This document shows, piece by piece, positions 1-64,000 of a stretch of DNA of 64,000 nt (positions are counted from its first letter, which is position 1; the number at the start of each line of letters is the position of its first letter). The notes below the pieces were generated by a model. The model searched no databases. It was given only the letters and a program-made list of their open reading frames with translations, and was not told the origin of the DNA. The position numbers were made by a program, and so were the translations under genes. This DNA comes from Planctomycetota bacterium (GTDB taxonomy: Bacteria > Planctomycetota > PLA2 > JAEUHO01): positions 192,001 to 256,000 of the forward strand of contig CBDCWP010000038.1 in assembly GCA_965223505.1 (NCBI GenBank), written 5' to 3'.

Positions 1-156
1 CTCGATCACCTCACCAAGCGGCTCGTCCGGCGCTTGCTCGGGCGCGCGTCCGCGCGGGTGGCACGCGGCGCCGAACAGAAAGACCCGGACCTCCCGACGC
101 CGGAGCATCTCCGGCACCTCTTCGGGCTGGACGACGACAGCGGAGGCACGGCATGA
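1..156 (+). CDS. hemA: 3' end of probable glutamyl-tRNA reductase (partial, runs off window start)
   Basis: Frame 1 reads LDHLTKRLVRRLLG...EHLRHLFGL...stop, resembling the HemA C-terminal dimerisation helix; its TGA overlaps the hemE ATG (ATGA). Confidence 0.65.
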   Translation, partial: LDHLTKRLVRRLLGRASARVARGAEQKDPDLPTPEHLRHLFGLDDDSGGTA

Positions 157-1190
157 GCTCGTTGTTCGAGCGAGCGTTGCGCGGCGAGGCCGTAGAGCGC
201 TTTCCCGTTTGGATGATGCGGCAAGCGGGCCGGTACCTGCCGGGCTACCGCGCCATGCGGGCCAAGACACCGTTCCTCGACCTTTGCCGCTCGCCCGATC
301 TGGCCGCGGAGGTCTCGCTGGAGCCCATCGAGCGTTTCGACATGGACGCGGCGATCGTGTTCGCCGACATCCTGCTCACGGCCGACGCGATGGGCGTCGA
401 GGTCACCTTCCCGGAAGGCGGCCCGCGCATCACGAGCCCGATTCGCACGCCGGCCGACGTCGAAAAGGTGCACGAACCCGATGTCTCCCGCACCGAGGCG
501 GTCGCCGAGACCGTCGCCCTACTGCGCGCCTCGCTGCCGGAGACGAAGGCGGTCATCGGCTTCTCCGCCGCCCCGTTCACCCTGTGCGCGTACATGATCG
601 AAGGCGGCTCGAGCCGCGACTTCTGGCGCACGCGCGCGTTCGCGCACGAGCATCCGGACGCCTTCGCGACCTTGCTCGAACGCGTCGCCGACGCCCTCGT
701 CCCCTACTTGCGCGAACAGGCGCAGGCGGGTGCGAACGTGCTGCAACTCTTCGACACGTGGGCCGGCATGGCGAGTCCGCGCTTGTATCGCGAACGCGTC
801 GTTCCGGCGATCCGGCGCGTCGTCGACGGGCTCGGCGATGGCCGCCCGCCGATGATCCTGTTGCCGGGCATCGCGACGCAAGCGCGCCTGGACGTCGCCG
901 TCGCGTCCGGCGTCGAGGGCCTTTCCATCGACTACACGACGGATCTTGCGTACGCGTACGAGCGCGTCGGCGACCGCGTTCGCCTCCAGGGCAATCTCGA
1001 CCCGACGGTCCTGCTGTCGAACCCGGAGACGATCCGGTCCGAGATGAAGCACATGCTCGCCCAGGTGCCGCCCGGCAGGCCACATCTCGTGAACCTCGGA
1101 CACGGCGTCCTCAAGGACACCGACCCCGACAACGTCGCGGTGTTCGTCGAATCCGCGAAGCAGTTCCCCGTGACGGCGACCGCGTCCTAG
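153..1190 (+). CDS. hemE: uroporphyrinogen decarboxylase
   Basis: PVWMMRQAGRYLP, IVFADIL, LQLFDTW, LQGNLDP and NLGHGV motifs. Confidence 0.97.
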   Translation: MSSLFERALRGEAVERFPVWMMRQAGRYLPGYRAMRAKTPFLDLCRSPDLAAEVSLEPIERFDMDAAIVFADILLTADAMGVEVTFPEGGPRITSPIRTPADVEKVHEPDVSRTEAVAETVALLRASLPETKAVIGFSAAPFTLCAYMIEGGSSRDFWRTRAFAHEHPDAFATLLERVADALVPYLREQAQAGANVLQLFDTWAGMASPRLYRERVVPAIRRVVDGLGDGRPPMILLPGIATQARLDVAVASGVEGLSIDYTTDLAYAYERVGDRVRLQGNLDPTVLLSNPETIRSEMKHMLAQVPPGRPHLVNLGHGVLKDTDPDNVAVFVESAKQFPVTATAS

Positions 1191-1196
1191 GCCGCA

Positions 1197-2540
1197 GTGC
1201 AGACCTACGACCGCATCATCGTCGGCGCCGGCATCGCGGGACTCTCCGAGGCGTGGTGGCGCACGCAGAACGGCGAGAACGTGGTCGTCCTCGAAGCGAC
1301 GGACCGCGTCGGCGGCGTCATTCACACCGACCGCGTCGACGGCTTCCAGGTCGAACGCGCCGCCTCGACGATCCCGTCCACGGCGCTGCACGTACAAGAT
1401 CTGGCCGCGGCGGTGCCCGGCGCGCCGAAGCTCGTGCCGGCATCGAAGGCCGCCACGAAGCAGTTCCTCTTGGGGCGGGGCGGGTTGCGCGCCGTGCCGC
1501 GCTCGCCGCCGGCGTTGTTCGAGACCGGACTCCTCTCGCCCGGCGCGAAGCTGCGCGCGCTCATGGAGATGCTGCGCCGCATGCCACGCAACGAGCGCAG
1601 TCGTGCCTCTCTTCAGGGATTCGTCGGCGAGCGCTTCGGACGCGAGGTCGCCGACGCGTTCCTGCGTCCGTTCACACAGGGCATCTACGGCACGTCGCCG
1701 GAACAGCTCGGGGCATTCGACGCGTTTCCGGCACTCGTCGCGGGCGCGCGCCGCCGCAACGGCGTCTTGCGTTCGCTGATGAGCAAGAAGGGCGGCGCGA
1801 AGCGACGCGTCCTGTTGCCCAAGGGCGGAATGGAAGCGTTGCCGAAGGCGATCGCGGCGGTGCTGGGAGAACGCGTGCGCACGAACGCGACCGTCGAGAC
1901 CCTTGCGCCGGGCGCGCCGGACCGGTCGGCCGAGGTCGTGTTGTCCGGCGGCGAGACGCTGCGCGCCGACGAGATCGTGCTCTGCGTGCCCGCGTCGGCG
2001 CAGGGTCGCCTGCTCGAGGCCGTGCCGCACGTCGCGGAGGCGTTGACGCCGATACCCTACGTTCCGATCGGCGTCGCCGCCGTGGGCTTCCGCCGCGAAG
2101 ACGCGCCGGCGGTGCCGGAGGGGTTCGGGTTCCTGCGCTCGCGAAGCTCGAAGGCGCGCATCCTCGGTGCCACCTTCGTCTCGAAGCTCTCGAACGACGT
2201 CGCGCCGCTCGGATGCGAGCTGCTCAACGTCTACTTCGGCGGCGGCGAGGATCCCGAGTTCGTGAACGCGCGGGACGACGACGTTCGCGACCAGGTGCTG
2301 CGCGATCTCGGACGCGCCTTGGGCGGGCGCGTGCGGCCGCGTCTGTTCGATCTCTGGCGCTGGCCCGCTGCGATCCCGGTCTTCGCGCCCGGCCATCGAG
2401 CGCGCATGGCCGCGCTGAACACCGAGCTCGACCGGTCGCGCATCCGGCTCTCCGGCTCGCACGTGACAGGGGTCGGCCTGGACGCCTGTTGCCGTCCGGC
2501 GGCGCCGGTTCCCGCTCCCGGCGGTGTGACGCGCGTCTGA
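1197..2540 (+). CDS. hemY: HemY/HemG-type FAD-dependent protoporphyrinogen/coproporphyrinogen oxidase
   Basis: N-terminal IVGAGIAGL Rossmann motif, GGMEALP, GFGFL, C-terminal GVGLDAC; directly after hemE. Confidence 0.9.
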   Translation: MQTYDRIIVGAGIAGLSEAWWRTQNGENVVVLEATDRVGGVIHTDRVDGFQVERAASTIPSTALHVQDLAAAVPGAPKLVPASKAATKQFLLGRGGLRAVPRSPPALFETGLLSPGAKLRALMEMLRRMPRNERSRASLQGFVGERFGREVADAFLRPFTQGIYGTSPEQLGAFDAFPALVAGARRRNGVLRSLMSKKGGAKRRVLLPKGGMEALPKAIAAVLGERVRTNATVETLAPGAPDRSAEVVLSGGETLRADEIVLCVPASAQGRLLEAVPHVAEALTPIPYVPIGVAAVGFRREDAPAVPEGFGFLRSRSSKARILGATFVSKLSNDVAPLGCELLNVYFGGGEDPEFVNARDDDVRDQVLRDLGRALGGRVRPRLFDLWRWPAAIPVFAPGHRARMAALNTELDRSRIRLSGSHVTGVGLDACCRPAAPVPAPGGVTRV

Positions 2541-2543
2541 CCG

Positions 2544-3846
2544 CTATGCGTTAGGCAAAGAAACGAGCGCGCAAAGCGCGCCTCGATGCGCGTCGAGAAT
2601 CCGTCCAAGGATCGTCTTGTCGTGCGCGAGCGAAACGAACCACGCTTCGAACGGACTCGGCGGAAGGTGCACGCCTCGATCCAGCATCAGACCGTGATAG
2701 CGACGGAACGCGTCGAGGTCGGTCGCCTTCGCTTCGTCGAGGTTCGCGGGCGCGGACGGCGCGAACCACAGTCCCAGCATCGCGCCGCAACGTGACGACG
2801 TGACAGCGACGCCCTCGTCGCGTGCCACGCGCTCCAGCCCGTCCGCCAAGGTCGTCGCGGTCGCCTCGATCCGCGCGAAGACACCGGGCTCCGACAGAAT
2901 GCGCAGGGTGTGATAGCCCGCCGTCATCGCAACCGGGTTGCCTGCCAGCGTGCCGGCCTGGTACACGGGCCCTTCGGGCGCCACCTGCGACATCAGGTCC
3001 TCGCGGCCGCCGTACGCCCCGACGGGCAGTCCGCCGCCGATCACCTTGCCGAAGCACGTCAGGTCCGGCCGCACGCCGAAGCGCGCCTGCGCGCCGCCGA
3101 CGTGCACGCGAAAGCCGGTCATGACCTCGTCGAACACGAGCAGCGCGCCGTGCTCGTCGCAGAGGCCGCGCAACCCCGCGAGGAACCCGTCGCGCGGCAA
3201 GATCAAGCCCATGTTGCCCGCTACGGGCTCGACGAAGACGGCTGCGACGTCGCCCGCGTTCGACTCGAACGCGGAACGCACGGCGTCGAGGTCGTTGTAC
3301 GGAACGGTGAGCGTCGCCTGCGCGACCTCGTCGGGCACACCGGGACTGTCGGGGGTTCCGAACGTGAGCGCGCCCGAACCGGCGCTCGAGAGGAACGCGT
3401 CGCCGTGTCCGTGATAGCAGCCCTCGAACTTGATCACCTTCGGGCGACCCGTCGCGGCGCGCGCGAGACGAAGCGCCGACATGCAGGCTTCCGTGCCCGA
3501 CACGACGAACCGCAAACCGATCGACGTGCGGCAACATCGAGACGACCTTGCGGCCCAGCCGGACCTCGTCGGGGGACGGCGTTCCGCTTCCGACGCCGCG
3601 TTCGACACGGGCGACGATCGCGCGGGTCACGGCCGGGTGCGCATGACCGAGGATCATCGGCCCCCACGAGCCGATGAGATCGACGTACTCGTTGCCGTCG
3701 ACGTCGATCAGCAAGGCGCCCTCGGCTTTGCGAATGACGCGCGGCGTTCCGCCGACGCTCTTGAACGCGCGCACGGGACTCGAAACGCCGCCTGGAAAGA
3801 GCGAAGCCGCGATGCGGTTGTACGCCTGGTTGCGCTTGCCCGTCAT
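2544..3846 (-). pseudogene. hemL: glutamate-1-semialdehyde 2,1-aminomutase with one +1 frameshift near 3514-3516 (possibly an assembly error)
   Basis: N-part (FPGGVSSPVRAF, SWGPMILGH) and C-part (SGTEA, FEGCYHGH, FDEVMTGFR, FGKVIGGGLP, YQAGTLAGNP) are in different frames; deleting one base of the A3 run joins them into 433 aa. Confidence 0.93.
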
Positions 3847-4583
3847 GCGCCTCCTTCCGGCGTCAATGCCCGTGCGATCGCGTCGGCGAGCGCCTCGGCG
3901 CTCGGGTGCGGGGCGACGATGACGTTGCGGAATCCGCGGGCCTGCAGTGCGTCCGCCGTGGTCTTGCCCATCGCCGCCGCCGGCGTCCGGCCGCGATCGA
4001 TCACACCACGCTTGAGCAGTGCATGATGCAGGCACTCCACGGCCCGCGGGCTGCCCGCCCAGATCGCATGCGGATCTTCGGCGCTCGCGCAACGATCTCC
4101 GAACGTCGGCGAAACCTCGACCTGGTACGCCGTGATCTCGTCGACGCGCTTGCCCGCGTCGAGGAAAACGTGCACCGCGTCTTCCCGCGCCCGCAATCCA
4201 CGTAGGAACAACACGCGCTCGATCGCGGCGGCCTGGTCGACCAGCTCGCGCGCGAGCGACGCGGCGTCCGAGGTGCCCACGAAGATCACGTCGAAGCCGC
4301 AGTCGCGAGCGGCCGCCGCCGTGCGTTCGCCGACGCAGACGGCTTGCCACCCTTGCGCGTCCTTCGGATTGACGTAGCGAGCGCCGTACGCGCTGGTCAA
4401 CAGGACGACGTCGTGCGCCCGTGCTTTCAACGCCCCGGCAACGGCGGCCGGATCTTCGGGCGGCGCAACGTCGCCCCACGGGAGCGGCACGGCGTGAATC
4501 CCCCGCGCCTGCACGAGCGCGGTCCAGCGGGTCGTCGTACCGCTGCTCGCGACGATCCACACGACGGGTTGCGGGCCGATCAC
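3843..4583 (-). CDS. hemD: uroporphyrinogen-III synthase
   Basis: LLTSAYG, CVGERTA, GSPRAV, AMGKTTA and APHPS motifs; 4-nt overlaps with hemC and hemL; GTG start inferred. Confidence 0.85.
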   Translation of the reverse strand: MIGPQPVVWIVASSGTTTRWTALVQARGIHAVPLPWGDVAPPEDPAAVAGALKARAHDVVLLTSAYGARYVNPKDAQGWQAVCVGERTAAAARDCGFDVIFVGTSDAASLARELVDQAAAIERVLFLRGLRAREDAVHVFLDAGKRVDEITAYQVEVSPTFGDRCASAEDPHAIWAGSPRAVECLHHALLKRGVIDRGRTPAAAMGKTTADALQARGFRNVIVAPHPSAEALADAIARALTPEGGA

Positions 4584-5482
4584 GACGCCACCAGGGGGCC
4601 GGCGCCCTGCTCGAGCAGCGTGGCTGCCGCCTCGCGGCCGATCTTCACGGCGTCGGAGAGCGGCCCTTGCGACGCGTGCTCGTAGACCTGCGTCCCGTCC
4701 ATGGAGCACACGCGCACGCGCAATCGAAGCGCACCGTCTTCGACGTCGGCAAACGCGCCCACCGGCGCGTGGCAGCCGGCGCCCAGCTCGTGCAACGCCG
4801 TGCGCTCCGCCGACGTGCACGCGGAGGCGCGAATGTCCTTCAGCTGAGAAAGGCACGCCTCGGCCTGGGCGTCCCCCTCGCGAATCACGATGCCCAACGC
4901 GCCCTGGCCGGCCGCGGGCAGACAGACGTCGGGCTCCAGCACCTCGCTCACATGGTCGTCGCGCCCCAACCGGCGAAGGCCGGCCAGCGCGAGCACGACC
5001 GCGTCGATCTCGCCGTTCGCGACCTTGTCCATCCGCGTGCCGACGTTCCCGCGAATCGTCTCGAAGCGGAGGTCGGGCCGCCGGCGCCGAAGCTGCGCGA
5101 CGCGTCGCGGACTCCCGGTGCCGACGCGCGCGCCCTCGGGGAGCTGGTCGAGCCCGACGCCGTCCTTGGCCACGAGCGCGTCGCGCGGGTCTTCGCGCAG
5201 CGGTACGCAGCCGACGATCAACCCCCCCTCCTCGGCGGCGGGCAGGTCCTTGAGGCTGTGAACGGCCGCATCGACGCGGTCGTCGTGCAACGCCTGGTTG
5301 AGCTGCGCGGTGAAGATGCCCGTTCGACCGAAGGCGTGGAGCGCCGTCGTTCGATCGCGGTCTCCGTCGCTTCGCACCCAGACCATCGCCGTACAACACG
5401 AGACGCGCGCCGCGACCCACTCGGCTTGCACCTGCGCCAGGGGGCTGGCGCGCGATCCGATGCGAAGGAAGTTCCCCGTCAT
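4580..5482 (-). CDS. hemC: hydroxymethylbilane synthase (porphobilinogen deaminase)
   Basis: IGSRASPLA, AVHSLKDLP, REDPRDALV, GTGSPRR, IRGNVGTR, GCHAPVG (cofactor Cys). Confidence 0.97.
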   Translation of the reverse strand: MTGNFLRIGSRASPLAQVQAEWVAARVSCCTAMVWVRSDGDRDRTTALHAFGRTGIFTAQLNQALHDDRVDAAVHSLKDLPAAEEGGLIVGCVPLREDPRDALVAKDGVGLDQLPEGARVGTGSPRRVAQLRRRRPDLRFETIRGNVGTRMDKVANGEIDAVVLALAGLRRLGRDDHVSEVLEPDVCLPAAGQGALGIVIREGDAQAEACLSQLKDIRASACTSAERTALHELGAGCHAPVGAFADVEDGALRLRVRVCSMDGTQVYEHASQGPLSDAVKIGREAAATLLEQGAGPLVAS

Positions 5483-6771
5483 GCGCCGTCCTCGCCGGGT
5501 TCGATCCGTTCGACGCGGCTCGTCACGTGATCGCCGCTCGACACCCGTGTGCGCAGCGCGTCGCCGATGCGAACGTCCGATGCCGCTCGCACCACGCGGC
5601 CGCTCTCTTCCAGCGTCGTGAGCGAGTAGCCCCGACCCAGCACGGCGAGCGGCGACAGCGCGCGCAGGCGGTGGCGCAACGAGGTGCAACGCGTGTCAGC
5701 GCCACGCAACTGCGTAACGGCCGAGCGCGTCGCGCGGATCGCGGCGCGTCGAACGCGCTCGCGCTCGTCACGCAGGCGCCGACGAAGCGGCGGGAGCAGT
5801 CGCGCCCGCAAGCCGCCGAGCGCCTCCGCGCGGCGACGAAGCGCGGCGCCCGGGCTGTGCGCCGTCAGTCGCCTACGCAGATGCTCGAGGCCGTCGCGGT
5901 CGCGACCGAGTCGGCGCTGCATCTGCACGCGAAGCCGCCGGGCCTCGCTGTCGAGCTGCCGCAGCAGGTCGTCGCGCACCGGCACCACGAGCTCGGCAGC
6001 TTGCGACGGCGTCGCCGCGCGGACGTCGGCGACCCAGTCGGCGATGGTGACGTCGGTTTCGTGGCCGACGGCCGACACGACGGGCGTAGCGCAGCGGGCG
6101 ATCGCGCGCGCGACGATCTCCTCGTTGAACGCCCAGAGGTCCTCGAGGGATCCGCCGCCGCGGCCGACGATGATCACGTCCGCGCCGACGCGGGTGTCCA
6201 CCCGCTCGATCGCGCGCGCGATCTCCTGCGCGGCGCCGTCCCCCTGCACACGCACCGGATCGAGCAGCACGTCGACGCACGGGAAGCGACGCCGGATGAC
6301 CGTGACCATGTCGCGGACCGCCGCGCCGGTGCGGCTCGTGATGAGGGCGATGCGGCGCGGCAAGAACGGCAACGGCTGTTTGCCTTCGGCGTCGAAGAGT
6401 CCCTCCGCCTCGAGCTTGCGCCGCATGCGTTCGAACGCGAGCTGCAGCGCGCCCGCGCCGACCGGCTCGATCGTCCGGACGACCAGCTGATAGCGGCCGT
6501 GTGGCGGATACACGTCGATGCGGCCGCGAACCAACACCTCCTGCCCTTCTTCGGGGGCGACGCGCAAGCGCGCCGCGGTCGAGCGCCAGACGACGCAGGG
6601 CAGCACTGCGCCTTCGTCCTTGAGCGTCAGGTAGACGTGTCCGGACGCGGGTGTTCGCGGCTGCGAGATCTCGCCGCGCACCCAGACGTCGTCGAACGTC
6701 GTTCCCAGCAGCCCCTGCACCTCCGTCGTGAGGGCGGAGACCGTCAGGATCGCGTCGTCATCGGGCCGCAC
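5479..6771 (-). CDS. xseA: exodeoxyribonuclease VII large subunit
   Basis: VWVRGEIS, SGHVYLTLKD, GRGGGSLEDLWAFNEE, SAVGHETD, ATPSQAAE, LSPLAVLGRGYS; GTG start inferred. Confidence 0.95.
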   Translation of the reverse strand: MRPDDDAILTVSALTTEVQGLLGTTFDDVWVRGEISQPRTPASGHVYLTLKDEGAVLPCVVWRSTAARLRVAPEEGQEVLVRGRIDVYPPHGRYQLVVRTIEPVGAGALQLAFERMRRKLEAEGLFDAEGKQPLPFLPRRIALITSRTGAAVRDMVTVIRRRFPCVDVLLDPVRVQGDGAAQEIARAIERVDTRVGADVIIVGRGGGSLEDLWAFNEEIVARAIARCATPVVSAVGHETDVTIADWVADVRAATPSQAAELVVPVRDDLLRQLDSEARRLRVQMQRRLGRDRDGLEHLRRRLTAHSPGAALRRRAEALGGLRARLLPPLRRRLRDERERVRRAAIRATRSAVTQLRGADTRCTSLRHRLRALSPLAVLGRGYSLTTLEESGRVVRAASDVRIGDALRTRVSSGDHVTSRVERIEPGEDGA

Positions 6772-6772
6772 G

Positions 6773-7573
6773 CTACGCTTCGCCCTCGCTCGGCAAGGGA
6801 AGCCACAGCCCCTCGATCGACTGCGCCTTCCCGGTGCGTTCGTCGATCTCCGCGAGGACGGCGCCGAGGCGCTCATCGCCTTGAGCCACCTTGAACGGCT
6901 CGTGCACGTTGAGCCGCATCTTCTTGAGCACGGCCTCCTTGATGCGGCCGATCACACCGTTGTACGGCCCGGTCATGCCCGCATCCGTGATGAAGGCGGT
7001 CCCGTTCGGGCGGACGACCGCGTCCGCGGTCGGTACGTGCGTGTGCGAGCCGAAGATGAACGAGACACGGCCGTCGAGGTACCAGGACAGCGCGATCTTC
7101 TCGCTGGTCGCTTCGGCGTGCATGTCGACGACGACGATGTCGGCCTTCTGCTTCATCGCCTCGACCTGCCGATCGGCCTCGGCCATGAAGTCGCCCTGGG
7201 CGTTCATGAACACCTTGCCCTGCAGGTGGATCACGCCGACACGAACACCGCGCGGACCCTCGACGACGCACGTCCCTCGTCCCGGCGCCCCGACGGGCCA
7301 GTTGGACGGCCGCAGGAGCGTCTGCTCGTTGTCGAACAGCGGCAGCGCCTCGCGACGGTGATACGCGTGGTCGCCCATCGTGATCACGTCGGCGCCGTAG
7401 CCTTGCAGCTCACGCAAGATCTTCTCGGTGATGCCGCTCCCGGACGCCGCGTTCTCCGCGTTGACGACGACGAAGTCCACACCGCGCTCGTCGCGCAGCT
7501 TGGGCAGGAAATGAGCGAGGACCTTGCGGCCCGGTCGCCCGACCACGTCACCGACGCCGAGAATGCGATACAT
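6773..7573 (-). CDS. ymdB: YmdB-family metallophosphoesterase
   Basis: GDVVGRPG, NAENAA, TMGDH, DMHAEATSEK, GSHTHVPTAD, TDAGMTG. Confidence 0.93.
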   Translation of the reverse strand: MYRILGVGDVVGRPGRKVLAHFLPKLRDERGVDFVVVNAENAASGSGITEKILRELQGYGADVITMGDHAYHRREALPLFDNEQTLLRPSNWPVGAPGRGTCVVEGPRGVRVGVIHLQGKVFMNAQGDFMAEADRQVEAMKQKADIVVVDMHAEATSEKIALSWYLDGRVSFIFGSHTHVPTADAVVRPNGTAFITDAGMTGPYNGVIGRIKEAVLKKMRLNVHEPFKVAQGDERLGAVLAEIDERTGKAQSIEGLWLPLPSEGEA

Positions 7574-7626
7574 GCGCGGGATTGTAGAGGCGCGGGTGCG
7601 CGGCGCAGTCCGATCGTCGGAGCGTC

Positions 7627-9078
7627 CTACCGGGTCTTCACCATCGACAGGCCCGAGTTGCGCCACGCGCTGGCGTAGTTCTTGCCCTTGGCGACGGCGA
7701 AGCGGTAGCCGTTGCGGGAGATCGGTGTCTTCTTGCCGCCTGGCGCGAGGCGGTTGCCCTCGAAGGTGTGGAACTCGACCTGCTGCGTCTCGCGGTCGAC
7801 CCAGATGCGCAGCTCGCGCGCTTCGACGCTGCCGAGGAACCGGCCGGCGTTGTCGTACTGCAGGATCACGACGCCGCCGACGCGGTCCTGCTTGATGCCC
7901 TCGATGCGCGTGATCTGCCACCATTCGCCGACCGTGCTGCGTCCGGCACGCAAGAGCTCGTTGAGCCGCGTGCGCACCCGTCCGACCAATCGCTTGTCGC
8001 GGTTCAGGTCCGGGTCGGGCGGCACCTGGATGACGGGCTTTTCGGCGTCCGGCAGCGCCGGCGGCGGCGGGGTCGCGTTCGTGTCGGGCGTCGCCGGCGG
8101 CGGGACGGCGCTCGGGTTGGCTTCGGACGACTTCACCGCCGGCTCGTCGAGCGGCTTCGGATCGGGCGGCACGGCGGCGGGGATCTTCGCAGCGGGAACG
8201 TCGTCGGGCAGCCCGAGGTTGTAGGCGGCCAGGCGCTTGCGCAGCATCGCGTTCTCTTGCCGCTCGCGCATGAGCGCTTCTTCCCGGTCCTTCAGCTTGG
8301 TCTCGGCGACCTCCATCTTGAGGTTCACCTCTCGCAGCGCCTTCTCCGCGACGTCCTTTCCGATCGCGTTGTTGCGCGCGCGCTGCGCGAAGTCCGCCAT
8401 CTCGTCGCGCTCCATCTCGGCGACGCGCTTGCGCTTGGCGAGCTCGGCGAGCTCGGCCTGCGCCTCGTCGTACTTCTTCTGCTCGGTGCGCAAGCGGTCT
8501 TCGGCGTCGCTCAGCGCGAGCTGCATGCGAGAAACGCGGCCCTGGGACTCCGCCGCGCCCTTGCTCATGCCCTCTTGGTAGCTCTTCAGCCGCCCCGCCT
8601 CGAGCGCGGCGACGTTGACGCTGTCGTTCGGCAACGGACGTTGCTCCTGGATCGCGACGACGATGACGTAGATGCCGCCGAGCATCACGATGAGCAGTCC
8701 GAGGATCAGCGCGGGCACGAGACGCTCGTTGCGCGGCTTCTGCGCCTCGCCGAGACGCTGCAGGAGCTCGCGCTGAATCGACGCGAGGTTGCGAAACGTG
8801 TCATTGAGGGCGTTGGTGCTCTGCAGCACCATCTCGCTGCGATCGTTGCGGCGCAGCGCCGCGGCCAGCTCGCCCTGGATCTCGTGCATGCCCCGCAGCG
8901 CGTCGGCGTTCGACTGAAACGCGCGGGCGAGGTCGCGCATCGCGCCCGGGGCGACGTCCGATCCGTCGGACGCCAACGCGTCGGGCCGACGCGCGGCCAT
9001 GGCGTCCGGCGTCACGATCTCCGGCTCCGCGGCGACGTCGCGGGGCGCGTCCGGATCGGGGCGGTCGGCGTCGGTCAT
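7627..9078 (-). CDS. hypothetical bitopic membrane protein (helical N-part, TM, coiled coil, Pro-rich linker, beta-rich C-domain)
   Basis: 483-aa ORF with typical codon usage, one hydrophobic segment (LVPALILGLLIVMLGGIYVIVVAI), heptad-rich middle. Confidence 0.8.
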   Translation of the reverse strand: MTDADRPDPDAPRDVAAEPEIVTPDAMAARRPDALASDGSDVAPGAMRDLARAFQSNADALRGMHEIQGELAAALRRNDRSEMVLQSTNALNDTFRNLASIQRELLQRLGEAQKPRNERLVPALILGLLIVMLGGIYVIVVAIQEQRPLPNDSVNVAALEAGRLKSYQEGMSKGAAESQGRVSRMQLALSDAEDRLRTEQKKYDEAQAELAELAKRKRVAEMERDEMADFAQRARNNAIGKDVAEKALREVNLKMEVAETKLKDREEALMRERQENAMLRKRLAAYNLGLPDDVPAAKIPAAVPPDPKPLDEPAVKSSEANPSAVPPPATPDTNATPPPPALPDAEKPVIQVPPDPDLNRDKRLVGRVRTRLNELLRAGRSTVGEWWQITRIEGIKQDRVGGVVILQYDNAGRFLGSVEARELRIWVDRETQQVEFHTFEGNRLAPGGKKTPISRNGYRFAVAKGKNYASAWRNSGLSMVKTR

Positions 9079-9761
9079 CAGAAGTCCTTGATGCGGTCCA
9101 GACTCGGGTCCGAGATCAGCTCGCGCAGCTCCGCCCTGGTCCTTTGAAGCGCCCGAAAGGGCTTTCCTTCCGCAGTTTCGACACTCTTTGCATCGGCCAG
9201 TTCGACGCGGGACCCGAAGGGGAGCACCAAATTCGCCATCTTACCGGCCGGAACCTCGACCTCGCTGCGAAGCGCGCCCAGCGCCTTCAGAGCGAACGAC
9301 AGGCCGCCGTCGGCGTCGATCTCGCCGCGCGCGGCCATTTCCGCCAGGCTCTTCAGCGTGGCGGGACGCGCGCCGTTGATGCCCTCGATCCGCAGCGCCC
9401 CGTCGGCGACCCGGTAGGTGCGCGGTTCGTCGGAGGTGTTGAAGACGAGCAGGCGGTAGTACGCGAGGGCCTCGGGGTCGAGTCCGAGCCGGCGGTTGAG
9501 CTCGGCGTCGTGTCGTTCGTCGGGCTGGGTGTCGCCGAAGACGTTGGTGAGGGCGCCCTTGAGCCCCGGTCCGAGCTCCCCCACCCAGAGGGTGACCTGC
9601 GGAGGCGCGTTGCGGCGCGGCTGTGTGGGGCCGGGCTTGTCGCCGGGTCGCAGCCGCGGAACGATGAAGACGACCAGCGCCGCGACGGCGAGGCCGATCG
9701 TGGACAGGATGATGAGCGCCTGGGACCAGTCGCTCTTCAGGCCTTGGAGCGCGCGGGGCAT
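9078..9761 (-). CDS. hypothetical membrane-anchored protein
   Basis: ATG 6 nt after TACACT, N-terminal TM helix, stop overlaps the next start (TGATG). Confidence 0.75.
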   Translation of the reverse strand: MPRALQGLKSDWSQALIILSTIGLAVAALVVFIVPRLRPGDKPGPTQPRRNAPPQVTLWVGELGPGLKGALTNVFGDTQPDERHDAELNRRLGLDPEALAYYRLLVFNTSDEPRTYRVADGALRIEGINGARPATLKSLAEMAARGEIDADGGLSFALKALGALRSEVEVPAGKMANLVLPFGSRVELADAKSVETAEGKPFRALQRTRAELRELISDPSLDRIKDF

Positions 9762-9887
9762 GGAATCAGTGTAAAGGCTATCGCACGGATGCGGCCGTTC
9801 GCCCCCTACCCGTCGCTCCAGGCCGGATTCGCGGACACCGTCACGCCCGGAACACAGGCGTTCCCCGGCGTCTCGGACCAACCGCCG

Positions 9888-10886
9888 CTACTTGATCTTC
9901 TCGTCCACCCACGGCGGCTTGTTCGCCTTCTTGTGGTCGCGGAACCAATCCTTGAAGCCCGCCATCGTGCTGTACGCCTGGCCGTCCGCATCCGTCGGCT
10001 CGCCTGCGTAGTGCTGGACGACCTTGATCGCGTCGACGCGGATCTTGTCCCAGAACTCCTTCGTCGCCTGGACCTTCGTGTCCGTCGTGTTCTGCGACGC
10101 CGTGTTCTCCGTCGCCTGGTAGATCTTGATGAACTCCTCGGTCACCGCGTAGCGCGTCTTGCCGGGCACGTTCGTGAACAGGACCATCGCCTTGTGAGCC
10201 GCAATCAGGCGGTCCACCTCGTTCGGCGAGTTCTTCGTGTGAACGAAGTTGTCGAGCATCCACTTCAGACCGGCCGGGTGGTTCAGCTTGCCGATCGCCG
10301 CGAACGCCATCTCGAGGTGGTCCGTGCTCACCTGGTACTTGGCCTTGCGCAGGCCGTCGAGCGCCTTGGCGATCTTGTCGCTGAGCTTCTTGCGCTTCTT
10401 CTCGTCGTCCGCAATCACCTTGAGCTGCGCGATGTCGCCCAGGATCTTCGCCGCGCGAATACAGACGTCGTCGCGGATGTTGGTCTCGGCCCGGATCTTC
10501 TGCAGTGTGAGCGCCTTGAAGAACAGCTTCTCCGCCTTCTTGGCGTGATCGGCCTCCTGCTTCTCCACCTTGTCCAACGCGGCCTTGTAGTCCTTCATCG
10601 CGGCGGCGTGCGCGGCCTTCGCCTCCTCGTCGGCGTCATCCGCGATATCGGCCGGCTTCTCGGGCTTGGCGAAGTTGTAGTAGGCCTTGAACGCGACATC
10701 GAGGTACTGCAGCAGATCCTCGTTCGTGATCTTCTTGCTCTTGATGTCGGAGGAGAGCTGGTCGAGGTCCTTGCCGGCCTCGGCGGGATCCACCGGAGGG
10801 CCCTGGTCGACGGCCGCCATGGCCGCGGGCGCGCTCAACAGGAGCAGCGGAACGATCAGCAAGATGAGCCATCGCAGATGCGGCAT
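9888..10886 (-). CDS. secreted alpha-helical hypothetical protein (K/A/D/E-rich)
   Basis: GGAGG SD before ATG, signal peptide MPHLRWLILLIVPLLLLSAPAAMA, strongly biased codons. Confidence 0.85.
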   Translation of the reverse strand: MPHLRWLILLIVPLLLLSAPAAMAAVDQGPPVDPAEAGKDLDQLSSDIKSKKITNEDLLQYLDVAFKAYYNFAKPEKPADIADDADEEAKAAHAAAMKDYKAALDKVEKQEADHAKKAEKLFFKALTLQKIRAETNIRDDVCIRAAKILGDIAQLKVIADDEKKRKKLSDKIAKALDGLRKAKYQVSTDHLEMAFAAIGKLNHPAGLKWMLDNFVHTKNSPNEVDRLIAAHKAMVLFTNVPGKTRYAVTEEFIKIYQATENTASQNTTDTKVQATKEFWDKIRVDAIKVVQHYAGEPTDADGQAYSTMAGFKDWFRDHKKANKPPWVDEKIK

Positions 10887-11101
10887 GGCAACCTCCGTCG
10901 AATTCGAGTGGACCCGCATTGTAACGAACGCGACCCGCTTGCGGGCCGGGGCGCCCCAAACGGGACCGGATTCCCGCACGAGGGACACGAATCGGTCGTC
11001 GTGTCCCCGTCCGGAGACACGTTTCGGCCTGAATCGGGCGTGTCCGTTGGAAAGAGCAAACCCCCTGCCGGGCGAGGGGAGCGCGTCTCTACAATCCCGC
11101 G

Positions 11102-12472
11102 GTGCCCGCTTCGCGTCCCCCGCTCGTTCGTGTCGTACGCAGCGCGCGCGGTCTGCCGTCGCCGACGGAGGTCCTGCGTCGGCTCGCGCGGCGGCCGCAC
11201 CCGTTCCTGCGGCTGGTCGCCGGACCGGGCTTTCGTGGCACGCCGTGGTCCTTCATCGCCTCGGACCCGGTTGATCGCATCCGCACCACGCCCCGCGGGC
11301 GTATGACGCCGCTCTCGGCTCAGCTGGGGGCGCTGCGGCCCGTGAGGATCGAGCGCGAGGGCCCCGCGATGCCGTTTGCAGGCGGCTGGGCCGGGTGGAT
11401 CGGCTACGAGGCGCGCAGCGGCGTCGAGAGGCGGCCGCCGCCGCGCAGCGCGCCGCTGGCCTTCCCCAACATCTGGCTCGGCCGCTACGACGCCGTGCTC
11501 GGCTGGAACCACGCGACCGGCAAGGCCTTCGTCGCCGGCTCGGGCGCCACCTGGGCGGCGGCTCGGCGCGCCGCGGACGCGCTGGTCGCGCGCGCGCGGA
11601 AGCAAGGACGCTGTGCGTCGAACGGCTGCTCGCTGGCCACGCCTCGCGCCCAGCGCGAGCCGGCGCAGTTTCGCCGCGCCGTCACCCGCGCGCGCAACGC
11701 GGTGCTTCGCGGCGACATCTTCCAAGCCAACGTCTCCCAGCGGTTCGACGCGCGGGCAGGCGGCGATCCCGTGTCGATGTTCGAGCGCCTGGTCGCGTCG
11801 CAGCCCGCACCGTACATGACCTACTGCGACGGCGGCGACGGACGTGTCGTGCTCTCCGCGAGCCCGGAGCGGTTCTTGCGCGTGCGCGGACGTGTCGCCG
11901 AGACCGATCCGATGAAGGGCACGCGGCCGCGCGGCGCGACGCGAGGCGAGGACGCGGCGCTTCGCAGGGCGCTCGAGGAAAGCGAGAAGGAGCGCGCCGA
12001 GCTGGCGATGATCGTCGACCTCTCGCGCAACGACCTCGCGCGCGTCTGCGCGCCGGGAAGCGTTCGCGTCACCGTGGCACGGCGCCTGCTGCGTTTCGCG
12101 CGCGTGCACCAGGCGATCGCCGTGGTGCGCGGACGGCTGCCGGCGGACCGCGACCGCGTGGATCTCCTGGAAGCGGCGTTCCCGCCGGGCAGCGTGACGG
12201 GCGCACCGAAGGTGCGCGCCATGGAGATCATCGACGATCTCGAGGGCGAAGGCCGCGGCCCCTACTGCGGCGCGCTCGGCTGGTTCGACGACGGCGGCGA
12301 CATGGATCTCGCGGTCGCCATCCGCACGATCTTGTTCTCCGGCCGCACGGCGTCGTACCGCGTCGGCGCGGGCATCACGCTGCGCTCCGATCCGCACGAC
12401 GAGTGGCGGGAGACGCTCGACAAGGGTCGTGGGCTCTTCGCAGCGCTGAGCGGTCACGAGGACGACGCATGA
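11102..12472 (+). CDS. pabB: aminodeoxychorismate synthase component I / anthranilate synthase component I family
   Basis: GWIGYE, GDIFQANVSQRF, SASPERFL, PMKGTRPR, ELAMIVDLSRNDL, FPPGSVTGAPK, RGPYCG, AIRT. Confidence 0.88.
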   Translation: MPASRPPLVRVVRSARGLPSPTEVLRRLARRPHPFLRLVAGPGFRGTPWSFIASDPVDRIRTTPRGRMTPLSAQLGALRPVRIEREGPAMPFAGGWAGWIGYEARSGVERRPPPRSAPLAFPNIWLGRYDAVLGWNHATGKAFVAGSGATWAAARRAADALVARARKQGRCASNGCSLATPRAQREPAQFRRAVTRARNAVLRGDIFQANVSQRFDARAGGDPVSMFERLVASQPAPYMTYCDGGDGRVVLSASPERFLRVRGRVAETDPMKGTRPRGATRGEDAALRRALEESEKERAELAMIVDLSRNDLARVCAPGSVRVTVARRLLRFARVHQAIAVVRGRLPADRDRVDLLEAAFPPGSVTGAPKVRAMEIIDDLEGEGRGPYCGALGWFDDGGDMDLAVAIRTILFSGRTASYRVGAGITLRSDPHDEWRETLDKGRGLFAALSGHEDDA

Positions 12473-13389
12473 GCGCCCGCCGGCTGCTCCTGCAGGACGT
12501 CGAGGCGTTTCTCTATCACATCGAGACGGTGCGCAACCTCTCGGACCACACGGTGCGCGCCTACGCGGGTGACTTGATGGAGGTGGCGACGGCGCTCGAA
12601 GACATGGGCTGCAAGACGGCGCGCAAGGTGGACCTGTTCACCCTGCGCCGCTACCTCGCGACGCTGCGCGACCGCAAGCTGTCGGCACGCACCGTCGCGC
12701 GCAAGATCAGCGCGATCCGCGCGCTGTTCAAGTGGCTCTCGGCGGCGGGCAAGCTCGAAGGCAACCCGGCCGAGGGCCTGCGCCTGCCGCGCCGCCGGCG
12801 CGGGCTCCCGCGCGTGCTGACGGCGGCGCAGGTTGCCGAGCTCTTGACCGCGCCGCCGCCCGACGGTTGGGCGGGCCGGCGCGACCGGGCGATCCTGGAG
12901 ACGCTGTACAGCACGGGCGCGCGCGTCTCCGAGCTGGCCGGCATGAACGTCGCCGATCTCGACCTGGCGGACGGGACCGTGTTGCTGCGCGGGAAGGGCC
13001 GCAAGGAGCGCATCGCGGGGCTGGGCGGGCCGTGCCTCGAAGCCCTGGACGCGTACCTGGAGGCGGTCGCCGCCCAGCGGGTTCGAAGGGAACGCGAGGC
13101 GGTGTTTCTGAACCGCTATGGGACGCGCCTGAGCACGCGCAGCATCGCGCGCATGCTCGACAAGTACGTCGCGCAGGCCGGACTGCCCGCGCACGTCAGT
13201 CCGCATACCCTGCGACACTCGTTCGCGACGCACATCCTCGAGGCGGGCGCCAACCTTCGCGAGGTACAAGAGCTCCTGGGACACCGCAACGTGGCCAGCA
13301 CGCAGATCTACACGCACCTGACGCTCGATCACCTGAAGCGGGTCTACGAGCGCGCCCATCCGCGGGCGGGAAAGACGTCGCGCCGATGA
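12469..13389 (+). CDS. xerC: tyrosine recombinase XerC/XerD type
   Basis: LYSTGARVSE, GKGRKER, SPHTLRHSFATH, VQELLGH, STQIYTH; catalytic R-K-H-R-H-Y intact. Confidence 0.9.
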   Translation: MSARRLLLQDVEAFLYHIETVRNLSDHTVRAYAGDLMEVATALEDMGCKTARKVDLFTLRRYLATLRDRKLSARTVARKISAIRALFKWLSAAGKLEGNPAEGLRLPRRRRGLPRVLTAAQVAELLTAPPPDGWAGRRDRAILETLYSTGARVSELAGMNVADLDLADGTVLLRGKGRKERIAGLGGPCLEALDAYLEAVAAQRVRREREAVFLNRYGTRLSTRSIARMLDKYVAQAGLPAHVSPHTLRHSFATHILEAGANLREVQELLGHRNVASTQIYTHLTLDHLKRVYERAHPRAGKTSRR

Positions 13390-14504
13390 GAGCTCCGCCG
13401 GTCGAGTACGTGGAGGGCGGCACGCCCCGACCGAGCCGGATCAAGTGGCTGTTCTTCCTCGCGTGGGTGATCGTCTACCTGCTCGCCATGTGGCAGTCGA
13501 GCTGGCAGTGGTCGTCGCACCACTGGCCTGCGTTCGGCAGTCCGCGGCCGGACGTCTTGAACCGCTTCGGCGCCGCCGCCCCCACGCTCGTGCACACGGG
13601 CGACTGGCACCGGCTGTTCCTCGACGTCTTCATCGAGGTGAACCTGATCGGGCTGTTGTTCACGCTCTGGATCTGGACCGGTTTCGCGTCGCTGATGATC
13701 ACGCTTTGGGGACCGGGGCGCACGTGGGTCGTCTTCGTCGCCGGCGGCGCCGGCGCCGCCCTCGCCCACGCGCTCGCCAACCCGGAGCTTCCGATCGCCG
13801 GCGCGGGCCCGACGGGCTGCATCATGGCGGCGCTCGGCGCGTTCGCCGTATGGGGCTTCGCGAACCGGGGACCGATGGCCAAGAAGGTCCGCAAGATGGT
13901 CATCGGCTACTTCATCTTCATGGCGATCCTGTCGGCCGTCTTTTCCCTCTATCAGACCGGCGAGGTCACCGCGTCGGGCTTCCACTACGCCGGCCTGCTC
14001 GGTGGGTTCGGCGCGGGCATCGTTTGCTTGTTCGTGCTGGGTCCGCGACGGGCGAGCTCGGATCCCGGCGTGCTGTCGCGCGCGCTGTGCGTCGTAGCGT
14101 CCACCGCAGTCGTCATCTCGTTCGTCATCCAGGCGCCGCGCGCGGTGTCCGGCGCGGCGCCCAACCACGTCGAGGACTACTTCAAGCAGCTGGCGCGCAT
14201 CGAGCGTCTTGCGTACCGCCTGTACCAGAACCCGCGCGACTCCACGCCCTTGAAGCGGATCGAATTGCGCGACTCGATCAACGCCGTCAAGGAGCTCGAG
14301 TGGATCGAAGACTGGGAAGGGCGCGACGCGTTGTTTGCCTACTTCGAGACGCTGCTCCCCATCGCCCGCAACGACGTCGCCGACCCGCACGGAACGCTGA
14401 TGCGGATTCGGAGCGCGTACGTCGTCTATCTCTCGCAAGAGGAGCGATTGCGAGCGGAGTACGCCGTCCAGAAACGGGCCGTCGAGTACTGGACCTTGCC
14501 GTGA
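13386..14504 (+). CDS. rhomboid-fold membrane protein, apparently catalytically dead, with C-terminal helical domain
   Basis: FGA...GDWHRLF, WGPGRTWVVFVAGG, AGPTG (for GASG), GLLGGF (for AHLGG); 6-7 TM segments. Confidence 0.75.
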   Translation: MRAPPVEYVEGGTPRPSRIKWLFFLAWVIVYLLAMWQSSWQWSSHHWPAFGSPRPDVLNRFGAAAPTLVHTGDWHRLFLDVFIEVNLIGLLFTLWIWTGFASLMITLWGPGRTWVVFVAGGAGAALAHALANPELPIAGAGPTGCIMAALGAFAVWGFANRGPMAKKVRKMVIGYFIFMAILSAVFSLYQTGEVTASGFHYAGLLGGFGAGIVCLFVLGPRRASSDPGVLSRALCVVASTAVVISFVIQAPRAVSGAAPNHVEDYFKQLARIERLAYRLYQNPRDSTPLKRIELRDSINAVKELEWIEDWEGRDALFAYFETLLPIARNDVADPHGTLMRIRSAYVVYLSQEERLRAEYAVQKRAVEYWTLP

Positions 14505-15208
14505 GGGACGGGTCGGCGATTCGGGTGGTGCGCACGCGCCGCGGCGCGCGGCTCGTTCAGGACGGGCTCATCGTGAGCGAGGTGCTGCGGCGGCCCGGCG
14601 CGACGGACACGCTGTTCGACGTGCTGGCCGCCTCGATCGCCGCGCTCGCCCCGGGCCCGAAGGTCGCGATGCTCGGCTTCGCCGCCGGCGGGATCGTCGC
14701 GCCCCTGCGCGCGATGGGATTCGGACACCCGCTCGTCGGGGTCGATCTCTCGGTCGACGGCGAAGCGCTCTTTCGCGAGCTCTCCTCCCCGTGGTGCGGC
14801 GACGTCAAGCTCACGTGCGCGGACGCCGCCCGGTGGCTACGGCGCGGGACGACGAAGTTCGATCTGATCCTGGAGGACCTCTCCGCGGACACCGTACGCG
14901 GCGTGACGAAACCCGCGGTCAGCCTCGGACCGCTGCCCGCGCTGATGCGCTCGCGGCTCGCGCCGGGCGGCATCGCGGTCACGAACGTGTTGCCGGTTCC
15001 GGGCATGCCGTTCACGCGGCTGCTCCCCCATCTGGCGCGTCCCTTCCGACACGCTCGTGCCGTCGTGCTCGACGAGTGGGAGAACCGAGTCTTGATCGCC
15101 GGTCGCGCGCCGCCGGCGGCGCGCGAGATCTCGCGTGCGCTGCGACGGCATCTCGAGGCGATCGGGTCGTCGGAGGCGGGGAAGCTCCGCGTGCGGACGA
15201 TTCGGTAG
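14501..15208 (+). CDS. class I SAM-dependent methyltransferase / spermidine-synthase-like protein
   Basis: MLGFAAGG motif I, VGVDLS, ADAARWL, FDLILEDL, LAPGGIAVTN; GTGA overlap with upstream gene. Confidence 0.78.
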   Translation: MRDGSAIRVVRTRRGARLVQDGLIVSEVLRRPGATDTLFDVLAASIAALAPGPKVAMLGFAAGGIVAPLRAMGFGHPLVGVDLSVDGEALFRELSSPWCGDVKLTCADAARWLRRGTTKFDLILEDLSADTVRGVTKPAVSLGPLPALMRSRLAPGGIAVTNVLPVPGMPFTRLLPHLARPFRHARAVVLDEWENRVLIAGRAPPAAREISRALRRHLEAIGSSEAGKLRVRTIR

Positions 15209-15216
15209 CGGCGCCG

Positions 15217-16584
15217 CTACTTGGACTGACGCAGCTCGATCCAGCGGCCGGCGGCGCCGCGCTGCGCGCCCACACCCCACGGCCCGGACAGGTCGTGATG
15301 GGCGGGAATCTCGACGGTTCCCAGCGACGTACCCGCCACCGACACCGTGAGCTTCCGGTCTTCGATGCGCGCTTCGATCTCGAAGGGCGCGCCGCGCGCG
15401 ACGGCGGGGCACTTCGCGCCCAACAGGTTGTTCCACTTGCCGCCGTCCGCGCTTTGGAAGTCGAAGACGTTGACGCCGTAGTCCGCCGTGAAGGCGATCG
15501 ACACGAAGCCGGCGTCGCTGCGTGCGAGCAACAGGTTCATCTGCTTGCCGTAGCTCGGGAGGATCTCCAATCGGCCGCCGACGCGGTACGGCGGCGCGCC
15601 GGCGCGCTGCGTGCGCCAGGCGACGGCATTCGAGCTCGGGAACGCGTACTGCCGCCACGTCGTGCCTTGCGCGTCGAGCGAGCGGATCACCTCGTCCCAG
15701 GCGGGCTTCTGCTCCTCGAGCCACGCGTGCCACTCTTCGTCGAGTCCTTCGTAGCGCTTTTTGCCGAACGCCTTCTCGACCTGCTCGCGCACACGCTTGG
15801 TGAAGTCGCTCCCGCCCCCCATGCGCCGAATGGCCTTGCGCACCTTGTCGAGCTTCTTGCGATGCGCGTCTGTCGCGAGCCACTCGAACAACACGCGCTT
15901 GACGGCGTACAGCTCGTTGAAGCCGAGGTCCGCACGCTCGTCTCGGAAGAGCGCATCGACGGCCGGCAGCTTGCCGTCCTTCAGGAGACGCTGCACGCGC
16001 AGATAGGACTTGCCGCTCATCGGGTCTTCCATCAATCCGTCGATGAGGTCCAGCGTCTTCAACGCCTCGTACTTCAGGAATTGACCGGCGCCGTCGCCGA
16101 ACCAGTCGGGGTGATCCTCGAAGTTGGGCATGTTGTCGAAGCGCACGAGGTGCGCGGCTTCGTGTGCGAGCAGATTGCGGGTTTGCAGCGGCAGGCCGTG
16201 GGCGTCGAGCACCTCGTCGCTGACCTCGGGCTGCATCGCGACGTGCGCGGACTTCGTGGCGAAGTGCGCGAATGCCAGATTGCGCTTGAACGCGCCTTTG
16301 GTGAGGCCTTGCTCGGCCGCTTCGTAGTCGGCCGTGTCGCGATAGAGATTGATGACGAGCGGCTTGTCGGGACGGCGGCTGCCGAGTCCGTAGAGCGCGG
16401 CGGCCTCCTTCCAGAGCGCCTCGACGGTGGCGAGCGCTTCGTCGGCGCAGCGCGGCGACTCGAAGTGGCAGACCACCTCGAAGTGGTCGCCGGTGCGAAC
16501 GGTGGTCTCGCCGTCTTCGGCGAGGACGGTGCCATGTAGCGTGGCCAGGACGAGGAAACTCGTGACGAGGGTGGTGCGCTTCAT
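15217..16584 (-). CDS. secreted protein with HExxH zinc-peptidase-like motif and beta-sandwich C-domain
   Basis: Signal peptide ending VLA-E; LAHEAAHL followed by PDWFGDG. Confidence 0.75.
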   Translation of the reverse strand: MKRTTLVTSFLVLATLHGTVLAEDGETTVRTGDHFEVVCHFESPRCADEALATVEALWKEAAALYGLGSRRPDKPLVINLYRDTADYEAAEQGLTKGAFKRNLAFAHFATKSAHVAMQPEVSDEVLDAHGLPLQTRNLLAHEAAHLVRFDNMPNFEDHPDWFGDGAGQFLKYEALKTLDLIDGLMEDPMSGKSYLRVQRLLKDGKLPAVDALFRDERADLGFNELYAVKRVLFEWLATDAHRKKLDKVRKAIRRMGGGSDFTKRVREQVEKAFGKKRYEGLDEEWHAWLEEQKPAWDEVIRSLDAQGTTWRQYAFPSSNAVAWRTQRAGAPPYRVGGRLEILPSYGKQMNLLLARSDAGFVSIAFTADYGVNVFDFQSADGGKWNNLLGAKCPAVARGAPFEIEARIEDRKLTVSVAGTSLGTVEIPAHHDLSGPWGVGAQRGAAGRWIELRQSK

Positions 16585-16671
16585 GCCGGAAGAGTACGGG
16601 GGGACTCAGATCCGTTGTTAGGGACGTGACGACCTTTGCGCGGTCAAACTCCGGCCTGGTAGAACAGCCGC

Positions 16672-17073
16672 ATGGACGGTGTGATTAGCGAGTGTTCGTG
16701 CGGTCATCAGTTCTCCACGGGACGCGAGCACGCAGGACGTCACTTCAAGTGCAGGCACTGCGGCGCCGAGCTCGTCGTTCCGATGCCCGATGACGCGACA
16801 GGCGAGGATGCCGTGGTTTGGATTCGCAACGCGCGCAACGGCGGTGCTACTCGAGGCGCCATTCGATCGCAGCTTCACACGTGGGGTGCGGACTCGAACG
16901 AGACGGCCCTGCTGATGGATGAGGCGTTGGGCGCGTCGAAAGCCGTCGTGATTCGTGAAGAGAGGGCTGCTGCCGCGAAGAAGGCGCTGATCATCGGCAT
17001 CGTCGTGTTCGTCGCCTTCAATATCCTCGCGCACATCCTCGACCTTCCGTTCCGGATCGGATTCGGTCGATAG
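16672..17073 (+). CDS. hypothetical zinc-ribbon protein with C-terminal TM helix
   Basis: CSCG...CRHCG near N-terminus; hydrophobic C-terminus. Confidence 0.7.
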   Translation: MDGVISECSCGHQFSTGREHAGRHFKCRHCGAELVVPMPDDATGEDAVVWIRNARNGGATRGAIRSQLHTWGADSNETALLMDEALGASKAVVIREERAAAAKKALIIGIVVFVAFNILAHILDLPFRIGFGR

Positions 17074-17085
17074 GCTGCGCTCCTC

Positions 17086-17904
17086 CTACTCGCGCATGAG
17101 TCGTTGCCGGCGCGCGAGCCGGGACGCGTGGACTTCGGCGTGCCTGGCCTTCGCTCTCTCCCTCGCGACATACCAGGCAATCGCGCCGCAGGTCCCTGCG
17201 ACGAACATCAGGATGCCGATCCACATGGTCTTTCGACTCTTCTCCGGTGGGACACGTCCCTCATGGAAGATCCAACAGCTGGAGATCTTGGCGTCCGGAA
17301 ACGTCTCTCGGAGAAGCTCGCGCTGTGAGCTAGAGATCGGGTCGATCTCGTTGATCACCAGCCCGCGCAGCGTGTCTTTCGACAAGAGTCTCTCGAGGCT
17401 GCCCTCACTGGAGACCGTCGTCGACTTCAGAACGACATTGAAGTCCTTGGGCGTAGGCGCCTCCTCACCGTCGTTCAGCTCCGCCATCATCTGGTCGTAG
17501 GCGCCGCCCCGTGGCACGAGCGGAATCAACACCGTCTCCCAGACATCGACGGACGCCGTGAGCTTCCGGCCCTCGTACGCGTATTCCAAGGTGCCCGAGA
17601 ATTCGCTCAGCTCCACGTGCGCGTTCGACCCGGGTCCGTTGGTCGCAAGCTCTTCTAGTGTCATCTTCTGGGCCGTCGGCAACGCCAAGGAAGCTTGCTT
17701 CGAGTCTTTGTAGCCCATGTAGGCCACCACGACGCCGCCGACGATCATCCCGGCGACGAGCCCCACCACCTTCTGACCGATGTACCCGCCGAGAGGGTTG
17801 GTCGACTCGCTGCTTCGCCGGAGGCTTCGACGAACGGGCGCGGCTGGCCGAGCCGGCGGTTGAGAGGTCCTCCAAGACTTCTGCCGTCGGCGCCCCTGAG
17901 CCAT
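17086..17904 (-). CDS. hypothetical membrane protein (two TM segments flanking a soluble domain)
   Basis: ORF with two hydrophobic helices; ATG 6 nt after TACGGT. Confidence 0.7.
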   Translation of the reverse strand: MAQGRRRQKSWRTSQPPARPAAPVRRSLRRSSESTNPLGGYIGQKVVGLVAGMIVGGVVVAYMGYKDSKQASLALPTAQKMTLEELATNGPGSNAHVELSEFSGTLEYAYEGRKLTASVDVWETVLIPLVPRGGAYDQMMAELNDGEEAPTPKDFNVVLKSTTVSSEGSLERLLSKDTLRGLVINEIDPISSSQRELLRETFPDAKISSCWIFHEGRVPPEKSRKTMWIGILMFVAGTCGAIAWYVARERAKARHAEVHASRLARRQRLMRE

Positions 17905-17934
17905 GGGACCACCGTATCGGTTACGGGGGGAGGG

Positions 17935-18012
17935 TGGTACCCCCAACGGGATTTGAACCCGTGTCTCCGGCTTGAAAGGCCGGTGTCCTAGGCCAGGCTG
18001 GACGATAGGGGC
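17935..18012 (-). tRNA. tRNA-Glu (anticodon TTC), CCA encoded
   Basis: Reverse complement GCCCCTATCGTCCAGCCTGGCCTAGGACACCGGCCTTTCAAGCCGGAGACACGGGTTCAAATCCCGTTGGGGGTACCA folds as a cloverleaf; anticodon stem CCGGC/GCCGG, T-loop TTCAAAT. Confidence 0.97.
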
Positions 18013-18096
18013 ACGCTTCGAACGCCTCGAAAGCGCGCAGAGTCTACAGCGCCTCCCGCCGGCCGGGCAGCCGTGCGCGGGAGTCGCATCCGGACC

Positions 18097-19173
18097 TCAC
18101 TGCACCGGACGGAACTGCCGGTTCAGGTGGTCCCGCCAGCGGTCCACGTTCTTCCCGACCGCCCGCCAGTCGACGGGCTTGACGCGGAAGTCCTGGCCGG
18201 GGCGCTTCACGTGCGGCGCGTCGTACTCGACCGTCGCGCGAACCGGCATCTGGGCCGACGCACTTTCCGCCAGCATGGTCTCGACCGGCTCGGACGCGAG
18301 CCAGCGCATGAACCGATCGGCAGCCGACGCGCGCTTCGCCCCCTTCAAGATCGCCGCCGTGTTCGGGATGATCACGGTGCCGGGCTGCTCGGGGGCCTGG
18401 TCCGGGTAGACGACCACGACCGGATCCCCGCGCTTGATCGCGATCCAGGCATCGTCGGTGTCCGTCAAGCCGAAGGCGACCTTCTGCTCGGCGTCACTCA
18501 CGGCGCGCATCACGCGCCCGTTGGACGCGACGACCTTCATCAGTCCGCTGTTCATCGCCTCGGCGCAGCGGTCGAAGAACGCCTTGCCGGCGGCCTCGTC
18601 CTCCGTCAGCAGCGCGACCGCGTGGGTGTAGGTCGTTCCGGTGAGCGGGGCGGCCATGCAGGTGTGCAGCCCCATCGCCTTCCACTTCGGGTCGTAGAGG
18701 TCCTGGACCGATGTCGGGTATTGCTCCGGCGTCAACAGCTCCGTGTTGACGAGCAGTACGCGCGCCCGGGCGCCGAATTGGATGAACTGCGCGTCGGGAT
18801 CGCGCCACTGCTCAGGAAACGCCTCGACGACGTCGGCCGGCAACGTCGCGAACAGCCCGAGGTCGGCCAGGTGCGCCATGTGCATGATCTCGTTCGACCA
18901 GTAGACGTCGGCACGCGGGTTGTCGCGTTCGCGCAGAAGCTTCTGCGGAAGCCCGATGCTTCGAAACGCCTCGCTCTCGCCGTGAAAGTCGACCTTGAGC
19001 CCGCTCTCGTTCTCGAAGTACTTGATCGTCAACCGGCTCTGGTCCTGATCGACGCCGCAGTAGAGCACCAGATCCGGTTCGCTCTCCGGCCAGAAGAACC
19101 AGACGAGACACGCCACCAGCAGCACGACGCCGATGGCGACGAGATTCTGGAATCGCACGATGCCCGCACTCAC
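18097..19173 (-). CDS. ABC transporter substrate-binding protein, Fe3+/AfuA-like family
   Basis: LVLYC, NPRADVYWSNE, RARVLLVNT, FGLTDTDDA, VVYPDQ, IPNTAAILKG; N-terminal hydrophobic anchor; GTG start inferred. Confidence 0.85.
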   Translation of the reverse strand: MSAGIVRFQNLVAIGVVLLVACLVWFFWPESEPDLVLYCGVDQDQSRLTIKYFENESGLKVDFHGESEAFRSIGLPQKLLRERDNPRADVYWSNEIMHMAHLADLGLFATLPADVVEAFPEQWRDPDAQFIQFGARARVLLVNTELLTPEQYPTSVQDLYDPKWKAMGLHTCMAAPLTGTTYTHAVALLTEDEAAGKAFFDRCAEAMNSGLMKVVASNGRVMRAVSDAEQKVAFGLTDTDDAWIAIKRGDPVVVVYPDQAPEQPGTVIIPNTAAILKGAKRASAADRFMRWLASEPVETMLAESASAQMPVRATVEYDAPHVKRPGQDFRVKPVDWRAVGKNVDRWRDHLNRQFRPVQ

Positions 19174-19199
19174 CTGACCCCCTCTCGTCGATCCAATTG

Positions 19200-19236
19200 T
19201 GTATCCGTTCGGTAACACCGTAACGGATCCGATACG
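19200..19236. promoter_or_regulatory. two 18-bp imperfect palindromic boxes (TGT-N12-ACA and CGT-N12-ACG), candidate regulator sites
   Basis: TGTATCCGTTCGGTAACA (19200-19217) and CGTAACGGATCCGATACG (19219-19236) upstream of the binding-protein gene. Confidence 0.5.
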
Positions 19237-19248
19237 AAACGGACAGGC

Positions 19249-20040
19249 CTACATGTCGTGGGTCCGGCCCCTTCGCGCAGCCCGCTTGAAGCGATTCGCG
19301 TCGACGCCGAGCGTCCGCAGCTTCTTGTGGAAGTTCGGCCGGCTGATGCCGGCCAGGCGCGCCGACGCCGCGACGTTGCCGCCCGTGCGCGCGAGCAGAT
19401 CCTCCACGTAGCGGATCTCGAACTTGCGCTGTGCCTCGCGCAGCGGCATCGGCGGCTTCGCGGTGCCGTTGGCCTCGCGCAACCGGATCTCCGCTTCGTG
19501 TTTCTGAATCTCGGCGGTCGTCGAACCGAACGAGGTCAGCTCGCCGGTGTCCAGTGGATCGCGGCGCGCCTCGAGTTGCTCCTCGACCGCCTGATAGCCG
19601 TCCGGCGAGAGTCGACGCTCGACCAGCGCCCGCAAACGCCTGTTTTCCCGCGATAGGCGCTCTTCGTCGACGGCACGCTGAATCACGCGCACGACCTCGT
19701 CGACGGAGAACGGCTTCTGGACGTAGTCCTTTGCGCCGCGGCGCATGGCTTCGAGCGCCATCTCGACGGTGCCGTAGCCGGTCATGACGACGACCGGGAT
19801 GCGCGCGTCCATCTCGGTGAGAATCGCGACGATGTCGAGTCCCGAGAGGTCCGGAAGCTTGACGTCCGTGAGCACGGCGTCGAAGCGCCCCTCGACGAAG
19901 CGATCCACGCCGTCTTTGCCGGTCGCGGCCTCCGTGCTCGTGAATCCTGCGCGCTGGAACCCCTTGGCCAACGCGTGCCGCATGGACTCTTCGTCGTCGA
20001 TCACCAGAACGTGGGGCGGGGTCGAGCTGGGCGCGTTCAT
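19249..20040 (-). CDS. response regulator: receiver domain + Fis-type HTH, no AAA+ domain
   Basis: VLVIDDE, LTDVKLPD, MTGYG, YVQKPF; C-terminal GGNVAASARLAGISRPNFHKKL. Confidence 0.9.
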   Translation of the reverse strand: MNAPSSTPPHVLVIDDEESMRHALAKGFQRAGFTSTEAATGKDGVDRFVEGRFDAVLTDVKLPDLSGLDIVAILTEMDARIPVVVMTGYGTVEMALEAMRRGAKDYVQKPFSVDEVVRVIQRAVDEERLSRENRRLRALVERRLSPDGYQAVEEQLEARRDPLDTGELTSFGSTTAEIQKHEAEIRLREANGTAKPPMPLREAQRKFEIRYVEDLLARTGGNVAASARLAGISRPNFHKKLRTLGVDANRFKRAARRGRTHDM

Positions 20041-20147
20041 GCCATGGGCCAAGCAACCCCTGGACCGTTCTGGGCACGATGCCCGACGCAAGCGTCGGCG
20101 CGACCGCCGTCGGTCCGTCACCCCTCGAGGACGGAGGCGTTACGCCC

Positions 20148-21623
20148 TCAGGCCTTGGGCAGCGACACGGAGAAGCGCGCCCCGCCCCCCGGCGCCTCGC
20201 CGACCTCGATCCGGCCCCCGTGCCGCTCGATGATGCCGTAGGAGATGAACAGCCCGAGTCCCGTCCCTCCCTCGCGCGCGGTGAAGAAGGGCTCGAAGAT
20301 GCGCGTGCGATCGGCCTCGGGGACCCCCGGTCCCTCGTCGCAAACCTCGATGACGGCGGCGCCGTCCGCCGTGCCGGTCGTGACCGTCACGCGATCGCCT
20401 TCGTCGCTGGCGTGAATCGCGTTCGTCACGAGATTGAGCACGACTTGATGCAACTGTCCGTCGTCGCCGAGCACCTCGGGCGCGTCGCCGTCGTGCGCCT
20501 CGAGCGTGACGCGCGACTGCCTCGCGCTCGGCTCCGCGGTGCGTAGGACGTCGGCGACGACGCGCCCGAGGGAGACGGGCGCGAGCTTGCGCGACGGCGG
20601 TCGCGCCACGTCGAGCAGCGCGCGCACGAGCACCGCGGCGCGATCGGCGGTGCGCTTGGCCATGTCGATGTCTTCGAGAACGGCCTCGTTGGTCGTGGCC
20701 GAGCGCACGCTCTCGAGGCATCCGAGGATGCCGCCGATCAGGTTGTTGAACTCGTGCGCGACGCCGCCCGCCAGCGTGCCGAGGCCGGCCATCTTCTCCG
20801 TCTGCACCAGACGGTCCTGGGTCGCGCGCAGCTCCTCGAGTGCTTGCGTGCGCTCTTCGAGCGTCGCTTCGAGGGTCTCGGTCTTGCGACGCACCTCGTC
20901 CTCCAGCCCTTCGGTCGCGACGCGAATCTGGTCGCGCATGCGCTCGACGTCGCCCGCCAGTCCCACGAGCTCGATCGCGCCGCCGCGCGCCTGGGGAACG
21001 GGGGTCGAGAGATCGCCCTCGGCGATCCGGTTGACCGCCGAGCGCAGACGTCGCACGGGGCCCACGACGAGCACGACCAGCGTGAGCGCCAGGAGCACCG
21101 CCATGCCGAGCAGGAGCATCCCGAAACGCATGCTGAGCTTGTCGGCGCGCGCGGACGACGCGCGCTCCGCGCGAACGGCGGCCTCCGCGCGAAGCTCGCT
21201 CATGCGTGCCTCGATGCGCGCGTCGCTCTGCACGCCCATGCGGTCCGCGAGCACGTCGATGCGCCGAAGCTCGTCGCGGCTGCGCCGGCGCGCACCGCTG
21301 ACGAGCGCTCGCTTGAGCGCCTCGACATCGACACGCTCGGGATCCGCGGCGTCGCGATAGAGCGAGAACGGCTCCTGCTCGATCCACTGCCGCGAGCGGG
21401 TCTCGGCGCCCTCGACCAACCCGTGGGCGGTGTCCTGGGAGAGCTTCACCAACGCGGCGGCCAGCTCCTTGAGCGCGGCCTCCGAACGCTGTTGCTCCGC
21501 GGCCGCATCCTCGCGCGCCGCGTCGAGATCCTCCGACGTGATCCACGCCAACACGCCCGCTCCGCCGGCCAGCACGACGCCCCCCACCAGCACGAGCGTC
21601 CAGATGACGAGCGAAACCCTCAA
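20148..21623 (-). CDS. membrane sensor histidine kinase (2 TM, HAMP, HisKA, HATPase)
   Basis: GVAHEFNN H-box, NLVTNA, DEGPG, IFEPFFT, GTGLGL. Confidence 0.95.
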   Translation of the reverse strand: MRVSLVIWTLVLVGGVVLAGGAGVLAWITSEDLDAAREDAAAEQQRSEAALKELAAALVKLSQDTAHGLVEGAETRSRQWIEQEPFSLYRDAADPERVDVEALKRALVSGARRRSRDELRRIDVLADRMGVQSDARIEARMSELRAEAAVRAERASSARADKLSMRFGMLLLGMAVLLALTLVVLVVGPVRRLRSAVNRIAEGDLSTPVPQARGGAIELVGLAGDVERMRDQIRVATEGLEDEVRRKTETLEATLEERTQALEELRATQDRLVQTEKMAGLGTLAGGVAHEFNNLIGGILGCLESVRSATTNEAVLEDIDMAKRTADRAAVLVRALLDVARPPSRKLAPVSLGRVVADVLRTAEPSARQSRVTLEAHDGDAPEVLGDDGQLHQVVLNLVTNAIHASDEGDRVTVTTGTADGAAVIEVCDEGPGVPEADRTRIFEPFFTAREGGTGLGLFISYGIIERHGGRIEVGEAPGGGARFSVSLPKA

Positions 21624-22573
21624 CCGTCGCCCCGCTTCTTCACCGGCTCGAGCTCGTACGCCGATGCCAGGAACGGCATCGGCAGCTGCAGCCCCTGCCG
21701 CTCGGCCGCGTTCAGATCGACGAAGACGCGGACGCTCTTGACTGGTCGCGCGGGCAACGACTTGGAACGGTCGCGGTCGAGGCGGCGCGCGAGCTCGGAC
21801 GCCGTTCGCCCGACGATGCCGTGGTGGCCGGCCAGCACGACCACGGCCCGGCCCTTGCGGAACTGCAACGGATCGTCGCAGACCAGCGGCACCTTCTTGC
21901 GTCGCGCGAGCTCGAACGCCTCGCGGAAGGAGAGCAGCTTCGCGTCGGACGCGAGCCGCAGGTGCAGCACCGCGCCGGGTTGCGCGTCCTCGTCGTGCGT
22001 CGCCCAGGCGAACCCGCCCGCTTCGGCGAACGCGTCGAAACGACCCGTCTCGTCCTCGGTCGCAAGGCGCACGTGCGGCGTCTCGGTCGCGAGCATGCGC
22101 CGCAGAATCTCGCCGAGACGCTCCGCGCGCAGCTCCGCGTAGACGATCGCGTGCAGCCCATCGACCTTCGGCAGGGGATCGAGTGGCTCGCCGTCCACGG
22201 TGTAGCGTGAGGTCACGAAGACGCGCGGAACGCTCGGCGCGATCTTGCGCATGCGCTCGCAGGCTCTGTCACCGAGCGCGAACGCCAACGGGCCGCGCGG
22301 CATGCGCACCGTCGGCGCGCGCGCCTGCGCCCGCAACTTGCGTCCGAACGCCTCGAAGCCGGCGGGTGTGTCTTCGATGGTCTCGCGGCACACGCGCGGG
22401 AGCTTCGCCAGCTCGAGCCCCTTGCGAATGTGGTCGTAGACGTGAAGCAACCGCGCGTCGTCGCGTTCGAGCACGGCGGCGGGAATGTCGCAGGCCGGCA
22501 ACTCCTCTTCTTCGGCCGACGCGTGCACTCCGAGCGGCAACAGCAAGAGGAGAACGAACGAGAGGCGGCGCAT
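21620..22573 (-). CDS. secreted hypothetical protein coupled to the histidine kinase gene
   Basis: Signal peptide MRRLSFVLLLLLPLGVHASA; stop overlaps the kinase start. Confidence 0.7.
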   Translation of the reverse strand: MRRLSFVLLLLLPLGVHASAEEEELPACDIPAAVLERDDARLLHVYDHIRKGLELAKLPRVCRETIEDTPAGFEAFGRKLRAQARAPTVRMPRGPLAFALGDRACERMRKIAPSVPRVFVTSRYTVDGEPLDPLPKVDGLHAIVYAELRAERLGEILRRMLATETPHVRLATEDETGRFDAFAEAGGFAWATHDEDAQPGAVLHLRLASDAKLLSFREAFELARRKKVPLVCDDPLQFRKGRAVVVLAGHHGIVGRTASELARRLDRDRSKSLPARPVKSVRVFVDLNAAERQGLQLPMPFLASAYELEPVKKRGDG

Positions 22574-22581
22574 TGCCGCGA

Positions 22582-23601
22582 TTATGCCTCTCCTGTCGCG
22601 AATACGTCGAGTTCGAAGGAAGAACGCTCCCCGGCTTCGAGAAGCTGCGCCCCGCGAAGCGCGATCATCGCTCCGTTGTCGGCACACAGCGCGGTCGACG
22701 GGAAACGGATGCGGAGTCCGTCGGGCGCACGTTCGTGCAAGAGACGACGCAGCTCGCGATTGGCCGCGACGCCCCCACCGACGACGAGATCGCGTACACC
22801 TTCCTGCTCGGCGGCGAGCAGGGAGCGCTCGATGAGCACGTCCACGACCGCGCGTTCGAAGGACGCCGCGACGTCGGCGTGGGACACTTCGAGATCGGAT
22901 CGGTCAGGCGCGCCGCGCTTGCCGCCGGGGCCCTTCAAGTAGTACAGCACCGCGGTCTTCAGCCCGGAGAACGAGAACGCGAGCGGGTCGTGCTTCACCT
23001 TCGAGCGGGGGAAGCGCACCGCCTTCGGGTCGCCCTCCATAGCGAGCTTGCTGACGGACGGACCGCCGGGCTGCGGCAGTCCGAGCAGCACGGCGACCTT
23101 GTCGAAGCACTCGCCGGCGGCGTCGTCGATGGTCGAGCCGAGCCGCTCGATTCGGCCGGGCGCTCGGCACGCGTAGATGGCGGTGTGGCCGCCCGACGCG
23201 ACGAGCGCGGTGAACGGGAACTCGAGATCGGCGTGCTCGGCCTGCGCCGCCACGCAGTGGGCTTCGATGTGATGCACGCCCACGAGCGGGAGGTCACGCG
23301 CGAGACAGAGCGACTTGGCGGCGGCGACGCCCACCATGAGCGAGCCGACGAGCCCGGGGCGGTTGGTGACCGCGACGGCATCGAGGTCGTCGAGCGCGAT
23401 GCCGGCGGCCTCGAGCGCGCGCTCCACGACGCGCGTGACACGTTCGGTGTGCGCGCGGCTGGCGATCTCGGGCACGACGCCGCCGAAGTCGGCGTGCAGC
23501 TCGTATTGGGTGGCGACCTCGTTGCTCAGCACCTCACGCGGCGCGCGCAGCACGGCGGCGGCGGTGTCGTCGCAGGAGGTGTCGATGCCGAGGATGAGCA
23601 C
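22582..23601 (-). CDS. tsaD: tRNA N6-adenosine threonylcarbamoyltransferase
   Basis: LGIDTSCDDT, GGVVPEIASRAH, HHIEAH, SGGHT, DDAAGECFDK, FSFSGLKT, GGVAAN, DNGAMI. Confidence 0.97.
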   Translation of the reverse strand: MLILGIDTSCDDTAAAVLRAPREVLSNEVATQYELHADFGGVVPEIASRAHTERVTRVVERALEAAGIALDDLDAVAVTNRPGLVGSLMVGVAAAKSLCLARDLPLVGVHHIEAHCVAAQAEHADLEFPFTALVASGGHTAIYACRAPGRIERLGSTIDDAAGECFDKVAVLLGLPQPGGPSVSKLAMEGDPKAVRFPRSKVKHDPLAFSFSGLKTAVLYYLKGPGGKRGAPDRSDLEVSHADVAASFERAVVDVLIERSLLAAEQEGVRDLVVGGGVAANRELRRLLHERAPDGLRIRFPSTALCADNGAMIALRGAQLLEAGERSSFELDVFATGEA

Positions 23602-23770
23602 GGCAAGAACCTACCCCGATCCAACACCGAGACGAACCTGAACTCCAAGCCTCTCGAGCCGAGTCGCGGCGTGTCGTTGGGGCGACGGTGCCGCAAGGTG
23701 ACGGAGGACGGCGCGTGGATTCCCACATAAGGACGACGGCACGAAGCGCCACCGAGCATCCAACGGCACG

Positions 23771-25105
23771 CTACCCCTTCTTCGGCTTGCCGCGGTTGAT
23801 GTTCCGAAGCGCCACGTCACCCGACAAGAGATCGACCGCGCGCTGCAGCTGCGGGTCGACGTAGTCCGCCGCGACCTCGGGGAACCGCGTCTCCTGACCC
23901 CAAACGGCCTCTTCCTGGTTCACGAAGAATTGGCCGAGCATCTCGTTCTGCTTCGCCGTCAACGGAATGATCACGTCCGGGAACAACCCCGCCGGATCGC
24001 CGTTGTTGCCGCCGGAGCTCTGGTAGGAGCGACCCGACGGCGTGTAGTAGCGCGACGTCGTCAGCTTGATCGCCGCGCGCGTACCGGGGATCTCGCTGAT
24101 CTGCTGCACGAGGAACTTGCCGTAGGTGCGCGTGCCCACCAAGAGCGCGCGCCGGTGATCCTGCAGCGCCCCGGCGACGATCTCGCTCGCGCTCGCGCTG
24201 TAGCCGTTCACGAGCACGACCAGCGGCAGATCGGGGACGTCGTTGGCGTCCTTGGACGCCGAGTGCTGCTTGTTGGAGTCGCGGGCGCGCCCCTCCATGC
24301 GGACGAGCACGCCTTGCCGCAGGAAGCGGTCGGCGATTTTCAAGGCGACGTTCAGCACGCCGCCACCGTTGTGACGCAGGTCCAACACCAGGCCCTCGAT
24401 GCCGTCCTCCATCATCGACTCGACGGCGCGTCCGAAGTCGTCGACCGTCTCTTCCGCAAAGTCGGTGAGCCGCACGACGCCGAACTGTCCGTGGTCGCCG
24501 ACGCGGCGCACGTAGACCGTCGGCGGACGGATGACGCCGCGCACGACGGCCAGCTCGGTGACGGGGTTCGTGGAGGGCCCGTCCTCGGGGCGCGGTCCCT
24601 TCCGGTAGGCGATGCGCACGGTGGAGTTCGGCTCGCCCTTGAGCAGGTCGGTCACCTGGTCGAGGTCGATGCCGCCAAGAGGCACGTCGCCCGCGCGAAC
24701 GATGGTGTCGCCGACGGTCAGACCGGCGACGGCGGCGGGGCCTCCGGGCAGGACGCCGACGATCATGAGTCCCTCGTCGACCTGCTCGATCTTGATGCCG
24801 AGACCGGCGTACTTGCCTTCGATGCCTTCGCGCCACTCTTGTTGTTCGCTCGGAGGAATGAAACCGCTGTAGGGATCGAGCTCGAGGTAGGCGTCCATGG
24901 CGCGATAGAACGCCTCACGCTCTTGTTCGGAGGACAGCTCGTCCACGTAGGTCGCCGCCACCTTGCTGCGCACGTAGCCGGCGATCTCCTCGTTCCAGTA
25001 GACGCCTTCGGCGTCGGCGGCGCCGGCGCCGCGATCCACGAGCAGGAAGGCGATGGTCAGCGACGCGAGGACGCTGGCGCAGATGAGGAGCGTTCCGGGT
25101 TTCAT
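23771..25105 (-). CDS. ctpA: C-terminal processing protease, S41 family with PDZ domain
   Basis: LDPYS, GLGI PDZ, LDLRHNGGG, SASASEI, RTYGK, YYTPSGRS. Confidence 0.93.
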   Translation of the reverse strand: MKPGTLLICASVLASLTIAFLLVDRGAGAADAEGVYWNEEIAGYVRSKVAATYVDELSSEQEREAFYRAMDAYLELDPYSGFIPPSEQQEWREGIEGKYAGLGIKIEQVDEGLMIVGVLPGGPAAVAGLTVGDTIVRAGDVPLGGIDLDQVTDLLKGEPNSTVRIAYRKGPRPEDGPSTNPVTELAVVRGVIRPPTVYVRRVGDHGQFGVVRLTDFAEETVDDFGRAVESMMEDGIEGLVLDLRHNGGGVLNVALKIADRFLRQGVLVRMEGRARDSNKQHSASKDANDVPDLPLVVLVNGYSASASEIVAGALQDHRRALLVGTRTYGKFLVQQISEIPGTRAAIKLTTSRYYTPSGRSYQSSGGNNGDPAGLFPDVIIPLTAKQNEMLGQFFVNQEEAVWGQETRFPEVAADYVDPQLQRAVDLLSGDVALRNINRGKPKKG

Positions 25106-25169
25106 GCGATCTCCTTGGGACCTCAGTCTAGCCGCGGGTGTCGGCCTGCATCCCCATCACGATCCCCCT

Positions 25170-25267
25170 CGACCCCCAAACCCGAACCCGATCCTGATCC
25201 CGAACCCGATGCCGCCCCTGATCCCGGCGCCCGGACGCGACCCCATTCCCGACGCCCGGTCCCGACG
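25170..25267. repeat. degenerate hexamer-period tract (CCCGAW-like)
   Basis: cccaaa cccgaa cccgat cctgat cccgaa cccgat ... cctgat cccggc ... cccgac ... cccggt cccgac in the rodA-ctpA gap. Confidence 0.6.
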
Positions 25268-26398
25268 TCAATCGAAGTCGCCGCGGCCGAACTCGACGGG
25301 ATGATCCGCGCCGACGTTCAGCACCAGGCCCAGGCCGACGAAGGACGTCAGCAGGCTCGAGCCGCCGTAGGACAGGAACGGAAGCGGCATCCCCACGATC
25401 GGAAACAACCCCAATGTCATCCCCACGTTGATCAATGCCTGGCACCCGAAGAGCGTCGCGACGCCGATCGCGAGCAGCCGTCCACTCGGCTCGCGAACGC
25501 GCAAGGCGGTGCGCAACAACAACAGGATCAACAACGCGTAGATCGCGAAGAGCGCCGCGGTCCCGGTGAGACCGAACGCAGCGACGAACACCGGGAAGAT
25601 GAAGTCGGAGTGCCGCTCCGGCAGGAAGCGCACGGCTTGGTGCGTCTCTTCACCGAGCCCCGATCCGGTGAGGCTCGCCGCGCCGACCACCGTCTTGCTG
25701 TGGTGGATGTGATGTCCCTGCTTCTGCAGCAACGCCTTGTCCGCGCTCTGCTGCAACAGATACGCATGGATGCGGTTCTTCTGGTACGGCTTCAAGATGC
25801 CGGGGACGAAGTACATGGCGACGGCCGCGACGAGACCGGCGCCCGCGACGATCGCCAGATGACGGCGCCGCGCGCCCGCGACGAACAGCAGCACGAAGAG
25901 AATCGGAATCAGCAAGAGCGCCGTCCCGAGATCGGGCTGCAGCATGATCAGCATGAGCGGCAGGAACGTGAGCGCGAACGGGACGAACAGCCCCGTGAAG
26001 CGCCGGTAGCTCGACTGGTATCGAATGAAGCCGGCGAGCGTGATGACCATCACGACCTTCATGATCTCGCTCGGCTGCATGCGGAAAGAGCCGAGCTGGA
26101 TCCAACGCTTCGCGCTGCGGCCGCTGCCGGCCACGAGCACGGCCAACAGCAAGAGGATCCCGACGCCGTAGATGACGTAGCGCCACTCAACGACGCGGCG
26201 ATACGGCACCGCCAGCATCAGCAGGCACAGCACGACACCGATGACCGTCCAGCGCAGCTGGAGCCAGCCGTAGTCGACGGCCTTGCCCTGCGACGCCGCC
26301 TGCACGGTGAACACACCGATGAACGCGAGCAGCACGCCGAGCGCGAGCAGGAGCCAGTTGGCCTGCTTCAGCCGGTCACCGAGCGTGAGCTGACGCAC
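25268..26398 (-). CDS. rodA: rod shape-determining SEDS glycosyltransferase
   Basis: AKRWIQLG, QPSEIMK, QPDLGTA, LPERHSDFIF, GMPLPFLSYGGSS; follows mrdA. Confidence 0.95.
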   Translation of the reverse strand: MRQLTLGDRLKQANWLLLALGVLLAFIGVFTVQAASQGKAVDYGWLQLRWTVIGVVLCLLMLAVPYRRVVEWRYVIYGVGILLLLAVLVAGSGRSAKRWIQLGSFRMQPSEIMKVVMVITLAGFIRYQSSYRRFTGLFVPFALTFLPLMLIMLQPDLGTALLLIPILFVLLFVAGARRRHLAIVAGAGLVAAVAMYFVPGILKPYQKNRIHAYLLQQSADKALLQKQGHHIHHSKTVVGAASLTGSGLGEETHQAVRFLPERHSDFIFPVFVAAFGLTGTAALFAIYALLILLLLRTALRVREPSGRLLAIGVATLFGCQALINVGMTLGLFPIVGMPLPFLSYGGSSLLTSFVGLGLVLNVGADHPVEFGRGDFD

Positions 26399-26413
26399 GT
26401 GCGCTCTCCTCTC

Positions 26414-29008
26414 TCATCGCCCGTACCAGTACGAGAGGATCTCGGCGACGGCGGGGACGGCGGTCTGGCCGGCGGCCGCCTCCGTTCGCGCGTGCAGGAC
26501 GCAGGCGAACGCGATCGGATTCGCGCCGCCGCCCTCGGCGAACCCGACGAACCAGTGGTGCCACGCTTCGTCCTCGTCGCCCCGCGGGCGCCAGGGGCGC
26601 CAGGTGCCGCCGACCTGGGCGGTCCCCGTCTTGCCGTAGACCCGCGCGTTCACCCCGCTCCAGTCGGCCCCGTCGGCGGTTCCGGCCCGCACGGCCAGCC
26701 GCATGCCGTCGTGAATGGGCTTCAGGTGCGAGGGACTGAGCCGCAGGTCGTGCTGGGCCCAACGGGGGGCGCCGCCGTCCACCGACATCAGGGCGTGCGG
26801 CGTGACGACGATGCCGCCGTTGGCGATCGCCGCGATCGCGCGCGCCATCTGGAGCGGCGTCGCCAGCACCGGCCCCTGACCGATCGCGACGTTGCGCCGG
26901 TCGTCGTGGCGAATGACTTTCTTGTCGTCGGTGCTGGTCCGGCCGATCTTCCGGTCGAACCGTGCGGTGAACCAGATGTGGCCGCCGCGCGCGAGCTCAC
27001 CCTCCACGCCGAACTGCCCGCCCAGCGCGGTGACGCGCCGCACGGCCTTGCGCAGCGTGTAGGGCAGGGCGGCGTACGGCGCCTTGTCGTAGCGAAGCGG
27101 CAGGCGCTGCAGCGCGTCGGCGCCGGAGAGCGCGTGCACCTCGAAGCGCAGATCGACGTACTGACCTTCGACCAGCTCGCGGGTCACGCGGACGTTGACC
27201 TGGCGCGTGCCGGTCTCGCGATGGATCTGCTGGGCGACGTCAGCGAGGGTGCGTCCCAGGACGCGCGGGTCGCCGCCGACCGTCGATGGCACGTTGCGCG
27301 CGCTGCCGACGACGATCTTCGGCGGCTTGATGCCGCGCCGCTCGAGCAGCTCGGATGCGACCGCGCCGACGCGCTCGACCGGGAAGTCGATCCAGTCGTG
27401 CAGCCACAGTCCGCGGCTCCACCCGGGCACTTCGTCGCCGGGCCGGTGCCCGATGCCCAGGCGTGACGCGAAGTCCGCTACGTAGTGCCGGTACGTGCCC
27501 CACGTCTCGTACTCGCCGAGCCCCCAGGCAAAGTAGCGGTTGCAGGAACGCGCGATCGCGCCCACCAGATCGACCGAACCGCATCCATGGCACCCCGGCG
27601 TACCGGCCGCTCCACGGCGACAAAAGTACGTGCCGATCGGGAGCGGCTCCCCGCTCGACAGCATGCCCAATCCCACGATGACCTTGAACGTGCTCCCCGG
27701 CTCCACCGGCACCTGCGCAACGCGGCTCAACCCGACGGAAACGGGCTGCGCGACGAACGCCCGCCAGGCCGACATGTCCACGCCGGGCGGCAGGTCCCCG
27801 CGCGGTGCCCACGTGCGTTCGTCTTGATCGGCAACCGCTTGCGTGAAGGCGGGCTGGTAGAGCTTGCCGAGGTCCGTGTTCGGATCGAATCGCGGCATCT
27901 CCGCCCACATCAGGATCTCGCCCGTCACCACGTCGATCGCGACGAACGCACCGGACGGGCGGCCCTTGGGGTAGTAGCCCTCGCGCGAGCCGTGCCGTTC
28001 GATGGCCTGTTCCGCGACCCGGCTCGCGTCGAGCGAGATCGAGAGACGCACCTCGAGCCCGCGCTCGGGCGGCGCCTTGTCCACGACGCGCGTGAACCAG
28101 CCGTCGCTGTCGAGCTCCAGCACCTGATGGCCGGGATAGCCGCTCAGCAACCCGTTGTAGGCGCGCTCGAGGCCGGCGCGTCCGACGCGCGTGGTCGGCG
28201 TGATCTGGCCCGGGAACCGCTCGGACAGCTGCTCGAACTCCTCCTTGTCGCGAACGACGCTGGCGTGACCGAGGAGCTGCGGCGCGAAATCGCCCTGGGG
28301 ATAGTGCCGGCGAAGCGCAGCTTGGATGCGGAACCCGCGGTAGCGTCCCACCTCGTCGAGCTCGACGAGGTGAACGACCTCGTCGCTGACGGGGCTCTCG
28401 ACGACGTAGGGCCGCCGGAGCAGGTCTTCCCGTCGCAGCTCGCGCTTGTCCTGCAGCAGGAACTCGTCGACGCCGCGCTGCGCTTCCTCCGCGACGTACG
28501 CATCGACGATCTCGTCGATCTCCTGCAGCCGCTTGCGCGCGCGCTTGTCGAGCTCGCCGGGCGGCACGCCCAGCGCCTTCTCCAGCGGCGCGAGATCGCC
28601 GAACGGCAACGGCTCGAGGGTCGCCCCGGCAACGGCCGCCCCCGCGAATCCGTCGACGCTGCGGCGCGCCGCGCGCACACACTCGCAGTCCGTACGCCGC
28701 CTCTTCTCGACGTGGTGAAAGTGGACGCTGCCGCAGGCGGTGCAGCGAACGCGGGCGCGGTGCAGCCAGTCCCAGCCGACGAAGCTGAGCTGGTGCACCG
28801 GGATGTCCTCGGCGAGGACAGCGCCGGTGCGATCCGTGATCTCGCCGCGCGGCGCCTCGAGCTTCTCCCACCGGCGCCGCATGTCGCGCGCCTCCTCGCG
28901 CCACGTCGCGCCGTCCACGACGAGCAGCTGGCCCGCGCGCAGCCAGACGGCGCCGAGCCCGAAGCAGAAGGCGAGGTAGAGGATGACGAGCTTACGCCGG
29001 TAGCGCAT
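26414..29008 (-). CDS. mrdA: class B penicillin-binding protein 2 with large insertions (864 aa)
   Basis: N-terminal TM, APRGEITDRTG, RHYPQG, GRAGLER; active-site motifs PGSTFK, SCN, GKTGT; between mreD and rodA. Confidence 0.92.
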   Translation of the reverse strand: MRYRRKLVILYLAFCFGLGAVWLRAGQLLVVDGATWREEARDMRRRWEKLEAPRGEITDRTGAVLAEDIPVHQLSFVGWDWLHRARVRCTACGSVHFHHVEKRRRTDCECVRAARRSVDGFAGAAVAGATLEPLPFGDLAPLEKALGVPPGELDKRARKRLQEIDEIVDAYVAEEAQRGVDEFLLQDKRELRREDLLRRPYVVESPVSDEVVHLVELDEVGRYRGFRIQAALRRHYPQGDFAPQLLGHASVVRDKEEFEQLSERFPGQITPTTRVGRAGLERAYNGLLSGYPGHQVLELDSDGWFTRVVDKAPPERGLEVRLSISLDASRVAEQAIERHGSREGYYPKGRPSGAFVAIDVVTGEILMWAEMPRFDPNTDLGKLYQPAFTQAVADQDERTWAPRGDLPPGVDMSAWRAFVAQPVSVGLSRVAQVPVEPGSTFKVIVGLGMLSSGEPLPIGTYFCRRGAAGTPGCHGCGSVDLVGAIARSCNRYFAWGLGEYETWGTYRHYVADFASRLGIGHRPGDEVPGWSRGLWLHDWIDFPVERVGAVASELLERRGIKPPKIVVGSARNVPSTVGGDPRVLGRTLADVAQQIHRETGTRQVNVRVTRELVEGQYVDLRFEVHALSGADALQRLPLRYDKAPYAALPYTLRKAVRRVTALGGQFGVEGELARGGHIWFTARFDRKIGRTSTDDKKVIRHDDRRNVAIGQGPVLATPLQMARAIAAIANGGIVVTPHALMSVDGGAPRWAQHDLRLSPSHLKPIHDGMRLAVRAGTADGADWSGVNARVYGKTGTAQVGGTWRPWRPRGDEDEAWHHWFVGFAEGGGANPIAFACVLHARTEAAAGQTAVPAVAEILSYWYGR

Positions 29009-29507
29009 GGCCGCCCCCCCGCCCGCAGACGTCGTCGAGCAGGCGATACCGGTCGATCAGCGCGAAGAGGCCGATCGAGAGCAGCGTCGTCCAGAGCGCG
29101 ACGGGGAACGGCTCGAGGAACGCGCCCCACGTGACGCCGCTGTCGCCGAACGGCAGGATGCGCAGCAGATACAGCCACCCGGCGATCACGGTCGCAAGGG
29201 CGGTCAGCAGCACGCGTGACGCGCCCTCCATGCGCCCGCGGTGGGTGCGGCCTTCGGCGAAGAAGAACGCGACGCACCCCAGCACGAAGCCGTGCGTCCC
29301 GAGGGGATCCAGCGAGAGGGAGTCACGCACGAGACCGATGCCGATCCCCCACGGGACCGCGTGGTACCCGCGCGAACGAAACGCGATGTAGAGAGTCGTG
29401 AGCAGCCAGAGATCCGGCGCGAAACGGTGCAGCGACAGGGCGGTGGGCATGAGGTCCGGCAGGAAGCCGGCGAGCAACATCAGAACGAAGAGGACGAGCA
29501 ACCCCAA
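28992..29507 (-). CDS. mreD: rod shape-determining protein MreD (start uncertain; out-of-frame ATG at 29514)
   Basis: Multi-TM, APDLWL, IGLVRDSLS..PLG motif; between mreC and mrdA. Confidence 0.85.
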   Translation of the reverse strand: MGLLVLFVLMLLAGFLPDLMPTALSLHRFAPDLWLLTTLYIAFRSRGYHAVPWGIGIGLVRDSLSLDPLGTHGFVLGCVAFFFAEGRTHRGRMEGASRVLLTALATVIAGWLYLLRILPFGDSGVTWGAFLEPFPVALWTTLLSIGLFALIDRYRLLDDVCGRGGGHALPA

Positions 29508-29571
29508 CGCGCATACCCCGGTGCCACGTGAGCACCGCCGGTCGGGCCATACCGGCGGCGCGCGCTTTCGA

Positions 29572-30399
29572 TCAGCGCTTCGACGCGTCCTCAGTATCGG
29601 ACGGCAGGAGGACGACCACCTCGACCGAGCGGTCGAGGTCGAACGCGGGCCGCACGTACAGCGTCGGCATGCGATCGAGGTCCGGATCGGTGCTCTGGGA
29701 GATCGTCCCGACGAGCAGGTTGGCGGGCACCCGCTCGTCGAAGTTCGAGGTGAACACGGCCGCCCCGACGGGAACGCTTCCCGCCCCGCGCGGCGTGCGG
29801 ACGAACTTCAGGATCAGCTGGTCTTCGCCGTCCCGCACGCCGGAGCGACGCGCGAACCCACGCAGCAAGACCTCCTTGTCGGTGCGTACGAAGACGCCCA
29901 GCCGCGAGCTCGGGTCGGTCGCGAGCTGCACGATCGAGGTCGTCGAGCGCACCTTGCGAACGCGTCCCAGGTAGACCCGCCCCATCACCACGGCATGCCC
30001 GACGCGCACGCCGTCTTCCGCGCCACGGCTGATGAGAATCGAACGCCGCCGCGGCGCCGGATCGTGCGCGCGCAGCACGCGCGCAACCAAGGCGCGCGGG
30101 CGCCGGCCTAGCTGGTCGTCAGCCAGCACGCCTTTCAGCGACTCCATCCCGCGCACGCGCTGCACGAACTGCATGTGACGCTCCCACACGTCATGCAGCT
30201 CACGTTCGAGTTCGCGCGTTCGCGTGGAGTCGCCGTCGCCCCCCTGCCTGCCCGACGGGGTGGGGATGTAACCGGCGGCGCCGTCGAAGACGCCGGAGAC
30301 CGGCGACTCGAGCGCGGGGACGCCGTCAGGCTTCAGCACCGGCAGCGCGAACAGGGCGATGAGCACCGCTCCCCATGCGTGCTGCTTGCGAAAGCGCAT
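29572..30399 (-). CDS. mreC: rod shape-determining protein MreC
   Basis: TM, short coiled coil, ARVL, ILISRGAEDGVRVGHAV, LATDP, VFTS..VPANLLVG, VRPA. Confidence 0.88.
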   Translation of the reverse strand: MRFRKQHAWGAVLIALFALPVLKPDGVPALESPVSGVFDGAAGYIPTPSGRQGGDGDSTRTRELERELHDVWERHMQFVQRVRGMESLKGVLADDQLGRRPRALVARVLRAHDPAPRRRSILISRGAEDGVRVGHAVVMGRVYLGRVRKVRSTTSIVQLATDPSSRLGVFVRTDKEVLLRGFARRSGVRDGEDQLILKFVRTPRGAGSVPVGAAVFTSNFDERVPANLLVGTISQSTDPDLDRMPTLYVRPAFDLDRSVEVVVLLPSDTEDASKR

Positions 30400-30433
30400 C
30401 GACGACCCTTCGGCGCGCGGGGTCCCGAAGACC

Positions 30434-30481
30434 CCGCTAGATCATGGGGTCATACACCTGTAGACCCCCAATACCTTGTAT
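30434..30481. promoter_or_regulatory. tandem NrdR-box-like 16-mers upstream of mreC
   Basis: ccgCTAgATcATGggg (30434-30449) and cccCAAtAccTTGtat (30466-30481), 32 bp start-to-start; each has one mismatch to the core of consensus acaCwAtATaTwGtgt. Confidence 0.5.
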
Positions 30482-30557
30482 TCAACGGCCTTTTTCGGCT
30501 GGGTCAAGGGGCGTTTCCCCTGGAACGGCCATTCGATCCGCCTGATTGGACCTGTCG

Positions 30558-30578
30558 GGGCAGCCCTGGTGGCTGCCC
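30558..30578 (-). terminator. GC hairpin just after the mreB stop (no U tail; terminator or stabiliser)
   Basis: gggcagcc-ctggt-ggctgccc perfect 8-bp stem. Confidence 0.4.
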
Positions 30579-30588
30579 AACCGCCGCA

Positions 30589-31641
30589 TCACTCCTCGGC
30601 CTGGTCCAGTGCGACGTGCAGGTCGCGGATCTTCTCGAGGAAGACGCCCGTCCCGCGCGCGACGGCCGTCAACGGATCTTCGGACACGCGCACCGGAAGG
30701 TTGATCTCTTCGGTGATGACGCGATCGAGCCCGCGCAAGAGCGCGCCGCCGCCCGCCATCACCACGCCGCTGTCGACGAGGTCCGCCGCCAGCTCGGGCG
30801 GTGTGCCCTCGAGCGTCGCCTTGACGGTCTCGACGATGCCCCGCACCGGTTCCTGCAGCGCTTCGCGGATCTCTTCGCTCGTCACGACGACCTTGCGTGG
30901 CAGGCCCTGCTTGAGGTCGCGGCCCTTGACGTCCATCGTCATCTCGCGCTTGAGAGGATACGCGCTGCCGATGCCGATCTTGATCTTCTCGGCCGTCTGC
31001 TCGCCGATGAGCAGATTGTAGGTGTTGCGCATGTAGTCGACGATGGCGGTGTCCATCGCGTCGCCGGCGACGCGCATCGAATGCGCCGTCACGATGCCGG
31101 CGAGCGAGATCACCGCCACCTCGGTCGTGCCGCCGCCGATGTCCACGATCATGGAGGCCTGCGGCTCGGTGATCGGCAGGCCGACGCCGATGCCGGCGGC
31201 CATGGGCTCTTCGATCAGGTAGACCTTGCGCGCGCCGGCGCGCTCCGCGGAGTTGATCACGGCGCGCTTCTCGACGGGCGTGATGCCGTACGGAATGGCG
31301 ATCACGACGCGCGGATGCACGGCCCAGGTGCGATCGTGCACCTTGTAGATGAAGTATCGGAGCATCGCCTCGGTGATCTCGAAGTCGGCGATGACGCCGT
31401 CCTTGAGCGGGCGGATCGCGACGATGTTGCCTGGCGTCTTGCCGAGCATCTCCTTCGCGGTGTCACCGACGGCGCGGCCTTCGAGGAGCACCTTGTTGGT
31501 GCCCTTCTTGACGGCGACGACGCTCGGTTCGTTGAGGATGATCCCGCGTCCCTGGACGCAGACCAGCGTGTTGGCGGTACCCAGGTCGATCCCCATGTCG
31601 ATGGAGAACTTCCCGATCAGGTATTCGAAGACCTTGGCCAT
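30589..31641 (-). CDS. mreB: rod shape-determining actin homologue MreB
   Basis: [63 protein letters not shown]. Confidence 0.98.
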
Positions 31642-31927
31642 GGGCGGACCGGTATCCCTTCTGGTGACGTGACCAAGCACCCCGGACGCGAATCGACCGA
31701 AGCCAAACGCGGCCGGAGCACTCACTCCGGGGGCGGGGCGAGGAACGCCGTCCCCGTCGTCGAAGTATGTACACCATCGAGGGGACGCACACGGGAGCCC
31801 GCAAGCTAGGAGGTCGGCTGCGCTGGGGGCGGGCTGAAGTCGGGAAAACCCGGCTGGGCCGGCGTCCTGGTGTCGTGCACGATCCCCCTCGTTCCAGAGT
31901 TGAGCGTCTCACCCCACAGGCACCTGC

Positions 31928-32103
31928 GTGTCGTGCCCGAGACCGTTCTCGTGCTCGTTCCCGCGGTCACCCTCGACCGTGACGGATGCCTGCTTGCCGG
32001 ACGCGTCCCTCCCTCGCCGAGAGGGCACAACCGGGGACACAAGGGTGGGCCTGTTTCCTTGTCTCACGGTCACGGGCACGGTCACGGTATCGGGACACGA
32101 CAC
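31928..32103. repeat. imperfect long inverted repeat with hexamer-period arms (REP/MITE-like)
   Basis: Left arm gtgtcgtgcccgagaccgttctcgtgctcgttcccg; reverse complement of right arm gtgtcgtgtcccgataccgtgaccgtgcccgtgaccg. Confidence 0.6.
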
Positions 32104-32198
32104 CCCAGGGAGGCCCGAGCGCCCTGTCGTGCGGCGTTCCGGCGCAGGCCCCCGCGCGCGCGCGCCGCGATCGTCTTCGCGGCGCGTCGCCAGAATTG

Positions 32199-32231
32199 AA
32201 AAAGGACGCGGCGACCTCGGTCGCCGCGCCC
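32199..32231 (-). terminator. Rho-independent terminator
   Basis: Minus strand gggcgcggcgac-cgag-gtcgccgcgtcc-ttttt, about 24 nt after the small-ORF stop. Confidence 0.85.
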
Positions 32232-32254
32232 TCGGAATCTCGGGAAGCGCTCGC

Positions 32255-32437
32255 CTACTCGGGCGTGGTCTTCTCGGCGAACATGCCCGCGTTGAAGTGG
32301 TCCTTCAACGCCGTCTGCATGGCCCAGCAGGCCACCAGCAGGATGATCGTCGTCATGATGACCAGCCCGTTGCCCAGCCCGTCCTTCGGGGCTTCGCCTT
32401 CGAGCTCATCGTGATCTTCGTAGATGTCGCGTGCCAT
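32255..32437 (-). CDS. small single-TM protein (60 aa)
   Basis: AAGGAG SD, acidic N-terminus, one TM helix, biased codons, terminator downstream. Confidence 0.8.
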   Translation of the reverse strand: MARDIYEDHDELEGEAPKDGLGNGLVIMTTIILLVACWAMQTALKDHFNAGMFAEKTTPE

Positions 32438-32463
32438 GGGCTTGCTCCTTCAGGATCGCCGCG

Positions 32464-33309
32464 TTAGCGGTTCATGATCCGGTCGCCCTGACGGATCTCG
32501 CCCTTGGAGTAACCCTTGAGCGCGAAGCCGGCCGACTGCTTGGCCTGGACGTCGTTGATCTGGATCGTCGCGACGTACTCGCCGCCGCGCGAGACCACGT
32601 ACTGGAAGCCCGCCTTGACACCGTCCTCGGCGCCCAGCGAGATCACGTAGACGTTCGCGCTGTTGTTCGCGGCGTTGATCTGGCCGTTCTGCGCGGGCTG
32701 CTCGGCGCCGACCACGCCACCCGGGTAGCGGTTGCGCCAGGCGGCGAGCTCGAAGTTCGCACGCTCCAGATCGGCGTTCAGCTGCGCCAGACGGCCCTCG
32801 ACGCTCTTGCGCGTCTCGGTCTCGTTGTTGAGCTGCATCTCCAGGCGGTTGCCCTGCTCGACCGCGGCGTCCCGGTCCTGCTGGACCGCGACGTTCGCCT
32901 CGTGCAGCTTCTTGTTCTCGCTCTGCAGCTGGTCGATCAGCGTGCGGTTCGAGTCGAGCGACTGCGTCATGGCCTCCAGCGCCGCCGTCGCGCGCGTCAG
33001 CTGCGCGCTCTGCTGGTCGTTGTGCTCGCGCAGGTGCTGGTTCTCGGCCGTCATCTTGCGGTTTTCCGCCTCCGACGCCGTGAGCTTGTCGTTCGCGTCC
33101 CGATGCGCCTGCTTGGCCTGCGCCAGCTGGTCCTTCGTCTCGGTGAGCGCCTTGTTCTTGTCGTCGATCTCCGCCAACAACTGCGCTTCCCTGTCGTCGT
33201 ACTGCTGCTTCCAGTGGTCCTGGTGACCGAGGTAGGAAGCGGCACTACCGACGAAGGCGGCGGCCAGGATCAGGTTCAGAACGACGAGGATCTTCGCGAC
33301 CGTGCTCAT
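32464..33309 (-). CDS. membrane-anchored long coiled-coil protein with C-terminal small beta domain
   Basis: AAGGAG SD, MSTVAKILVVLNLILAAAF anchor, long heptad region, VISLGAEDGVKAG...IRQGD C-domain. Confidence 0.85.
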   Translation of the reverse strand: MSTVAKILVVLNLILAAAFVGSAASYLGHQDHWKQQYDDREAQLLAEIDDKNKALTETKDQLAQAKQAHRDANDKLTASEAENRKMTAENQHLREHNDQQSAQLTRATAALEAMTQSLDSNRTLIDQLQSENKKLHEANVAVQQDRDAAVEQGNRLEMQLNNETETRKSVEGRLAQLNADLERANFELAAWRNRYPGGVVGAEQPAQNGQINAANNSANVYVISLGAEDGVKAGFQYVVSRGGEYVATIQINDVQAKQSAGFALKGYSKGEIRQGDRIMNR

Positions 33310-33536
33310 TCGACTCTCCTTGCGCAGCCCCAGATCGTTGGGGCCGGCTCCGAATGCGGGTGCCCTGTGAAAGCAACGGCACTACCCTCCCAGGAGCACC
33401 GCCTACACGCAAGCGTCCAGGGTTATGTCAAAGGCCTTGGGACGAGTCAAAGGATTTCAGATGACCCCCCGAGTTTCGGGCGTCGCAACGTCCTAACCGA
33501 TGCCTTCGTCCGCACTTGAGGCCACCAACCCCCATT

Positions 33537-35441
33537 TCATGCCCGTTTGCGGGCTCGTGCGGTGCGCAGCGTCCAGATGAGCACGAGCGCGCCGGCTAGG
33601 ATCCATGGCCACGGTCCCCTGCGCGCGTACACCGTTGCGACCTCGTCGATGGACAGCTTGCCGACCGCGAACCCCTGCCGGAACGTCGTTTCGTCGCCTC
33701 CGGCGGGAACCCTGTCGCGTACCCGGCCGTCATCGACGGCGTGAAAATCGCCGTGCATCGTCCCCGTGGGCCCGAAGAAGCACGTCGGCCCCGTGTTCCC
33801 GGCCATGACAACCGTCATCCCCAGCTCCGCGGCCCGAAGCCGAGCCACGGCGCGGATCTGCGCTCGGAAGCCGGTCTCGCCGAACCAGCCGTAGTTGGCG
33901 GTGTTCAGCAGCACCTGGGCGCCCGCCGCGCGCCACTCGCGGCACGTCTCGGGAAACGCCAGGTCGAAGCAGACGACGGTCCCGGCGTGAACCTTGCGCA
34001 CGATCCCGCGGTTGCGGCTGCGCGAGAAGACGTCCTGGTCGAGGATCTGGAAGGGCTGCTGGTCGGCCTCGCCCGGCGTGGCGCCGGGGTCGAGCTCTGG
34101 AATGACCGAGACGACGTTGCGGAACCAACGCAGGAACGGCAACACGTCGCCGAGCGGCGTGTACTCCCCGCCCGGCACCAGGTTGATCTTGTCGTGCCGT
34201 CCGCGCTCCCACGGCGCGAACCAGTTCGGATTCTCCCATTGCACCCGCGGGTACTCGTCGAACGGGCTCTCCGCCTCCGGGATGTAGCTCGGCACGACGT
34301 GGAACAGACTGTCGTGGGAGCCGTAGCTCCAGGTGTCGACGTGCCGCTCGTCGCCGCGCCGGAAGTGGTGAATCGCGCCGATGAGCAGCGTGACGCGGTC
34401 CTTCGGCGGCACGGCGTACTTGATGCGGCGCATGACGCGAACCTGGTTCGACCACTGCTCGGGGAACCGCGCCGCCAGCTCGGGCGAGACGAACACCCAC
34501 GGCACCATCGTCTCGGGCCACATCAGGCAGAAGACGCGGCCTTCGCCGACGTGCTCGATGGCCGTGGACGTGAGGTCCAGGTGCCGGCGGAACATCTCGT
34601 CGCGCTCGCTCGCCTCGCCGTGCTTCAGGCTCTGGGGCACGTTCGCCTGCACCGAGACGAACTTGCCGACCTCGTAGGCTTTGCGCTGCCGCCGGCGGTC
34701 CTCGAGCTCGCTGTGGCGCAGCATCGCGAGCCCCGCTAGCGCGGCGAACACGGCGGTGGGCAACAGCGTCGCGAAGCCGACGCGGCGCCACAAGAGACGA
34801 CGTTCCGCGGGCGGAGCACGCAAGGCGGACGGGATGCCGGACGCGACGGCGGAGGAGCACCCGGCCAGGAACGACAGCCCGTACGCGCCCACGTACGCCG
34901 TCGCCGGCACGAGCAAGGGAGCGAAGTCGCCCGCGAACGAGAGCGACCGCGCCGGCCACGGCATGCCCCCCATCCAGACGGTGCGCAACATCTCTTCGAG
35001 CACGACGCACAGCCCGACCGTCAGGATGTACGGCCCACCGCGCTTCGCCACCCAGCGGATCGCGAACCCGAGCAGGACGTAGATGGGGCCGAGCACGAAC
35101 CCGGTGCCGAGCACGAACGTCGGATCGATCTCCATCACCCAGCGCGTCGCGACGGCGAAGTGCAGCACGCCGTACAGGAACGCCCAGCGTTTCCAGCGCA
35201 CCCCGCCGGCGTGCCAGAGCAGGCACAGGAAGGGCGCATCCGCCAGGAAGATCGCGGGCGGGAACGGACCCGGCGGCAGCGCCAGCAGGTCGAGCACGAG
35301 CCCGAGCGCGATCCAGCCGAGATAACCGAGCGCGCCCGCGTGCACGTACGGGAACCACGTGCGCCACGGCTCGGCGGGCGGACTCGGCGCAGGCGAGCTC
35401 GACTCGTCCGAGCTCGGATCGGGGGCAGGCACCTCGCTCAC
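33537..35441 (-). CDS. lnt: apolipoprotein N-acyltransferase
   Basis: Multi-TM N-part, GGMPW, VQANVPQ, WPET, HDKINLVPGGE, VVCFD, NYGWFG; E-K-C triad present; GTGA overlap with moeA. Confidence 0.92.
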   Translation of the reverse strand: MSEVPAPDPSSDESSSPAPSPPAEPWRTWFPYVHAGALGYLGWIALGLVLDLLALPPGPFPPAIFLADAPFLCLLWHAGGVRWKRWAFLYGVLHFAVATRWVMEIDPTFVLGTGFVLGPIYVLLGFAIRWVAKRGGPYILTVGLCVVLEEMLRTVWMGGMPWPARSLSFAGDFAPLLVPATAYVGAYGLSFLAGCSSAVASGIPSALRAPPAERRLLWRRVGFATLLPTAVFAALAGLAMLRHSELEDRRRQRKAYEVGKFVSVQANVPQSLKHGEASERDEMFRRHLDLTSTAIEHVGEGRVFCLMWPETMVPWVFVSPELAARFPEQWSNQVRVMRRIKYAVPPKDRVTLLIGAIHHFRRGDERHVDTWSYGSHDSLFHVVPSYIPEAESPFDEYPRVQWENPNWFAPWERGRHDKINLVPGGEYTPLGDVLPFLRWFRNVVSVIPELDPGATPGEADQQPFQILDQDVFSRSRNRGIVRKVHAGTVVCFDLAFPETCREWRAAGAQVLLNTANYGWFGETGFRAQIRAVARLRAAELGMTVVMAGNTGPTCFFGPTGTMHGDFHAVDDGRVRDRVPAGGDETTFRQGFAVGKLSIDEVATVYARRGPWPWILAGALVLIWTLRTARARKRA

Positions 35442-36646
35442 CGGCGCTCCGCCACCGGCAGCACGTCGAGGACGACCTCGCCCTCGGGCGCGGGGTCGTT
35501 CTCTGGGATCGCCACCAGCGCCTCTGCGGCCGCGAGCCCGAACGGGTCGCCCGATCCCTTCCACGGCAGCGCGTCCGCGCGCAGACCGCCGTCGTCGTCA
35601 CTTCGGAGCCGCACGGGCCGATAGCGACGGCGCGGTCCGGGCTTGCCCCACGGACCGTCGTACCGCGCCTTGAACGTCGGCCGCGGCGCGACGGGGCGAC
35701 CCGCGTAGGCCTCCAACGCGGCCGCTACGAGCACCTCGAAACCGACGAACGATGCGGCGGGGTTGCCCGGGAGCCCGAAGACGAGCGTCGCCCCGCGCGC
35801 GCCGAACCAAAGCGGGCCGCCCGGCTGCACCGCCCAGCGGTGGAAGTGCTGTTCCACGCCCTCGGCAGCGAACATGCCGGGCACGAGGTCCTTGTCGCCC
35901 TTGCTGACGCCGCCGGTGAGCAGCAACCCGTCGAATGCGAGGCCGCCGCGGATGGCCTCGCGCAACGCGTCTTCGTCGTCGCGCGCGAAGCCCAGGTCGA
36001 CGGGCCCGGCGCCGGCGCGACACAACTGTCCGCACAGCACCGCGTTGTTCGAGTTGCGAATCCGGCCCGGTCCGGGTGTCTCGTCGATCGAGACGAGCTC
36101 GGTCCCGGTGCCGAGAACGGCGACGCGCGGCTTGCGCGCGACGGGCACGGCGGCCACGCCCGCCGACGCCAACACGCCGAGGGCCGCGGCCGAGAGCACG
36201 CTGCCGCGCCGAAGCACCGCGTCACCTTCGCGTACGTGGCTTCCTCGCGCCGCGATGTGCGCCGCGTCGGACGGGACGCGCTCGATGCGCACGCGCTTGC
36301 CGTCTTCCGACGTCCACTCGAACGGCACGACGCGCTCGGCGCCGTCGGGCACGGGCGCGCCGGTCATGATGCGCGCCGCCGCGCCCTCGACGACCCGGGT
36401 GGACGGCCAGTCGCCCGCCAAGACCTCCTGCGCGACGTCGAGGTCGGCGCCAGCGCGGACGTCCGTGGCGCGCACCGCGTAGCCGTCCATCATCGCGCGG
36501 TGGAACGGCGGGACGTCGTGGTCCATCGCGACGTCCTCGGCCAGCACCCGCCCGATGGCGTCGGCGGTCGCCACTGTCTCGACGGCCGGGCGCACCGCGG
36601 CCGCGGCCTGCGCGACACGCTCGACGGCCTCCTCCACGGTGAGCAT
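35438..36646 (-). CDS. moeA: molybdopterin molybdotransferase
   Basis: GRVLAED, PPFHRAMMDGYA, IMTGAPVP, TGTEL, TGGVSKGDKD, FGLPGNP. Confidence 0.95.
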   Translation of the reverse strand: MLTVEEAVERVAQAAAAVRPAVETVATADAIGRVLAEDVAMDHDVPPFHRAMMDGYAVRATDVRAGADLDVAQEVLAGDWPSTRVVEGAAARIMTGAPVPDGAERVVPFEWTSEDGKRVRIERVPSDAAHIAARGSHVREGDAVLRRGSVLSAAALGVLASAGVAAVPVARKPRVAVLGTGTELVSIDETPGPGRIRNSNNAVLCGQLCRAGAGPVDLGFARDDEDALREAIRGGLAFDGLLLTGGVSKGDKDLVPGMFAAEGVEQHFHRWAVQPGGPLWFGARGATLVFGLPGNPAASFVGFEVLVAAALEAYAGRPVAPRPTFKARYDGPWGKPGPRRRYRPVRLRSDDDGGLRADALPWKGSGDPFGLAAAEALVAIPENDPAPEGEVVLDVLPVAERR

Positions 36647-36732
36647 CGCGGGATCGTAAACGGCACGCGCGCCGCCGGCGTCATGCCGCCGCGACGCGGG
36701 TACGATTCCCGCCCCGCCACGGATCTTTGACC

Positions 36733-37227
36733 ATGCCCCACGTCGTCCCCTCGCAGCGCTCCGGTGCCGGCCTGAAGGTCGCGCTCCTGGTCGCGAGCTG
36801 GTACCCGGAGGTGACGGACCGGCTGCGCGACGCCGCCCTCGAGACACTGACGAACGCGGGCGTCGAGGACGACGACATCCTCGAGGTGCACGTGCCCGGT
36901 TGCTACGAGCTGCCCCAGGCGGCGTCGTGGCTGGCGCGGGCGGGCGACGTGGACGCGATCGTCGCGCTGGGCTGCGTCATCCGCGGCGAGACGGCGCACT
37001 TCGACTACGTGGCCGGCGGCTGCTGCGACGGCTTGATGCGAGTTGCGCTGGAGACCGGCATTCCCGTCGGGCTCGGCGTGATCACCGCGGAGAACGAAGC
37101 GCAGGCGCGCGCGCGATCCGGCGACGCGAAGGGAAAGGGCGGCAACAAGGGCGTCGAGGCCGCCGAGGCCGCGCTCGCGATGGCGGGCACCTACAAGGCG
37201 CTCGAAGATCGCCGGAGGCGGCCGTGA
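36733..37227 (+). CDS. ribH: 6,7-dimethyl-8-ribityllumazine synthase
   Basis: VPGCYELP, ALGCVIRGETAHFDYV, GNKGVEAA. Confidence 0.96.
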   Translation: MPHVVPSQRSGAGLKVALLVASWYPEVTDRLRDAALETLTNAGVEDDDILEVHVPGCYELPQAASWLARAGDVDAIVALGCVIRGETAHFDYVAGGCCDGLMRVALETGIPVGLGVITAENEAQARARSGDAKGKGGNKGVEAAEAALAMAGTYKALEDRRRRP

Positions 37228-37643
37228 GAGTTCGCACGCGCGCGCGCGAGCTCGCGCTGCAGTTCCTCTTCCAGATGGACTTCCAGGACGAGGACTACCG
37301 TTCGGAGCTCGACGGCGTTCTGGCCGAGGCCCTCGACGGCAAGTCCGGCGCGAAGGAGGCGACCGCCTACGCCGTGCGTCTCGTCGACGGCGTCATCGCG
37401 CACCGGCGCGAGATCGACGACCTCGTTCACGAGGCGGCGCGCAACTGGGACATCGAACGCATGGCCGTCGTGGATCGCAATGCGTTGCGCATCGGCTGCT
37501 ACGAGCTGTTGTACGCGGACGACATCCCGATGAAGGTGGCCATCAACGAGGCCATCGAGCTCGCGAAGAAGTTCTCGACGGAAGCATCGGGCGCATTCGT
37601 CAACGGCATCCTCGACCGCATTCGCAAAGACAAGGGACTCTAG
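37224..37643 (+). CDS. nusB: transcription antitermination factor NusB
   Basis: RTRARELALQFLFQ, NWDIERMAVVDRNALR, VAINEAIELAKKF, FVNGILD. Confidence 0.96.
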   Translation: MRVRTRARELALQFLFQMDFQDEDYRSELDGVLAEALDGKSGAKEATAYAVRLVDGVIAHRREIDDLVHEAARNWDIERMAVVDRNALRIGCYELLYADDIPMKVAINEAIELAKKFSTEASGAFVNGILDRIRKDKGL

Positions 37644-37655
37644 GGAAGGCGCATC

Positions 37656-38567
37656 ATGGGACTGCTCGACAAGTTCAAGAAGGGACTGTCGAAGACGCGT
37701 TCGCGGCTCTTCGGCGGGCTCAAGTCGGTGCTGACGCTGGGCCGGACGATCGACGAGGCGCTGCTCGAAGAGCTCGAGGAGTCACTGCTTCTCTCCGACG
37801 TGGGCCCGCTGACGACCGACGCGCTGCTCGAGTCCGTACGCGAAGCCTGGAAGCGCGGCGACGTGAAGGACGCGGACGATCTCACGCCCTTCCTCGAGGA
37901 GCAGATCGGCGAACGCCTGCGCATGGGCGGCACGGAGCTGCGGCGCGCCGAGAGCGGGCCGACCGTCGTGCTCGTGTGCGGCGTCAACGGGTCGGGCAAG
38001 ACCACGTCCATCGGCAAGCTCACGAACTTCCTGCGCAAGCAAGGGCACTCGGTGGTGCTCGGCGCGGCGGACACGTTCCGCGCGGCGGCGGTCGAGCAGC
38101 TCACGATCTGGAGCGAGCGCAACGGCGTCGACATCGTGAAGCAGGCGACGGGCGCGGATCCGGCGGCGGTGGCGTTCGACGCGTGCCAAGCGGGCCGCGC
38201 GCGCGACGTCGACTTCGTGATCCTCGACACCGCGGGACGGCTGCACACGCAGGAGAACCTCATGCAGGAACTCGGCAAGATCCGCCGCGTGGCCGGCAAG
38301 GCGATTCCGGGCGCGCCGCACGAGGTGCTCCTGGTGCTCGATGCGACGACCGGCCAGAACGCGGTGCGGCAGGCCGAGCTGTTCCACGAGACCGCGGAGG
38401 TGACGGGGCTTTTCGTCAGTAAGCTGGACGGGACCGCGAAGGGCGGGGCGGTGCTGGCCGTGCGCGACACCATCGGGGTGCCCGTGAAGTTCGTCGGGTT
38501 GGGAGAAGGCATCGACGATGTCGAACCGTTCGATCCGGATGCCTTTGCCGCCGCGCTTTTCGATTAG
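37656..38567 (+). CDS. ftsY: signal recognition particle receptor FtsY
   Basis: GVNGSGKTT, DTFRAAA, DTAGR, DATTGQNA, KLDGTAKGG. Confidence 0.97.
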   Translation: MGLLDKFKKGLSKTRSRLFGGLKSVLTLGRTIDEALLEELEESLLLSDVGPLTTDALLESVREAWKRGDVKDADDLTPFLEEQIGERLRMGGTELRRAESGPTVVLVCGVNGSGKTTSIGKLTNFLRKQGHSVVLGAADTFRAAAVEQLTIWSERNGVDIVKQATGADPAAVAFDACQAGRARDVDFVILDTAGRLHTQENLMQELGKIRRVAGKAIPGAPHEVLLVLDATTGQNAVRQAELFHETAEVTGLFVSKLDGTAKGGAVLAVRDTIGVPVKFVGLGEGIDDVEPFDPDAFAAALFD

Positions 38568-38597
38568 GGACGCATCCGATCGGGTGGCGCGTCGAAG

Positions 38598-41285
38598 GTG
38601 GCGATGACGGCCCCCGCCACCACCCGCCGACCGCGCCTGGCATGGTGCGTCGCCGCCGGACTGGTGATCGTGTTCCTGGCGGGCGAACCGGCGCTCTTCG
38701 GTACGCCGACGTTCCGGACCGGCGCGGCGCTGCGCGCGGTGCTCTTCGCGCTGCTGCCGGGCGTCCTGCTGCTCGTCATCGGCGTACGTCGGCTGCCGGC
38801 GCGCTCCGCGTGGACCAGCCTCGTTTGGCTGTCGGCGCTCCCGCTGGTCGTCGGTGGTCTCGGCCTCCTCGGCGGCGGGAGCGCGTCCAGCGCCATCCAT
38901 TGGTGCAGTCTGGCGCTGCTCACGAGCTTCCTGGCGATCTGTTGGCTCGACGTCGGCGAGATCCGGATCGCATGGCACGCCCTCACCGTCGCGTCGGTCG
39001 TACCGCTCGTGTTCGCGATCACCGACGCCGTCGATGGCGAGCAAGTCGCTTCGTTGTACGGCCGACCGGGCATCGCAGGCGTGGCGCTCGGTGCGATGAT
39101 CGGTGTCGCGTGGGTCTTCTCGCCGATCCGGAGTCCTCGCTGGCGATGGGTTCCGGCGTTCGCGCTTGCGGTCGGGTGTGTGCTCACCGACAGCCGCACG
39201 GCGTTGATCGCGTCGGGGTTCGGCGTGCTCGTCGCGCTGGCGATCAGCGCGGGGACGCCGGAGAAGCGTCGCGCAATTCGGCTGATCGCCGTCGGCGTTG
39301 CTGTTCTCGCTACATGTGGAGCCGGACTCGCGCTCAGCGACGTCATTCCGTTTCCGGGGAGTCGGGAGACCGTCGAAGTTCGGATCGGCCTTCAGCGCGC
39401 GTCGACGAAGCTCATCGCCGAGCGACCGCTCCAAGGGCATGGCTCGGGCTCCTTCGCGAGCGAGGTCTTGCGTGTTCGCGATCCGAAGGAGGCGCAGCTC
39501 GAGCGCGGGCTCAAGACCGTGCGGCGAGCGACGCATGCGCACAACGACTATCTGCACGTGGGCGTGGAGGGCGGATTGTTCGCGACGCTCGCGCTGCTGC
39601 TGTTCGCCGGCGGTTCGTTCTTTGCCGCGCGAAAGGCGTTGCGGAACGAACACCCGCTGGCACGGCCGCTGGTCGCAGCGGCAAGCGGCGTGCTCACGAC
39701 GATCTCGATCGCGGCGCTGGCGGATGGCATGTTCCTGGATCCGGCGCTCGCGCTCCTCGCGGCGATCGCCGTCGCAACGATCTTGCGGCTCGCCTCCCCA
39801 CCGTCTGACGAGCGGCGCAGGGAACGGGCGTCGATGATCGCCTGTCTCTTGTGCGGCGTCGTGCTGTTGGGAACCGTCGTCGTGCCGTTCCGGGAAGCCA
39901 TGGCCGGCCGGGCGTTCGTGCGCTACCGCCAGGCCGTTCTCGGCGGCCTGACGAGCGCCAAGGCCGACGAAGCGGCGAAGCAGCATCTCGAGAACGGCGC
40001 GCTCGAGTGGTATCCCGACTACGCGGACGCGCATTACCAGCTCGGCGTCAACGACGTGAAGCACGGCCGCTTCGACGCGGCGAAGCGGCACTACCGCGAG
40101 GCCCTGCGCATCGATCCGGGCATGACCGAGGCCCGGCTGGACATCGCCCTCATCCACGAGATGCAGGGCAAGTTCCGTGACGCGAAGGACGCACTGCTCG
40201 AAGCGGTGCGGCGCGACCCGACGCGCTTCGACGTTCGCCTGCGCCTCGCGCGACTGGCGCTCGGGCCGGAGCCGGTCCCGGGCGACCCGTTCGACGAGGC
40301 GCAGGACTGGATCGAGGTGACGCGCCTCTACAACGAAGCCGAAGAGATCGCGCCCGAACGGTACGAGAACGACCTGGCCGACGCCGTCGTCGCACGCCGT
40401 CGTGCGCGCTCGCCGGACGATCTCGCCGTGGCGATCGAGCTGCTCGAGAAAGCGCTGTTGCGCGTGCCCGATCCGGCGCGCCGGACGCAGGAGACGGCGC
40501 CGGCCGACATCTTGCTGGAGGCGTTCCGTCTCGCGGAAGCGCAGAAGCTCGGCGATCTCGAGCTGCGCACACGACTTCAAATCGCGCTGGCCACGGACTC
40601 GCGGCTCGCCGGCCGCATCCTCGGCGAAGCAACGCGCTTCCTCGACGAAGGCGAAGCGCGCGAAGCGAAGATCCGCGAGAGCGTGACATCGGTGGTGCCC
40701 AAGCTCGACTTCTCGTCCGCGAACCGCGCGTTCGACGCGGCCGCGGTTCGTCTGGCCGCGGTGCTGCTCGAAGGCCTCGCCGACGGCTCGTCGCAGCTTC
40801 GACTCGCGCAGGCCGAGAACGACGAGAAGCGTCACCGCCGCTCCCTCGCACGCTACCGCGCGTTGCTGGCATTGATGGCGCCGCCCAACTCGTCGGATCG
40901 GCGAACGGACGATCCCTCGATGCCGTTCCGCGTGCGCTCGGAGCTGTTCATGCAGGCGGCCAAGGTCGCCGCGCGCGTGGACGGCGACCGCTCGCGCCTC
41001 TACTACACGCGCGGCTTCTCGATGCGCGGTTGGGAGCATCTCGCGGGGGGCGAGCCGCTCGCGGCGATCAAGGCGTTCAACGACGCGCTCGAGTACGACG
41101 CGGCGGACCTGGACTCGCGACACGGCCTCGCCAAGGCCCTCGCACGTTTGAAACAGTACGACGACGCGGCGAGGGAGCTGCTCGAGGTGCTGCGAGCCAA
41201 CCGCAACATGCGCGAAGCGGTCGCGCTCGACCCGGACTTCGCGCCGCTGATGGACCGCCCCGAGATCAAGCGGGCGATGCGGTAG
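38598..41285 (+). CDS. O-antigen ligase/Wzy_C-family membrane protein fused to a long TPR region
   Basis: About 12 TM segments, LTDSRTA, PLQGHGSGSF, HAHNDYLHVGVEGG; C-terminal TPR-like repeats. Confidence 0.85.
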   Translation: MAMTAPATTRRPRLAWCVAAGLVIVFLAGEPALFGTPTFRTGAALRAVLFALLPGVLLLVIGVRRLPARSAWTSLVWLSALPLVVGGLGLLGGGSASSAIHWCSLALLTSFLAICWLDVGEIRIAWHALTVASVVPLVFAITDAVDGEQVASLYGRPGIAGVALGAMIGVAWVFSPIRSPRWRWVPAFALAVGCVLTDSRTALIASGFGVLVALAISAGTPEKRRAIRLIAVGVAVLATCGAGLALSDVIPFPGSRETVEVRIGLQRASTKLIAERPLQGHGSGSFASEVLRVRDPKEAQLERGLKTVRRATHAHNDYLHVGVEGGLFATLALLLFAGGSFFAARKALRNEHPLARPLVAAASGVLTTISIAALADGMFLDPALALLAAIAVATILRLASPPSDERRRERASMIACLLCGVVLLGTVVVPFREAMAGRAFVRYRQAVLGGLTSAKADEAAKQHLENGALEWYPDYADAHYQLGVNDVKHGRFDAAKRHYREALRIDPGMTEARLDIALIHEMQGKFRDAKDALLEAVRRDPTRFDVRLRLARLALGPEPVPGDPFDEAQDWIEVTRLYNEAEEIAPERYENDLADAVVARRRARSPDDLAVAIELLEKALLRVPDPARRTQETAPADILLEAFRLAEAQKLGDLELRTRLQIALATDSRLAGRILGEATRFLDEGEAREAKIRESVTSVVPKLDFSSANRAFDAAAVRLAAVLLEGLADGSSQLRLAQAENDEKRHRRSLARYRALLALMAPPNSSDRRTDDPSMPFRVRSELFMQAAKVAARVDGDRSRLYYTRGFSMRGWEHLAGGEPLAAIKAFNDALEYDAADLDSRHGLAKALARLKQYDDAARELLEVLRANRNMREAVALDPDFAPLMDRPEIKRAMR

Positions 41286-41290
41286 CCGGC

Positions 41291-42232
41291 GTGACTGCGG
41301 CGCCCTTCTCGGTCGTGATCGTCAACTGGAACGGGCGCGACGACCTGCGCCGTTGCCTACGTTCGATCGGCGCGCAGTCCACCCCGCCGGCGGAGATCGT
41401 CGTCGTCGACAACGCGTCGCGCGACGACTCGCTCGACATGCTGCGCGTAGAGTTCCCCGACGTCGTCGTGCTGCCGGTCGACGTGAATCTCGGCTTCGCC
41501 GAGGGATGCAACCTCGGCATCGACGCGACGACCGCCGCGTGGGTGCTGACGCTCAACAACGACGCGGAGCTGTCGCCCGGCTTCACCGACGTCATGCGCG
41601 CGGCCGCCGAGGCCGCCGACGACGACGTGGGAATGCTCCAGCCGCGGGTGATGCTGCACTCCGGTCGCGTCAACTCGACGGGCGTTCGCGTGTACGCGAA
41701 CGGCGCCGCGCGCGATCGAGACTTCGGCCGCGAGCCCGGTCACGGCCGCGAGGCCGGCGAGGTGTTCGCCGCGACGGCGGGCGTCGGTCTGTACCGGCGC
41801 GCGATGCTCGACGCGCTGCGGGTGCGCGGGGTGGTGTTCGATCCTGCCTACTTCATGTACTTCGAGGATCTCGACCTCGGGTGGCGGGCGCAGCTGGCCG
41901 GGTGGCGGGCGTGGTACGTCCCCGACGCCGTGGCGTCGCACGCATTTCAGGCGAGCAGCAAGAAGCGCGGACGCCACTTCGTGACGGTGCAGTGCATGCG
42001 CAACCGCATGCGTACGTTGTTCAAGAACGCGTCCGCGGGGTTGCTCGTGCGCTCGGCGCCGAAGACCGCCCGCGACATGTTCCACGTCCTTCGCTGTGAC
42101 GGCGGCGGCGCGCTGGCGCGCTGGCTCGGCGCGGCGCTCGACGCGCTGCGGCAACGCGGCGCGGTCACGGCGTTGTCGAAGCGCGCGCGGCGCGAGGTCG
42201 AGTCTTCTTGGGTGCGAGGCCGGATGCGCTGA
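41291..42232 (+). CDS. glycosyltransferase family 2
   Basis: SVVIVNWNG, VVDNASRD, NLGFAEGCN, LNND, FMYFEDLDLGWR. Confidence 0.93.
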   Translation: MTAAPFSVVIVNWNGRDDLRRCLRSIGAQSTPPAEIVVVDNASRDDSLDMLRVEFPDVVVLPVDVNLGFAEGCNLGIDATTAAWVLTLNNDAELSPGFTDVMRAAAEAADDDVGMLQPRVMLHSGRVNSTGVRVYANGAARDRDFGREPGHGREAGEVFAATAGVGLYRRAMLDALRVRGVVFDPAYFMYFEDLDLGWRAQLAGWRAWYVPDAVASHAFQASSKKRGRHFVTVQCMRNRMRTLFKNASAGLLVRSAPKTARDMFHVLRCDGGGALARWLGAALDALRQRGAVTALSKRARREVESSWVRGRMR

Positions 42233-42671
42233 TCAGTCGATGTCGCCGAGCAGGATCTTGCCGCCGGCCTCGAGGCACGCGAAGACGGCCTTCTTCTCGC
42301 CGAACGTCATGTGCCATAGCAGCCAGGTACCTTCGGACTCCTTCTCGGTCGCGAACTCGTCGAACGACGGCTTGCCCTTCATCGCCAGGAACTGGATCTG
42401 CGAGAACATCTGATCGACGCGGCTCTTCTCGTCCTTGGCGTCGTAGTTGGAGCCGTCCTTCCACTTGCGCGCCGCGTCGCCGCCTCGGTACGCGATGTGG
42501 GGCGCGAGCCCTTTGCGGTCCTCGGCCGCGACGGTCGCCAACATGCCCTCGATCGCCGTGCGTGCGCGGGCGGCGACGCCGTCACCGCCCCCCCCCACCG
42601 CCTTCGTCACCGTCGCCGCACCCCACCAAGGCCGTCATCGCGACCACGACGCTCGTCATCACCCACCGCAT
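42233..42671 (-). pseudogene. lipoprotein interrupted by a G9 tract (in frame with G8)
   Basis: GGAG SD, MRWVMTSVVVAMTALVG-C lipobox; the run at 42588-42596 shifts the frame into TGA; the mature domain continues in ORF 42233-42610. Confidence 0.75.
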
Positions 42672-42744
42672 CTCGTGCTCCCTTCGTCCTCGACAGGGGC
42701 GCGATTGTAGGCAACGGGACGAAAACGGACAGGAGCGCCGTTCG

Positions 42745-44274
42745 TCAGCGCTGCCGGGCCATCAGCCACTTGAAGATGCCGGCCACCCGGGGCGTGAGCT
42801 TGGTGCGGTTGTAGGCGTCGGCGGCGCGCTTCACGACCTCCGCCTGCGTCGGATACGGATGGATCACGTTGGCCAGATCGCCCAATCCGACGCCGTTGGC
42901 GATCGCGACCGTCAGCTCGCCGATCGTCTCGCCGGCGTGCCGCGACACCAGCGTCGCGCCGACGATCTCGGCCTTGCCCTTGCGCAGGTGGATCTTCACG
43001 AAGCCCTCGGTCTCGCGGTCGAGGATCGCGCGATCGACGCTGCCCAGGTCCTCGCGGATCGTATCGATCTCGATGCCCGCTTCCTCGGCCATCGAGGGCG
43101 TGAGTCCCACGTGCGCCACCTCGGGCTCGGTGTACGTGCACCAGGGCACGACGAGCTTGGAGCTCTTCGCTTTCGTCGGCAGGAACGGAAACAAGGCGTT
43201 GCGAATCACGATCCGCGCGTGCGCGTCGGCCGTGTGCGTGAACTGGAACCGCGATGCGACGTCCCCCGCCGCGTAGACGCGCTTGTTCGTTGTGCGAAGC
43301 GCGTCGTCGACCGTCACGCCCTTGCGGGCGTCGAACGCGATGCCCGCCGCGTCCAGCGCCAACGACTCGACGTTCGGCGCGCGGCCGACCGCGACGAGAA
43401 CGGCGTCGACCAACAGCTCGGTCGACGCGCCCTCGCGCCGCACCGTCACGCGCTTCTCGTCTCCGGCAGCGGACAGCTCGGTCTCCTCGCAGGCGCACAA
43501 GATCGTGACGCCGTCACGTTCGAGCGCCTTGCGCACGACGGCGCCCGCGTCGGGGTCTTCGCGCGGCAGCACGCCGCTCTCGCGTTCGATGAGCGTCACG
43601 TCGCTGCCGAAGCGCGCGAACGTCTGTGCCATCTCCGCGCCGATGGGCCCGGCACCGATGACCGCCATGCGGCGGGGAAGCTCCGTCAACGAGAACAGCG
43701 ATTCGTTCGTGAGGTAGTCGATGTCGTCGAGACCGGGAATGGGCGGCGCGGACGCTCGGGCCCCGGTCGCGATGCACGCCTTGGCGAAGTTCAGCGTCGC
43801 ATCGCCGACCTGGATCGTCCGCGCGCCCGTGAAGCGCGCATCGCCGAGGAAGACGTCGATGCCGAGCGAGCGGAAGCGCTCGGCGGAATCGTGATTCGCG
43901 ATGCCGGCCCGCAGCGCACGCATCTGCGCCATGACGGCGCCGAAGTCGACGCGCGACGGCGACGCCTCGACGCCGAACGCGGAGGCCGCTCTCACGTCCG
44001 CGACCGCGCGCGCGCTGCGAATGAGCGCCTTGCTGGGGACGCATCCGAAGTTCAGGCAGTCGCCGCCCATGAGGTGTCGTTCGACGAGCGCGACGTTCGC
44101 GCCGAGGCCCGCCGCCCCGGCCGCCGTCACCAACCCGGCGGTGCCGGCCCCGATGACGACCATGTTGTAATTCGCTTCGGGTTCGGGATTCACCCAGCCG
44201 GGCGGATGGACGAGCTCGACGAGCTCTTGGTTGTAGGGATCGGCCGGTTCTACGATCTGCCCAGTGCCCGTCAT
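42745..44274 (-). CDS. pyridine nucleotide-disulfide oxidoreductase (mercuric-reductase-like family)
   Basis: GAGTAG, GGDCLNFGCVPSK, GAGPIG, AAGDV, IHPYPT; no C-terminal Cys pair. Confidence 0.9.
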   Translation of the reverse strand: MTGTGQIVEPADPYNQELVELVHPPGWVNPEPEANYNMVVIGAGTAGLVTAAGAAGLGANVALVERHLMGGDCLNFGCVPSKALIRSARAVADVRAASAFGVEASPSRVDFGAVMAQMRALRAGIANHDSAERFRSLGIDVFLGDARFTGARTIQVGDATLNFAKACIATGARASAPPIPGLDDIDYLTNESLFSLTELPRRMAVIGAGPIGAEMAQTFARFGSDVTLIERESGVLPREDPDAGAVVRKALERDGVTILCACEETELSAAGDEKRVTVRREGASTELLVDAVLVAVGRAPNVESLALDAAGIAFDARKGVTVDDALRTTNKRVYAAGDVASRFQFTHTADAHARIVIRNALFPFLPTKAKSSKLVVPWCTYTEPEVAHVGLTPSMAEEAGIEIDTIREDLGSVDRAILDRETEGFVKIHLRKGKAEIVGATLVSRHAGETIGELTVAIANGVGLGDLANVIHPYPTQAEVVKRAADAYNRTKLTPRVAGIFKWLMARQR

Positions 44275-44322
44275 GCTGCTCCCCCACGTTGCGATACTGA
44301 CGGGAACGGGGGGCCGCGGGTT

Positions 44323-46653
44323 TCAGCCCGCGTTGCGGCGAACGAGCTCTTCGAGCTGCCCTTGCAGGCTGGCGACGGCCGTTTCGAGTCGCACGAGCAC
44401 CTCTTCGGCGCCGTCGAGCGTGCCGCCGCGCGCCATGGCAACCAGCTCCGACGTCGCGTCGATGGCCTCGGGAATGGCGAAGTTGCCGACGGAGCCCTTC
44501 AGCGCGTGGGCGCTGCGCTCGACGGCCTCGGCGTCACCCGACGCCACGGCGTCACGAACGGCGGTCATCATCGACGGGCTGTGCTCCAGGAACAGCTTCC
44601 CGATCCGCACGACCAATCCGTGGTCGCCCAGCCGCTCGGCGAGCATCTCGGGGTCGAGCGGCGTCACCTCGGACTCGATCGGCTCGAGGCCGGCCAGTTC
44701 CTCGACCGTCGCACAGAGGAATTCCGGGTCGACGGGCTTCGGAACGTAGGCGTCCATCCCGGCGGCGAGGAACCGCTCCTTGTCGCCCTTCATGGCGTGC
44801 GCCGTCATCGCGACGATCGGGACGCGCCGGTCGCCGGGCGCCTGGCCGGCCCGAATGGCGGCCGTCGCCTCGAGGCCGTCCATGTTCGGCATCTGCACGT
44901 CCATGAGGACGACGTCGTAGTCGTGCATCCCGACGGCACCCACCGCTTGCTCGCCGTCGTCGACCACCTGCACGCGATGGCCACGCTGCCCGAGAATGCC
45001 GACGGCGAGCGCTTGATTGATGTGATTGTCCTCGGCGAGCAAGATCGAAAGCGATCGCGAAGACGTCTTGGCGTCGTCGGATGCCGCGGGCGCGTCGGCT
45101 TCCGGCGTTGCGAGCGCCTCGATCACCGCGTCGAAGAGCTCCGACTGCTTGACGGGTTTGAGCAACCGAGATCGAACGCCCAACTCCTCGCCGCGGCCGG
45201 CGAAGTGATCGTCGGCGCCCGACGTCAAGATCACCATGGGGGTGTCCGCGAAGTTGCCTTCGCGCATCCTTGCCGCGAGGTCGAGACCGTCCAGACGCGG
45301 CATCTGGTAGTCGCTGATGACCAGCGCGTACGGCGCGTCCTCCTCGAGCGCCCGTTCGAGCGCCTCGAGGCCCTCTACGCCGTCGTTCGTCACCGTCGGC
45401 TGCAGTCCCCAGCTCGACAGCACTTCGCTCAGGATCCGGCGGTTCGTGGCGTTGTCGTCGACCACGAGAACGGAGGCGCCCTTCAGCGACGCCGGCATGC
45501 TGTAGGACGAACGCGACGACGCAGCCGACGCCTCCACCGGAATCTCGAAGTGAAACGCGCTGCCTTGTCCGACGCGGCTCTCGACCCAGATGTCGCCGCG
45601 CATCAGGTGGATCAGCTGTGAGCAGATCGCGAGTCCGAGGCCGGTGCCGCCGAACCGCCGTGTGGTCGAGGCGTCCGCTTGCGAGAACGAGTCGAAGATG
45701 TGCTTGCGCTTCTCTTCGGGGATCCCGACGCCGGTGTCACGCACGGCCACGTGGAGGATGATGCCACCGGTGCCGGAAGCGCGGCTCGTCACCGTGACGA
45801 CGACCTCGCCCTCGTCGGTGAACTTCACCGCGTTGCCGACGAGATTGACGATGACCTGACGCAGTCGCACCGGATCGCCGAGAATCCCGTCGGGGACGTT
45901 GCCGTCGACGCGCAGCGCCAGCTCCAACCCCTTTGCATCGGCGCGCACGGACTGCGTGCGCACCGCGTCCCCCAGCATGTCGCGCAGCGCGAAGCCGACC
46001 GCCTCCAGCTCGAGCTTGCCGGCTTCGATCTTCGAGAAGTCGAGGATGTCGTTGAGGATCACGAGCAGCGAGTCCGCCGACGACTTCACGGCTTCGAGAT
46101 ACTGCCGTTGCTCCTTGCTGAGGTCGGTTCGCAGCGCGAGCTCTGTCATCCCGAGGATGCCGTTCATCGGCGTGCGGATCTCGTGGCTCAGATTCGCCAG
46201 GAACTCGCTCTTCGCCTTGGTCGCCGCCTCGGCCGCCTCTTTGGCCTCCTCCATCAGGATCATCGCGTGTTTCATGTCGTCGACGTTGCGGGCGACGCAA
46301 TAGAGCAGCTCCCGCTCCGGATCCGGGACGGCCGACCACGAGAGCCAGTGGTAGGTGCCGTCCTTGGCGCGATACCGGTTCTCGAAGTTGAGCGTGGGCG
46401 CGCCTTTCTGGAGCCGCCGCGCCTCGGCGATGGTCGCCTCGACGTCGGCGGGGTGAACGAGCCGGAGCCACGGCGTCGCGAGCATTTCCGCTTGCGTGTA
46501 GCCGAGCAAGCGCTCGAACGCGGGGTTCACGCGCTTGAAGTAGCCGTCCATGCCGGCGATGGCGAGCAGGTCGAGCGAGATCTCGAACAGCTTGGCGCGT
46601 GCGAACTCGAGTCGCTCGCGGCCTTCGGTCTTGGGGCGTTCGTCGTCCGACAT
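44323..46653 (-). CDS. cytoplasmic hybrid histidine kinase (PAS-HisKA-HATPase-REC-REC-HPt)
   Basis: VHPAD PAS, SHEIRTPMNG, NLVGNAVKFT, GGTGLGL, two receivers (SDYQMP, MDVQMP), AHALKGS HPt. Confidence 0.96.
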   Translation of the reverse strand: MSDDERPKTEGRERLEFARAKLFEISLDLLAIAGMDGYFKRVNPAFERLLGYTQAEMLATPWLRLVHPADVEATIAEARRLQKGAPTLNFENRYRAKDGTYHWLSWSAVPDPERELLYCVARNVDDMKHAMILMEEAKEAAEAATKAKSEFLANLSHEIRTPMNGILGMTELALRTDLSKEQRQYLEAVKSSADSLLVILNDILDFSKIEAGKLELEAVGFALRDMLGDAVRTQSVRADAKGLELALRVDGNVPDGILGDPVRLRQVIVNLVGNAVKFTDEGEVVVTVTSRASGTGGIILHVAVRDTGVGIPEEKRKHIFDSFSQADASTTRRFGGTGLGLAICSQLIHLMRGDIWVESRVGQGSAFHFEIPVEASAASSRSSYSMPASLKGASVLVVDDNATNRRILSEVLSSWGLQPTVTNDGVEGLEALERALEEDAPYALVISDYQMPRLDGLDLAARMREGNFADTPMVILTSGADDHFAGRGEELGVRSRLLKPVKQSELFDAVIEALATPEADAPAASDDAKTSSRSLSILLAEDNHINQALAVGILGQRGHRVQVVDDGEQAVGAVGMHDYDVVLMDVQMPNMDGLEATAAIRAGQAPGDRRVPIVAMTAHAMKGDKERFLAAGMDAYVPKPVDPEFLCATVEELAGLEPIESEVTPLDPEMLAERLGDHGLVVRIGKLFLEHSPSMMTAVRDAVASGDAEAVERSAHALKGSVGNFAIPEAIDATSELVAMARGGTLDGAEEVLVRLETAVASLQGQLEELVRRNAG

Positions 46654-46792
46654 GTTCTCCCCCCGGTCGCTACCGGGCGCCACAAGTCTATGAGGCCGGG
46701 CCGGTGTCGGCACGTCGCCGTGTCCCGGCCCGTTCTCCGGCGCAGCGAGCGGTAGAATCCGCGCCTCGGCCTGACTCCAATGAGGTACCCCT

Positions 46793-49700
46793 GTGCGCAG
46801 TCTCCTCCCCGCTGTCGTCCTCGTGCTCACGGCGCTCCCGCTCATCGGAAGCCCTCGGACCGCGTTCGCCGGCGACGCCCTGCAGCCGTTTCATCACACG
46901 ATCAAGGCGAAGATCGATCCGGTGACGCATCGCATCGAGATCGTGGACGAGATCCGCATCCCCGATGACCGCCTCGGAACGCCGGGCGGCTTTCGCCTGC
47001 ACGCGGGCCTCTCGGTCGACACCCTCTTCGGTTCCGACTTCAGGGTCGCGCCAAAGGACGGCGAACCGGAGGCGGGGGCGACCGGCAGCGGCGAAGAGGG
47101 AACGCAACACGCCCTACGCCTGAAGACGTGGCTGATGAGCCCGAAGGCACGGACACCGGCCGAGACCATGAAGCTGCGCCTGCGCGGGACGATCCACCAT
47201 CCGCTGCAGACGGAGAGCGAAGAATACGCGCGCAGCTTCTCGCGCACGCCCGGCACGATCAGCAAGGAGGGCGTGTTTCTCGGAGGCTCGTCGTGGTGGC
47301 TGCCGCGCTTCGGCGACGAGCTCGTCACCTACACCCTGGAGGTGACGCTGCCGGAGGGCTGGCGCTCCGTCAGCCAGGGCGCGCGCACGAGCTCGAAGAC
47401 CGCCGACGGCAAGCACGTCGATACGTGGACGTGCAAGCATCCGATGGACGAGGTCTACCTCATCGCGAGCCGCTTCCACGAGTACAGCCGCTCCGCCGGC
47501 GGCGTGCTGGCGCAGGCGTTCCTGCGTTCGCCCGACGAGAACCTCGCGAACAAGTACCTCGAGGTCACTGCCCAGTACATCGAGATGTACCGCAAGCTCA
47601 TCGGTCCGTACGCCTTCGAGAAGTTCGCGCTCATCGAGAACTTCTGGGAGACCGGATACGGCATGCCGTCGTTCACGTTGCTCGGTCCACGGGTGATCCG
47701 TTTTCCCTTCATCCTGCACTCGAGCTATCCACACGAGATCCTGCACAACTGGTGGGGCAACTCGGTCTATGTCGACTGGGATACCGGCAATTGGTGCGAG
47801 GGGCTGACGGCCTATCTCGCCGACCATCTCATCCGTGAAGGTCAGGGCCGCGGCGTCGAGTACCGGCAGGACACGCTCAAGAGCTATCGAAACTACGTCA
47901 AGGAGGGGAAGGACTTCCCGTTGACGAAGTTCCGCTCGCGCCACTCCTCGGCGACGCAAGCGGTGGGCTACGGCAAGTGCCTCATGCTCTTCCACATGCT
48001 GCGGTCGCAGCTCGGCGACGACGTCTTCCAGCGCGGGCTGCAGCAGTTCTATCGCCAGAACAAGTGGCGCCGCGCTTCGTTCGGCGACATCCACGCGGTC
48101 TTCGAGGACGTCTCCGGCCGCGAGCTCGACCTGTTCTTCCTGCAGTGGGTGAAACGCACGGGCGCGCCCGAGCTGACGCTGGGCGACGTCGTCGCGAAGG
48201 AGAACGCGATCGAGTTCGAGCTCCGGCAGGTGCAGGAGGGCGCCGCCTACCGCCTGCGGGTCCCCGTCGTGGTGACGATGGAAGCGGGAGCGCCGGCCAA
48301 GCGCGTCGTCGTCGACATGCTGGCGAAGAAGCAGGCCTTCACGATCGATGTCCCGCAACGACCGGTGCGCATCGATGTCGATCCGGAGTTCGACGTGTTC
48401 CGCCGGCTGCACCGCGCCGAGATCCCGCCCACGATGAGCCAGATGTTCGGCGCGGACAAGGTCACGCTCGTCGTGCCGGACGACGGCGATCCGGGCGCGG
48501 CGCGCTGGCGTGCGCTCACCGAGGCGTGGAGCCGCGGCGCCGACAAGGTCAGCGTGGTCAAGGCGGACGCGTTGAAGGCTCTGCCCCAGGACAGCGCGGT
48601 GTGGGTGTTGGGCGCCGGCAACCCTTGGTGCAGGGTGCTCGAGCCCGAGCTCGCGCGCCACGGCGCCGGTCTGACGGACGACAAAGCGGACTTCGGCCTG
48701 GTCGAGATCCCACGCGCGAACCACAGCTTCGTCTATGTCGTGCGGCACCCGGAGAACGCGGAGCTCGCCGTCGGGTGGATCGGATCGCCCGTCGCGGCGG
48801 CGGTCGTCGGCCTCGCGCGCAAGCTGCCGCACTACGGCAAGTACAGCTACCTCGGCTTCCAAGGCGAAGCGCCCGACAACGTCGCCAAGGGCCGCTGGCC
48901 GACGACCGGGTCGCCCTTGTCGCACCTCACGGACGCGAAGGCCGGTCCCGTTGCGCGCGGCAAGCTGCCGGCCCGCACCCCGCTTGCCCGGCTCGCGCCC
49001 GTATTCGATCCGAAGCGATTGATGGCGCACGTCGAGTGGCTCGCCGATCCGGCGCGCGAAGGACGCGGCGCGGGCACGAAGGGACTCGAAGACGCGGCGA
49101 TGTACATCGAGGCCGCGATGAAGAAGGCGGGCCTGAAGCCGGGCGGGAACGACGGCACGTTCTTCCAGACGTTCGTGGCGCCGAACGGGCCCGAGGGGAA
49201 GCCGGTGTCGTTGCGCAACGTCGTCGGCGTCATCCCGGGCTCGAACCCGGAGATGGCGAAGCAGTCCGTCGTCCTCGGCGCGCACTACGACCACCTCGGC
49301 CGCGGCTGGCCCGACAACCGCGCGGCGAAAAAGGGCGAGATCTACAACGGCGCCGACGACAACGCCTCCGGCGTCGCCGTGCTGCTCGAGCTCGCGCAGC
49401 TGCTCGGCAGGACGCACAAGCCCTCGCGCACCATGGTCTTCGTCGCGTTCACCGGGGAGGAGTGGGGCCTGAAGGGGTCCCGGCACTACGTCGAGACCAT
49501 GAAGCGCTGGCCGGCGAGGCAGGCATTGGCCATGGTCAACATGGACACCGTCGGCCGTCTCGAGGGTAAGAAGGTGCAAGTGCTCGGGTCGAACACCGCG
49601 AGCGAGTGGCGGCACATCGCGATGGGCGTCGGGTTCACGACCGGCGTCGAGTCCGACTGCATCGCCGACGATCCCGGCGGCTCGGACCAGCAGAGCTTCG

Positions 49701-50182
49701 TACGCGTCGGCGTGCCGGCCGTGCAGATCTTCACGGGCGCGCACGCGGACTACCACCGGCCGACGGACGACGTGGAGAAGATCGACGCGAACGGCCTCGT
49801 GAAGGTCGCGACGTTCGTACGCGAGACCCTCGTCTACCTGGGCGAGCGCCCGCAGCCGCTGACGTCGAACCTGAAGGCGGGGGGTGACGCGCCGCGTCCG
49901 CCGCGCAACGGCGGGGGCCGCCGCGTGAGCTTCGGCACCATGCCGGACTTCGCGTACCGCGGACCGGGCGTCAAGGTCGCGTCGGTGATCGAGGATTCAC
50001 CGGCGGCGAAGGCCGGCATCCGGAAGGGCGACATCCTGCTCGGGATGGACGGAGAGGAGATGAAGGACCTGCGGTCCTTCTCGCAGATGCTCGGCCGTCA
50101 CGAGCCTGGCGACGTCGTGAAGGTGCGCTTCCGCCGCGGGGACGAGGAGCAGACCGTCGAAGCGACGCTCGTCGCGCGTTGA
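46793..50182 (+). CDS. secreted multidomain peptidase: M1-like + M28 + PDZ
   Basis: Signal peptide, HEILHNWWGN..WCEGL, GAHYDHLG, GADDNASG, FTGEE, SDQQSF, DYHRPTD, C-terminal PDZ. Confidence 0.9.
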   Translation: MRSLLPAVVLVLTALPLIGSPRTAFAGDALQPFHHTIKAKIDPVTHRIEIVDEIRIPDDRLGTPGGFRLHAGLSVDTLFGSDFRVAPKDGEPEAGATGSGEEGTQHALRLKTWLMSPKARTPAETMKLRLRGTIHHPLQTESEEYARSFSRTPGTISKEGVFLGGSSWWLPRFGDELVTYTLEVTLPEGWRSVSQGARTSSKTADGKHVDTWTCKHPMDEVYLIASRFHEYSRSAGGVLAQAFLRSPDENLANKYLEVTAQYIEMYRKLIGPYAFEKFALIENFWETGYGMPSFTLLGPRVIRFPFILHSSYPHEILHNWWGNSVYVDWDTGNWCEGLTAYLADHLIREGQGRGVEYRQDTLKSYRNYVKEGKDFPLTKFRSRHSSATQAVGYGKCLMLFHMLRSQLGDDVFQRGLQQFYRQNKWRRASFGDIHAVFEDVSGRELDLFFLQWVKRTGAPELTLGDVVAKENAIEFELRQVQEGAAYRLRVPVVVTMEAGAPAKRVVVDMLAKKQAFTIDVPQRPVRIDVDPEFDVFRRLHRAEIPPTMSQMFGADKVTLVVPDDGDPGAARWRALTEAWSRGADKVSVVKADALKALPQDSAVWVLGAGNPWCRVLEPELARHGAGLTDDKADFGLVEIPRANHSFVYVVRHPENAELAVGWIGSPVAAAVVGLARKLPHYGKYSYLGFQGEAPDNVAKGRWPTTGSPLSHLTDAKAGPVARGKLPARTPLARLAPVFDPKRLMAHVEWLADPAREGRGAGTKGLEDAAMYIEAAMKKAGLKPGGNDGTFFQTFVAPNGPEGKPVSLRNVVGVIPGSNPEMAKQSVVLGAHYDHLGRGWPDNRAAKKGEIYNGADDNASGVAVLLELAQLLGRTHKPSRTMVFVAFTGEEWGLKGSRHYVETMKRWPARQALAMVNMDTVGRLEGKKVQVLGSNTASEWRHIAMGVGFTTGVESDCIADDPGGSDQQSFVRVGVPAVQIFTGAHADYHRPTDDVEKIDANGLVKVATFVRETLVYLGERPQPLTSNLKAGGDAPRPPRNGGGRRVSFGTMPDFAYRGPGVKVASVIEDSPAAKAGIRKGDILLGMDGEEMKDLRSFSQMLGRHEPGDVVKVRFRRGDEEQTVEATLVAR

Positions 50183-50194
50183 CGCTGCGCTGCG

Positions 50195-50839
50195 CTACCC
50201 GTCGATGGAGATCTGCCCGTTGAGGAACGGGTTGTGGATGCGCTCGGCGCCGATCGTCGTGTCCTCGCCGTGGCCGGTGTACACGACGGTGTCGTCCGGC
50301 ATGCCGAGGATCGTCTCGCGCAACGTCTTCGCGTAGACCGCGGCGTCGCCGCCGAGATCCGTCCGCCCCACCGAGAGCTTGAACAGGCTGTCCCCGAAGA
50401 ATCCCTGGCCGTCGAAAAGGAACGTGACGCCGCCGGGCGTGTGACCGGGCGTGTGCACGACCTCGATCTCGCCGTCGCCGAAGGGAATGGACGAGACCTC
50501 GGCGAGGTCGATGTCCACGCGCGGGACGCGCAGGCCCTGCATGCCGAACATCATCCCGTGCTGCGGGAGCTGCTGGAGTAGCTCGAAGTCACCTTGATGC
50601 AGCGCGAACGGAACGTCGAGCGCCTCCTTCACCTCGTACACCGCGCCCACGTGATCGAGGTGCGCGTGCGTGCCCAGGATGTGCGTGATCGTCGCACCCG
50701 AGGCGTCGACGGCGGCGAGGATGCGCTCGGCTTCGTCGCCGGGGTCGATGATGACGCCGTCGCCGCTCGCGCGATCCTTGACGATGCGGCAATTCTGCTG
50801 GAAAGGGCTCACGACGATGGTGGTGACGTCCAGGTCCAT
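50195..50839 (-). CDS. MBL-fold metallo-hydrolase (glyoxalase II-like)
   Basis: IDPG, THAHLDHVG, HTPGHTPG, GDSLF, GRTDL, GHG. Confidence 0.93.
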   Translation of the reverse strand: MDLDVTTIVVSPFQQNCRIVKDRASGDGVIIDPGDEAERILAAVDASGATITHILGTHAHLDHVGAVYEVKEALDVPFALHQGDFELLQQLPQHGMMFGMQGLRVPRVDIDLAEVSSIPFGDGEIEVVHTPGHTPGGVTFLFDGQGFFGDSLFKLSVGRTDLGGDAAVYAKTLRETILGMPDDTVVYTGHGEDTTIGAERIHNPFLNGQISIDG

Positions 50840-50933
50840 GGCGCGCATCTTCTCCCGCTCCGCAGGCCGACACGAGAAAGGAACACCCGGGGATCTGCGA
50901 CCGCCGTGCCGCACCGGGACCTACAATTGAGGA

Positions 50934-52037
50934 ATGAGCATCCTCGCCCCCCGCCGCAAGACCCGCAGCGTCCGCGTGGGCGACCTGGAATTGGGCTCGG
51001 AGCACCCGATTCGGGTCCAGACGATGACCAAGGGCGATACCGCGGACGTGCATGCCACGTTCGACGAGATCATCGGTCTCGAGGCGACCGGCTGCGAGCT
51101 TGTCCGCGTGAGCGTGCCGAGCATGGCGCAGGCCGAGGCGCTCGGCGAGATCAAGAAGATGATCTCCATCCCCCTCGTCGCGGACATCCACTTTTCGGCG
51201 CCTCTGGCGCTGGAGGCCATCGCGCAGGGCGTGGACAAGGTGCGGATCAACCCGGGCAACATCGGTCGGCGGGACGAGGTCGAGAAGGTCGTGCGGGCCG
51301 CGAAGGACAAGGGCGTCGCGATGCGGATCGGCGTCAACTCCGGGTCGATTCGCGAGCGCAAGGGGCTGTCGGTCATCGAGAGCGACGAGGACCTGATCGA
51401 GCTGAGCGTGCGCGAGGCGCTGTACCACGTCGAGATCCTCGAAAGCCTGGACTTCTACGACACCGTCATCTCGATCAAGGCGCACACGATTCCGCTCACG
51501 GTCGAGGCGAACCGCCGTCTCGCGAAGGCGTGCGACTATCCGATCCACCTCGGCGTGACGCACGCGGGCAGCTTGCTGCCGGCGACGGTGAAGTCGTCGG
51601 CCGCGATGGGCCTGCTGTTGACCGAGGGGATCGGCGACACGATCCGGCTGTCGATCACGGGCGACAACCGCGACGAGGTCAAGGTCGGTCACATGCTGCT
51701 CGAGCATCTGGGGTTGCGCGAGCCGACGTTCGACGTCTACGCGTGTCCGTCCTGTGGTCGCGCGGAGGTGGACCTGATCGGATTGACGAAGCAGGTCGAG
51801 GAGATCACGAAGGACCTGACGTATCCGTGCCGCGTCGCGGTGATGGGCTGCATCGTGAACGGACCCGGGGAAGCGGCGGATGCGGACGTGTCGATCTCCG
51901 CCGGGCGCGGATTCGGGTTCATCTACCGTGGTTCGCAGATGATCAAGAAGGTGCAGGAGGCGGATCTGGTGCGGGAGCTGCGCGCCGAGATCGACGCCTG
52001 GATTGCGGAGAAGCAGGCGGAGGAGGCCGCCGTTTGA
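50934..52037 (+). CDS. ispG: (E)-4-hydroxy-3-methylbut-2-enyl-diphosphate synthase
   Basis: PLVADIHF, RINPGNI, RIGVNSGS, HLGVT, GIGDTIRLS, CPSCGR, MGCIVNGPGEA. Confidence 0.97.
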   Translation: MSILAPRRKTRSVRVGDLELGSEHPIRVQTMTKGDTADVHATFDEIIGLEATGCELVRVSVPSMAQAEALGEIKKMISIPLVADIHFSAPLALEAIAQGVDKVRINPGNIGRRDEVEKVVRAAKDKGVAMRIGVNSGSIRERKGLSVIESDEDLIELSVREALYHVEILESLDFYDTVISIKAHTIPLTVEANRRLAKACDYPIHLGVTHAGSLLPATVKSSAAMGLLLTEGIGDTIRLSITGDNRDEVKVGHMLLEHLGLREPTFDVYACPSCGRAEVDLIGLTKQVEEITKDLTYPCRVAVMGCIVNGPGEAADADVSISAGRGFGFIYRGSQMIKKVQEADLVRELRAEIDAWIAEKQAEEAAV

Positions 52038-52189
52038 CGGCGAGCCTCGTCCGCATGCTTCTGTAGGGGCGGGGCAACCGGGTTCGCCGTGTGCGCGTCG
52101 TCGTTCGCGGGCCGGAAACCAACGTTCGTATGGTCGTTTTCCGGTCCGCTGGGAGCCAATCGTACGGGTGTGACCGCTACAGTGGGCGC

Positions 52190-52591
52190 ATGGAGTTCCA
52201 ACGGACGTTCTCCGGCGCGCCGTGGGAATCGAAAGTCGGATACTGCCGCGCGCTGCGTGCCGGCAATCACGTCTTCGTGACGGGGACCGCGCCCGTGGCC
52301 GACGACGGCTCGACGTTCGCCCCCGGCGATGCCTACGCCCAGGCCAAGCGGTGTTTCGAGATCGTCGAGCGTTCGATCGCTCCGCTGGGCGCGACGATGA
52401 AGGAGGTCGTGCGCACCCGCATGTTCGTCACCGACATCTCGCAGTGGGAGGCCTTCGGCCGCGCGCACGTCGAGGTATTCGCCGACCATCCCCCCTGCAC
52501 GACGATGGTCGAGGTGAACGCCCTCATCGATCCGGACATGCTCGTCGAGATCGAGGTCGACGCGATCATCGGTGACGAGCCGTCGTCATGA
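52190..52591 (+). CDS. RidA/YjgF family protein
   Basis: SGAPWESKVGYCRA, VVRTRMFVTD, LVEIEVDA. Confidence 0.9.
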   Translation: MEFQRTFSGAPWESKVGYCRALRAGNHVFVTGTAPVADDGSTFAPGDAYAQAKRCFEIVERSIAPLGATMKEVVRTRMFVTDISQWEAFGRAHVEVFADHPPCTTMVEVNALIDPDMLVEIEVDAIIGDEPSS

Positions 52592-53076
52592 CGAGTCGAG
52601 GGCTGGGCACCTGGGCGCTGCAGCTGTGGGCGCTCTACTCGCTGGTCGCGTACGCCGCATCGCTCGCGTTGACGTCGACGCACTACGACCGCGCCTTCGA
52701 CCACCTGTCCCGAACGTACGTCAACCGGGGGATGCTCGAGGGGGTCATCGTCGTCGTCGCGTCTGCCGCGTTGCTGTGGAAGGCACGATCGCTGGTTCGC
52801 CTTTTCGTCCCACCGCGCGACGACGCCGTCAGCAGCGGCGGGGTGTTCGACACGGCGCTCGTGTGCACCGGCGTCACGATCTTCGTCATCACGATGGGAC
52901 GACTGGCCGGCCTGCTGGTGTTTCCCGTCGGCGAATGGGTCCAGCGGGAATTCCTGGAAAGCGGCGCGGAGCTGCGCTGGGACCTCGGAGCCGTGCTCGC
53001 GGCGCTTCTGGCGATCGTGACACCACGACTCATCGCCGTGATGAAGCTGCAGCGTGAATCGGGAGCAGCGCAATGA
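52588..53076 (+). CDS. hypothetical 4-TM membrane protein
   Basis: ATGA overlap; four hydrophobic segments. Confidence 0.65.
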   Translation: MTSRGLGTWALQLWALYSLVAYAASLALTSTHYDRAFDHLSRTYVNRGMLEGVIVVVASAALLWKARSLVRLFVPPRDDAVSSGGVFDTALVCTGVTIFVITMGRLAGLLVFPVGEWVQREFLESGAELRWDLGAVLAALLAIVTPRLIAVMKLQRESGAAQ

Positions 53077-54002
53077 CGCCGCGCGCGTACATGGCCGCCG
53101 GGGTGCGACTGCTGGGTGGCGATGCCCTCTCGCTGGCGGTGATCTACCTGACGTACTCCATTCCCCTCCTCTTCTTCGGGCTCGTCTGGGACCTCGATGA
53201 CATGCTGCTCTACTTCGGTTGGCCGTTGCTGACGGCCGTGTTGGGTGTCCTGCTCCTACGACAGTCGCAGTGGATCGCAGCTGTGGCCGGCCGTGGCGAC
53301 GACCCTGAGCAGCCGCTGACGCACGGCGCCCTGCGCACGCTCGTCTTCGACCTCGTCGGCTGCTACGCGGCAATCAAGGCGTTGCACCACGTCGCCCTCG
53401 TCTTCATGACGGATCAGCCCGCCGGGCTCGAGCTCACGAGGCCCTACCTCATCGCGGGATACGCGCTGGTCGCCGTCGGTCTGCTGTTCGGCCCCCTCCG
53501 GACGCTGCGCGCAGTACGGGGGCTGAAGGTCGGCCCCCGGCACTTTAGCACGTCTCCCCTCGAAGCCCGGGAGCTCGAGGACATCGGCCGCCGCGCACTG
53601 AGCGCCTGGTTCGCGCTGGCCGCGTTGACGAGCGCGATCAAGTGGGTTTCGACCACCCCCTGGCGACTCGAGGGTACCGACTTGTCGACGCTTGCGTCGA
53701 TTGTTGCGACGGCCGTCGTCGCTTGGCTGTTCGCGCGCGCGGGTCGGCTGCCCGGACGCCTTCGACTCCCGACGACGCAGCTCGCATTCGAGACGGTCGC
53801 GGTCACCGTGCTGGTCGTGATCGTTCCCGACGTCGCGGCGTTCGCCCAGGGCCTTCGAATCGGGTTCATCATCCAGCTCGGGACGCCCACCGCGACACCG
53901 ATCACGCTGGCGCTGATGATCGTCCTCTCGTTCGGCGCGCTCTATTGGGCGCATCGACTGCGCACCCGCGGCCACCCGACGCTCGGAACGGTGTTCGAGT
54001 AG
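53073..54002 (+). CDS. hypothetical ~8-TM membrane protein
   Basis: ATGA overlap; about eight hydrophobic segments. Confidence 0.7.
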   Translation: MTPRAYMAAGVRLLGGDALSLAVIYLTYSIPLLFFGLVWDLDDMLLYFGWPLLTAVLGVLLLRQSQWIAAVAGRGDDPEQPLTHGALRTLVFDLVGCYAAIKALHHVALVFMTDQPAGLELTRPYLIAGYALVAVGLLFGPLRTLRAVRGLKVGPRHFSTSPLEARELEDIGRRALSAWFALAALTSAIKWVSTTPWRLEGTDLSTLASIVATAVVAWLFARAGRLPGRLRLPTTQLAFETVAVTVLVVIVPDVAAFAQGLRIGFIIQLGTPTATPITLALMIVLSFGALYWAHRLRTRGHPTLGTVFE

Positions 54003-54165
54003 CCGGCGCGGCGTGCCGTCGGGAACACGGCGACGCCCCGACACGTATCTTCCCCGTGACAGGCGCCGCCCCAGCGATGCGCCCGCGACGCGCCGACCGC
54101 GGCTCGCGCCCCCATCGATGCGCGGATCTTGGGTAGCATCCGATTCGGTGCCGGAGGGTTGTGCC

Positions 54166-56157
54166 ATGCGTCGGTTCGGTTGGGTGTTGGTGGTGCTCGT
54201 CGCGTTGGGCGGGCCGGTGCAGGCGGAGGACGAGACGCCGAAGTACGAAGGCCGCGACGCTGCGGCCTGGGCCGAAGACCTCGACGCGGCCGATCTCGAC
54301 CGACGGCGCAAAGCGGTGTTCGCGCTCTGGAACCTCGACGAGGCGGCGAAGACGGCGGTGCCGCAGCTCGCCGAGGCGATCGGTGACGACGACGACTACG
54401 TCGCGAGCACGGCGGCGAAGGTCCTCACCAAGTTCCAATGGATGAAGGCGCCGGGGGTGCTCGCGCCGGTCATGCCGACGCTGGCCAAGGCGCTCGAAGA
54501 CGAACGCGCGCAAGTGCGCACCGACGCGGCGCAGCTGCTCTGGTATGCCGGACCGCCGCTGGACGACGCCACGGCCGTCTTGCTGACGGCGTTGCGCAAG
54601 GCGCTCAAGGACACCAGTCCGTTCGTACGCGCCAACGCCGCGGCCGCGCTCGGCAACTTCTGGCGCCGGGCCGAGGAGGCGCTGGACGACCTGAAGCCGC
54701 TCATGCGCGACGAGAGCCGGGACGTGCGCATCTGGGCCGTGCAGTCCGTCGGAGCGATCAACGCGAAGGCCGCGCTCCCCGAGCTGATGGCGTCGCTGAA
54801 GGACAACGAGCCGAAGGTGCGCGCGGCTGCCGCGGGCGCGCTCGGGGGACTGCCGCCGCCCCATCCCGAGGACGTCGTCGACGCGCTGCTCGATCGAGCG
54901 GAGAAGGACACCGACCCGCTGGTTCGCGTCACCGCCGTCAACGCCATCTGGGGCATGCTCCCGGGTCGCGAGACGGTCCCGCGACTGCTGAAGCTCCTCG
55001 AGAGCAACGACACCGGCGTGCGCACGGCCGCCGCCGGCGCGCTGGGCGCCATCGGGGATCCGAGCTCGTTCGACGCGCTGCGCGAGCGCTTCCGCAACGA
55101 CGACGACACCGGCGTTCGGGCGGGCGCCGCCATGGCGTTGGGACTCCTGGGCCCGGAAGCGGAGCCGATCGTCCCCGAGCTCGTCCGGGCGCTGAACGAC
55201 ACCGAGCCGTCGGTTCGGAGCGCCGCGGCGAACGCGCTGTCGTGGCTCCCGCTCTACGCGGCGCCGGCCGTGCCGATCCTCATCGAAGCGCTCGACAGCA
55301 GCGACGCGGGGCTGCGCACGATGGCGGCATCCACGCTGCGCCAGTTCGCGGTCAACGGCGGGTTGCGCCGACACGAGAAGGCGCCGTTCGTCAAGGCGCT
55401 CGGCAGCGACGACGCCGAGGTGCGAACGGCGGGGGGCGACGTCCTCCTGTCCGTCGGCGCGAACGATCCGGTCACGGTCGAGGCGTTCATCGCGGCCTAC
55501 CGGAAGCACGACGACTACCGAACGAAGAACACGTGCCTGCGCGCGTTCATGCAGCTGCGCACGAACGCCGCCGCGGCGACCGCGCTGCTGAAGGGCGCGC
55601 TGCCGAACGAGCAACAGATGCCCGCGCACGTCGCGGCGGCGCTGGCCTGTGTCGCGACCGACGAGAAGGACGTCGAGATCGGGGTGCAAACGCTGATCGA
55701 CCTGCTGGCGGACGAGAGCTACCGGCTCACGGCGCTGTGGTCCCTGGGACAGGTCGGGCCGCGTGCGAAACGCGCCGAGATGGTGCTGCAGGTCTGGATG
55801 AAGAACGATTCGCGCGCGTTCTCCATCAACGCCGCGGGATCGCTGTCGAAGATCCAGCAGCCGGCGTCCAAAGCGGTCCTCGACGCGTTGATCTCCGATA
55901 CGAAGAACCCGGGGCCCGCGACGGCGCTCAACTACCTCGCCGACCTCGGCGACGGGGCGAAGCCCGCCGTTCCGCGGATGATCGAGCTGGCCGGCAGCGC
56001 GGATTCCGGAACGCGAGCCGCCGCCGTCGACGCCCTTCGCCGTCTGGGCGTGCGCTCGCCGGCGGCGATTGCCGCGATACGCAAGGCACGCAACGACGAC
56101 AAGGCGTGGGTGCGCATGCGCGCCGCCCTCGCGCTCCGGGAGCTCGGCTTGAAGTAG
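54166..56157 (+). CDS. secreted HEAT/PBS-repeat protein
   Basis: GGAGG SD, signal peptide ending VQA-E, many L.D....VR..AA.ALG repeats. Confidence 0.9.
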   Translation: MRRFGWVLVVLVALGGPVQAEDETPKYEGRDAAAWAEDLDAADLDRRRKAVFALWNLDEAAKTAVPQLAEAIGDDDDYVASTAAKVLTKFQWMKAPGVLAPVMPTLAKALEDERAQVRTDAAQLLWYAGPPLDDATAVLLTALRKALKDTSPFVRANAAAALGNFWRRAEEALDDLKPLMRDESRDVRIWAVQSVGAINAKAALPELMASLKDNEPKVRAAAAGALGGLPPPHPEDVVDALLDRAEKDTDPLVRVTAVNAIWGMLPGRETVPRLLKLLESNDTGVRTAAAGALGAIGDPSSFDALRERFRNDDDTGVRAGAAMALGLLGPEAEPIVPELVRALNDTEPSVRSAAANALSWLPLYAAPAVPILIEALDSSDAGLRTMAASTLRQFAVNGGLRRHEKAPFVKALGSDDAEVRTAGGDVLLSVGANDPVTVEAFIAAYRKHDDYRTKNTCLRAFMQLRTNAAAATALLKGALPNEQQMPAHVAAALACVATDEKDVEIGVQTLIDLLADESYRLTALWSLGQVGPRAKRAEMVLQVWMKNDSRAFSINAAGSLSKIQQPASKAVLDALISDTKNPGPATALNYLADLGDGAKPAVPRMIELAGSADSGTRAAAVDALRRLGVRSPAAIAAIRKARNDDKAWVRMRAALALRELGLK

Positions 56158-56165
56158 CGTCCGCC

Positions 56166-57713
56166 CTACTTGTCCTTGCGCTTGCGAACGGCCCCGCTCT
56201 CGCTCCGAAGGTCTTCGAGCTCGACGACGTGCGCCGTGACCATCACCAATCGGTCGATCTTGCGGTCCTCGACGTCGCTTCGCGCCGTGCGGATGAGCAC
56301 CGTGCCGCCGGTCGGCAGCGTGGATGTCGTCTTCGAACGAAGCACGGAGAGTTCGGGAACCTGGATCTTCACCTTGTGCCCTTCGATCTCCGTCTCGAGC
56401 TCCGGGATCGGACGTCGAAGCTCGGCCCAGGTGCAATTCGCGTCGAGGGTCACGTACCGCTCGTCCGCGCTCAGCGTCGGCTCGAGCTCCACGACGACGC
56501 CCTCTTGAATGGTGTCGATGACCGGGTCGAGGGCCGTCTTGCCGTCCCTGCCTTCGACGACCGTGTACTCCTTCACGTACGAGATCTGCGAGAGCACCTG
56601 CACGTTCGCCGTCTGCTTGTCGTAGGCCGTGAGGCGCGGCGCCGTCAGCAGCTTCAGCCGCTCACTCTTCTCGACGGCGCGCAAGAGGACCTCGCACTGC
56701 GTGTCGTCGAGAAACGTGGTGTTGCTCGGCTCGTCCTGCTCGTCGCGAATGCTGATGTCCTCGAGAAAGTTCTCGTACGCCTCGATCACGCGCACCTCGA
56801 AGTTGACGACGCGCTTCTTCTCGGACACGGCACGAGGCTCGGTGAACGACCGGCGATCGAGCTGCGTCACGGCCGCGGTGACCATCACCAGGTGCTCGGT
56901 CGAGCCGCCGGACCGGCCGAAGAGCTCCTCGGCGCGAACGAGCACGGTTCCGCCGTCGGGTACGTTCAGCTCGGCGTTCAACCGCCCGACCCGGATCGTC
57001 GGCAGCTGGATTTCGACCTCCTTGTCCCCGGCGACCTTCACGGGAATCGCCGGGATCGGGCGCTCGACCTGGGCCCACGTGCCGTCGATGTCGAGCGTCA
57101 CGAAGCGCCGGTCGGCGCTGAGCGTCGGCGTGACGCCGAGCAGGGCGCCCTCCTTGACCGTCTCGACGATGGGATCGGCCACACGGCTGCCGCCCATCGT
57201 GACCTCGACCTCGTAGTCGCTGACGAACGACACGTCGTTCAGGGTGCTGATGTCCGCCCGCTGGCGGTCGTACGCGGTGACGCGCGGCGCCGTGATGAGC
57301 TTCCAGCGCTCGCCCTTCTCGCAGGCACGCAGCAGGATCTCGACCTGGGTCTCATCGAGCAGCATGCTCGCCGCCTTCAGGTCGTTCCCGAATCGACCCG
57401 GCAGCCCCAGATCGCGGAAGGCGACGTCGTCCGCCTCGATCAGGCGAACGGTCATCGTCACGACGCTGCCGGACGCGCCGGCTTTCGGCTCGCGCGCCAG
57501 CTTCTGCAGCGCCTTGCACACCTGCATCAGCGTCTTCGTGTCGGCGCTCTCGAGAAAGGTCGTGGCCGCGGCCTGTTCGGCGTCGCTGCCGTGCAGGATG
57601 TGCCGCGCGATCTGTTCCGGCGACGGCGGCTCGGTATCGACCGCCGGGTCGCCGGCGAGCGACGGGGTGCAGAGCAGGAGAACGGCGAGGAGCGCAAGGG
57701 GGATGTGTTTCAT
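56166..57713 (-). CDS. secreted protein with two tandem secretin-like domains
   Basis: Signal peptide; duplicated TAPR(V/L)TAYD.Q.A / EG..L...PTLSAD.R(F/Y)VTLD / P.GGTVL motifs. Confidence 0.75.
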   Translation of the reverse strand: MKHIPLALLAVLLLCTPSLAGDPAVDTEPPSPEQIARHILHGSDAEQAAATTFLESADTKTLMQVCKALQKLAREPKAGASGSVVTMTVRLIEADDVAFRDLGLPGRFGNDLKAASMLLDETQVEILLRACEKGERWKLITAPRVTAYDRQRADISTLNDVSFVSDYEVEVTMGGSRVADPIVETVKEGALLGVTPTLSADRRFVTLDIDGTWAQVERPIPAIPVKVAGDKEVEIQLPTIRVGRLNAELNVPDGGTVLVRAEELFGRSGGSTEHLVMVTAAVTQLDRRSFTEPRAVSEKKRVVNFEVRVIEAYENFLEDISIRDEQDEPSNTTFLDDTQCEVLLRAVEKSERLKLLTAPRLTAYDKQTANVQVLSQISYVKEYTVVEGRDGKTALDPVIDTIQEGVVVELEPTLSADERYVTLDANCTWAELRRPIPELETEIEGHKVKIQVPELSVLRSKTTSTLPTGGTVLIRTARSDVEDRKIDRLVMVTAHVVELEDLRSESGAVRKRKDK

Positions 57714-57769
57714 GCGCACAGGTTGAGCGCGCGCCGTCACTTCGCGCTCACTCGGCCGTCACATGCGAG

Positions 57770-58600
57770 TCACTTCGCCGGCGGCGGCGCGTTCCACTCG
57801 GGCGTCATGTCATCGGCGCGTGGCGGCACGGTCGCCTGTGCGTCTCCGACGAGCTCGGCGCCGGCATTCACTCCGTTGTCGCCGTTGGCGTATTTGGAGG
57901 AGATCTTGCGCATGAGCTTCCAGATCAACCAGAAGATGAACAACGCGAGCAGCAGTCCGAGCACGCGCTGCCACCACGGGATGTTCTCGGCATCCAGCGA
58001 CGCCTTCAGCTTGTCCGCGAGGATCGCGTACGCGATCGAGACGACCAACCCGGCGATCGCGACCGCCCAGAACGCGGCGCGCTTGCTGATGCCGACGATG
58101 CGGCCGATGATCGCACCGCCCAGACATCCCGATCCCGGCAACGGCGTGATGACGAAGAAGCCGACGCCGATGGTGGCGAGCCGACGAATCCACGGCCGCT
58201 TGCGCACGGTCGCGACCGCTTCGCGGCGCGAGCGGCGTAGCGCCGGTCCGATCTTCGGCAGCTTGTGCAGCAGATCGAGGTTGTAGATGTACCAGAAGCC
58301 GCTGGCCGCATTGATCCAGATGACGACCATCGCCAGCTCCCAGGTCGTCAGGTCGACCTTGGCAGTGATGAACATGAAGTCGTCGAGGATCGCAGGCGCG
58401 AAGATGACCGTCGTTCCCAGGCCGAGCAGGCTGGCGACACCCGCAATGAGCGCGTCGTCCGCAAAGTGCTCGGACGCCGCGAATCCGAGCAGCAGCCACA
58501 GCAGCGCGGTGGCAGCGATGGGCCCGAAGAGGTAGCCGAGACGCCGGAAGAATCCGACGGGCTCGTCTCCACTGGGCTTTCGCTTCTTCGACTGGGCCAT
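57770..58600 (-). CDS. small multidrug export-like membrane protein
   Basis: Multi-TM, LLHKLPKIGP, FVITPLPGSG..GGAIIGRIVG. Confidence 0.7.
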   Translation of the reverse strand: MAQSKKRKPSGDEPVGFFRRLGYLFGPIAATALLWLLLGFAASEHFADDALIAGVASLLGLGTTVIFAPAILDDFMFITAKVDLTTWELAMVVIWINAASGFWYIYNLDLLHKLPKIGPALRRSRREAVATVRKRPWIRRLATIGVGFFVITPLPGSGCLGGAIIGRIVGISKRAAFWAVAIAGLVVSIAYAILADKLKASLDAENIPWWQRVLGLLLALFIFWLIWKLMRKISSKYANGDNGVNAGAELVGDAQATVPPRADDMTPEWNAPPPAK

Positions 58601-58785
58601 GGGCGTTCCTGGCGCGCTCGGCGCGGGGTCCAGGGAGGATATAGGCCCTCCCCCCGCTTCCGGCATGAAGCACACGGTCGTTGGCACCGCATTGTCCAGG
58701 GGGCGTGGGGTCGGGCGGCTGCGCCCTCCGGTCGGTCCGCGGCGGCCTTCGGCGAGTCCGCGCCCGTATGGTGTGGGGCCGCCCG

Positions 58786-59955
58786 ATGCAGAACGTGCTC
58801 GTCACTTTCGGAACCCGTCCCGAGGCCATCAAGATGGCGCCGGTGATCGATGCGCTGCGCGCGCAGCCGGGCCGGTTCCGCACGCACGTCTGCACGACCG
58901 GCCAGCACCGGGAGATGGTCGACCAGGTCCTCTCCCTCTTCGGCCTGCAGCCCGACGCCGACCTCGACCTGATGCAGCGCGACCAGACGCCCGCGCAGGT
59001 GACGGCGCGCGTGCTCGAGACGATGACCGGGACCATCCGTGACGCGCAGGCGGACGTGGTCGTCGTCCAGGGGGACACGACGACGGCGATGGCGTCGGCC
59101 ATGGCAGCGTTCTATCTGCAGGTCCCCGTGGCGCACGTCGAAGCCGGGCTGCGCTCGGGCCGGATGGACGCCCCCTTCCCGGAGGAGATGAACCGCGTCG
59201 TGATCGACAGCTTCGCGACGCATTGCTTTCCCCCCACCCCGGCGGCGGCGGCCAACCTCCGCGCCCAGGGCATCGTCGACCCGCTCGTGACGGGCAACAC
59301 GACGATCGACGCGCTGCTTCGGTTGCGACTGCGGCTGCCCGAGCTGGACCTGCCCGTGCGCGATCGCATCGGAGAACCCGAGCGTCTGGTGCTCGTCACG
59401 GCCCACCGGCGCGAGTCGTTCGGGGAGCCGCTTCGCAACGTGTTCGTCGCGCTGCAGGCCCTGGCCGAGGCGCATCCGGACGTGACGTTCGTCTACCCCG
59501 TCCACCCGAATCCCAACGTCGAGGGTCCGGCGCACGAGATGTTGACTGCGCCGAACCTGACGCTCGTCGCGCCGGTGCACTTCGCCGAGCTGGTATGGCT
59601 GATGGACCGTTGCGAGCTCGTGCTCTCGGACAGCGGCGGACTGCAGGAGGAGGCGCCCACGCTCGGCAAGCCCATCCTGGTGCTTCGCGACGTGACCGAA
59701 CGGCAGGAGCTGATCGACGCGGGCGGCGGCCTGCTCGTGGGCACGGACACCGACCGCATTCGCGAAGAGGCGACGCGGTTGCTCGAGGACGCCGACGCGC
59801 GCGCCGAGATGGGCCGGCACCGATTCCTGTTCGGCGACGGGTGCGCAGGCGAGAGGATCTCGCTCGCGCTCGCGGGCGAGACCGTCGATCCGTGGGTGCC
59901 GGGACTCGCGCCGCCGCCGACACTTCATCCGGCGAACGCGGGCGCCGCGACCTAG
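58786..59955 (+). CDS. wecB: UDP-N-acetylglucosamine 2-epimerase (non-hydrolysing)
   Basis: FGTRPEAIKMAP, TGQHREM, QGDTTT, HVEAGLR, TAHRRES, SDSGGLQEEAP. Confidence 0.96.
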   Translation: MQNVLVTFGTRPEAIKMAPVIDALRAQPGRFRTHVCTTGQHREMVDQVLSLFGLQPDADLDLMQRDQTPAQVTARVLETMTGTIRDAQADVVVVQGDTTTAMASAMAAFYLQVPVAHVEAGLRSGRMDAPFPEEMNRVVIDSFATHCFPPTPAAAANLRAQGIVDPLVTGNTTIDALLRLRLRLPELDLPVRDRIGEPERLVLVTAHRRESFGEPLRNVFVALQALAEAHPDVTFVYPVHPNPNVEGPAHEMLTAPNLTLVAPVHFAELVWLMDRCELVLSDSGGLQEEAPTLGKPILVLRDVTERQELIDAGGGLLVGTDTDRIREEATRLLEDADARAEMGRHRFLFGDGCAGERISLALAGETVDPWVPGLAPPPTLHPANAGAAT

Positions 59956-59957
59956 AC

Positions 59958-60734
59958 GTGCGGCGCGACACCGACTCCCGCGGCTTGACGCTCTGGTTCA
60001 TGCTCCCCGCCTACAACGAGGCGCAGAACCTGCCCGCGCTGCTGAACGACTTCCGCTCGACGCTTCAGCGCTGGCCCGGCGGCGCGCCGCCGACGAAGGT
60101 CGTGGTCGTCGACGACGGCAGCACGGACGACACCGCCGATGCGGCGCGTTCCGTCACGGGCCTGGATACGACCGTGCTGGTACACGATCCGAACCAGGGT
60201 CTGGGCGCGGCCATGCGCACGGGCATCGAGCACGTGCTCGACAACGCGCGGCCCGACGACCTGATGGTGAGCATGGACGCGGACCACACCCACCCGCCCG
60301 AGCTGATGCCGGGCATGGTCGAGCGCGCGCGCAACGGCGCCGATCTGGTCATCGCGTCGCGCTTCCAGCCCGGCGCGGAGGTGCACGGGCTCGACGCGCT
60401 GCGAACGTTCGTGAGCCTCGCCGCTTCGTGGCTCTTGCGCATCCTGTTTCCGTGCGCGCGCGACTACACGTGCGGCTACCGCTGCTACCGCGTCGCCCTG
60501 CTGGCGTGGGGCAAGCAGCGGTACGGCTCCGCGTTCCTCAATCAGTCGGGCTTCTCGGTGATGGTCGATCTCCTGCTGAAGCTGCGACGCAGAGCGCGGC
60601 GGATCGAGGAGGTGCCGTTGATCTTGCGGTACGACCGCAAGCAGGGCGCGTCGAAGATGAAGATCGTCCAGACGGCGGTGACGACGCTGCGGCTGTTGGG
60701 ACGCCGGTTCGTGGGGAATCCGACGGGGCCGTAG
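59958..60734 (+). CDS. glycosyltransferase family 2, polyprenol-phosphate sugar synthase-like
   Basis: LPAYNEA, VDDGSTDDT, NQGLG, MDADHTH, VIASRF, DYTCGYR, GASKM. Confidence 0.9.
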   Translation: MRRDTDSRGLTLWFMLPAYNEAQNLPALLNDFRSTLQRWPGGAPPTKVVVVDDGSTDDTADAARSVTGLDTTVLVHDPNQGLGAAMRTGIEHVLDNARPDDLMVSMDADHTHPPELMPGMVERARNGADLVIASRFQPGAEVHGLDALRTFVSLAASWLLRILFPCARDYTCGYRCYRVALLAWGKQRYGSAFLNQSGFSVMVDLLLKLRRRARRIEEVPLILRYDRKQGASKMKIVQTAVTTLRLLGRRFVGNPTGP

Positions 60735-60793
60735 GGCGATCCTGTCGAGTCGTAGAGGACGATCCGCGACTGGGGCGAATACGATGTGGGGCC

Positions 60794-61762
60794 ATGCCCA
60801 ATCCCTGGGACACCGCCGCCAAGTCGTTCCGTAGCGAGCTCACCGACGCCGTTCCCCAGGCGGTCCTGCGCCGACTGCACCAGACCCGGCCGTGGCGCCA
60901 CGCCCTCGTCGTCCTGCGACAGCTGCTGTTCCTCGCCGCCGCCGTCTACGTCGTCCTGCGCTTCGGCGATCGCTGGTACGCGTGGATCCCCGCCAGCATC
61001 GTCATCGGCTTCGTCATCTTCTCGTTCACCGTGCTGCTGCACGAGGTCGTTCATCGCACGGTCTTCCGGGAGCGCCGCTCGGCCTGGAACCGCCTCCTCG
61101 GACACCTCTACGCGGCGCCGAGCGGACTCTCGAGCAGCCAGTTCGAGCGCTGGCACCTCGATCACCACGACAACCTGGGCACCGACGACGGCGATCCGAA
61201 GCGGCACTACCTCACGCCCAAGATCGTCACGCGCCTCTTCAAGGCGCTCTACTTCACGCCCGTGTTGTTCCCGATCTACTTTCGCGCCGCGAAGAAGGCC
61301 GCTGCGAGCTATCCGCCCGCGCTGCGCAAGCGCATCGCCGTCGAGCGCTGGGTCGCGATTCTGCTGCACCTGGCGATTCCGGCCGTCCTCTGGTGGCAGC
61401 TCGGCTGGGAGGCCGCCCTCAAGCTGCACGTCCTCCCGGTGTTCGTCGTGTTCCCGGTCGCGTTCACGATCAACCGCCTCGGACAGCACTACGACATCGA
61501 TCCGGACGACCCCGCCGCGTGGGGCACGCTGATTCGCCCGAGCCCGTTCTTCTGGGACCGCGTCTTCCTGTGGTCGAACTACCACATCGAGCACCACTAC
61601 TTCCCCAAGGTGCCGTTCTACAACCTGCCGGCGCTGCACCGTTCGCTGCAGTCGTTCTTCGAGAGGCACGGCATGCGCAAGCGCACCTACGGCGGCCTGC
61701 TGTGGGATTGGCTGGTCAGGAACAAGACGCCCCACACGCGCTGGCACGCTACTCCTTCTTGA
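60794..61762 (+). CDS. membrane fatty acid desaturase family protein
   Basis: Three His boxes HEVVH, HLDHH and HIEHH, followed by P.VPFYNLP.LH. Confidence 0.9.
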   Translation: MPNPWDTAAKSFRSELTDAVPQAVLRRLHQTRPWRHALVVLRQLLFLAAAVYVVLRFGDRWYAWIPASIVIGFVIFSFTVLLHEVVHRTVFRERRSAWNRLLGHLYAAPSGLSSSQFERWHLDHHDNLGTDDGDPKRHYLTPKIVTRLFKALYFTPVLFPIYFRAAKKAAASYPPALRKRIAVERWVAILLHLAIPAVLWWQLGWEAALKLHVLPVFVVFPVAFTINRLGQHYDIDPDDPAAWGTLIRPSPFFWDRVFLWSNYHIEHHYFPKVPFYNLPALHRSLQSFFERHGMRKRTYGGLLWDWLVRNKTPHTRWHATPS

Positions 61763-62180
61763 CCTCCACGCTCACCTTGGTGACGTCCACGCCGGCGAGC
61801 GCGTTCGTGATGCGGACGACATCGCTCCACGGTGCGTCGCGCCCGGCCAGGAGGTGAACGCGCTCACGGCCGGTCGCCTGCCGCTGTTCCTTGATCCAGC
61901 GTCCCAGCGCGTCCTCGACACGCGTGCCCTCGAACACCCGAGTCGCCTCGCCGGCGGACGCGTGCAGCTGCCAACCGCCGTCGTCGGCCCGTTCGAACGT
62001 GACGGTGATCGTGTCGTCCGCGTCCACCTCGACCGGCGCGGGCTGTTCGGGGATCGGCTCCGGTTCGGGCGTCGGCGCCTGAATCCGCCGGTGGAACCGC
62101 TCGATCGGCGTCGGCCCCTCCTCTTCGGGCCCGCAGCCCGCGAGCACCAGGAGAACGAGACTGAGCAGCACCGGTCTCAT
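61749..62180 (-). CDS. lipoprotein with ExbD/TolR-like periplasmic domain
   Basis: MRPVLLSLVLLVLAG-C lipobox, Pro/Glu linker, VHLLAGRDAPWSDVVRITNALAGVDVTKVSV. Confidence 0.7.
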   Translation of the reverse strand: MRPVLLSLVLLVLAGCGPEEEGPTPIERFHRRIQAPTPEPEPIPEQPAPVEVDADDTITVTFERADDGGWQLHASAGEATRVFEGTRVEDALGRWIKEQRQATGRERVHLLAGRDAPWSDVVRITNALAGVDVTKVSVEVKKE

Positions 62181-62216
62181 GCGGCCCGAGCATACGCCGC
62201 GTCTAGACTGCGCCGC

Positions 62217-62462
62217 GTGGAGATCACCGTTCGCTACTTCGCCGCCGCCCGGGAAGCCGCCGGCACCGATGCCGAGACCGTCACCGCCGACGACGACGCC
62301 ACAGTCGAGCGCCTCTTCGACGCGCTCGTCGCCGCCCATCCCGCGCTGGACGGAGCGCGCAAGGGATTGCGCTTCGCGCTCGGCGACGAGTTCGTTCCGG
62401 CGGACACGCCCCTTCGCGACGGCGCTACCCTTGCGCTCATCCCACCGGTCGGCGGAGGGTAG
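62217..62462 (+). CDS. moaD: molybdopterin synthase sulfur carrier subunit
   Basis: ITVRYFAAAREAAG ... LALIPPVGGG C-terminus. Confidence 0.92.
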   Translation: MEITVRYFAAAREAAGTDAETVTADDDATVERLFDALVAAHPALDGARKGLRFALGDEFVPADTPLRDGATLALIPPVGGG

Positions 62463-62469
62463 GGCACGG

Positions 62470-62937
62470 ATGGCGTTTCGCATCACCAAGGAACCGATCG
62501 ACGCGGACACGGTCCGCGCTGCCGTCCTGGGGCCCGACAACGGCGCCATCGTGGTCTTCCACGGCGCCGTTCGAAACCGGACCGCCGACCGCCGTGTAGA
62601 GCACCTCGAATACGAGACGTACGAGCCCATGGCGCTCAAGCAGATGGAACGGATCGGCGCGGAGGTGATCGAGCGGCACGCGCTGTCGGCGCTCGCCTGC
62701 ACCCACCGCGTCGGCCGGCTCGAGATCGGCGAGGACGCGATGGTGGTCGCCGTCTCGGCCCCCCACCGCAAGGCGGCGCTCGACGCCGTGGAGGACTTCA
62801 TCGCCCGGCTCAAGCAAGACGTTCCGATCTGGAAGAAGGAGCACTTCGAGGGCGGCGCCGTCTGGGTCGGCACGCCCGACGATCCCCAGGCCACGCAGCG
62901 ACCGATCAGCGACGCCCCCGTCGGGGAGAGCCGATGA
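62470..62937 (+). CDS. moaE: molybdopterin synthase catalytic subunit
   Basis: GAIVVFHGAVRN, LEYETY, HRVGRL, SAPHR, LKQDVPIWKKE. Confidence 0.96.
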   Translation: MAFRITKEPIDADTVRAAVLGPDNGAIVVFHGAVRNRTADRRVEHLEYETYEPMALKQMERIGAEVIERHALSALACTHRVGRLEIGEDAMVVAVSAPHRKAALDAVEDFIARLKQDVPIWKKEHFEGGAVWVGTPDDPQATQRPISDAPVGESR

Positions 62938-63794
62938 GCCCGTCACCGCTGGTCTACTCCGTCAGTGACGCGACGGGCGAAACCGCGCTGCAGGCATGCA
63001 AGGCCGCGCTCGCGCAGTTCGGTCAATTCGACGAGGGCAGCATCCGCTCCGTCTCGCACGTCCTGTCCGAGGAGGACCTGCGCGCTGTCGTGCTGAAGGC
63101 GAAGGAAGCGAACGCGATCCTCGCGTACACGCTCGTCGGTCCGGAGCTTCGCTCACGCATCAAGGAGCTCGTGGAAGAGCACGAAGTCAAGGCCGTGGAC
63201 CTGCTGGGGACGCTGATCGCGCGCTTCGCGCGGCATCTCGACCGCAAGCCGCTCGCCGTGCCGGGCCTGGGACACGAGCTCGACGAAGACTACTTCCGTC
63301 GCGTCGACGCCGTCGAGTTCGCGGTCGCCAACGACGACGGTCGCGAGCCGCGCAACCTGCGCAAGGCCGACATCGTCATCGTCGGGATCAGCCGCACCGG
63401 AAAGACGCCGCTGTCGAACTACATCGCGCACCGCGGCTACAAGGTCGCGAACATCCCCCTCGTGCTCGGTGTCGAGCCGCCCAAGGAGCTCGACGACGTC
63501 GACCCGCGGCGCGTCTTCGGCTTGAACATCGAACCGGCCACGTTGATGAAGATCCGACAGTCACGCATGGAGTCGCTGCGCATGGAGTCGTCCGACTACG
63601 GCGACATCCGGTACATCCGCCGCGAAGCCGCGTGGGCCCGCAAGGTCTTCGAAGCGCACCCCGAGTGGACGGTCCTGAACATGACGCGCAAGGCCATCGA
63701 GGAGACCGCGTCGAAGATCCTGGAGCACTACCGCGCCACGTTCGGGCCGTCTGAAGTCGAGAAGGACGACGCGTCGAAGGACCCGGACGCCTGA
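62934..63794 (+). CDS. ppsR: pyruvate/PEP dikinase regulatory kinase-pyrophosphorylase
   Basis: SDATGETA, YFRRVDAVEFAVANDDG, GISRTGKTP, AIEETA. Confidence 0.93.
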   Translation: MSPSPLVYSVSDATGETALQACKAALAQFGQFDEGSIRSVSHVLSEEDLRAVVLKAKEANAILAYTLVGPELRSRIKELVEEHEVKAVDLLGTLIARFARHLDRKPLAVPGLGHELDEDYFRRVDAVEFAVANDDGREPRNLRKADIVIVGISRTGKTPLSNYIAHRGYKVANIPLVLGVEPPKELDDVDPRRVFGLNIEPATLMKIRQSRMESLRMESSDYGDIRYIRREAAWARKVFEAHPEWTVLNMTRKAIEETASKILEHYRATFGPSEVEKDDASKDPDA

Positions 63795-64000
63795 TGGCGA
63801 TCGTCTCGATCCGCGACTTGACCAAGTCCTACGGGCGCCGTCCGCCGGCGCTGCGCGACGTGACCTTCGACGTCGCCGACGGCATCACCGGGTTGCTCGG
63901 TCCGAACGGCGCCGGCAAGTCGACGCTCATCCAATGCGTGCTCGGCCTGCTGCCCGACTACACGGGCACGGTCGAGGTGCTCGGGCTCGACACGCGCAGG
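63794..64000 (+). CDS. ABC transporter ATP-binding protein (partial, runs off window end)
   Basis: MAIVSIRDLTKSYG...GLLGPNGAGKSTL Walker A. Confidence 0.92.
   Translation, partial: MAIVSIRDLTKSYGRRPPALRDVTFDVADGITGLLGPNGAGKSTLIQCVLGLLPDYTGTVEVLGLDTRR

Follow-up and report, generated by a model that had tools for sequence, protein, structure and literature searches.

In an uncultured family of Planctomycetota, PBP2 (MrdA), the transpeptidase of the elongasome, has an extra domain whose ancestor was the CA (HATPase_c, Bergerat-fold) domain of a GacS/RetS-type hybrid histidine kinase, and which has very probably lost its activity towards ATP on the way. The domain is spliced into a surface hairpin of the transpeptidase domain, between the SxN and IGQG motifs. 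The gene lies in a stretch of 64,000 nucleotides, hereafter the window, to which all positions refer (Table 1). Class B PBPs (bPBPs) and histidine-kinase CA domains are both among the best-studied proteins of bacteria, and a splice of the two outside the membrane escapes Pfam annotation; we found no description in the literature of a kinase CA domain spliced into the catalytic domain of a class B PBP.

Table 1. Positions, strand and supporting evidence of the features discussed (residue numbers are those of the 864-residue PBP2).
Feature	Position	Strand	Basis
mreB	30595..31638	-	NF010539 5e-151
mreC	29572..30399	-	MreC models 7e-15, below cut-offs; synteny kept
mreD	28992..29507	-	TIGR03426 2e-12, above cut-off
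mrdA, class B PBP2, 864 aa, two lineage-specific insertions	26414..29008	-	ORF and translation
N-terminal hydrophobic helix, residues 7-26, presumed membrane anchor	28931..28990	-	sequence; model helix 2-43
Second insertion, pedestal head, residues ~86-196, helical hairpin	28421..28753	-	alignment to 6pl5; model secondary structure
SxxK, catalytic serine motif, STFK 439-442	27683..27694	-	S439 and K442 invariant, 16 sequences
SxN, SCN 488-490	27539..27547	-	invariant in 16 sequences
Upstream flank WSRGLWL, 530-536, native PBP2	27401..27421	-	insert-less genus g6: 'RGRWL'
Kinase CA-like insert, residues 537-697, putative Bergerat-fold pseudo-ATPase domain	26918..27400	-	insert profile, AF2 model, Foldseek, VIA-align
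N-box remnant LADVAQQIHRET, 588-599	27212..27247	-	combined alignment; Mg-ATP Asn position = Q594
G1-box remnant EVHALSGAD, 623-631	27116..27142	-	combined alignment
'LP' motif, 648-652, G2 box GGTGLGLAI deleted here	27053..27067	-	P649 invariant
Retained G3-like last strand and exit ARGGHIWFTARFDRKIGR, 673-690	26939..26992	-	aligned with kinase 'GxGSTFWFTARF'; R690 invariant
Downstream flank VIRHDDRR and NVAIGQG, 698-712, native PBP2	26873..26917	-	aligned with IPRDSGRMVAIGQG of insert-less relatives
KTG(T) 793-796	26621..26632	-	KTG 793-795 invariant in 16 sequences
rodA, SEDS glycosyltransferase partner	25268..26398	-	TIGR02210 6e-95, just below cut-off 336.7; NF037961 above cut-off
S41 C-terminal processing peptidase, downstream of rodA	23771..25105	-	TIGR00225 8e-75
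CA-domain start, hybrid histidine kinase of the window (ORF 44323-46890)	45736..46023	-	insert profile E 4e-6 (contig 237736-238023)

Identity of the protein and its genomic context

The protein is matched by PF00905 (Transpeptidase, 4.3e-34) and PF03717 (PBP dimerisation/pedestal, 7.5e-20), each above its cut-off, and the PF00905 match falls into two stretches with the kinase-like insert between them. The NCBIfam equivalog model TIGR03423 matches in three stretches (1e-76, 258.8 bits), below its 455-bit cut-off; the shortfall accompanies the two insertions and the divergence of this PBP2, and the dcw-cluster bPBP of the same genome likewise stays below that cut-off with 229 bits. A full-length AF2 model of PBP2 (pLDDT 87.8, pTM 0.83) was used as a Foldseek query, and the best matches were the PBP2s of T. 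thermophilus, Y. pestis and E. coli, with target-normalised TM values of 0.72-0.75 (6pl5_B, E 1e-28, TM 0.72; 6g9f, TM 0.75). A preliminary description, made from the DNA by eye, had called the SxxK, SxN and KTG motifs intact; indeed, STFK, SCN and KTG are invariant in 16 sequences. Class B PBPs are known to be bitopic, from which we infer that everything past the single N-terminal anchor, the insert included, is periplasmic.

The second insertion, at the head of the pedestal, makes query residues 86-228 correspond to merely 85-128 of 6pl5. It contains four conserved Cys columns (C89, C92, C108, C110) and is found too in relatives without the kinase-like insert.

The operon reads mreB-mreC-mreD-mrdA-rodA, and the mre/rodA context is kept in the seven distinct insert-bearing loci compared (eight locus identifiers, of which L010 and L037 come from one genome). 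The S41 peptidase follows rodA in 5/6 of the compared insert-bearing loci with full flanks, L009 being the one without it, and also at the insert-less locus L040. The sole other bPBP of the genome sits in a dcw cluster of the order rsmH-bPBP-murE-murF-mraY, and no GT51 (class A PBP) was found in this genome, which is 92% complete. Comparison of synteny among the loci yielded no gene specific to insert-bearers and hence no partner candidate; neighbouring genes look alike at two insert-less loci (L039 and L040, both short) out of five insert-less genomes.

Position and boundaries of the insert

Solved PBP2s have nothing that matches query residues ~536-705. In the alignment with T. thermophilus PBP2 (6pl5), query 428-528 pairs with 299-402 and query 705-863 with 428-574, and the alignment with A. 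baumannii PBP2 skips from 396 to 414 at the insert site. The boundaries were drawn from insert-less PBP2s of the GTDB family of the window; these relatives have ~12 residues where ~160 (537-697) are present here, a net gain of ~150. Between the flanking anchors, 22 insert-bearing rows of the alignment hold 174-199 aa, whereas 8 insert-less rows hold 28-39 aa. The native PBP2 flanks read 'RGxWL' up to 536 and 'IRxDDGRNVAIGQG' from ~698, with NVAIGQG itself at 706-712. The preliminary description had placed ~147 extra residues at 541-687 (26948-27388), and the translation of the 864-aa ORF on the minus strand does contain the strings that it quoted; the insertion stands, whereas its boundaries have moved to ~537-697.

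The model shows a beta bridge from the upstream flank WSRGLWL to the downstream flank, and the pLDDT of the linkers (~90), together with the full-length pTM of 0.83, suggests that the attachment of the insert may be a fixed one. A complex prediction in which the transpeptidase was split into two chains and combined with the insert scored 0.00 in two runs, carried out without controls, and counts neither for nor against packing of the insert on the domain. The GC content is uniform over the insert junctions (0.70-0.73).

Homology of the insert to kinase CA domains

A search with the region against 5.8e9 sequences returned two hybrid kinases (E 3.7e-5 and 5.3e-4), and BLASTP of the insert against these two gave 4e-13 and 6e-12 (141-163 residues aligned, 30-31% of them identical). 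A profile built from 16 inserts matched GacS (7z8n, 2.7e-7) and RetS (6dk8, 1.1e-6) in the PDB, and also ShkA and ETR1. Against 1.84 billion (1.84e9) representative proteins the same profile produced 17,877 matches at E<=1e-3, with hybrid kinases at E values of ~1e-15 to 1e-10; domain scans of 21 of these matches identified 9 PBPs and 12 kinases of the HisKA-HATPase_c-REC(-Hpt) arrangement. In its own genome, the insert profile matches 4 kinase-sized ORFs, and the hybrid kinase of the window, with which the insert had earlier been aligned by eye, is recovered by the profile (E 4e-6) but not by plain BLASTP, which aligned 38 residues at E 0.078. Pfam HATPase_c (PF02518) matched 0/16 inserts, even at E<=10, and when the insert alone was scanned with Pfam and NCBIfam, TGS (0.016) and dehydroquinase (0.064) came up at chance level and HATPase_c not at all; single-model scans lack sensitivity for this insert.

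The AF2 model of the insert (pLDDT 90, pTM 0.85) points to the same origin. Foldseek returned 336 matches at E<=1e-3, led by GacS (3.7e-9), ETR1 and RetS, and VIA-align against 48,161 chains placed GacS at Z 16.2 with an rmsd of 3.4 over 149 residues. Every one of the best 50 VIA-align matches listed is a kinase or a GHKL ATP-binding domain, and no known PBP sub-domain is among these best 50 structural matches. The proposal of the preliminary description, that a degenerate HATPase_c/GHKL domain had been captured within the transpeptidase domain, is thus supported by the sequence and profile matches, by the Bergerat fold of the predicted model and by the motif count given below.

Loss of the ATP-binding motifs

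In histidine kinases the Asp of the G1 box contacts adenine and the Asn of the N-box holds Mg-ATP. In a combined alignment, the N-box Asn is found in 0/25 inserts vs 10/10 kinases, and the G1 Asp (box DxGxG) likewise in 0/25 vs 10/10. The columns of the G2 box (GxGxGL) are gaps in 24-25 of the 25 inserts and the ATP lid is shortened, with the 'LP' motif opening the helix that comes after it. The count over 25 inserts agrees with the earlier observation that the N-box Asn, the DxG box and the GxGLG lid had gone, and judged from its motifs the insert looks to have lost ATP binding. Since it would lie in the periplasm, an ATP-free compartment, the insert is presumably a pseudo-ATPase.

Distribution and history of the insert

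The search for MrdA homologues with the same insert that had been suggested at the outset identified 25 proteins, spread over many assemblies of JGI, ENA, NCBI and Logan origin, in which the insert occupies one and the same site. Related loci were retrieved with the full-length PBP2 alignment, and 10 Planctomycetota MAG loci from different projects carry the insert. In the GTDB family of the window (17 genomes) the insert is present in 11, absent from 5 and unscored in 1; the sister genera g6 and g9 are without it, as are the outgroups. PBP2 can do without the insert, as five genomes of this family encode one that lacks it. A screen of 384 further genomes of the phylum (E<=1e-18, 8 candidates scored per genome) did not find the insert; this count means not found rather than absent, as both diverged insert-bearers of genus g8 escaped the screen at this threshold.

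A single clade of insert-bearers is not rejected by the AU test (p 0.478). In the PBP2 tree 10/27 inner branches are open, the backbone included, and the best tree needs 2 changes (gain or loss). The simplest history would be one insertion event in the ancestor of part of the family.

Sequence evolution of the insert

The insert is the fastest-evolving and least conserved part of the protein, with a mean pairwise identity of 31% vs 51% for the transpeptidase core and 49% for the pedestal. In six pairs of sequences, dN of the insert exceeds that of the remaining protein by a factor of 1.4-2.2. For dN/dS, the insert has values of 0.52-0.70 when the four closest pairs are taken and of 0.81-0.89 for the two most distant, whereas the remainder of PBP2 ranges from 0.33 to 0.63 across the six; dS is close to saturation. 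All 25 copies of the insert are in frame and of full length (segments of 161-186 aa) at identities down to 28%, and no truncated or decayed copy was seen among them. Several columns are conserved that are not kinase motifs, namely the LP motif, FDRxxGR and a Trp in the remnant of the lid, and the start of the N-box helix (VGGDP) is conserved as well.

Possible roles of the insert

Taking all the data together, the best explanation, which we regard as probable, is that the insert is a pseudo-ATPase domain derived from a kinase CA domain that may act in PBP2 as an ATP-independent docking or regulatory module. It would sit as an accessory module on a two-stranded stalk of the transpeptidase domain and its surface would serve to dock or regulate, with a lineage-specific periplasmic partner or the glycan substrate as its counterpart. 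This proposal is modelled on the ODD domain of PBP1A and the UB2H domain of PBP1B, which dock activators, and the choice of docking or regulation over steric gating, ligand sensing or no role at all is tentative. A more specific version, in which the CA domain was exapted as an extracytoplasmic, ATP-free receptor that docks a lineage-specific periplasmic regulator of RodA-PBP2, is possible but somewhat less likely still; here, the lack of class A PBPs would mean that there is no Lpo-type control, and the insert would be the first GHKL fold at work outside the cytoplasm.

The insert could instead be a tolerated passenger, a fragment of a kinase gene that landed in a permissive surface hairpin, folds by itself and has little or no function. 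Its rapid divergence (31% vs 51% identity in the core, dN up to 2.2 times higher) would fit such a passenger, as would its absence from genera g6 and g9 and the same neighbours at the two comparable insert-less loci. We nevertheless consider this unlikely, since the frame and the full length are kept in 25/25 copies even at 28% identity, the fold is confidently predicted from the insert sequences, columns unrelated to kinase function (the LP motif, FDRxxGR and the Trp of the lid remnant) are conserved, dN/dS is below 1 in 6/6 pairs and decayed copies have not been seen.

A steric gate or shield, packed by the transpeptidase cleft and controlling the access of stem peptides (donor or acceptor) or of beta-lactams with no protein partner involved, would draw on the position of the insert, which ends 8 residues ahead of NVAIGQG; in solved bPBPs the counterpart of this motif borders the active site. 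Going by sequence order and by known bPBP structures, the insert may lie near the active site, where the preliminary description had put it when it suggested partner docking, substrate gating or beta-lactam shielding as roles. The short, confidently predicted linkers and the full-length pTM of 0.83 are consistent with such packing, but relatives without the insert keep the same catalytic motifs with no compensating change evident, and the high sequence turnover fits a precise gate poorly. Judged from the sequence, a gate appears rather improbable. More doubtful again is a ligand sensor, in which the remnant of the nucleotide pocket would bind a periplasmic small molecule (a muropeptide or a nucleotide-like compound) and tune crosslinking: the Bergerat sandwich and the VGGDP start of the N-box helix are conserved, but all three nucleotide-contacting boxes have gone, the lid is shortened, and the region of the former pocket (630-640) has the lowest confidence of the insert, with a pLDDT of ~65.

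An artefact, whether a chimeric assembly or a frame error fusing a kinase fragment with the PBP gene, has nothing beyond the oddity of the architecture in its favour and is hardly conceivable: many independent assemblies (25 proteins, 10 MAG loci, 11 genomes of the family) have the insert at one and the same site, which excludes a chimeric assembly, and the reading frame is uninterrupted and the GC content even. Logan contigs of two runs cover all of the 1001-bp stretch and are identical to it, and the downstream junction is also spanned in a run from a second sample; these contigs come from one study, may stem from the source sample and do not count as independent support. No RNA run was listed among the sequencing runs that contain the stretch.

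The docking or regulatory reading would imply that a signalling fold made to bind nucleotides can be put to new use, where no ATP is available, as a simple structural or interaction module. The insert also marks a permissive site within the transpeptidase domain, and a single bacterial family here offers a natural comparison, with and without the insert, of how accessory domains tune the RodA-PBP2 synthase.

Comparison with known systems

Canonical PBP2/MrdA (6pl5, 6g9f, 7zg8) and the present protein have in common a pedestal joined to a transpeptidase fold, the three catalytic motifs (SxxK, SxN, KTG) and an operon that includes rodA and mreBCD. The present protein differs in the ~260 additional residues of its two insertions and in an equivalog score below the cut-off. 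An enlarged class B PBP is known from C. difficile, whose 111-kDa PBP2 (7rcw) has extra regions: a 'coiled-coil stretch' separates beta3 from beta4 of the transpeptidase domain, and the N-terminal domain contains a helical cluster (PMC9334274). Both proteins are class B PBPs enlarged by lineage-specific insertions, including one within the transpeptidase domain, and in both the middle residue of SxN is a Cys, accompanied in C. difficile PBP2 by His and by acidic or Cys ligands close by; the C. difficile insertions differ in being helical, at other sites and of no known homology, and none is described as kinase-like (PMC9334274). A phmmer search of the PDB with residues 425-535, run to place the Cys/His cluster of the present protein, returned 6pl5 alone and not C. 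difficile PBP2.

The CA domains of hybrid kinases (GacS 7z8n, RetS 6dk7/6dk8, ShkA 6qrj) are homologous in sequence to the insert across the entire domain, from the strand past DHp helix 2 through the last strand. The predicted insert model has their Bergerat alpha/beta sandwich (Z 12-16), and two stretches of sequence survive, 'GDPxxL' where the N-box helix begins and 'GxxxWFTxxF' at the end. Unlike these domains, the insert is without the N-box Asn, the G1 Asp and the G2 box, has a shortened lid, and comes without a HisKA/DHp, receiver or Hpt domain; it lies within a PBP, probably on the periplasmic side, and 16/16 inserts are below Pfam detection.

Degenerate kinases provide a parallel for the loss of activity. 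In RetS and DivL the catalytic function is dispensable or lost and both act via protein-protein contacts, and the kinase-type CA folds of RetS and DivL (4q20) are among the structural matches of the insert. Both are cytoplasmic, attached to a DHp domain and part of phosphorelay networks, whereas the insert is DHp-free and placed on a cell-wall enzyme. The parallel behind the proposed role is with ODD, which interrupts the transpeptidase domain of PBP1A in E. coli, and with the UB2H domain of PBP1B; these are the docking sites of the activators LpoA and LpoB, respectively. As in the present PBP2, a non-catalytic domain is spliced into a peptidoglycan synthase, although ODD and UB2H belong to class A PBPs, have other folds and other insertion sites, and have a known partner.

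Identity and genomic context of the PBP2

The 864-residue product of mrdA matches the Pfam families PBP_dimer (8e-20) and Transpeptidase (4e-34, in two stretches) and the NCBIfam model pbp2_mrdA (1e-76), the latter with 258.8 bits, below the 455-bit equivalog cut-off. Its full-length AlphaFold model (pLDDT 87.8, pTM 0.83) is most similar by Foldseek to the PBP2 of T. thermophilus, Y. pestis and E. coli, with a target-normalised TM of 0.72-0.75. The SxxK, SxN and KTG motifs, described as intact in the preliminary description, are indeed present as STFK (439-442), SCN (488-490) and KTG (793-795) and are invariant in 16 relatives. The genome, which is 92% complete, holds only one further PF00905 locus, a 621-residue class B PBP placed in an rsmH-bPBP-murE-murF-mraY cluster. 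Based on the PBP2 matches, the mre/rodA operon and the location of this second protein, the gene is the elongasome PBP2 of the organism and apparently its only one. No match to the GT51 glycosyltransferase (PF00912) was found in this 92%-complete genome; with two class B PBPs and no GT51 match, peptidoglycan polymerisation would rest on SEDS proteins alone.

Features of the window in and around mrdA
Feature	Window position	Strand	Basis or remark
S41 C-terminal processing peptidase	23771-25105	minus	directly after rodA
rodA	25268-26398	minus	neighbour of mrdA
mrdA (PBP2), 864 residues	26414-29008	minus	ORF and translation
Kinase-like insert, about residues 537-697	26918-27400	minus	boundaries from insert-less family members
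Native flank 'aGxWL'	27401-27421	minus	
Cys/His segment, residues 462-490	27539-27625	minus	
Head insertion, residues about 86-196	28421-28753	minus	pedestal head; lineage-specific
mreD	28992-29507	minus	neighbour of mrdA
mreC	29572-30399	minus	neighbour of mrdA
mreB	30595-31638	minus	neighbour of mrdA
Hybrid histidine kinase	44323-46890	minus	PAS-HisKA-HATPase_c, two receiver-like regions, Hpt, by sequence appearance

The order mreB-mreC-mreD-mrdA-rodA is kept in all seven distinct insert-bearing loci compared. The S41 peptidase, a possible elongasome-linked protease, follows rodA in five of the six insert-bearing loci with full flanks (the exception being locus L009) and also in the insert-less locus L040 (G217:C36). 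The neighbour genes of two short insert-less loci, L039 (mreD-mrdA-rodA) and L040 (mrdA-rodA-S41), showed no difference from those of insert-bearers. The PBP2 of L040 is split across two reading frames, its N-terminal part being in a frame that continues into rodA and the remainder in another, owing to a frameshift or an assembly error.

A domain inserted into the transpeptidase domain

The translation of residues 541-687 (window 26948-27388) reads as originally quoted, and the stretch is extra with respect to ordinary PBPs, solved PBP2s having no counterpart for about residues 536-705. The sharper boundaries listed in the table were set by insert-less PBP2s of the same GTDB family: in genus g6, 'RGRWL' is followed by 12 residues and then by 'IPRDSGRMVAIGQG', and in genus g9 the loop is shorter still. 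Over the insert site, the aligned stretch measures 174-199 residues in 22 insert-bearing rows and 28-39 in 8 insert-less rows. In the AlphaFold model a beta bridge joins the two flanks at the foot of the inserted domain, which suggests that a hairpin already present received the domain at its tip. Both sequence and model give PBP2 a single N-terminal hydrophobic helix, as in class B PBPs, and the insert should therefore be periplasmic. The native flank 'aGxWL' resembles the 'eAGkL' that ends DHp helix 2 in kinases, and profile alignments of the insert to kinases begin there; the likeness could be chance or microhomology at an old recombination junction.

A chimeric assembly is refuted as the source of the insert, since the same in-frame insertion recurs in independent JGI, ENA, NCBI and Logan sequences and GC content is even over both junctions; in addition, the entire 1001-bp stretch occurs without change in Logan contigs from two runs, and the downstream junction is spanned in a run from another sample, although these runs may stem from the source study.

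Kinase ancestry and loss of the ATP-binding motifs

Pfam HATPase_c matched none of the 16 inserts, this one included, even at E<=10, and the precomputed Pfam annotation of all PBP2 relatives from the region search lists PF03717 and PF00905 only. That region search, over 5.8 billion proteins, returned 15 insert-bearing PBP2 relatives together with two hybrid kinases (E 3.7e-5 and 5.3e-4), which BLASTP aligned to the insert at 4e-13 and 6e-12, the alignments beginning with the strand that follows the DHp helix and ending with the last CA strand. A profile built from the 16 inserts matched GacS (7z8n, 2.7e-7), RetS (6dk8/6dk7, 1.1e-6), 7n0e (1.8e-6), ShkA (6qrj, 1.4e-3) and ETR1 (4pl9, 6.6e-3) in the PDB. 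Against 1.84 billion representatives it gave 17,877 matches at E<=1e-3 and 132 at E<=1e-10; a Pfam scan of 21 among the best 150 identified 9 PBPs and 12 HisKA-HATPase_c-REC(-Hpt) hybrid kinases. The preliminary alignment to the hybrid kinase of the window was not reproduced by plain BLASTP (38 residues, E 0.078) but was recovered by the profile (4e-6), this kinase being one of four kinase-sized ORFs matched in the genome. It is no closer to the insert than kinases elsewhere, scoring 28 bits where the global search reached as many as 74. At the level of sequence, these sensitive searches point unambiguously to kinase-domain homology.

In the AlphaFold model built for the insert (pLDDT 90.0, pTM 0.85), strands and helices follow one another as in a CA domain. 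Foldseek placed GacS at 3.7e-9, with 336 matches at E<=1e-3, and VIA-align over 48,161 chains aligned 149 residues with GacS (Z 16.2, rmsd 3.4). The 50 VIA-align matches listed are all histidine-kinase, PDK/BCK or other GHKL ATP-binding domains, with no PBP sub-domain among them.

When 25 PBP inserts were aligned with 10 kinase CA domains, the N-box Asn and the G1 Asp were each found in all ten kinases vs none of the inserts (Q594 replaces the Asn in this PBP2), whereas the G2 box GGTGLGLAI of the kinases is a gap in 24-25 of the 25. Retained parts are the beginning of the N-box helix ('GGDP..L') and the final strand ('RGGxVWFTARF'); the invariant Pro of 'LP' (P649) and 'FDRxxGR' with its invariant R690 are newly conserved, and Trp is frequent in the lid remnant. 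Because the N-box Asn, G1 Asp and G2 box are missing, ATP binding is predicted to have been lost. Profiles, predicted fold and motif count thus agree with the degenerate kinase ATPase domain first proposed: the insert is a kinase-CA-derived, motif-dead domain in PBP2.

Distribution and constraint

A scan of genome contigs found ten full-length insert-bearing loci, all in MAGs labelled Planctomycetota (41-50% identity). Among 401 genomes of the phylum, with 8 candidates scored per genome, the profile at E<=1e-18 matched in 8 of 16 family genomes and in the genome of the window, and nowhere else. Direct follow-up of the eight non-matching family genomes revealed a more diverged insert in genus g8 (2 genomes) and none in g6 (2) and g9 (3); in one genome the gene is cut by the end of a contig and could not be scored. 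In total, 11 of the 17 family genomes carry the insert, 5 lack it and 1 is cut. Outside the family the insert was found in 0 of 384 genomes, which, as the same screen overlooked g8, is to be read as 'not found'; it is also missing from two sister-family genomes and a Phycisphaerales locus. With the insert columns left out, the resulting tree leaves its backbone unresolved and implies two changes. Given that a single clade of insert-bearers is compatible with the AU test (p 0.478) and that the outgroups lack the insert, one gain is the simplest, if not proven, history.

The insert is the least conserved region of PBP2, with a mean pairwise identity of 31%, against 38% for a second insertion in the pedestal head, 49% for the pedestal and 51% for the transpeptidase core. 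Among six pairs, dN is higher in the insert than in the remainder of PBP2 by a factor of 1.4-2.2. For dN/dS, the insert has 0.52-0.70 in the four closest pairs and 0.81-0.89 in the two that lie furthest apart, and the remainder has 0.33-0.63 over all six, these ratios being rough as dS (0.58-0.97) is near saturation. Change is fast, yet the insert keeps its full length in each of the 25 copies and its fold is predicted with confidence, and we thus read it as a surface domain under relaxed but real purifying selection.

Other features of the PBP2

The head insertion carries four conserved cysteines, C89, C92, C108 and C110 (CxxC...CxC), a pattern that is zinc-ribbon-like or could form two disulfides, followed in the model by a helical hairpin (H152-177, H182-198). 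As it is also present in relatives without the kinase-like insert, it appears to be older than and independent of it. Within residues 462-490, the four positions C463, C473, H474 and C489, the last being the X of SCN, do not vary, and loop 467-472 is the sole PBP2 segment with pLDDT below 50. T. thermophilus PBP2 likewise has SCN and an upstream Cys. For C. difficile PBP2, PBP3 and SpoVD an active-site Zn2+ motif is described that combines a His and the SxN Cys with two further Cys or Asp (PMC9334274); the residue types are alike but the spacing is different.

Proposed role and comparison with known systems

We favour a role in which the insert would serve, independently of ATP, as a module for docking or regulation. 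Since no class A PBP was found in the genome, RodA-PBP2 would have to be the target of such control. Rival readings are a passenger domain tolerated in PBP2, a steric gate at the transpeptidase cleft and a ligand sensor. The docking or regulatory module would have analogues: the ODD domain inserted in PBP1A docks LpoA, the UB2H domain of PBP1B docks LpoB, and RetS, with a degenerate kinase domain, works via protein contacts.

A full-text literature search, judged mostly by titles and abstract openings, found no described PBP with a kinase-like domain, in line with the initial impression. The protein can be seen as a class B PBP that carries an accessory domain of a new sort, and its insert as a GHKL fold in a new setting and, presumably, a new role. 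This architecture is unexpected but well documented, and the family offers a natural with/without contrast; against this weigh the uncultured organisms and the fast evolution of the insert.

The closest known relatives and parallels include canonical PBP2, the ODD and UB2H docking inserts of class A PBPs and the CA domains of hybrid kinases, which have ancestry and fold in common with the insert but bind ATP, whereas the insert is predicted not to. C. difficile PBP2 is also enlarged, although its insertions are helical and lie at other sites (PMC9334274).
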